From contig JBGQGY010000029.1 in assembly GCA_041497675.1 (NCBI GenBank), forward strand, positions 1 to 32,225: a DNA stretch of 32,225 bases, given 5' to 3'. This stretch comes from a bacterium (lineage in GTDB: Bacteria > Sysuimicrobiota > Sysuimicrobiia > Sysuimicrobiales > Humicultoraceae). The position numbers and the translations under genes were made by a program. Below, piece by piece: positions 1 to 32,225 of the stretch. Position 1 is the stretch's first letter. Each line of letters begins with the position of its first letter. The notes below the pieces were generated by a model that did no database searches, had not been told where the DNA came from, and was given only the letters and a program-made list of their open reading frames with translations.

Positions 1-108
1 ATCGACGTCATCAAGTGGAAGGAAGTCTACGAGACGCTTGAGGAAGCGACCGACCAGGGCGAGCACGTCGCTCACCTGTTGGAAGGCATTCACGCCAAAA
101 ACATGTAG
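1..108 (+). CDS. 3' end of DUF47 / PhoU-like phosphate transport regulator (partial, starts before window)
   Basis: Frame 1 reads IDVIKWKEVYETLEEATDQGEHVAHLLEGIHAKNM*, a typical DUF47 C-terminus; it sits directly upstream of a Pit gene, the usual DUF47-pit pairing. Confidence 0.88.
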   Translation: MDVIKWKEVYETLEEATDQGEHVAHLLEGIHAKNM

Positions 109-116
109 GCGCAGCC

Positions 117-1088
117 GTGGTCGTCCTCATCATCCTGATCGCCCTGTGTTTTGACTTCATCAATGGATTTCACGACGCCGCAAACTCCATCGCCACGGTC
201 GTATCCACCCGGGTGCTCAGCCCCCGTCACGCGGTGGTTTGGGCGGCGGTCTTCAACTTTCTGGCGGCCTTTGGCCTGGGGGTCCACGTCGCGACAACGA
301 TCGGCAAAGGCATCGTCGATACCGCGGCGATCACCAATCACGTCGTGCTGGCGGCACTGATCGGGGCGATCACCTGGGGCCTGGTTACCTGGTATGTCGG
401 CCTGCCGGTGTCGTCCTCACACGCGCTGATCGGCGGGCTGGTAGGCGCCGCGCTCGTCGCCACGGGGCCAACCGTGTTGGTCTGGGAGGGTATCAGGCGA
501 ATCTTGATCTTCATCGTGGTGTCTCCACTACTGGGGTTTGGATTGGGACTCGGCTTCATGGTGGCGGTGTTCTGGATCGCCCGGCGGGCCACGCCGTCGC
601 GCGTCGATCGTACCTTCCGCCGGCTGCAGTTGTTGTCCGCCGCACTCTACAGCCTGGGACACGGTACGAACGACGCCCAGAAGACCATGGGGGTCATCGC
701 GGTTGTGCTCTTCACCAACGGCTATCTGGGCTCGACCTTCTATGTGCCCTACTGGGTCGTCTTGATCGCGCACGCGGCCATCGCGGCCGGCACGCTCGCC
801 GGGGGCTGGCGCATCGTCAAGACCATGGGGATGCGGATCACTAAGTTGCAGCCGGTGGGCGGGTTCTGCGCAGAGGGCGCGGCCGCGATCTCGATCTTGG
901 GTGCGTCGTTCGCCGGGATTCCGGTTTCCACCACCCACACCATCTCGGGCGCCATCATGGGCGTGGGCGCGACGCGTCGGCTATCGGCCGTGCGGTGGGG
1001 CGTGGCCACACGAATCGTCTGGGCATGGGTATTGACGATCCCCGCCGCCGCGCTGGTGGCGGGGATCGCCTATCTCGTGCTCAGACTG

Positions 1089-1100
<12 letters not shown>
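117..1100 (+). CDS. pit: Inorganic phosphate transporter, PiT family
   Basis: Signature motifs NGFHDAANSIAT and GHGTNDAQKTMG, plus PVSSSH and PVSTTH; multi-TM hydrophobic profile. Confidence 0.95.
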
Positions 1101-2222
<1,122 letters not shown>

Positions 2223-2334
2223 CGCAAGTACCTCCTGATAACGACCGGGGGGAACCCGAGTCGAGAATGAGCCGGCATTCTGCGCGTGCCCACCGGTTCA
2301 ACCCAACCCTGGTTTGGTAGACCGCGGACACATG

Positions 2335-2386
2335 AAAACGGGCGACGTTTGTTAGTTGCCATCGCCCGCTTCGGAAGACGCAACTA
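2335..2386 (-). promoter_or_regulatory. Structured 5' leader of the helicase (H-type pseudoknot or terminator/antiterminator switch)
   Basis: Minus strand: TAGTTGC pairs with GCAACTA, and CGGGCGATG pairs with CGTCGCCCG followed by TTTT; the two stems interleave. Confidence 0.5.
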
Positions 2387-2400
2387 TGACGGTTACAAGT

Positions 2401-2429
2401 ACCATACCACATTACCAGGTCAAGTGCAA
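2401..2429 (-). promoter_or_regulatory. Putative sigma70-type promoter for the helicase
   Basis: Minus strand TTGCAC-N17-TATGGT with TGTG just upstream of the -10 (extended -10). Confidence 0.5.
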
Positions 2430-2488
2430 CCTGGGCAGTGGGTTGAACCTACCGCAACCTGCTCAAACCCGAGGTGGGCTGGAGCGTC

Positions 2489-2820
2489 CTATTTCGGGCG
2501 CTTGAACCAGTACGTATATATTAACCCCGTGCTGGTTCCCGTTTGAACGCCCGTCTTGGAGACCACCCCTGTGACCGAAATTAGTTCCCCCCCTGTGCGC
2601 CCAGTTCGGGCGCCCTGGAAATTGGGGTAGCCGACCCAGGAAGTTGTTTGCCGTCCTCATATAGGGTAGTGTTTTGTCCTTCTATCGTGAGAACCAAGGT
2701 TTTGTACTCCCAAGTTTGCGCCACAGAGGGGCCTCCTTGTCCTTGCCTGGTCCATACGGCCAGACTCAATAAGATGACAGCCAGCGAAACGACGACCAGC
2801 GACGGAAGTCTGTTTTTCAT
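2489..2820 (-). pseudogene. DUF4177-like small exported protein interrupted by a one-base frameshift in a G7 run
   Basis: SD GGAGG; signal-like N-terminus; WEYK motif; ...ELGAQG then, in the shifted frame, ELISV...YTYWFKRPK*, matching the WEYK...G.GWELVSV...FKRP pattern. Confidence 0.75.
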
Positions 2821-2885
2821 AGCCACCCTCCTCCATTCAGGTATGCGGATAACAGTTTGATACACGCGTGGCGTTGCCCTAATAC

Positions 2886-3272
2886 TCACGCTCGGCGCCC
2901 CGCCGGCGTTGCCCGCCTGCGCGCGAACTTCAGACCGGACCATATCGCGTCGATCGCAGCGATCTTGTAGTCGACCAGCCCCGAGGCGAGCCCTACCGAT
3001 CTGACCACGGCCTCCGAGACGTCGGTCGACACACCCGACGCCTTCTTCGGCCAGGCGATCCAGAGTCCGCCGCCATCGCGCAGCGCGCGTATGGCCGGCG
3101 GCAGTCGACGATCCAGGTCCCCACGGGATCGCGTGAATAGTACGACAAGGTCTGCCCGACCCTTCAAGCGCTCAACCAGACGCACGCCGTCGGGAAGTGG
3201 CCCCAGCGTCCGCGCGAAATCGGTGGGCGCGCCGAGCTTCTTGGGGAGCGGCGTTCCAGAGTACCCGGCCAG
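2886..3272 (-). CDS. DUF3052-like protein (CTG start, short internal deletion; possibly decaying)
   Basis: In-frame extension upstream of the 2886..3185 ORF reads LAGYSGTPLPKKLG; body has LWIAWPKKASGV, GLVDYKIAAIDAIWSGLKF. Confidence 0.75.
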   Translation of the reverse strand: MAGYSGTPLPKKLGAPTDFARTLGPLPDGVRLVERLKGRADLVVLFTRSRGDLDRRLPPAIRALRDGGGLWIAWPKKASGVSTDVSEAVVRSVGLASGLVDYKIAAIDAIWSGLKFARRRATPAGRRA

Positions 3273-3319
3273 GACCCGGGGGGTTCCAATGTATGCGGAC
3301 GATCCGAGCCACGACGCGC

Positions 3320-3799
3320 CTATCCGCCCCCCGGCGATGCGCCCTCCTGAGGGTCTTCGGAGAACTGCACCAGTTCGACGCCGGCCGCCCCGAGCATCTC
3401 GCGGGCGGTCGGATCAGGATAGTCGCCGACAAACACGACGCGGCGGATGCCGGCGTTGAGGATCATCTTTGCGCAAGTCAGACAGGGTTGATGCGTGACA
3501 TAGATCGTGGCACCGTTGATGCTCACGCCGTGATACGCCGCCTGGATAATGGAATTTTGTTCAGCATGCAAACACAGACACGTGTCGAGACCGGTGCCCG
3601 AAGGCGCATCGCTGGCGCATCGGGCGCAGCCGCCGTCGCCGCAGTTCGGTACGCCGCGCGGTGTGTCGTTGTACCCTGTCGACAGCACCATGCGGTCTTT
3701 CACGATCACCGCGCCGACGCGGCGGCGAAGACACGTTGACCGGCTGGCGGCCAGATGCGCCATGCGGCTGAAGTACTCATCCCAGGACGGCCTGCTCAC
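3320..3799 (-). CDS. dCMP deaminase (ComEB-like cytidine/deoxycytidylate deaminase)
   Basis: RPSWDEYF, STCLRRRVGA, TGYN, HAEQN, PCLTC zinc-binding motifs. Confidence 0.93.
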   Translation of the reverse strand: MSRPSWDEYFSRMAHLAASRSTCLRRRVGAVIVKDRMVLSTGYNDTPRGVPNCGDGGCARCASDAPSGTGLDTCLCLHAEQNSIIQAAYHGVSINGATIYVTHQPCLTCAKMILNAGIRRVVFVGDYPDPTAREMLGAAGVELVQFSEDPQEGASPGGG

Positions 3800-3834
3800 G
3801 ACACCACCACCATCGGCATCATCACCATCGATCC

Positions 3835-4557
3835 TCAGGGTCCGAACACAAAGGTGCGCCGAAAACCAGGGCCGAGCTCGGCGACGCTGAGTTTCACCTG
3901 AAACCGGCCCGCGGCGTACGGAGCAACCTCGTACGGGTCGATCAGAAACACCAGACCGTCCTGGTCGACGACGAACCGCTCGAGCTGCAGCGGTGTCAGA
4001 TTCTTTACCTGACCGTTTCGCACGAACGCCGCGCGCTCGTCCCGCTGCAGCTTTTTGATCACCGCATCAGACACGAACCGGCGGTACGGCGCCTCCGGCC
4101 GGAACAGATCGCCCAGGGCCAGCCGCGTCGCCTTCGTCTCGATGACGCCGAAGGTGAACACGACGTAGGCCGGGTTGCCGTGCGCGCCGCCCGTGTACTG
4201 ATACGTGTCGACGACCACGCTGATCAAGCGCGCCGCCGCGAAGGAGCTCACCTTCGGCATCGCCTTGTAGGTGTATGGCGCGCGCGGTTTGTCGGGTCCG
4301 GCGAAGACGCGTCCATGTTCCTGCGTAAACCGGTCGAGTTCGCTTCGGGCCCACAGCGCCAGCATGGTGTTCGCAAAGCGAACAAGCGGCGTGGCGTCCG
4401 AGAACTGCGGGTAGGTCAGTTGAATGTCATAGTAGCCGGGTTTCACGCCCACGGCGCGCTTCATGACCGTGGCCGCCGACGCATTCTGGCAGACGAGCGC
4501 CATGAGCGCGGCCACCAGCAGCCACCTCACGGCGAGCGTGTTGTTCGCCCTTCGCAT
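3835..4557 (-). CDS. Secreted DUF3298/DUF4163 (RsiV/PdaC-like) protein
   Basis: Signal peptide ending ASA-A; YQYTGGAHG motif, LGDLF, PYEVAPYAAG. Confidence 0.82.
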   Translation of the reverse strand: MRRANNTLAVRWLLVAALMALVCQNASAATVMKRAVGVKPGYYDIQLTYPQFSDATPLVRFANTMLALWARSELDRFTQEHGRVFAGPDKPRAPYTYKAMPKVSSFAAARLISVVVDTYQYTGGAHGNPAYVVFTFGVIETKATRLALGDLFRPEAPYRRFVSDAVIKKLQRDERAAFVRNGQVKNLTPLQLERFVVDQDGLVFLIDPYEVAPYAAGRFQVKLSVAELGPGFRRTFVFGP

Positions 4558-4568
4558 GTCGGGGCGAC

Positions 4569-5390
4569 CTAGAGCCGGACCGACTCCCGCACGACCGCGC
4601 CGTACAAGTCAGGCCTGCGGTGCGCCAGAGCGGGCAGTTTCTGCCTGACGCGGCGCAGGCGCTCGAGGTCGACCTCTGCGGTCACCAGACCCGCTTCTTC
4701 TCCACCGTCGGCGACCACCACGCCCATCGGATCGACGACCAGCGAGCGGCCGACGCGGTCGGGGCGCACCTGGTCGGCGGCCGCGATCCAACACGTGTTT
4801 TCCAACGCCCGCGCGCGCACGAGGGTGACCCAGTGCTCTTCCTTGAGCGGCCCGGTCACCCATGAGGTCGGCAGCGCGATGATCTCCGCTCCCCGCAGCG
4901 CCAGGATCCGCGACCATTCCGGAAACCGGATATCGTAGCAGATCTGTAGCCCGATCTTCCCCAGTGGCGTATCAACCACCGGCGGTGGCTCGCTGCCGGG
5001 GATGAAGCGGTCGGATTCGCGGCCGTTGAACGCGTCGTAGAGGTGGACCTTGCGGTAGGCGGCCAGCAGGTCCCCGGTGGGCGAGATCAGCACAGCCGTA
5101 TTGAACGCTTTGTACGACTCGCCGGGCGCCCGTTCGAGGACGCCGGCGACGAGGTGCAGCCTGTGCTCCGTTGCCGCCCGCATGAGCCCCCGCACGAACG
5201 GACCATCCAGCGGTTCGGCCAGCTCGGCCGGGGCTGAGGTCGCATCGTCGCTGCGACGGTGCATGAAGACCTCGGGGAAGATCAGCAGGTCGACGCGTGT
5301 CCGCGCCGCCTCCGCGGACACCTCGACGACCCGGGCCAGGTTTTCGGCCTTCTCGGGCATCGCCCCAAACTGCGCCAGACCCACTCGCAT
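4569..5390 (-). CDS. Carbon-nitrogen hydrolase (nitrilase family amidase, YbeM/Nit-like)
   Basis: Catalytic triad contexts FPE, YRKVHLYD, ICYDIRFPE; RARALEN. Confidence 0.92.
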   Translation of the reverse strand: MRVGLAQFGAMPEKAENLARVVEVSAEAARTRVDLLIFPEVFMHRRSDDATSAPAELAEPLDGPFVRGLMRAATEHRLHLVAGVLERAPGESYKAFNTAVLISPTGDLLAAYRKVHLYDAFNGRESDRFIPGSEPPPVVDTPLGKIGLQICYDIRFPEWSRILALRGAEIIALPTSWVTGPLKEEHWVTLVRARALENTCWIAAADQVRPDRVGRSLVVDPMGVVVADGGEEAGLVTAEVDLERLRRVRQKLPALAHRRPDLYGAVVRESVRL

Positions 5391-5410
5391 CTTCGGTCAC
5401 CTCTCCCGAT

Positions 5411-5678
5411 CTATGCCTTCGACAGCACCCCGGGCTGTCCCGCCCCGGTCGTCGCTTCGGGCAGACGCCGCGGGGTGCCCCGCAGCCGCGGGTCGAGCCG
5501 GTCGCGGAGCCCGTCTCCCATCAGGTTGAATGCCCCGATCGCCAGCGCGATGGCCAGCGACGGCCAGATCAGCAGCAGCGGCATGCGCTGCAGGTAGTTG
5601 CGGCTCTCGCTGACCATGCGCCCCCACGTCGTGGTCGGTGGCGCGAGCCCTGGACGATGATCGGCCCCGCGATGTTGG
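5411..5678 (-). pseudogene. Remnant of a DppC/OppC-type ABC permease (5'-truncated, internal deletion with frameshift)
   Basis: One frame gives NIAGPIIVQGS; a shifted frame gives APPTTTWGRMVSESR...FNLMGDGLRDRLDPR; no start codon or N-terminal two thirds. Confidence 0.85.
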
Positions 5679-6293
5679 TCAGGTCTTACGGCGGATCGCG
5701 TCGAGATCGTCGAGCGTCTTGCCCTCGCTCAACCACTGCCACGTTTCTTTCTCGCGTTGTCGTGCGGCCCGACCCTGTTCGAGCACGGCCTCGATGCGTG
5801 AGGCCGGGATGATGAGCACCCCATCGTCATCGGCGACCACATAGTCGCCGTGGGCCACGTGGACGCCCCCACAGACGATCGGCTCGCCGATCGTACCCCC
5901 GAGATCGAGCCGCCGCGTCGTCAGCGCGGAGACCCCCCGCGCGAAGACGGGCAGCCGGATCTCGGTCAGTTCGACCAGATCGGTGACCGGACCGTCGAGC
6001 ACGGCCCCGGCGATCCCGCAGTTCTTCGCGGCGAGGCCCAGGTTCCCGCCAAACGAGGCATGCCGCAGATCGCCGCCCCGGTGGATCACCAGCACGTCGC
6101 CCGGCCGGCACTCGCGCAGCGCCCGCCGGTAGATCCCATTGTCTCGCGGCGGCGCGCTGATCGTGAAGGCGCGCCCGACGAGCGCAATGGGCCGAAAGAT
6201 CGGCCGGATCTCGATGTCGAGGAATCCCTCATCGAGGAAATGGCCGAGCGTCGACGGTGGAATGTGCTTCAACGTCTCGAGGATGGGATCCAT
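5679..6293 (-). CDS. RraA family protein / HMG-CHA aldolase-like
   Basis: STLGH, VGRAFT, PGDVLVI, GAVLDG.V.D, GDYVVADDDGV; ATG at 6293 (MDPILE) preferred as start. Confidence 0.88.
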   Translation of the reverse strand: MDPILETLKHIPPSTLGHFLDEGFLDIEIRPIFRPIALVGRAFTISAPPRDNGIYRRALRECRPGDVLVIHRGGDLRHASFGGNLGLAAKNCGIAGAVLDGPVTDLVELTEIRLPVFARGVSALTTRRLDLGGTIGEPIVCGGVHVAHGDYVVADDDGVLIIPASRIEAVLEQGRAARQREKETWQWLSEGKTLDDLDAIRRKT

Positions 6294-6348
6294 GTGGGCG
6301 CAGTATCGCGTGGTGGTGGCTTCCCCCTGCGCCCGATGAAGTCCTGTC

Positions 6349-7077
6349 CTACAGCACCCCCTCAAAGGACCGGCGCGCGAGGGACGCGTGGACCCAGTTC
6401 GTCAGCGTCACGATGTCGAAGACCGGCAGCCCCGTGGCGGCTTGGATGCGGTGCGCGTACGGCGGCATGTTCGTACACTCGAGCACCAGCGCGCCGATGT
6501 CCGGGTGCTCGCCGACCAGCCGCCGTGCCACCGTTTCGTGTTCTCGCGCAGAGCGCTCGGGGTCCAGTTCGAGATGATCGCCGACGATCGCGTTTGTGAA
6601 GTGATCCTCTGTTTCCATCCCGGCGATGTGTACGGGGATATCGGCGGTTATCCCAGACTCGCGCAGATGGTCGACGCTGAGCGACGGCGCGTCGATGGTC
6701 AAGATCCCGACCGAGCGTCCGTGGGGGAGCATGCGCGCGACGACCGGCACCTGTAGGAGGCTCGAGGTGAATAGCGGGACACCGACGGCCGCCGCCAGCG
6801 CCGATTGATAGCGCGCCAGAAACCCACAGTTGGTCGTGATGGCGCGCACGCCGGCCGCCTCGAGTTCGCGCGCCGCCTGCACGAACGGGTCGAGCAGCGC
6901 GACGTCCGGGTGCCGGACGACGCGATCGGGGCTGGCGTGTTCGACCACCCGGTAGAGCACCGGGAACGAAAAGGTCCCGGCGTTGCCCATATCACCCGGG
7001 ATTCGCGGGAAGCGGGCCTCCAGCATCAGGATCCCGATCGGAAACCCATAGATACGCTTGCCGCCGCGCACGACCAT
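6349..7077 (-). CDS. Aspartate/glutamate/hydantoin racemase family protein
   Basis: SD GGAGG before ATG 7077; IGILML, PRIPGDMGNA, TTNCGF and LECTNMPP two-cysteine motifs. Confidence 0.88.
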   Translation of the reverse strand: MVVRGGKRIYGFPIGILMLEARFPRIPGDMGNAGTFSFPVLYRVVEHASPDRVVRHPDVALLDPFVQAARELEAAGVRAITTNCGFLARYQSALAAAVGVPLFTSSLLQVPVVARMLPHGRSVGILTIDAPSLSVDHLRESGITADIPVHIAGMETEDHFTNAIVGDHLELDPERSAREHETVARRLVGEHPDIGALVLECTNMPPYAHRIQAATGLPVFDIVTLTNWVHASLARRSFEGVL

Positions 7078-7231
7078 GGTCGGACCGCCTCCACGCCGCG
7101 TGCCCTGGTCCACACGCGTCTGGGCGGACTGGTTCGGTCCGCAAACTCCGATCTCCCTGCAAAAGTAGGGGCTCGAGTCAACATCCGCGAAGACCGGAGG
7201 ATAGACTCGTACAACAGTTAAGGGAGACCCG

Positions 7232-9271
7232 ATGACGCCAGGACTCTCAATCGGTATCGACATCGGCGGGACGTTCACCGACGTCATCGTGGCGGATGCC
7301 TCGGGGGGCATCGCCGCGACGTTGAAGACCCCGTCAATTCCGCAGGCACCGGAGCAGGCGATCTTCAATGCCATCGAAGAGCTCAGACAGGCGGGCGTCG
7401 ATCCCGGCGAGGCCAGCCTCTTCGTGCATGGGACGACGCTGGCCGTCAATACACTGATCGAGCGCAGCGGGGCGACCACGGGGCTCCTGGTCACCCGCGG
7501 CTTCCGAGATATCCTCGAGATCCGGCGCCTGCGTCTGGAGGACCCCACAAACTTCTACGGTGACAAACCGCTACCGTTGGTGCCCCGACACCTGGTCAAG
7601 GAGATCGACGAGCGCTGCCGGGCCGACGGCCGTATCCACCGGCCGCTCGATCTGGATCAGACACGTCGGGCCGTGGCGGAGCTCGTGGCCGGCGGCGTGA
7701 CGGCGGTGGCGATTTGTCTGCTGCACGCGTACAAGAATCCGGTCCACGAACACCAGATCCGCGACCTGATCCGCAGGGAGTTCCCGGACCTGTTTGTCTG
7801 CGCCAGCGCGGACGTGTGGCCTCAGCAGCGCGAATACGAGCGCGGCCTCATCACGGTGATGAACGCCTACATCGGCGCGCGCATGGCACGGTATTTCCGC
7901 GGTCTGGAGGGCGGCACGCGCGCGCGAGGGTTGCGCGCGCAGGTGCTGTCCACCAAGTCCAACGGCGGGGTGATGACGGCCGCGCGGGCGGCGGATGATC
8001 CCGTACAAACGCTGCTGTCGGGGCCCGCGTCGGGCGTCATCGGCGCGGCCCATGTGGCGCGGCTCGCGGGTTTCACGCGGCTGGTCACACTCGACATGGG
8101 CGGCACCAGCGCCGACGTCGCGGTCGTCCAGGGCGATCCGGCCTACTCGACGGAGAACCAGGTCGGCGACTTCCCCGTGATCATGCCGGCGGTGGACGTC
8201 TCGTCCATCGGCGCGGGTGGCGGATCGATGGCGTGGATCGATTCGGCCGGGGTGCTCAAGGTCGGCCCGCGGAGCGCGGGTGCCGATCCGGGGCCGGCCT
8301 GCTACGGCCGCGGTGGTGACCACGCGACGGTGACCGACGCCTACGTGCACCTGGGCATCATCGCCCCGGACCGATTCCTCGGCGGCCGGATGCCGCTGCA
8401 GGCGCCGCTTGCAGAGAGAGCGCTGGCGGTCCTCGGCCGCCGCCTCGGCTTCAGTCCCTCGCAGGCGGCGGAGGCCATCCTCGATGTCGCCACGTCGAAC
8501 ATGTACGCGCAGTTCGTGCCCCTGATGGCCCGCCGGGGCGTCGACCCACGCGATCTGGTCCTGCTGGCCTATGGGGGCGCCGGTCCAACGCACGCCTTCC
8601 TCTTTGCGCACGAAGTCGGCATCCGTACCGTGTTGATCCCGCCGTCACCCGGCACGCTCTGCGCCTTGGGCTGCATCGTCGCAGACCTGCGCAACGACTT
8701 CGTCTCGACAATCTCCCGAACCGATCGGACGCTTGCCGACGACGAACTCGACGCGGCGTTTGGCGACCTCGAGACGCGCGGGCGGCAGTGGCTGGCGGCC
8801 GAGCGCGCCGGTGGCGTCCACCTCGAATCGGCCGGCATCGTGTACAGCGCCGACATGCGCTACAACGGGCAGGCGTTCGAAATCGAAATCTCGATTCCGG
8901 CCGACGAACGCGGGCGTGTGGCCGACGCCGTGCGCCGTTTCCACCACCAGTACCACGAGATCTTCGGTGTGAGCGACGCCGCGGCGCCCGTCGACTTCAT
9001 CAATCTGCGCGCCACCGCGGTCGGCGTGACGCCGAAGGTCTCGCGGTTGGACGCTACGAGACCTGCCGGCGCGGCGCGGCGCGAAACGCGACCGGTCTTT
9101 TGGAGGGGCCGCGTCGAGCAGGCGGCTGTGGTGCCGCGGTCGCTCATCCAGATCGACGACCGCATCGCGGGACCGGCGGTCATCGAGCATTATGACACGA
9201 CGGTATTCGTCCCGCCCGTTTATGCCGTGCGCGGCGCCGCGCACGGCAATCTCATCGGCGAGGTCGCCTAA
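7232..9271 (+). CDS. Hydantoinase A / 5-oxoprolinase family ATP-dependent subunit
   Basis: IDIGGTFTD, HGTTLAVN, SGPASG, DMGGTSADV, GAGGGS, GPRSAGADPGPACYG. Confidence 0.95.
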   Translation: MTPGLSIGIDIGGTFTDVIVADASGGIAATLKTPSIPQAPEQAIFNAIEELRQAGVDPGEASLFVHGTTLAVNTLIERSGATTGLLVTRGFRDILEIRRLRLEDPTNFYGDKPLPLVPRHLVKEIDERCRADGRIHRPLDLDQTRRAVAELVAGGVTAVAICLLHAYKNPVHEHQIRDLIRREFPDLFVCASADVWPQQREYERGLITVMNAYIGARMARYFRGLEGGTRARGLRAQVLSTKSNGGVMTAARAADDPVQTLLSGPASGVIGAAHVARLAGFTRLVTLDMGGTSADVAVVQGDPAYSTENQVGDFPVIMPAVDVSSIGAGGGSMAWIDSAGVLKVGPRSAGADPGPACYGRGGDHATVTDAYVHLGIIAPDRFLGGRMPLQAPLAERALAVLGRRLGFSPSQAAEAILDVATSNMYAQFVPLMARRGVDPRDLVLLAYGGAGPTHAFLFAHEVGIRTVLIPPSPGTLCALGCIVADLRNDFVSTISRTDRTLADDELDAAFGDLETRGRQWLAAERAGGVHLESAGIVYSADMRYNGQAFEIEISIPADERGRVADAVRRFHHQYHEIFGVSDAAAPVDFINLRATAVGVTPKVSRLDATRPAGAARRETRPVFWRGRVEQAAVVPRSLIQIDDRIAGPAVIEHYDTTVFVPPVYAVRGAAHGNLIGEVA

Positions 9272-11280
9272 TGCCGGTCGATCCCGTTTTTCTCGAGATC
9301 TTCAAGAATCGTATCCAGGCAATCAGCGAGGAGATGGCCAGCGTCGTGCTCCGAACGGGGTTTACGGTGTTCGTCAAGGAGACCGCCGATTTCGGCACCT
9401 TCCTCCTCACCCCCAAAGGCGAGACGTTTGGCTCACCCGCCGTCACCGGCGTGAACCTCTCGCTGGGGATGCCGGGCGAAGACACGATTGCCGCTTTCGG
9501 CGAATGGCACGAGGGCGACATCGTCATGACGAACGATCCCTTCACGACCGGTGGCATGTCCACCCATTTGGCCGACGTCTTCCTCATGCGACCGGTCTTT
9601 GCGCAGGGGCGCCTCATCGCGTTTGGGCTGGCCTTTATCCACTCGTCCGACGTCGGCGGCAAGGTGCCGGGAAGCATTACGCCCACGGCGTACGACATCT
9701 ATCAGGAAGGCGTGCGCATCACGCCCGTCAAGCTGTACGAGCGGGGCGTGCTGAACGAGACGGTGCTGCGTCTCTTCTTGGACAACTGCCGGATCCCCGA
9801 ACAGAACTGGGGCGACCTGAAGGCCCTCATGGCCGGGCTCAACGTCGGCGCGCGCCGGCTAAACGAACTGGCGGACCGCTATGGAGTCGAGCAGGTCGAA
9901 ACCGGTATCGAGGCGCTACTGGCGTACGCCGAGTACCAAGTCCGCGCGATGATCCGCGAGATCCCCGACGGCGAGTACACCTTCTGGGACTATCTGGAAA
10001 GCGGCCCCGGAGGGTATCCGATCCGGCTGCGCTGCCGGCTGGCCGTCAGCGGCGACGAAATCCTCATGGATTTCGAGGGCACCGATCCGCAGGTGCGCGC
10101 CGCGTTCAATCTCCCGTCGTGCAACAAGCAGGGGCATTACATGCTGGTGCCGACGCTGGTGCGGTACTTCCGCACGCTCGACCCGGCGATCCCGTGGAAT
10201 TCCGGGATGGTGCGGATGATCGCCAGCCACGCCCCGGCGGGCAGCCTGCTCAACCCGTACCCGCCGGCGGCGGTGGGTGTCCGCGCCGCCACGTTCATCC
10301 GAGTGATGGATGTGGTCCTGGGGGCGTTGGGTCAGGCGCAACCGGACCGTCTGCCCGCCGCGGGCGCCGGACAAGCGTGTATCGTGCTGCTCTCGATGAT
10401 CGACGCGCAGAGCGGTCGGCATCGCGTCGGTGTGGTGCAGCCGATCTGCGGAGGCTCGGGCGGGCGGCCGATGCGGGACGGGATCGACGGCATGGACTTC
10501 TCCGTCGGGTATCTGCGCAACGTCCCCGCGGAGACGCTCGAGACCGACATGCCGGTCCTGATCGAGCGCTACGGCCTGCGCCCGGACTCGGGCGGCCCCG
10601 GCGTATTCCGCGGTGGCTGCGGGATCGAACTCACTGTGCGGGTCTTTGCGCCCGACACCGTACTGACCGCGCGAGGCATGGAGCGGTTGCAGTTCCAGCC
10701 GTGGGGACGCGCGGGCGGGCGGCCCGGGGCGCAGGGGACGGCGATCACCAACATCGAGACGCCCGACGCGACGCCGACGGGACGCATCGACGAACTGCTG
10801 CTGCAACCCGGCGACACCATCACGTTCCTGTCGCAGGGCGGCGGAGGGTTTGGGGATCCGTACGCTCGTGATCCTTCGGCGGTGTTGTCCGATGTCCGCC
10901 GCGGGCTCGTCACGGCCGGGGCCGCCCGTGAAGCGTACGGCGTCGCGCTCTCGGATGACCATGTCGACGTTGAGGCGACGCGCGCGCTACGGGCGGCGGA
11001 GCGCGGATCCGGCGCGGCGTTCGACTTCGGGCCAGAGCGGGAGCGCTTTGAGACCATCTGGACCGACGCCATGCAACTGTCGCTCAACCGCGCGCTCGGC
11101 GCGCATCCCCTGGCCTTGCGAAACTACCTCAAACAGCGCGCCATGCAGGAGGTCGAACGCCGGGCTGCCGCCGGTGGGCGCCCGGAGCCAACGACGCTCT
11201 CGGACCTTGTGCGGGAGATCGCCGACGGGATCGCGGCCGGGCGCCGGGCCGAGCGCCCCTTTGGACAGGTGGGCGGCTAG
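9271..11280 (+). CDS. Hydantoinase B / oxoprolinase family subunit
   Basis: TAATG overlap with subunit A; NDPF.GG.STHLAD, HSSDVGG, DSGGPGVFRGG, GGGGFGDP. Confidence 0.95.
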   Translation: MPVDPVFLEIFKNRIQAISEEMASVVLRTGFTVFVKETADFGTFLLTPKGETFGSPAVTGVNLSLGMPGEDTIAAFGEWHEGDIVMTNDPFTTGGMSTHLADVFLMRPVFAQGRLIAFGLAFIHSSDVGGKVPGSITPTAYDIYQEGVRITPVKLYERGVLNETVLRLFLDNCRIPEQNWGDLKALMAGLNVGARRLNELADRYGVEQVETGIEALLAYAEYQVRAMIREIPDGEYTFWDYLESGPGGYPIRLRCRLAVSGDEILMDFEGTDPQVRAAFNLPSCNKQGHYMLVPTLVRYFRTLDPAIPWNSGMVRMIASHAPAGSLLNPYPPAAVGVRAATFIRVMDVVLGALGQAQPDRLPAAGAGQACIVLLSMIDAQSGRHRVGVVQPICGGSGGRPMRDGIDGMDFSVGYLRNVPAETLETDMPVLIERYGLRPDSGGPGVFRGGCGIELTVRVFAPDTVLTARGMERLQFQPWGRAGGRPGAQGTAITNIETPDATPTGRIDELLLQPGDTITFLSQGGGGFGDPYARDPSAVLSDVRRGLVTAGAAREAYGVALSDDHVDVEATRALRAAERGSGAAFDFGPERERFETIWTDAMQLSLNRALGAHPLALRNYLKQRAMQEVERRAAAGGRPEPTTLSDLVREIADGIAAGRRAERPFGQVGG

Positions 11281-11750
11281 CGGGCGGGGTCTGCGGGCTG
11301 GCGCTCCCGGGCCATGAACTCGTCGATATCGGCGCGGTAGCGGGCCGTGCGGGCGTTGAAGTCTGTGATGTTCGCCTGAAGAGACTCAATGCGGTGGTTG
11401 TATACCATCACGTCGAACTGATCGTCCGCGGCGGGCGCGGGTGGCATCCCGTCGGGAAATTGCTGGCGCCGCCGTGTGATGTTGTCGCGCAACGCCGCGA
11501 GTTCTCGTTTCTCTCTCTGGAGGGTCTCGCGCCCGCGCTCGAGATCCTCGCCGACCGCCATCAACTCGGCGCGGCGACGACGCACGTCCTCAGGTTCCCC
11601 CGGCCGCGGCGCCGAGATCCGCACGGGCGAACCCTCCGCCTGATCCGGTGCGCCGCGGATGTTGAGCCGGCCCAAGACCACCGACCAGGCCATGACGCCG
11701 ACTGCGAAGACGACGACCACGATGAGGTAGACTGCCACCCGGCTCCGCAT
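11277..11750 (-). CDS. Hypothetical protein with N-terminal membrane anchor and coiled-coil
   Basis: Hydrophobic N-terminal helix, charged heptad-rich region; last gene of the upp-fusion run. Confidence 0.65.
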   Translation of the reverse strand: MRSRVAVYLIVVVVFAVGVMAWSVVLGRLNIRGAPDQAEGSPVRISAPRPGEPEDVRRRRAELMAVGEDLERGRETLQREKRELAALRDNITRRRQQFPDGMPPAPAADDQFDVMVYNHRIESLQANITDFNARTARYRADIDEFMARERQPADPAR

Positions 11751-11793
11751 GTCATTGAGGTGTATGCCCTGATCGGGCCCTCAGCGGACGTGG

Positions 11794-13530
11794 TCATGCG
11801 GTCGCCGGCGCGCGGGTGGCGCGAGGGCTGTCGCGGCCCGCAGTCTGAACTTCGAACCCGAGCTCCGTCGCGCGTGACACGAAGAAGTCGATATTCTCGG
11901 TCTTGGTCCGGTCGCCAATACTGGCGCGGTCATAACACCCGTCGATGGCCAGGACCACCGTCTCGGCCAGACACGCCGGCACGAGCCCCGGCCCGTAGCC
12001 CATGTCCAGCTGGCCCCGTGGATCGCCGGGCAGCCGCACCACCCCGCCGGGAATCACCTCGACGTCTTCACGCGCGACCACCGAGATGTCGACGTCGTAG
12101 GGCCGGCCGAGGTCAAAGATCACGGCGCCGCTGCGGACGTGCTGAGGGAAGATGACCGGCGCGGGTTCCGACGTGGCGGTGAAAACCGCGTCGGCCTCGC
12201 GCGCCGTGTTGAGATCGACGCTCACGTCGATGACGACGCTGCGATACCGCCGCTGCAGCAACTCGCGCGACCGTTCGAGGCGTTCCAGACTCGTCCCGAT
12301 CATGATCAGCCGCCCGACGTGCTCGACGACCGCGCGGCAGATGCCGAATCCCACCACGCCGTTGGCGCCCACGACAGCGGCCGCCGCCCGCGACGGATCG
12401 ACGCCGCGCGCCCGCAGCCGCGCCAGGACCAGCGGCACGGCCATCTTCACGGTGCCCGCTGTATACGCGCCGCCGTTGGTGACCGCGATGGGTGACCGCG
12501 CGGCGACGTCGACGCCTTTGTTGCCGACCACCGACCAGTACGCGCCCAGCCCCAGCACGGTCGCGCCCAGATTCGCCGCCAGGTGCGCCGCTTGAAGCGC
12601 GCGGCGCACCGCGAGCGCCGGTTCGGTCCGGATCTGATCGGGCAGCAGCGGCACGGCGATCAAATAGAGGCGCGCGCGCCGGCCATCGCGGGTCGTGATG
12701 TTGCGCAGTTCGTCCACCTTCATGGGCCGCATGAATCGGGCCAGCCACCGCACGGCGCGGTCCGAGATCAATCCCCGCTGCTGCAGGGGGCCCAGCCAGC
12801 GAAACCGGTTCGCCTCCCACACGTCACGGACGGTCATGGGGTGAATGAGAAACGCGGCCACCGCCTCCCCGCCATCGAGCCACGGCAGCGGGAGCCGGTC
12901 GCCGATTCGAGGCTCGACGCCATCGGCGATCCGGGCAAGGTGTTCCTTATAGTTCCACAGCGTGACGATGGCATACGCGGCGCCGAGCGCGAGAAAGGCC
13001 GTGTGCGCGCCGGTCAGCCACAGCGTCACCGGCAGGCTCACGGCGGCCAGCACCGTCGCCAGCGACAGATAGCCCCACGCCCGCCCCAGCGCGCGCGGCA
13101 CGACCAGCGTGGCCGCAGCGACGATCATCGGGATCGCCACGGCGGTCGGGGCGATGTCACCCAGCGCCGCCAGCGTCAGGACCGCCCCAAACGCGACAAC
13201 GGTGCTCTTCATGCGGCCGGCCGTCGATCGCACGATGAGCCAGACGGGAGAGTACGCGTGACCGAGGATGACGGCGGCGGCGGACGCGGCCAGCGGCCAG
13301 GCCGACGCGTCGAGCGTGCGGGCCGCGAGGACGCCGAGCGCGCCCTTCGCCAGGTCGAGCCCAACGACGAGCCCGAGCGTGGGATAGCCGACGGCCGCGA
13401 TCACGGCGCCCAACCCAAGGTTGTGCGGGGATAGACGCCGGATGTCGAGACCGCGCATCTGCCGCGCCACGAGATAGCCGGTCGGCAGAGCGCCGATCGC
13501 GGCGGCCAGCAGCACGGCGAACACGACCAT
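11794..13530 (-). CDS. Fusion of a PlsY-like (G3P acyltransferase fold) membrane domain and an acyl-ACP-reductase-like NAD(P)-dependent dehydrogenase (COG5322-like)
   Basis: N-terminal multi-TM domain with DLAKG, LGHAYS, GVEPRIG; C-terminal AFLIHP, GLGAYWSVV, TNGGAYT, VVGANGVVG (Rossmann), DLGRPYDV, ACLAE; ATG 4 nt after upp stop. Confidence 0.82.
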   Translation of the reverse strand: MVVFAVLLAAAIGALPTGYLVARQMRGLDIRRLSPHNLGLGAVIAAVGYPTLGLVVGLDLAKGALGVLAARTLDASAWPLAASAAAVILGHAYSPVWLIVRSTAGRMKSTVVAFGAVLTLAALGDIAPTAVAIPMIVAAATLVVPRALGRAWGYLSLATVLAAVSLPVTLWLTGAHTAFLALGAAYAIVTLWNYKEHLARIADGVEPRIGDRLPLPWLDGGEAVAAFLIHPMTVRDVWEANRFRWLGPLQQRGLISDRAVRWLARFMRPMKVDELRNITTRDGRRARLYLIAVPLLPDQIRTEPALAVRRALQAAHLAANLGATVLGLGAYWSVVGNKGVDVAARSPIAVTNGGAYTAGTVKMAVPLVLARLRARGVDPSRAAAAVVGANGVVGFGICRAVVEHVGRLIMIGTSLERLERSRELLQRRYRSVVIDVSVDLNTAREADAVFTATSEPAPVIFPQHVRSGAVIFDLGRPYDVDISVVAREDVEVIPGGVVRLPGDPRGQLDMGYGPGLVPACLAETVVLAIDGCYDRASIGDRTKTENIDFFVSRATELGFEVQTAGRDSPRATRAPATA

Positions 13531-13534
13531 CGTC

Positions 13535-14164
13535 TTACTTTGTCCCAAACAGCCGGTCGCCGGCGTCGCCCAGCCCCGGCACGATGTAGCCCTTCTCGTT
13601 CAGATGACTGTCCACGGCGCCGGTGTAGATGTCGACGTCGGGATGGGCCGCGTGCACCTTCTTGATGCCCTCTGGGGCCGAGATGATGGCCATGACCTTG
13701 ACGGTGCGGCAGCCGCGCCCCTTCAACGTGTCGATGGCCGCGACGGTCGAACCGCCGGTCGCCAGCATCGGGTCGAGGATTATGGTCTGACGATCGGCGA
13801 TATCCGGCGGCAGTTTCACGAAGTAACTGACGGGCTGCAGCGTTTCGTGATCGCGATAGATGCCAATGTGCCCGACGCGCGCCGTGGGGATCAGCCGCGT
13901 GATGGCCTCCTCCATCGCGAGCCCGGCCCTGAGAATGGGGACGACCGCGATCTCCTGCCCGGCGATCGTCCAGCCCGTGGTCGTCGCCAGCGGCGTCTCG
14001 ACCTGAATCTCGCGGACCGGATGATGCCGCGTCGCCTCATAGGCCATCAACATGCTGAGCTCTTGGGTGATTTCCCGGAACTCTTTGTGCCCGGTCCGCT
14101 TGTCGCGCAGGATCGTCAGTTTGTGCCGGATCAGCGGGTGATCGAAGACGTGCACGTTGGGCAT
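13535..14164 (-). CDS. upp: Uracil phosphoribosyltransferase
   Basis: [41 protein letters not shown]. Confidence 0.97.
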
Positions 14165-14245
14165 GGGGCCCTCCTGGAGGCGCGGGTCTGGTGCCCACCG
14201 AACATCAAAGATAGCACATGGTCTCTACCCCAGGGAGGGCCTGGA

Positions 14246-15574
14246 ATGCTGCTGGCGACGCACGATCCGGAACTGCACGCGTTGATGCAGCGGGAGCGCG
14301 AGCGGCAGCGCGACGGCGTCGAGTTGATCCCGTCGGAGAACTATGTCTCGGCCCCGGTGCTCGAAGCCATGGGCAGCATCCTGACCAACAAATACTCCGA
14401 GGGATACCCGGGGCGGCGCTACTACGGCGGCAACGAAGTCGTCGATGAGATCGAGCGGCTGGCGCAGCAGCGGGCGAAGACCCTGTTTGGGGTGCCCCAT
14501 GCCAACGTGCAGCCCTACTCCGGCAGCCCAGCCAATCTCGCGGTCTACATGGCCACCTGCCGGCCCGGCGACGTGATCATGGGTCACAACCTCCCCGACG
14601 GCGGTCACCTGACGCACGGCGCCAAAGTGAGCGCCAGCGGGATCTTCTACAAGAGCGTCCCCTATCACGTCGGCGCCGATGGCTTCATCGACTTCGACGA
14701 CGTCTGGCGCCTGGCCCGCGAACACCGGCCGAAGCTGATCTGGTGCGGGGGCACGGCGTATGCGCGCGAGTACCCGTTTGCCCGCTTTGCCGAGGTGGCC
14801 GATGAGGTCGGCGCGTTCTTTGCAGCCGATATCGCGCACGTCGCCGGGCTCGTGGTGGGCGGCGCGCACCCCAGCCCGTCGCCGCACGTGCACGTCGTCA
14901 CGACGACGACGCACAAGACCCTGCGCGGCCCGCGTGGCGCGATGATCATGGTCACGGATCGGGGGTTCAAGAAGGATGCCGAGCTCGCCGACCGAATCGA
15001 CCGCGCGGTCTTCCCGGGCCTGCAGGGCGGCCCGCACGACCACACGACCGCGGCGATCGCCGTGGCCCTCGGGGAGGCGATGAAACCCGAGTTCAAGACA
15101 TACGCGGCGGCAACTGTCGCCAACGCGAAGGCGCTGGCCAAGGCGCTGCTCGACCGAGACTTCCGGCTCGTCACGGGTGGCACGGACAATCACCTGCTGC
15201 TGGTGGACTTGACGCCCGATGGGAAGGGCCGCGGTGTCTTCATGCAGGAGGCCTTGGACGCGGTCGGCATCACCGTCAACAAGAACACGATTCCCCGGGA
15301 ACCGTCATCGGCGTTCTATCCGTCGGGGATCCGGCTGGGCACGCCAGCGGCGACGACCCGCGGGATGCGAGAAGCGGAAATGGCGCAGTTGGCAACCTGG
15401 CTGGCGGACGTGCGCCAGGAGGCGCTGGAGTTCCAGCTCCCGGACGACCGCGAGGCTCGGGCCCAGGTGCTGCGGCAGTTCCGGGCGTGGGTGAAGGACA
15501 ACCGTCGGCTGGCGGCGATCCACGAAAACGTGCGGACGCTGTGCCGTCGCTTCCCGGTGCCGGGGATACAGTAG
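14246..15574 (+). CDS. glyA: Serine hydroxymethyltransferase
   Basis: ELIPSENY, NKYSEGYPGRRYYGG, GGHLTHG, TTTTHKTLRGPRG (PLP Lys), FPGLQGGP; SD GGAGG before ATG 14246. Confidence 0.97.
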   Translation: MLLATHDPELHALMQRERERQRDGVELIPSENYVSAPVLEAMGSILTNKYSEGYPGRRYYGGNEVVDEIERLAQQRAKTLFGVPHANVQPYSGSPANLAVYMATCRPGDVIMGHNLPDGGHLTHGAKVSASGIFYKSVPYHVGADGFIDFDDVWRLAREHRPKLIWCGGTAYAREYPFARFAEVADEVGAFFAADIAHVAGLVVGGAHPSPSPHVHVVTTTTHKTLRGPRGAMIMVTDRGFKKDAELADRIDRAVFPGLQGGPHDHTTAAIAVALGEAMKPEFKTYAAATVANAKALAKALLDRDFRLVTGGTDNHLLLVDLTPDGKGRGVFMQEALDAVGITVNKNTIPREPSSAFYPSGIRLGTPAATTRGMREAEMAQLATWLADVRQEALEFQLPDDREARAQVLRQFRAWVKDNRRLAAIHENVRTLCRRFPVPGIQ

Positions 15575-15606
15575 ACTCCAGGTGTCTTCCGGAGGAGACT
15601 AGGGTC

Positions 15607-15858
15607 GTGACACTGAGCCGAATCATCGCGGGGGGCGGCCGCCGGTCCGGGCCCGAGCCGCCGTATGGCCGGCGGGGCCTCAAGGCGGTCTTCGTCCTTC
15701 TCTTACCGGCGTTCGTTGGAATACGTGCCGGTCTTCCCGTCTGGTGGATGCTTGGACCGATATTTGGCGTGTTACTCCTCAGCTGGATCGCTGACGTGAT
15801 CTGGGAGATCCGCACGGGTAATTGGCGTAACTGGACTCGGGTCGAGGTTCGTCGGTAG
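15607..15858 (+). CDS. Small hypothetical membrane protein (about two TM segments)
   Basis: SD GGAGGAG upstream of GTG 15607; hydrophobic Trp-rich 83 aa ORF filling the glyA-ABC gap. Confidence 0.5.
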   Translation: MTLSRIIAGGGRRSGPEPPYGRRGLKAVFVLLLPAFVGIRAGLPVWWMLGPIFGVLLLSWIADVIWEIRTGNWRNWTRVEVRR

Positions 15859-15901
15859 GTCACCTGAAACACGTGGGATAGATCGAGGAGGTGGACATCA
15901 T

Positions 15902-17482
15902 ATGAAACTGTGGCGTCTGGCAATCGTCGCAGGGGTGCTCGTAACTCTCGCGATTGCCGGTCTCGGGGCCGCGGCACCCGTCGCACCCAAGCCCACACAG
16001 GTGCTCCGGGTCGGCATCAACAGCGAACCGCCCGGTCTGGACATCATGTGGCAGACTGCCACCATCACCCAGGACATCATGCAGCACGTCTACGAGTTCC
16101 TGTTCACGATGGACCAGAGCCTCGACTTCAAGCCCATGCTGGCCGAAAAGATGGACGTGTCCAGCGACGGCCGGATCTTCACGATTGCGCTGCGCAAGGG
16201 GGTCCAGTTCCACAACGGGAAGGAACTCTCGGCGGAGGACGTCATCGCCTCCATGGAACGCTGGGTGCGTCTCGATGCCCGCGCCAAACGCTTCATGGAG
16301 AACCGCGAGACGCTCCGCGCCAAGGACAAGTACACCGTCGAGGTGAAGTTCCGGCAGCCCAACGGCGCGTTTCTCTCGGCCATTGCCATCCACAACAACG
16401 TGCTGGCGATCATGCCCAAGGAGATCGTCGAGAAGTACGCGAGCCCCGACCCGCGCGGCACCGAGATCAAGGAACCGGCCGACCTGATCGGCACCGGTCC
16501 CTATCGGATCGTGGAGTGGGCCCGCGACCGGCACGTGCGTCTCGCGAAGTTCGACAAGTACGCGCCGCGCAGCGAGCCCTCGAGCGGGATGGCCGGGCAG
16601 CGCACCGCCTGGGCGCAGGAAGTGCGCTTCGCCGTCATCAAAGACGACCTGACCCGCCTGAACGCCCTGATCGCCGGTGAGATCGATGTCGCGCACGTCC
16701 TGAACCCGGCACAGTACGCGCAGGTGCGGCTGAACGCGGCCGTCGACCCCTACATCGTCAAGCCCGGCTCGGCCCCGGTCGGCGTCTTCAACAAGAGCCA
16801 GGGCAACATGTTCCGCAATGAGAAACTGCGAAACGCCGCGCACTGGTCCATCGATTACAGCAAGGTGATGGCCGGGACGTTCGACAACCCCCTCTTCTTC
16901 CGCACCGCGCACGCGCTGGCCTCGCGCGAGTGGGGGTTCTGGTACAACGAGGCCGGGCGCGAGCTCTATAACAAGCCCGACCTGCCGAAAGCCCGCGCGC
17001 TCGCCGCCGAGGCCGGGTACCGGGGTGAACGCATCCGGTGGATCACCACGCGCGACTTCGACTACATGTATCGCTCGGCGCTCATTGCCTCGGAGCAGAT
17101 GAAGGAGGCCGGCTTCAACGTCGAGTTGATCATCGGTGACTGGCCGACGGTGATCAGCAACCGGGGCAAGCGCGAGGCGTACGAGATCTTCTCGACCGGC
17201 ATCGGCTTTGGCGGCGATCCGACCGCCACGGCGGCGTTCACCCCGGACTGGCCGGGCTTCTACGACGATCCTGACAACAACGCCAACTACAACGCGCTGC
17301 TGACCACGGTCGATCCCGCAAAACGCAAGCAACTCTTCGTCGAGCAGCAGCGGCTCTTCTGGGTGAAGAACCCCTACTTGCGATTTGGCGATTTCTTCAG
17401 CTTCCGCGCCGCGCGAAAGGAGGTCAAGGGCATCTTCGCGCGCGGTCCGGGATTCTACTGGAACGTGTGGATCGACAAATAA
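15902..17482 (+). CDS. ABC transporter substrate-binding protein, family 5 (DppA/OppA-like)
   Basis: SD GAGGAGG; signal peptide; LRKGVQFHNG, AEDVIAS, IGTGPY. Confidence 0.93.
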   Translation: MKLWRLAIVAGVLVTLAIAGLGAAAPVAPKPTQVLRVGINSEPPGLDIMWQTATITQDIMQHVYEFLFTMDQSLDFKPMLAEKMDVSSDGRIFTIALRKGVQFHNGKELSAEDVIASMERWVRLDARAKRFMENRETLRAKDKYTVEVKFRQPNGAFLSAIAIHNNVLAIMPKEIVEKYASPDPRGTEIKEPADLIGTGPYRIVEWARDRHVRLAKFDKYAPRSEPSSGMAGQRTAWAQEVRFAVIKDDLTRLNALIAGEIDVAHVLNPAQYAQVRLNAAVDPYIVKPGSAPVGVFNKSQGNMFRNEKLRNAAHWSIDYSKVMAGTFDNPLFFRTAHALASREWGFWYNEAGRELYNKPDLPKARALAAEAGYRGERIRWITTRDFDYMYRSALIASEQMKEAGFNVELIIGDWPTVISNRGKREAYEIFSTGIGFGGDPTATAAFTPDWPGFYDDPDNNANYNALLTTVDPAKRKQLFVEQQRLFWVKNPYLRFGDFFSFRAARKEVKGIFARGPGFYWNVWIDK

Positions 17483-18430
17483 ATGCGCGCGCACGTCGCG
17501 CGCCGCGTCCTGCTCCTCTTCCCCATGATGGTGGCGGTCGCCACCATCGTGTTCCTCCTCGTGCATCTCACGCCGGGTGATCCCGCCGCCGTCCTGGCCG
17601 GCGAAGCCGCCAGCCCCCAGGACGTCGAGACGATGCGAAAAGCGTTGGGTCTCGACCGCCCGCTCCCGGAGCAGTATTGGTCGTTCCTCACGCGTCTGTT
17701 CACGCGGCTCGACATGGGTGAGAGCTTGTTCCTCAAGATGCCGGTGACGAGGGCGATCGTCGATCGGCTGGAACCCACGCTGTTGCTCACGCTGCTGGCC
17801 GCCGTGTTCTCGGTGGGGCTCGGCATCCCGCTGGGCATAGGAGCCGCGGTCCGGCACAATCAGGCCACGGATCGCCTGCTGATGATCGTCGCGCTGCTGG
17901 GGTTGTCGATCCCCTCGTTCTGGCTGGGGATCAACCTGGCCATCGTGTTTGGATTGTGGATGAAGGCCCTCCCGGTGGCGGGCTACGCGCCGCTCGCCGA
18001 GGGTGTGTGGGCCAGCGTCCGCTACCTGATTCTCCCGGCAATGGCGCTGGGCTTCCCAGGCTCGGCCCTGATCGCGCGGATGATGCGCTCGTCGATGCTG
18101 GACGTGCTGCGGATGGACTACGTCCGCACCGCGCGCGCAAAAGGGTTGAGCGAACGGCTGACAGTCTACCGCCACGCGCTGAAGAACGGCCTCCTGCCTA
18201 CCCTCACCGTCATCGGGCTGTCGATCGCGGGGCTGGCCGGCGGGGCGGTGATCGTCGAGACGGTCTTTGCGGTGCCCGGCGCGGGGATGTTGGTGATCAA
18301 CGCGATCTCCCGGCGTGACTATCCGGTCATCCAAGGAGCAGTGCTATTTTCGGCGCTGCTCTACGTCGTGATCAACCTGATCGTCGATCTGATGTATGCC
18401 TACATCGATCCCAGGGTGAGGTACGACTGA
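17483..18430 (+). CDS. ABC transporter permease (DppB/OppB-like)
   Basis: PGDPA, GLDRPL, DYVRTARAKG (EAA loop), RDYPVIQG, DPRVRY. Confidence 0.94.
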   Translation: MRAHVARRVLLLFPMMVAVATIVFLLVHLTPGDPAAVLAGEAASPQDVETMRKALGLDRPLPEQYWSFLTRLFTRLDMGESLFLKMPVTRAIVDRLEPTLLLTLLAAVFSVGLGIPLGIGAAVRHNQATDRLLMIVALLGLSIPSFWLGINLAIVFGLWMKALPVAGYAPLAEGVWASVRYLILPAMALGFPGSALIARMMRSSMLDVLRMDYVRTARAKGLSERLTVYRHALKNGLLPTLTVIGLSIAGLAGGAVIVETVFAVPGAGMLVINAISRRDYPVIQGAVLFSALLYVVINLIVDLMYAYIDPRVRYD

Positions 18431-19254
18431 ACTGGCTTCGCCTGCTCGCGCGCAACCAGACGGCGTTGGCCGGTCTGATCATCATGCTCGTGATGACGGG
18501 GGCGTCGGTCTTCGCACCCGTGATCACCGACCAAAACCCCATGAAGATCGACGTCCCCAACAAACTGCGCCGGCCGGCGCCCGGCGCGCCCATGGGCACC
18601 GACCAGGTGGGTCGCGATACGTTCGCCCGGGTGCTGTACGGAGGACGACTGTCGCTCGAGGTCGGCGCGCTCACCGTGCTCTTCACCGCGCTGGGCGGCA
18701 CGCTCATCGGGTTGCTCGCAGGCTTCTACCGAGGGGTGGATGCGTGGATCATGCGCGCGATGGACGCCGTCATGGCGTTCCCCGCGATCTTGCTGGCCAT
18801 CGCCATTATGGCGATCCTGGGCCCGAGCGTCACTAACGTCATCGCATCGCTGTCGGTGGTCTCGATTCCGCGGTTCGCCCGGATCGTGCGGTCGGCGGTG
18901 TTGATCCTGCGTGAAGAGGTCTACGTGGAGGCCGCTCGGGCGGTCGGTGCGCGCGATGAACACATTATGGCACGCCACATCCTCCCAAACTGTCTGTCAC
19001 CGATTATCGTCCAGTCCACGTATGGGTTTGCGACGGCCGTCTTGAACGAGGCCGCGTTGTCGTTCCTGGGTGTGGGCGCCCCGCCCAGCGTGCCGTCGTG
19101 GGGTAACATCCTGGCCGAAGGCCGGTTGCTGGTCACCGACGCGCCGTGGCTGACCTTTTTCCCGGGTGCCGCTATCGTCTTGGTCGTGCTGGGCATGAAC
19201 CTCTTGGGTGACGGGCTGCGAGACGCGCTCGATCCGAGGCTACGGGGGACCTGA
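18427..19254 (+). CDS. ABC transporter permease (DppC/OppC-like); start proposed at CTG 18427 (otherwise TTG 18466)
   Basis: GTDQVGRD, YVEAARAVG, HILPN, LSFLG, GDGLRDALDPR; CTGA overlaps the dppB stop, with GGTGAGG SD upstream. Confidence 0.92.
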   Translation: MNWLRLLARNQTALAGLIIMLVMTGASVFAPVITDQNPMKIDVPNKLRRPAPGAPMGTDQVGRDTFARVLYGGRLSLEVGALTVLFTALGGTLIGLLAGFYRGVDAWIMRAMDAVMAFPAILLAIAIMAILGPSVTNVIASLSVVSIPRFARIVRSAVLILREEVYVEAARAVGARDEHIMARHILPNCLSPIIVQSTYGFATAVLNEAALSFLGVGAPPSVPSWGNILAEGRLLVTDAPWLTFFPGAAIVLVVLGMNLLGDGLRDALDPRLRGT

Positions 19255-19256
19255 GT

Positions 19257-20387
19257 ATGGCCGGCTATGACCTACTGGTACGCGGGGCGCACGTGATCGA
19301 CCCGACGCAGAATCTGAACCGGGCGGCAGACATCGCAGTGACGAACGGTCGCCTCGCCCGCATCGGTCCACCCGGCGGGGGCACGGCGTCACGCGTCATT
19401 GACGCGGCCGGGCTCTACGCGTCGCCGGGGTGGATCGACATCCACGCGCACGTCTTCCACAGCGCCGGCGGCAACGGGGTACATCCGGACCGCGAGGCCG
19501 GCGTGATGACCGGGGTCACGACCGTGGTCGATCCCGGGTCGCCGGGCGCGAGCCAGTGGGATGGTTTTCGCGCGTATACCGTCGAGACGGCCGCCACGCG
19601 GGTCCTCGCGTTCCTCAATGTCTCCATCGCGAGCGCGATGCCCGGCGTCCCCCGGCACGGCGCGTGGGACAACTTCAACCAGCGACTCACGATCCGCACG
19701 ATCGACGCCCACCGCGATGTCATCCTGGGGGTGAAGGTCCTCGCATCGCAAACGCACTGCGGGCTGATGGGTGTGGAGCCCGTGAAACTGGCCGTGCAGG
19801 CCGCGGATCTCACCGGCACGAAGGTGATGTGCCACATCGGCAACGCGCCGCCGGTCATCCAGGACGTGCTCAGACTGCTGCGGCCGGGCGACGTTGTCAC
19901 GCATTGCTGGCACGGCAAGCCCGGTGGGATCCTGGACCGCGACGGGCAGCCGATTCGCGAGGCCCGCGCAGCGGCGGAACGCGGCGTGGTCTTCGACATC
20001 GGACACGGCAACGCCAGTTTCGCCTTCGAGACTGCGCGCCAAGCGATGAGCGCCGGGTTCCCCCTTCACTCGATCTCGACCGACATCCACCAGTTGTGCA
20101 TCCGCGGCCCGGTCTTCGATATGGCCACGACGATGTCCAAGTTCTTACACCTGGGGATGGGTCTCAGCGAGGTCATCCGGCTCTCGACATCGGGCCCGGC
20201 GGCCGCGATCGGGAAGGGCGACGCCCTCGGCAGCCTACGGGTGGGCCGCGAGGCGGACCTCACGCTCTTCCGCGTCGAGGACGGCGAATTCCCAGTCATG
20301 GACGCGGAGCGAAAGACCGAGAAGGCCGCGCGCATGATCCGGCCCGTCTGGTGCATTCGCGCGGGGAACGTCTGCCTCCACCCGTGA
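19257..20387 (+). CDS. Amidohydrolase/deacetylase-family metallohydrolase (dihydroorotase-like, EF_0837 type)
   Basis: DIHAH, GVTTVVD, GVKV, CHIG, THCWHG, DIGHG, ISTDIH metal-ligand motifs. Confidence 0.9.
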   Translation: MAGYDLLVRGAHVIDPTQNLNRAADIAVTNGRLARIGPPGGGTASRVIDAAGLYASPGWIDIHAHVFHSAGGNGVHPDREAGVMTGVTTVVDPGSPGASQWDGFRAYTVETAATRVLAFLNVSIASAMPGVPRHGAWDNFNQRLTIRTIDAHRDVILGVKVLASQTHCGLMGVEPVKLAVQAADLTGTKVMCHIGNAPPVIQDVLRLLRPGDVVTHCWHGKPGGILDRDGQPIREARAAAERGVVFDIGHGNASFAFETARQAMSAGFPLHSISTDIHQLCIRGPVFDMATTMSKFLHLGMGLSEVIRLSTSGPAAAIGKGDALGSLRVGREADLTLFRVEDGEFPVMDAERKTEKAARMIRPVWCIRAGNVCLHP

Positions 20388-21571
20388 CCGCAACGGTCCT
20401 CGGCATCGATCTCGGCTCGACGTGGTGCAAAGCGGGCCTCTATGAACGGACAGGCCGGCTTACGGCGACCGGCCGATCGGACAGCCGCACGGGAACGCTG
20501 GGTCTGGGCGCCTCGGATGCTGATCTCGAGCACTGGTGGCATTCCCTCGCCACGGCGGTTCGAGCCCTTCCGCCGCCGGTGCGCCCCGCCGCGCTGGCGG
20601 TGTCCTGCCGTGGATACTACGGCGTGTTCCTCGACGGCGCGATGCGCTCGGCCATGCCGTTCAGCGTCCCGCAGATTCCCCGCGACCTCTCCCCGTACGC
20701 GTCGGCCGGATGGGAACCCGGCGGGCTCTGGGCGCGCGCGTACGCGCCAATTATCGTGGCGAATGTCCGCTGGGTGCTCGAATCTCTTCCCGACGTCCAC
20801 GCCCGCATTCGACACGCGGGCGCGCTGCACAACTACATCGCCTGGCGCCTGACCGGACGCTGGGTCACCGACCCGGCCAGCGGACCGGGCGGGCTTGCCG
20901 ATTGGCCGCCCGCGGCGATGTCGCTCTCGGGTCTCGCGCGCGAGGCCTTCGCGCACCCACTGCCGTCCGAAGCCACCATCGGATCCCTCATCACGCAGGC
21001 CGCTTCGGATCTGGGTGTGGCGGGCGGCATGCCCGTCGCGTGCGGCGGCCACGACGGCGCGCTGGCGAACCTGGGTGGAGGCGCGTATCACATCGGTGAC
21101 GCCATGATCACGTTGGGGACCAACACCGTATTGCGTATCGTGACCGGCTCGCCGGTGGACGGCTGGTTCGGCTACCCCCTCCCACCGGGGATCTGGGCCT
21201 GGGTTCGCGGAGCACCGGGCACCGCGCCCAAAGTCGAAGCGGCGCGGGAGCGTGGCCGCCGGGCGTACGGCGCCGCGCTCGACGCGGTGGCGGCAGCGGT
21301 GCAGAATCTCATGGAGACCGCGCGCAGCGCGGGCCTCTCGCCGCGGCGGTTCCTGGTGACCGGCGGGCTGTCACTCATTCCCGCGATGCGGCGCCGGCTG
21401 AGATCGGTCCTCGGCCAACCGCCGATCTGGACCGACCCCGAATCGGGCATGCGCGGCGCGGGGATGCTGGCCGCCGTCTCCGCCGGATGGTACCGGGATG
21501 TCTCATCGGCGGCCGAAGGGATGCGCTATCATCATCGACGAGTACGAGGTGCCCACAATGTACACGTATGA
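20384..21571 (+). CDS. FGGY-family carbohydrate kinase (short C-terminal domain)
   Basis: GTGA overlap with upstream stop; GIDLGST..K, GGHDG, TLGT, VTGG, GAGMLA. Confidence 0.85.
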   Translation: MTATVLGIDLGSTWCKAGLYERTGRLTATGRSDSRTGTLGLGASDADLEHWWHSLATAVRALPPPVRPAALAVSCRGYYGVFLDGAMRSAMPFSVPQIPRDLSPYASAGWEPGGLWARAYAPIIVANVRWVLESLPDVHARIRHAGALHNYIAWRLTGRWVTDPASGPGGLADWPPAAMSLSGLAREAFAHPLPSEATIGSLITQAASDLGVAGGMPVACGGHDGALANLGGGAYHIGDAMITLGTNTVLRIVTGSPVDGWFGYPLPPGIWAWVRGAPGTAPKVEAARERGRRAYGAALDAVAAAVQNLMETARSAGLSPRRFLVTGGLSLIPAMRRRLRSVLGQPPIWTDPESGMRGAGMLAAVSAGWYRDVSSAAEGMRYHHRRVRGAHNVHV

Positions 21572-22688
21572 GCGACTCGGTGTCCCCACGGTCATCAATG
21601 CCAGCGGGATGATGACCCACCTTGGCGGCGCGTCGCTGGCGCCGGAGGTAGCCCAGGCAATGGCCGAGGCCGGCCAGGCCCACGTGGATCTGGACGTGCT
21701 CAAACGGCGAGCGGGTGAGATGATCGCGGCGTGGGCCGGCGCAGAGGCCGGATGGGTCACCTCGGGTGCCGCGGCGGGAATCGCGATCATGACCGCGGCG
21801 TGCGTGGCCGGCACCGACGCGGCGCGCGTGGCGCGTCTCCCCGACGCCGGGTGGGAACCGCGCAGTATCCTGTTGCAGGCCGGTCACGATGTGCACTTCG
21901 GCGCGCCGGTCGAGCAGATGATCCGCATCGGTGGGGGCCGCCCGGTGCGCGTCGGTTCGGCCAACGCGTGCACCCCGGAACTACTGCGGGCCACGATCGA
22001 CGCGCACACCGCCGCGATCCTCTTCGTCCAGTCCCACCACGCCGTTCAGAAGGGCATGGTGAGCCTGCCCCAGGTCATTGGCATGGCGCACGGGATGCAC
22101 TGCGCGGTCATCGTCGACGCGGCGGCCGAAGACGATCTCGCGCGATACGCCGCGATCGGAGCCGACCTGGTGACGTACAGCGGGGGCAAGACCTTCGGCG
22201 GACCCACCTCGGGGATCATCGTCGGCCGGGCAGATCTCATCGAGGCCTGCCGCGCCCAGGAGCACGGGATCGCCCGCCCGATGAAGGTCGGCAAAGAGGC
22301 GATCGTGGGACTGCTGACGGCGCTTGACTGCTACGTGACGCGCGATCGGGCGGCGCGGCAGCTCGAAGAACAGCAGATCTGTCAGACGCTGCTGGCCGGA
22401 TTGCGAGATCTGCCCCACACACGGGTTGAACTGACCGTGGATGAGGCGGGACGGGCGATCACCCGCGTCGCGCTTTCGCCGACACCCGGCGCCCTGGGAC
22501 TCGACGCCGTGACGTTGATGCGGGAACTGCGCGAGGGTTCGCCACAGGTCTTCGTCCGGGGCCATCTCGCGAGCACGGGAACGATCCTGCTCGACCCGCG
22601 GCCTCTGCGCCCGGCCGACGTCCCCGCGGTGGTCCGCGCCATCCACGCGGCCTACGAGCGGTCGATCGCTCGGGTCCACAAGCCGTAG
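21558..22688 (+). CDS. DgaE/SelA-like PLP-dependent enzyme (D-glucosaminate-6-phosphate ammonia-lyase-like)
   Basis: SD GAGGTG; VINASG.MT.LGG, DAAAE, YSGGK (PLP Lys), GGPTSG, RPMKVGKE. Confidence 0.88.
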   Translation: MYTYERLGVPTVINASGMMTHLGGASLAPEVAQAMAEAGQAHVDLDVLKRRAGEMIAAWAGAEAGWVTSGAAAGIAIMTAACVAGTDAARVARLPDAGWEPRSILLQAGHDVHFGAPVEQMIRIGGGRPVRVGSANACTPELLRATIDAHTAAILFVQSHHAVQKGMVSLPQVIGMAHGMHCAVIVDAAAEDDLARYAAIGADLVTYSGGKTFGGPTSGIIVGRADLIEACRAQEHGIARPMKVGKEAIVGLLTALDCYVTRDRAARQLEEQQICQTLLAGLRDLPHTRVELTVDEAGRAITRVALSPTPGALGLDAVTLMRELREGSPQVFVRGHLASTGTILLDPRPLRPADVPAVVRAIHAAYERSIARVHKP

Positions 22689-22752
22689 GCGGCTTCGCAC
22701 GACACCGCAGCGGCAGGAGTTTGCGCCGGGGACACAGGAGACAGACGATACG

Positions 22753-23517
22753 ATGGAGATAGGTCCGGAAGTCATCGACCTGCGCACCGCGCGCGACGAG
22801 TCGCTCCTCGATCATCTCTATCAAGCGGTGTACCTTCCTAACTTTCAAACCCCCGAGCAACAAGAGGACCCTTCCATCTGGAAGCCGCTCCTCTGGGGTC
22901 CAGTGCCGCTGCCCCCCAAGCCGATCCTCCACATTCTGGTCGCGGGTCAGCACGTCCGCGCACAGGAACGCCGGATCCTCTATGGGTTTCTCATCCTGGA
23001 GTTCTTCAGAAGCAGCGCATGCGGGCTTCTCACCTACCTCGCGGTTGATCAGAACGCGCGCCGTCGAGGGGTGGCGAGGCTCTTGCTCGCCAAAGCGATC
23101 GAGCAGCTCAAGGTCGACGCAAGAGCCCAAGGAACGGAACTACGAGCGGTCTTTGCGGAGGTCAACGATCCCGCGTTGGTCTCCGAGTCCGAAGGAGCGA
23201 TCACGCCGGCGGAGCGCGTGAAGATTTTTGCGAGGCTGGGGGCGCGTCAGGTGCCCGTGCGATACGTCCAGCCCCAGCTCAAACCGGGTCGGGGGCGATC
23301 GGGCACGCTCCTGCTCATAGCGCTTCCCATCGAATCCCGCCCGCCCGAGGTGCTGGACTCACGGACCGTTCGGGCGTTCCTTCGCGAGTTCTACCAGTCG
23401 CTTGGGGTCGATCCCGCACGTGATCCCGATTTCACGAGGATGATCGCGGACCTTCCCGACGGAGCGTTGATCCTGCACGTACCTGGGTCGGTACCCGACC
23501 ACGCGCCGAACTCGTGA
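22753..23517 (+). CDS. GNAT-family N-acetyltransferase with C-terminal extension
   Basis: Acetyl-CoA-binding motif A LTYLAVDQNARRRGVARLL; AEVNDP; YVQPQL. Confidence 0.8.
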   Translation: MEIGPEVIDLRTARDESLLDHLYQAVYLPNFQTPEQQEDPSIWKPLLWGPVPLPPKPILHILVAGQHVRAQERRILYGFLILEFFRSSACGLLTYLAVDQNARRRGVARLLLAKAIEQLKVDARAQGTELRAVFAEVNDPALVSESEGAITPAERVKIFARLGARQVPVRYVQPQLKPGRGRSGTLLLIALPIESRPPEVLDSRTVRAFLREFYQSLGVDPARDPDFTRMIADLPDGALILHVPGSVPDHAPNS

Positions 23518-24881
23518 CCCCGCACGAGCATCACATTCAGGAACACCCGGTCCTGTCCTTCGAACGGTACGGGGTCGCGTTCCACTTCGTCGACAGGACG
23601 CCCGGCCCGCCGGACCGGATCCGGTCGTCGCCGGAATTCAGCTCGTTCGAACGCGACCTGGTCTCGTACGCGTACCGCGAGGAGCCGCCGTTTGGCACGC
23701 GTATCCTCCCGGTCCCCGACGCGATACGACACGTCGAGATCCAGTATCCGGCCGAGCTCTCGTACGTGTCCGAGGGGCTGGAGATACGGCTGGTCTGCGC
23801 AGACGCCGATCCCGCGCGCGGACGGCGGCGCGCTGTGGACGTGCATGCGAGCCGGACAGACTTCCGCAGCGGGCTCTCAGTCTTCCATCTCGTCCTCTCC
23901 CCGGGCGCCGCCACCGACGCGGCGCGATTGAATGAATACGATCTGGTGAAACTGATCAAGCTGTGGGAAGGTGGAGAAGGGGTCGGCGTTGATTCGTCGC
24001 TGCGCATCGACCGCCGGGTCACGTTCTTGTCGAAGGACGGCGACCTCCTCACGATCGAGGACATGGCCGGACGCACGCTGGGTCTCCGAGACGCGCACAC
24101 GCGACAACCACGACTCGGGACGGTTCAGGTCATCACGGGAGATGCCGCGGCGCCGCCCGGGTCGGTCGATTGGAACACGGTCTGGCACGTGATCCGGGCC
24201 TTCAAATCGTCCTCGCCGGGCGATGCCTCTCCGGATGACCTCCACACCAACGCGGTCAAAGGCGTCGCAGGAGTCATGCAGGGGCTGCTGGATTTCGATC
24301 GGGTCGGGCCCAGCGAACTGAGCGACGTCTTCGGATCGGTGCACGTCGCCGACGGGCTCCTGATCGCCATCCACAAGGGCACGCTCGTCTCGATAGCCGC
24401 CTCGGACCGGGCGTTCGACGCAGCGCCCTTCGTCGGCATCAGTCCCTACCTCCTGGCTCCCGCGGCCGTCCTGGCGCACAATGAAGAATGTCTGCGGAAG
24501 GCCTCGGACGCCTCAGACGAGGCCGCGTCGACTACGCTGAGGGTGCTCGACGGCGCGCGCCGCACGATGCACCAGGGGTTGGACAGGGACCCGCTGCCCA
24601 ACATTTTCCACTATCCGACCGAGCGGATGATCTACACAGTGGGAGAGGAATCACGGGGGTTGCGGGATCAACAACTGGCGCTCAGAGGCAAACTCTCCGA
24701 GATCCGATCCGAACTCCAAGCGATCACCGAAAGACGAAGACGCACGGCAGAGGATGTCATGGGCGGTCTGCTCCTGATCCTGTCGGGGATCACGCTGAAG
24801 GACATGCTGCCGCTCTCGATCGTGCTCCCGGTGTTCTCGCTGGGAGCGATGGCGTATGTCTACTGGCGGCTGCGGACCTGA
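23514..24881 (+). CDS. Hypothetical protein: large soluble domain, long helix and two C-terminal TM helices (CorA-like topology, no GMN motif)
   Basis: 455 aa ORF coupled to the GNAT by GTGA overlap; C-terminal amphipathic helix, RRRR, two hydrophobic segments, basic tail. Confidence 0.7.
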   Translation: MTPHEHHIQEHPVLSFERYGVAFHFVDRTPGPPDRIRSSPEFSSFERDLVSYAYREEPPFGTRILPVPDAIRHVEIQYPAELSYVSEGLEIRLVCADADPARGRRRAVDVHASRTDFRSGLSVFHLVLSPGAATDAARLNEYDLVKLIKLWEGGEGVGVDSSLRIDRRVTFLSKDGDLLTIEDMAGRTLGLRDAHTRQPRLGTVQVITGDAAAPPGSVDWNTVWHVIRAFKSSSPGDASPDDLHTNAVKGVAGVMQGLLDFDRVGPSELSDVFGSVHVADGLLIAIHKGTLVSIAASDRAFDAAPFVGISPYLLAPAAVLAHNEECLRKASDASDEAASTTLRVLDGARRTMHQGLDRDPLPNIFHYPTERMIYTVGEESRGLRDQQLALRGKLSEIRSELQAITERRRRTAEDVMGGLLLILSGITLKDMLPLSIVLPVFSLGAMAYVYWRLRT

Positions 24882-24888
24882 GCCACGT

Positions 24889-25341
24889 TCAGGGTTTCGT
24901 GTGCTCCCGCTCGTACTTGTGGATTTTTTCGATGCGGGGAATGTGACGGCCGCCCTCGAACGGCGTGGTTAGAAACGTCCTGACGATCTCCTTCGCGACT
25001 TCCGAGCCCACGATGCGCGCGCCGAGTGAGATCATGTTTGCGTCGTTGTGAGATCGCGCCAGACGGGACGTCGTCACGTCGTGTACCACCGCGCACCGGA
25101 TGCCGACGACCTTGTTTGCCGAGATCGCCTCGCCGTTGCCGGTGCCGCCGAAGATGATCCCACGCTCCACCTCGCCGCGGGCCACCGCCTCCGCGACGGG
25201 GATGCAGTAGTCAGGATAGTCGGCCGGCTGGGGTGCGTTGGTGCCAAAGTCACGCACCTCGTGCCCGAGTTCGAGCAAGAGCCGCGCGATCTCGGCCTTC
25301 AGAATGACCCCGGCGTGGTCTCCGCCGATGGCAACCCGCAC
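24889..25341 (-). CDS. rpiB: Ribose-5-phosphate isomerase B
   Basis: GGDHAG, DYPDY, GTGNG, ANKV.GIRCA, HNDAN, FEGGRH; GTG 25341 behind SD GAGGTG. Confidence 0.95.
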   Translation of the reverse strand: MRVAIGGDHAGVILKAEIARLLLELGHEVRDFGTNAPQPADYPDYCIPVAEAVARGEVERGIIFGGTGNGEAISANKVVGIRCAVVHDVTTSRLARSHNDANMISLGARIVGSEVAKEIVRTFLTTPFEGGRHIPRIEKIHKYEREHTKP

Positions 25342-25346
25342 CTCGA

Positions 25347-25826
25347 TCACCTCATGGCCATGGCCGCGGGGCGGCGCACGGCGCCAGCATCAAGCACAAG
25401 ATCGACGCGATCCCCAAGGACGAAGACGACGTGTTGGGCCGTGGGCGCCGGCGCGAGACCCGGGCCGCACGGTGCCACGGCCAGCACCGCATTGGCCCCC
25501 CGCGTGAGCGCCAACGGAATCGGGTCTGTCGTGACGTGAGCCGGCAGCGGGACGCGGCCCGCCTGCTCGCGCGAGGCGGCAAGGTAGCGGAGATCGCCCG
25601 GCGCGACGCCGGTGATATCGCACAGTCGCCGGACGGCCGCCGGATTGGTGGCCGCGCAACCGACCACGTAGCCTTCGGCCGTCGGAAACACGAGTACCCC
25701 ACCCGCGCGCAACACCTCCACGGCCTTGCGCGGAGCGGTCGAATCGTCCGGCTCAACGCGGATGATGCTCAGGGGTTCCGGTTGATGGTCGACCGCCGGC
25801 CCGAAGGATAGGCTGTAGTAACTCAC
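25347..25826 (-). CDS. Degenerate TsaC/Sua5/YrdC-like protein
   Basis: Sits between prmC and rpiB; AVEVLRAGGVLVFPT..Y..GC.A.N..AVRRL and RVDLVLDAG, but lacks KxR and SAN motifs; GTGA overlap with prmC stop, SD GGAGG. Confidence 0.72.
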   Translation of the reverse strand: MSYYSLSFGPAVDHQPEPLSIIRVEPDDSTAPRKAVEVLRAGGVLVFPTAEGYVVGCAATNPAAVRRLCDITGVAPGDLRYLAASREQAGRVPLPAHVTTDPIPLALTRGANAVLAVAPCGPGLAPAPTAQHVVFVLGDRVDLVLDAGAVRRPAAMAMR

Positions 25827-26704
25827 GGACGTGCCTCCGAACTCGTAGCCGGTCTGAGGCGGGCGGCGACGACGCGTTCCCATCCCAGGCCGTCCTTACG
25901 CGTCTGCACAGCCGAATAGCGCCTCGTCTGGTCCAACAGTTCGACCACGCGCGGCGCCTGGCCTGCTGCCAGCTCCAGCACCAGCCAGCCTTCGGGCACC
26001 AGCGCCCGCGGTGCCTCATGCATGAGCCGTGAGTGGACACTCTCGGCGTATCCCGGGGCGATCACCGCTGCGGCCGGCTCGAAGTCGCGGACCTCACGCG
26101 GGAGCGTCACCATCTGATCGGGAGCCACGTACGGAGGATTGCAGGCGATCGCGTCGACACGGTACCCCGCCGCGGCGATCGGATCGACCAAATCCCCCAA
26201 CAGGAAGCGCACTCGATCGGTCACACCGTGCCGTGCCGCGTTCAGGCGGGCCACCGCCAGGGCGTCCGGCGATATATCGCTCGCGATGATGATCGCCGTG
26301 GGCCGCGTGACGGCGAGACTCACGGCGATCGCACCGCACCCCGTCCCGATGTCCGCGATCTGCGGCGACGCATGCCCGCCCGTCAACGCCAGCACCATCT
26401 CGACGAGCGTCTCGGTCTCGGGACGCGGGATCAGCACGCGCTCGTCCACGAGAAAGTCGAGACCCATAAACTCGCGGTGACCGGTAATGTAGGCGACAGG
26501 CCGGCCCCGGATACGCTCGTTCATGGAGGCCTGGTAGCGGGCGAACGCCGCATCGTCTACGGGTCGGTCCCAGGCCACGTAGAGTTCGGTTCGGGTGAGG
26601 CTCAGGCTGTGACGCAGCAGGACTTCGGCGGTGATCGCGGCCTCGTCGATGCCTTGGGCCGCCAGGTGTTCGCGACCCGCCTGCCACGCCTCCGCGACGG
26701 TCAC
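25823..26704 (-). CDS. prmC: Release factor glutamine methyltransferase
   Basis: PVAYITG, LIPRPETE, DIGTGCGAI, NPPY; follows prfA. Confidence 0.96.
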   Translation of the reverse strand: MTVAEAWQAGREHLAAQGIDEAAITAEVLLRHSLSLTRTELYVAWDRPVDDAAFARYQASMNERIRGRPVAYITGHREFMGLDFLVDERVLIPRPETETLVEMVLALTGGHASPQIADIGTGCGAIAVSLAVTRPTAIIIASDISPDALAVARLNAARHGVTDRVRFLLGDLVDPIAAAGYRVDAIACNPPYVAPDQMVTLPREVRDFEPAAAVIAPGYAESVHSRLMHEAPRALVPEGWLVLELAAGQAPRVVELLDQTRRYSAVQTRKDGLGWERVVAARLRPATSSEARP

Positions 26705-26726
26705 CGGAGGATTCGGGGCGGCACGG

Positions 26727-27806
<1,080 letters not shown>

Positions 27807-27823
27807 GTCACGTCACCGTGTCG

Positions 27824-27832
27824 ATTATAGCA
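27824..27832 (-). promoter_or_regulatory. Extended -10 promoter element for prfA-prmC-tsaC-rpiB
   Basis: Minus strand TGcTATAAT ending 17 nt upstream of the prfA GTG; -35 weak. Confidence 0.65.
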
Positions 27833-27852
27833 TCGGCCTAGAACCTGCCAGG

Positions 27853-27906
27853 AAAAACCGGCGCGCCGCCGGCGACCGCAAGCGGTCGCACCGACGGCGC
27901 CAGCCG
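27853..27906 (-). terminator. Intrinsic terminator after rpmE
   Basis: Long GC-rich hairpin (GCGCCGTCGG.GCGACCGC / GCGGTCGCCGGCGGCGC) followed by TTTTT. Confidence 0.7.
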
Positions 27907-27922
27907 AGATACGCGTGCGAAG

Positions 27923-28126
27923 CTAGATTTTGAGCCCGTACTTCTTGGCGAACTTCTGCACACGACCCTCCGCATCGACGAACTTGCGCGTGCCGGTGTA
28001 GAACGGGTGGCATTTCGAGCAGATATCGACGCGGATGGACTTTCGGGTCGAGCCGGTCACAAACGTCTCGCCGCACGCGCACGTCACGCGCGCCTCGTGG
28101 TATTCGGGATGCACGCCCTGCTTCAT
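27923..28126 (-). CDS. rpmE: 50S ribosomal protein L31 (Zn-binding type)
   Basis: [37 protein letters not shown]. Confidence 0.97.
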
Positions 28127-28162
28127 GGATGTCTCCTTACCTGGAAGATGACAACACGCGGC

Positions 28163-28191
28163 ATTATACCAGACCGGTCAACCAACGTCGA
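28163..28191 (-). promoter_or_regulatory. Sigma70-type promoter for rpmE
   Basis: Minus strand TCGACG-N17-TATAAT with TGn extended -10. Confidence 0.7.
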
Positions 28192-28210
28192 GCAGGCAAT
28201 GGAGGTGTGA

Positions 28211-29269
28211 CTAGAGGAACTTGAGCGGATCGACCGGCTGCCCGTCGATGCGCACCTCGAAGTGGAGGTGCGACCCCGTGCACACACCGGTGCAGCCAAC
28301 GTTGGCGATCACCTGACCCTGCTTGACCTGATCCCCGATCTTGACCAGGAGCGTCGACGCGTGCCCGTAGACGGTCACCACACCATCGCCATGCGAGATG
28401 AAGACGACTTTCCCATACCCGCCGTGCCATCCGGTGAAGATGACCATGCCGTCGCGCGCGGCCTGGATCGGCGTCCCCCACGGCGCCGCGACGTCGATCC
28501 CGTCATGGTGGCGGCGGTACCGCCACCCGAATCGCGATGTCAGGGTCCCCCGCGAGGGCCAGGAGAGGCCCTCGACGCGCTTGAACATCGATTCGTCGGG
28601 TTCGGGCTCTGCCGGCCGAGCCGGGCGGCTCGCCACGCGCGGAATCTGGCGGTAGCGGGGGAGCGATCGTCCGGAAACGGCCAACCGCTGTCCCGGCTTG
28701 ATCCTGTCGGAATCGCCGAGGTCGTTGAGTTCGGACAAGATCTTGACGCTGGTCTCATACTCCTTCGCGATGTCCCACAGCGTCTCGCCCGACTGGACGA
28801 CGTGCGTGACGGTCACCCCCGCAATGCGGGCGGAGGCCGGGCGGGCGACGCGCGCGGGTTTGGTCTGGGCCGGTGAGGATGACGCCGTCTCAGCAGGGGC
28901 CGAGGGGATCGCCAGGATCGTCCCCGGCCTGAGCGGAGCCGTCACCGCCAGCCGGTTCTCGGCCGCCAGCGCTTCCATGGCCACGCTGTGGCGCTGGCTA
29001 ATGCTCCACAGACTATCGCCACCCTGGATCGTATACGTGCGGGCGGGCCGCGGGCCCGTCTGGCTCGCGGTGACACTCGGAACGGCGGGCGTCGATGGCG
29101 CGGCGATCGTGGCGACCAACACGCCTGGACCCGCCGAGACGGCGGCCAACACGGCCTGGCGGGCGGGTGGCAGAATCGAAGACGATGATTGGGCTAACGG
29201 CGTCCCGGTGACGGGACCCACCAGCATGACAGCGGCAAGCACACTGAGCGGTACGGCCGTGCTGCGCAA
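28211..29269 (-). CDS. LysM (x2) + M23 family peptidoglycan endopeptidase
   Basis: SD GGAGG before TTG 29269; signal peptide; YTIQGGDSLWSIS and HVVQSGETLWDIA LysM repeats; HDGID, YGH, HLHFEV. Confidence 0.92.
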   Translation of the reverse strand: MRSTAVPLSVLAAVMLVGPVTGTPLAQSSSSILPPARQAVLAAVSAGPGVLVATIAAPSTPAVPSVTASQTGPRPARTYTIQGGDSLWSISQRHSVAMEALAAENRLAVTAPLRPGTILAIPSAPAETASSSPAQTKPARVARPASARIAGVTVTHVVQSGETLWDIAKEYETSVKILSELNDLGDSDRIKPGQRLAVSGRSLPRYRQIPRVASRPARPAEPEPDESMFKRVEGLSWPSRGTLTSRFGWRYRRHHDGIDVAAPWGTPIQAARDGMVIFTGWHGGYGKVVFISHGDGVVTVYGHASTLLVKIGDQVKQGQVIANVGCTGVCTGSHLHFEVRIDGQPVDPLKFL

Positions 29270-29502
29270 CGTCGCCCTCCATAACGTTGTCAGCGCCGGT
29301 ACCGGCGACCGGCGAACCGAACGAGCCAGATTAGAACACACTGATCTGCCCTGCGCACGCGCGGGCTGCGTGCGCTTTCACCGACCTGCCGACCTGCGTG
29401 AGCCTGGAACGCTCCGAGTCTTCGGCACTCGGATGCGAGTTCCTGCCGCTCAGCCGTTCGCGGAGCCGGGCCGCTCCGCGCCAACGACGACCACGGCCGC
29501 TG

Positions 29503-30765
<1,263 letters not shown>

Positions 30766-30807
30766 GCAGAGATCACTCTCCTGTTTTTATGCCCGAATCA
30801 GGGCGGT

Positions 30808-31479
30808 TTAGACCCGCGCGCGCCGGGCTTCGAGTTCGGCTTTTAGCCGCCGGGCATCGGCCAGGAAACGCTCCAGGCCGACGTCGGTCAGCGGGTGTTT
30901 GAAGAGTTGCTCCATGACCTTGAACGGCATCGTGGCAATATGGGCACCCGCCAGCGCAGCTTCGACGACGTGCATCGGATGCCTCAGGCTCGCGGCGAGC
31001 ACCTTCGTTTCAAACGGGTAGTTCCGATACGCGGCGCAGATGTCGCGGACCACCTGCATGCCCTCGTTGCCGGCGTCGTCGAGCCGACCCACAAACGGGC
31101 TCACAAACGTCGCGCCCGCTTTTGCCGTGAGCAGCGCCTGCGGCAGTGAGAAGACCAGCGTCACGTTGACGGGGATCCCCTTCTCTCGCAGGCTGCGGAG
31201 CGCCCGCAGGCCGTCGGGCGTAATCGGCACCTTCACGACGACGTTGGGCGCCCAGGTGGCGAACTCCACGCCCTCGCGGATCATGCCCTCCGCGTCGGTC
31301 GTGGTGGTCTCGACGCTCACCGGACCCTTGACGATGCTGCAAATTGCCTCGATCTGCTCGCGGTGCTCGCGCCCTTCCTTGACCACCAACGTGGGGTTGG
31401 TCGTAACCCCATCGAGGATGCCCCACGCGTGCGCCGCTCGAATCTCGTCCAGGTTGGCGGTATCAAGAAAGAACCACAT
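30808..31479 (-). CDS. tal: Transaldolase, small TalC/FSA-type family
   Basis: FLDTAN, GVTTNP, VVKVP (Schiff-base Lys), NVTLVFS; SVE Glu and SPFVGR Phe favour transaldolase over FSA. Confidence 0.92.
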
Positions 31480-31484
31480 CGGCG

Positions 31485-32225
31485 TCACCGGGCCGTGGCT
31501 TCAACATACATGACCAGACCGGCATCGGATGGCTTGAGCATCTTGAGATGGTCGCCGGGGCGCAGTTGCTGCATGAGCACCGGCTGGTCGTTACGGTACA
31601 TCGCGCTCTGGGCCGCGACGCGGTATTGTACGATCTGCTTTTTCTCGTCTTCGACGACGATGATCGCAGGCGGACCGCCCCGGATCTCACGGAGCGTCCC
31701 GACCTGGAAGTCGTAGCGTCCCATGGATTCCATCAGCACGTTGAGCGCGAAGATCGCCTCACCACGCGTCGCGGTGCGCCCCGGGCGGAACGTATTATCC
31801 GGCAAGGCGGGCACGATTTTCCGGTCGATGGCCACCACGATGCTGCCGCGGGCCTCGCTTGGAATCTCCGCCAGATCGGCGATCCTCGGTGTTTCGTTCG
31901 CGCGACGGATGGCTTCGGACTCCAACCCCAGGGCGCGGACCATGAGGACCGCCAGGTCGGCCCGGGTGACCGGCTGCTTTGGCCGGAACGTGTTGTCCGG
32001 ATAAGCGGAGACGAGTCCCCGGAGGTAGCTGAGCACGAGCGTCGTTTGGTTCTCCTTGGTGGTGTGTATGCCGATGAACTCGTAGCGGCCCGGTCTCACG
32101 GGCTGATCGTTCTGGTCAAGCTGCCGCCATCGGGTCGTTTCCCCTAGCATCTTGTTGGCCGCCAGCGGCAATGGCCGGTCCATTGCTGCGAAACGACGGC
32201 CGAGCGACCACCGCGCGATCTCTTC
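31485..32225 (-). CDS. S-layer homology (SLH) domain protein with a probable BsuPI-like segment (partial; frame open to window end)
   Basis: [18 protein letters not shown] and [18 protein letters not shown] repeats; upstream in-frame [14 protein letters not shown]...RWRQLDQ...VRPGRY. Confidence 0.8.

Follow-up and report, generated by a model that had tools for sequence, protein, structure and literature searches.

A 32,225-nucleotide stretch of DNA from a bacterium of the phylum CSP1-3/Sysuimicrobiota (the window) encodes a protein in which a PlsY-fold membrane domain with a remodeled substrate pocket is fused to a domain resembling acyl-ACP reductase (AAR). In bacteria, phospholipid synthesis is normally initiated by the membrane enzyme PlsY, and PlsX, PlsY, and PlsC are taken as the near-universal bacterial route to phosphatidic acid. 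We tentatively propose that the fusion reduces acyl-ACP to a fatty aldehyde and passes it to the membrane domain derived from PlsY, for use in a non-standard lipid. The original prediction had also read the protein as a novel lipid enzyme, an interpretation that is partly supported here. To our knowledge, nobody has investigated this conserved PlsY/acyl reductase fusion.

Gene and domain organization

The fusion gene (P0001; 11794..13530, minus strand) encodes 578 residues plus a stop, with its ATG at 13530 and the stop codon at 11794-11796. Translation could alternatively begin at an in-frame TTG at 13548; the nearest homolog likewise begins MMVF.... The PlsY-fold membrane domain comprises residues 1-210 (12901..13530, minus strand), as supported by Pfam family PF02660, by Foldseek matches to the PlsY structures 5XJ5-5XJ8, and by the helices of the model. 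It is followed by an 11-residue linker, DRLPLPWLDGG (residues 211-221; 12868..12900, minus strand), and an AAR-like (COG5322) domain (residues 222-561; 11848..12867, minus strand) recognized by NF053554, TIGR04058, a phmmer match to 6JZU, and Foldseek. A whole-protein AlphaFold2 model (pLDDT 92.8, pTM 0.90) retrieves AAR and PlsY structures in Foldseek. Both folds predicted from the sequence are confirmed by Pfam, phmmer, and structural comparison, and the two domains are modeled as one rigid unit.

A PlsY fold with an altered pocket

PF02660 matches residues 11-201 with an E-value of 1.7e-17 (64.5 bits; gathering cut-off 24.1), phmmer aligns Aquifex PlsY (5XJ5) with the N-terminal part at E 4e-10, and Foldseek places the domain on 5XJ5-5XJ8 with E-values of 2e-7 to 8e-7 and TM-scores on the target of 0.76-0.82. 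The scaffold motifs named in the original prediction are found at D59..K62-G63, G90-H91, G153-Y-L-S156-L-A, and R200-I-A-D-G-V-E206-P-R-I-G. The fusion thus resembles Aquifex aeolicus PlsY (5XJ5-5XJ9; PF02660, TIGR00023) in its seven-helix fold and scaffold motifs, and it retains the equivalents of His92, Lys104, Ser142, Arg183, and Glu189. In contrast, its pocket differs at S35P, T41G, R45A, G102R, G103M, H177Y, and N180H, it falls below the TIGR00023 cut-off, it carries a C-terminal reductase-like domain of 340 residues, and its genome lacks a PlsX or Fak supply of acyl-phosphate.

These differences lie in the three PlsY motifs that had been described as diverged, and the alignment with 5XJ5 pairs them exactly as claimed: GSGNVGATNVTR with SPHNLGLGAVIA, G-GKGVAT with AGRMKSTVV, and HRENINR with YKEHLAR. 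In the motif 1 region, SPHNLGLGAVIAAVG (residues 34-48; 13387..13431, minus strand; roles from PMC5700162), Ser35 is replaced by Pro, Gly36 by His, Thr41 by Gly, and Arg45 by Ala, while Asn37 and Gly39 are kept. The motif 2 or loop 3 region, AGRMKSTVV (residues 104-112; 13195..13221, minus strand), has Arg106, Met107, and Ser109 for Gly102, Gly103, and Gly105 and keeps Lys104 as Lys108, and in the motif 3 region, YKEHLARI (residues 194-201; 12928..12951, minus strand), His177 has become Tyr194 and Asn180 has become His197, with Arg183 kept as Arg200.

Six of the positions changed bind substrate in PlsY (S35P, T41G, R45A, G102R, H177Y, and N180H), and G103M is a further change in loop 3. The clamp for the phosphate of glycerol-3-phosphate (G3P), Ser35/Arg45/Lys104/Asn180, reads Pro/Ala/Lys/His, with one of four residues kept, and of the two ligands of the G3P 2-OH, Ser142 is kept as Ser156 and His177 is Tyr194. 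The replacement of this histidine had been noted correctly; however, the description of it as catalytic does not hold, as His177 is given in PMC5700162 as a ligand of the 2-OH and not as a catalytic base. At the acyl-phosphate site, His92 is kept as His91 (121 of 121 family members), Thr41 is Gly, and loop 3 reads RMKS, although this loop acts through backbone amides and its sequence alone is not decisive. In Aquifex PlsY, the residual activities listed in Table 2 of PMC5700162 are 4.8% for S35A, 4.8% for T41A, 1.1% for R45A, 0.03% for H177Y, and 0.95% for N180H. Because six pocket residues are replaced and these listed same or alanine substitutions leave 0.03-4.8% activity, the window's fusion is predicted not to be an ordinary G3P acyltransferase; its score against the PlsY equivalog model TIGR00023 is 55.4 bits, below the cut-off of 137.2.

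A reductase-like C-terminal domain

The best family for the C-terminal domain is the PigE N-terminal model NF053554 (E 1.3e-30, 106.5 bits, model positions 45-333), and the PigE structure 4PPM matches by phmmer at E 5.4e-17. The AAR model TIGR04058 matches at E 8e-13 with 48.4 bits, below its cut-off of 449.7, the AAR structures 6JZQ and 6JZU match by phmmer at E 1e-12, and Foldseek superposes the domain on 6JZU with an E-value of 4.9e-19 and a TM-score on the target of 0.77. The Rossmann motif and catalytic cysteine context first read from the sequence are borne out: a glycine loop, GANGVVG (residues 388-394; 12349..12369, minus strand), marks a presumed NAD(P)H site, and ACLAE aligns with ACFAE of AAR, placing Cys520 (11971..11973, minus strand) on Cys294, the residue changed in the C294S entry 6JZZ. 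This cysteine is present in all 121 family members and in 14 of 14 diverse AAR-like proteins, one of them PigE-like; Gly388 and Gly391 are likewise invariant in the family, and Gly388, Ala389, and Gly391 are conserved in both sets. Relatives with tested or proposed activity all use this cysteine on a thioester, as described for AAR and PigE (PMC8341465) and, through an invariant cysteine, for the putative terminal amidation domain (TAD) of the carmabin pathway (preprint 10.1101/2024.10.28.620694). From its fold and conserved residues, we infer that the domain is of the Cys-dependent thioester reductase type.

Synechococcus elongatus AAR (6JZQ/6JZU/6JZY; TIGR04058) shares the whole-domain fold, the position of the cysteine, and the Rossmann loop, as well as a family habit of passing the aldehyde to a bound partner. 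However, identity is 22-24%, and AAR is soluble whereas the fusion is covalently tied to a membrane domain, with no aldehyde deformylating oxygenase (ADO) partner in the genome. PigE of the prodigiosin pathway has an N-terminal thioester reductase domain with the conserved cysteine (in GCMAE) joined to an aldehyde-using enzyme (PMC8341465), but its partner is a class III aminotransferase and its substrate a short branched thioester; the partner in the fusion is PlsY-like, there is no PF00202 domain or adjacent aminotransferase, and the NF053554 score falls short of the 850 bits set for the full-length protein. TAD (9E4S/9E56) has an AAR-type fold (Foldseek E 2.6e-15) and its invariant cysteine lies beside bound NAD (preprint 10.1101/2024.10.28.620694), but identity is 16-17%, TAD belongs to NRPS/PKS lines, and its proposed amide formation is unproven. 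A likeness of logic only, drawn from published descriptions, is seen with ElbD of Myxococcus xanthus, which combines fatty acyl reductase-type and glycerolipid acyltransferase-type domains in one protein. Alkyl and vinyl ether lipids depend on ElbD, and an aldehyde is reported only in its presence (PMC9131029). It is a soluble protein, and its FAR1-like, acyl-CoA synthetase, ACP, and AGPAT-like domains bear no relation to those of the fusion.

AAR-like domains also occur in other fusions. Among 38 annotated cases in 150 listed relatives, the partners include SRPBCC lipid-binding domains (6), class III aminotransferases (5), PlsY (5), and a PlsC-type acyltransferase (1), as well as the signaling domains PilZ (3) and GAF (1). 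The fusions to a PlsC-type acyltransferase and to aminotransferases are findings added by this analysis.

Family history and selection

The fusion family has a single origin and comprises three clades, a result added by this analysis. In the basal clade, the fused PlsY domain has all six side-chain ligands of the G3P pocket and of acyl-phosphate together with the family-specific G36H and G102R; this fusion is the sole PlsY in its genome, and PlsX is present in three of four genomes. Altered pockets are found in a Deinococcus/Thermaceae clade and in the window's phylum. The fusion thus began as a working PlsY, and the rewritten site is a derived state of two clades. Similar fusions do occur in Deinococcus-Thermus, as the original prediction had stated: of the 80 loci kept from species genomes, 45 are titled Deinococcus, Deinococcaceae, Deinococcales, Thermaceae, or Meiothermus. 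In a protein atlas, all matching clusters belong to the family itself, and Deinococcota is their most frequent taxon. In three Deinococcus genomes the fusion is accompanied by PlsX, by a canonical PlsY scoring 172-181 bits, and by another short gene of PlsY type as a third copy, suggesting that the fusion there serves an extra function and not a housekeeping one. N-glyceroyl alkylamines are listed for Moorella thermoacetica in Table 1 of PMC13274423; a search with a fusion from a "Bacillota" metagenome-assembled genome (MAG) as the query matched MAGs only, and a search at E ≤ 1e-10 for longer fused forms (1013-2890 aa) found none, which is weak evidence.

Within the N-terminal domain, Asn37, Gly39, Asp59, Lys62, His91, Lys195, Glu196, Arg200, and Glu206 are fixed in 121 of 121 members, and the family-specific replacements are nearly so, with His or Tyr at the Gly36 position in 119/121 and Arg106, at the Gly102 position, in 120/121. 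Averaged over all pairs, the N domains are 45% identical and the C domains 62%. In comparisons with the two closest relatives, the N domain has dN/dS values of 0.32 and 0.24; the corresponding values in the C domain are 0.09 and 0.13. Taken with the fixed residues, these ratios indicate that the PlsY-like domain is under purifying selection and is not decaying.

Lipid genes of the host genome and phylum

The window's genome is 98.6% complete. A search of it for the separate plsX and plsY that the original prediction had proposed to look for recovered no plsX (PF02504) and no canonical plsY, nor fakB/DegV (PF02645) or a PlsB-sized acyltransferase; it does carry cdsA and two plsC genes of the ordinary kind, with the fusion as the sole PlsY-family gene. 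This loss of plsX, canonical plsY, and fakB with retention of cdsA and two plsC is likewise a finding added by this analysis. A reading in which the fusion reduces acyl-phosphate, the PlsX product, was dropped for this genome, which has no acyl-phosphate source. With cdsA and two plsC but no known starter enzyme, the cell still needs a source of the first lyso-lipid, for which the fusion is the most evident candidate, whether by acyl transfer or by forming an aldehyde-derived product that replaces lysophosphatidic acid.

Across 94 genomes of the phylum (including the unpublished G022 and G029), PlsX is missing from 16 of 29 with the fusion versus 7 of 65 without it, and none of 15 clear fusion genomes lacking PlsX has a canonical PlsY. 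As these losses are concentrated in genomes keeping the fusion, a role as membrane-lipid starter fits no less well than one in a side pathway. The same remodeled pocket is seen in fusions from genera in which PlsX and canonical PlsY persist. Seven genomes, each at least 91% complete, encode PlsX with zero PF02660 matches, so that the phylum may harbor an unrecognized G3P acyltransferase, which could be at work in the window's genome as well. PlsC-type matches number two in 22 of 34 genomes of the family and three or four in 6 of 34, alike in genera with and without PlsX/PlsY, which indicates that no extra acyltransferase was gained. GpsA occurs in 5 of 34 irrespective of PlsX/PlsY and therefore does not discriminate as a test of G3P supply.

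Genomic neighborhood

The gene upp, for uracil phosphoribosyltransferase (13535..14164, minus strand), ends 4 nt upstream of the fusion ATG, and in 17 related loci it directly precedes the fusion gene. Downstream, a 157-aa open reading frame (11277-11750) has one homolog among 80 loci and no Pfam family. No gene order is common to different clades of the fusion, and no aminotransferase, ether-forming, or other downstream enzyme is linked to it by gene order; a PLD-like neighbor in Deinococcus has no match in any of the 94 phylum genomes at E ≤ 1e-5 with a single query. In three RNA-type sequencing runs (6-7% of sampled words), perfect or near-perfect contigs within 11277-14164 map to the 157-aa open reading frame and upp, while the fusion gene is touched only by pieces of 24-53 bases from other organisms, which are uninformative on its transcription.

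Proposed function and alternatives

In the reading that we tentatively prefer, Cys520 of the cytoplasmic C-terminal domain would accept the chain of a fatty acyl thioester, for which acyl-ACP is the likeliest donor, and NAD(P)H would reduce the acyl-enzyme to a fatty aldehyde as in AAR or the PigE N-terminal domain. The 11-residue linker would join the reductase to the cytoplasmic end of the PlsY-derived seven-helix domain, so the insoluble aldehyde could emerge at, or pass directly into, the lipid groove and one-time active site of that domain, a handover proposed by analogy with AAR, GluTR, and PigE, each of which passes an aldehyde to a bound partner. The PlsY-like domain of this clade would no longer bind G3P and acyl-phosphate canonically, and as it is nonetheless under purifying selection, it may act as a specialized receiver, serving either to couple the chain derived from the aldehyde with a polar acceptor or as a gate through which it leaves for the membrane. 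The result would be a non-standard lipid with an amine/amide-, ether-, or alcohol-linked chain and not ordinary lysophosphatidic acid. As there is no match to ADO (PF11266) in the window's genome, the aldehyde is probably not destined for alkanes. This aldehyde handover is supported by the retention of the reductase fold, cysteine, and cofactor loop beside a PlsY pocket that is non-canonical but not decaying, by the recurrence of AAR-like domains joined to lipid- or aldehyde-handling partners, and by the extra function of the fusion in three Deinococcus genomes. Against it, no downstream enzyme is linked by gene order and the Deinococcus PLD-like neighbor is absent from the phylum, TAD work raises non-reductive or redox-neutral acyl transfer by AAR-fold domains (preprint 10.1101/2024.10.28.620694), and the canonical PlsY of the basal clade implies that the reductase-like domain first evolved beside a working G3P acyltransferase, for which aldehyde handover gives no reason.

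The last two points lend some weight to the main alternative, a PlsX-independent starter, which we consider less likely. Here the acyl group would move from acyl-ACP onto Cys520 and be passed on without net reduction, by phosphorolysis to acyl-phosphate or by direct or redox-neutral transfer to an acceptor that sits in the PlsY-like domain. The fusion would thereby replace PlsX and PlsY and supply lyso-lipid to PlsC and CdsA. The inventory of the window's genome, the distribution of PlsX and canonical PlsY in the phylum, the lack of any gain of PlsC-type acyltransferases in the 34 genomes, and the housekeeping position right after upp in 17 loci all agree with it. However, this clade has lost the clamp for the G3P phosphate (S35P, R45A, N180H) and the ligand of the acyl-phosphate carbonyl (T41G), and since the same pocket occurs in genera with PlsX and canonical PlsY, it was not kept or adapted for G3P when those enzymes were lost. 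Moreover, three of four basal-clade genomes retain PlsX despite an intact fusion pocket, one AAR-like domain is joined to an acyltransferase of PlsC type, for which acyl-phosphate is not required, the cofactor loop conserved across the superfamily would not be needed by a plain transacylase, and the missing step may fall to the unrecognized acyltransferase suggested by the seven PlsX genomes without PF02660. The pocket is read differently if the PlsY-like domain is a non-catalytic tether from which aldehyde or alcohol diffuses into the bilayer for unlinked enzymes of, for example, wax, alcohol, or lipid remodeling. The six replaced positions, the faster evolution of the N domain, and the lack of a linked downstream enzyme would fit, but we judge this improbable: former-active-site residues Asn37, His91 (the acyl-phosphate ligand His92), Arg106, Lys195, Glu196, and Arg200 are fixed in 120-121 of 121 members, the replacements at Gly36 and Gly102 are family-specific and fixed, not drifting, dN/dS is 0.24-0.43, and a 210-residue, seven-helix domain kept in register is more than a simple tether needs.

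Public annotation would make the protein an ordinary PlsY with an accessory domain of no catalytic role, as its PF02660 score, its homologs' source name of "glycerol-3-phosphate acyltransferase," and its place as the only PlsY-family gene in the genome might suggest. This is hardly credible given the TIGR00023 shortfall, changes of the R45A, H177Y, and N180H type, any one of which reduces Aquifex PlsY to roughly 1% of its activity or below (PMC5700162), and a genome with no known acyl-phosphate source; the "accessory" domain is also the better conserved half. The PilZ and GAF fusions of AAR-like relatives raise instead a sensor or regulator that would adjust a membrane activity in response to bound acyl-ACP or NAD(P)(H), with no turnover of its own, which is very improbable, as the catalytic cysteine is present in every sequence examined and the membrane domain to be regulated lacks a canonical pocket.

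Implications for membrane lipids

A set of genera without PlsX or canonical PlsY, with only a PlsY-derived domain welded to a thioester reductase, implies either an unknown start of membrane lipids or an unknown class of reduced-chain lipids made at the membrane. The product of the fusion is probably a reduced fatty compound formed at the membrane, not ordinary phospholipid. Deinococcus and Thermus are easily grown and easily knocked out, and their alkylamine and long-chain diol lipids have long been known; a gene for these lipids did not turn up in the searches made. With the same family in such tractable organisms, the question is directly testable. The label "glycerol-3-phosphate acyltransferase" is probably wrong for the remodeled clades, and it hides a missing step in metabolic reconstructions of CSP1-3/Sysuimicrobiota. 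It is a long shot that, in CSP1-3 genera without plsX and canonical plsY, the fusion is the committed enzyme of a so far undescribed route by which membrane lipids are begun straight from acyl-ACP. In this route the chain would be reduced on Cys520 and the aldehyde joined in the PlsY pocket to a polar backbone, giving an ether-, vinyl-ether-, or amide-linked lyso-lipid for PlsC and CdsA, while the Deinococcus-Thermus sister clade would supply the alkylamine-type chain of the signature phosphoglycolipids. If this is correct, the first linkage in the membrane lipids of these uncultured bacteria would be something other than an ester.

Domain Composition of the Fusion

The fusion gene (11794..13530, reverse strand) encodes 578 residues. 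An alternative in-frame TTG at 13548 would make the protein six residues longer; the N terminus of the closest homologue resembles the ATG-start form. The original prediction that a PlsY-like fold is joined to an acyl-ACP reductase (AAR)-like fold is borne out by Pfam, NCBIfam, a phmmer-type search of solved-structure sequences, and an AlphaFold2 model compared by Foldseek. Pfam places PF02660 (PlsY) on residues 11–201 (E 1.7e-17; 64.5 bits, cut-off 24.1) and a weak NAD-binding match on residues 381–493. In NCBIfam, the N-terminal part of PigE (model positions 45–333 of 837; E 1.3e-30) and AAR TIGR04058 (E 8e-13) match, and PlsY TIGR00023 reaches 55.4 of the 137.2 bits required. Solved-structure matches are PigE 4PPM (E 5e-17), AAR 6JZQ/6JZU (E 1e-12), and Aquifex PlsY 5XJ5 (E 5e-9 with the whole fusion, 4e-10 with the N domain alone). 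The AlphaFold2 model, for which 121 relatives served as input (mean pLDDT 92.8, pTM 0.90), resembles AAR (Foldseek E 4.9e-19, TM on target 0.77), the carmabin TAD domain (E 2.6e-15), and PlsY (E 2e-7 to 8e-7, TM on target 0.76–0.82). Given these sequence, profile, and Foldseek matches, both folds are real.

Cys520 of the fusion (ACLAE), predicted from its context to be the catalytic Cys, indeed aligns with AAR Cys294 (ACFAE), the residue altered in the C294S entry 6JZZ; the glycine loop reads GANGVVG. Searched alone against 1.84 billion representatives, the AAR-like domain matches 2353 proteins at E ≤ 1e-3. Among 38 of the 150 matches listed, for which architectures were annotated, it is joined to SRPBCC in six (some with PilZ too), to a class III aminotransferase in five (PigE-like), to a PlsC-type acyltransferase in one, and to GAF in one; many are free-standing forms of 340–380 aa. 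Five more combine PlsY with the AAR-like domain, forming a remote group 27–30% identical overall, with GSGN, GGK, and H..N kept in the PlsY part of four. The Cys and the equivalents of G388, A389, and G391 are identical in 14/14 diverse AAR-like sequences aligned. Relatives with AAR-like (COG5322) domains that keep the Cys and have PlsC-type, SRPBCC lipid-binding, or PilZ partners include P0187 (584 aa), P0165/P0180/P0221/P0238, and P0201/P0268/P0220. Approximately 30 of the relatives listed, of 626–827 aa, have an extra N-terminal region of ~300 residues, in which none of the nine annotated has a Pfam match.

Remodeling of the PlsY Pocket

According to PMC5700162, PlsY clamps the phosphate of glycerol-3-phosphate (G3P) with Ser35, Arg45, Lys104, and Asn180, binds its 2-OH through Ser142 and His177, and binds acyl-phosphate through His92 and Thr41 along with the loop 3 backbone (residues 104–107), whose shape is held by Gly102, Gly103, and Gly105. 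The HMMER alignment of the fusion to 5XJ5, together with family alignments, confirms that the pocket is rewritten: Ser35 is replaced by Pro35, Thr41 by Gly41, Arg45 by Ala45, Gly102 by Arg106, Gly103 by Met107, Gly105 by Ser109, His177 by Tyr194, and Asn180 by His197. His92 (His91 in the fusion), Lys104 (Lys108), Ser142 (Ser156), Arg183 (Arg200), and Glu189 (Glu206) are kept. The "catalytic His" of the original prediction is an outdated label, as His177 is described as positioning G3P and not as a base (PMC5700162). Single mutants of Aquifex PlsY are reported to retain 1.1% (R45A), 0.03% (H177Y), 0.95% (N180H), 4.8% (S35A), and 4.8% (T41A) of activity (PMC5700162). Because single mutants of like kind keep so little activity, the canonical PlsY reaction would not be expected of a fusion that combines such residues.

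Three Clades with a Single Origin

Of 8000 candidates scored, 465 proteins of 317–1012 aa match the full-length fusion at E ≤ 1e-3. The 120 matches listed are mostly 570–615 aa long, stem mostly from MAGs labelled Armatimonadota, and are named "glycerol-3-phosphate acyltransferase" or "predicted amino acid dehydrogenase" at source. Relatives are encoded by 115 stretches of species genomes, of which 80 were kept. The original prediction that similar fusions occur in Deinococcus-Thermus proved correct, with Deinococcus, Deinococcaceae, Deinococcales, Thermaceae, or Meiothermus titles on 45 of these 80 loci; also represented are Thermofontivivens and Candidatus Fervidifonticultor, a member of phylum CSP1-3/Sysuimicrobiota according to PMC11604079.

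Motif tables built over 79 and over 121 sequences both resolve three clades. Clade A, from MAGs labelled Armatimonadota or Actinomycetota, has GSHNIGATNVLRVVG, F[AS]RGKAVAT, and HKEN[IL]GRL as motifs 1, 2, and 3 and retains all six G3P ligands and Thr41. Clade B (Deinococcus, Thermaceae) has NAHNLGVENVLRRVG, PPRGRGNLV, and FKENLGRM, with S35A, T41E, K104R, and H177F/Y. Clade C, found in the window's phylum and in a few "Bacillota" MAGs, has SPHNLGLG.V.A..G, ..R.KG, and HKEHL.RI, with S35P, T41G, R45A, and N180H, to which the window fusion and its nearest kin add H177Y. Common to all three are His or Tyr at the Gly36 position (119/121) and Arg at the Gly102 position (120/121).

The fusion arose once, from a PlsY whose pocket was canonical. 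We built a quick maximum-likelihood tree from 77 PlsY domains, with a midpoint root for drawing only: 56 belong to fusions (the 121 thinned at 72% identity), nine are short PlsY-like paralogues, and 12 are canonical PlsY. One branch sets apart all fusion PlsY domains (SH-aLRT 99), and within them clade A branches as sister to B and C together (SH-aLRT 97). Fusions of one genus of the window's family, g5 (G017:C27, G019:C30), carry Thermaceae-type motifs (SAYNLGLES..., YKENLGRI) and not those of their own family, which suggests transfer between Deinococcota and CSP1-3, or an old polymorphism.

Members of the fusion family are on average 45% identical to one another over the N domain, 51% over the linker region, and 62% over the C domain. 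Nei-Gojobori dN/dS between the window gene and five relatives spans 0.24–0.43 (N domain) and 0.09–0.26 (C domain); in the two closest pairs, whose dS is unsaturated, it is 0.32 and 0.24 for the N domain and 0.09 and 0.13 for the C domain. Purifying selection acts on both halves, and the membrane domain is less tightly held than the reductase domain, yet clearly under constraint.

Distribution of PlsX, PlsY, and PlsC

The window's genome (3.97 Mb, 98.6% complete) has a single PF02660 match, the fusion gene itself; the separate canonical plsY or plsX that the original prediction proposed looking for is absent from it. Family searches of this genome found no PlsX, DegV/FakB, or aldehyde deformylating oxygenase (ADO); it encodes one CdsA and two PlsC-type proteins of ~220 aa each, one downstream of cmk. 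Besides the fusion, three Deinococcus genomes each encode PlsX, a canonical PlsY (172–181 bits), and a short PlsY-like paralogue. In four clade A genomes the fusion is the only PF02660 match (147–153 bits), and PlsX is present in three.

We classed PF02660 matches in 94 species genomes of the window's phylum by score and open-frame length, finding a clear fusion in 26 and fragments in three more. PlsX is absent from 16 of these 29 versus seven of the 65 others, counts that are not independent events because the genomes are kin, and that take in the unpublished genomes G022 and G029 (15/28 minus G029). Canonical PlsY is missing from all 15 clear fusion genomes that are devoid of PlsX, 11 of which have the fusion alone and four also a short PlsY-like paralogue, and is present in 8 of the 11 with PlsX. 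Fusions from genera with PlsX and canonical PlsY and from genera that lost both share the same remodeled pocket. Genera of either kind mostly have two PlsC-type genes (two in 22/34 genomes of the window's family, three or four in 6/34).

In 11 phylum genomes, seven of them at least 91% complete, PlsX is present without any PF02660 match; the phylum may therefore hold a glycerol-3-phosphate acyltransferase (GPAT) or acyl-phosphate user missed by such searches, which cautions against over-reading the link between the fusion and loss of PlsX and PlsY. These seven, with PlsX (E about 1e-107 to 1e-117) but no PF02660 match, fused or free, are G015, G021, G024, G047, G050, G059, and G060. The C-terminal domain of GpsA, the NAD-dependent G3P dehydrogenase (PF07479), was found in only 5/34 genomes of f1, a family of this phylum, with or without PlsX/PlsY. 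CSP1-3 and Deinococcus also have another type of short PlsY-like paralogue, ~205 aa long and scoring 80–128 bits against PF02660 (G019:C21:14172-14681, G097:C53:63056-63550, G030:C177:4471-4980, G003:C1:1264737-1265222), which retains a GGKG/GGQG loop and GH and lacks Ser35 and the entire H..N..R motif.

Gene Neighborhood

The fusion gene follows upp, whose stop codon lies 4 nt from the fusion ATG, in a housekeeping region with glyA, rpiB, a Sua5-like gene, prmC, prfA, and rho. In 17 related loci upp also adjoins the fusion upstream; no neighbors common to different clades were found among the loci compared. Downstream is a 157-aa ORF (11277-11750, reverse strand) with one N-terminal hydrophobic helix and a charged, coiled-coil-like remainder; it belongs to no Pfam family and has a single homologue in the 80 loci. 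A 244-base contig from an RNA-type run is identical to 11494-11737 within it. At E ≤ 1e-5, Pfam matches neither of two further ORFs, 23514-24881 (forward, 455 aa) and 20066-21091 (reverse, 341 aa), both of which passed the third-position G+C filter for likely genes.

Ten Deinococcus loci (L040:7694-9307, L053:7743-9227, L056:7761-9308, and seven more) encode, 44–373 nt 3' of the fusion on the same strand, an ~500-aa PLD-superfamily protein that has one PLDc_2 match and none in NCBIfam; ispH comes next. In three more loci a glycerophosphodiesterase sits between the two. It is possible that this protein is an operon partner of the fusion in lipid head-group transfer.

Predicted Function

By fold the fusion belongs to the PlsY superfamily, but it should not be filed as PlsY because it fails the equivalog score and most defining substrate-binding residues; that it is an ordinary PlsY is barely credible. 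It also falls within the AAR/COG5322 superfamily, has the catalytic residues intact, and is excluded from the AAR equivalog (48 of 450 bits, no ADO in the genome) and from PigE (no aminotransferase). The protein most like it in logic is Myxococcus ElbD, reported to unite domains of reductase and acyltransferase type in a single polypeptide needed for ether lipids (PMC9131029), although the ElbD domains are unrelated to those of the fusion.

We give slightly less than an even chance to an aldehyde-forming reading. The C-terminal domain would take an acyl group from acyl-ACP onto Cys520 as a thioester and reduce it with NAD(P)H to the aldehyde, by analogy with AAR and PigE, for which such reduction of an acyl-enzyme thioester is described (PMC8341465). 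If the fusion point is cytoplasmic, as we assume, on the side that the PlsY active site faces (PMC5700162), then with the 11-residue linker the reductase must sit at the mouth of the former PlsY site. The PlsY-like domain may be the receiver of the aldehyde, since AAR and GluTR, and by proposal PigE, hand theirs through a tunnel to the next enzyme (PMC8341465). That this domain is instead a pure anchor seems improbable, and a sensor role for the fusion highly improbable.

Alternatively, the fusion may itself make the first lyso-lipid, handing the acyl group on the Cys over to phosphate or to some acceptor within the PlsY-like pocket. This would suit fusion-bearing genera that lost PlsX and canonical PlsY, retained CdsA and PlsC, and gained no acyltransferase; moreover, a preprint on the TAD domain, an AAR fold with the same Cys and bound NAD, proposes that it makes an amide by attack on the acyl-enzyme or by a redox-neutral reduce-add-reoxidize cycle (10.1101/2024.10.28.620694). 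However, the G3P pocket is gone in exactly the genomes without PlsX and PlsY, the clade with an intact pocket retains PlsX, acyl-phosphate would be of no use to the AAR-like fusion with a PlsC-type enzyme, and the cofactor loop is conserved throughout. We consider this alternative, the leading rival, unlikely.

The lipids in question in Thermus and Deinococcus are N-glyceroyl-alkylamine phosphoglycolipids, whose pathway would require an enzyme of the transphosphatidylase kind (compare the PLD-superfamily neighbor in Deinococcus). It is an attractive guess that the Deinococcus-Thermus fusion, acting as an aldehyde-forming reductase, supplies their alkylamine chain: such lipids are reported from both genera (PMC3398001, PMC9636437), and PigE, the closest characterized reductase to the C domain, feeds an aminotransferase. 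The guess does not extend to the window's clade because the PLD-superfamily neighbor matches none of the 94 phylum genomes.

We found no paper on a PlsY/AAR-like fusion in the literature on PlsY/AAR, on Deinococcus and N-glyceroyl alkylamine lipids, or on CSP1-3, and the main text of two CSP1-3 papers does not mention lipids, PlsX, or PlsY. The original observation holds, and its interpretation is supported in part: both folds, the kept Cys and cofactor loop, and the remodeled pocket stand, and the catalytic role of the His does not. The fusion is a real, conserved, unstudied enzyme family with a function predicted from sequence; two of the three clades are probably misnamed in databases. In some members of an uncultured phylum, the presence of the fusion goes together with a lack of the canonical opening steps of phospholipid synthesis.
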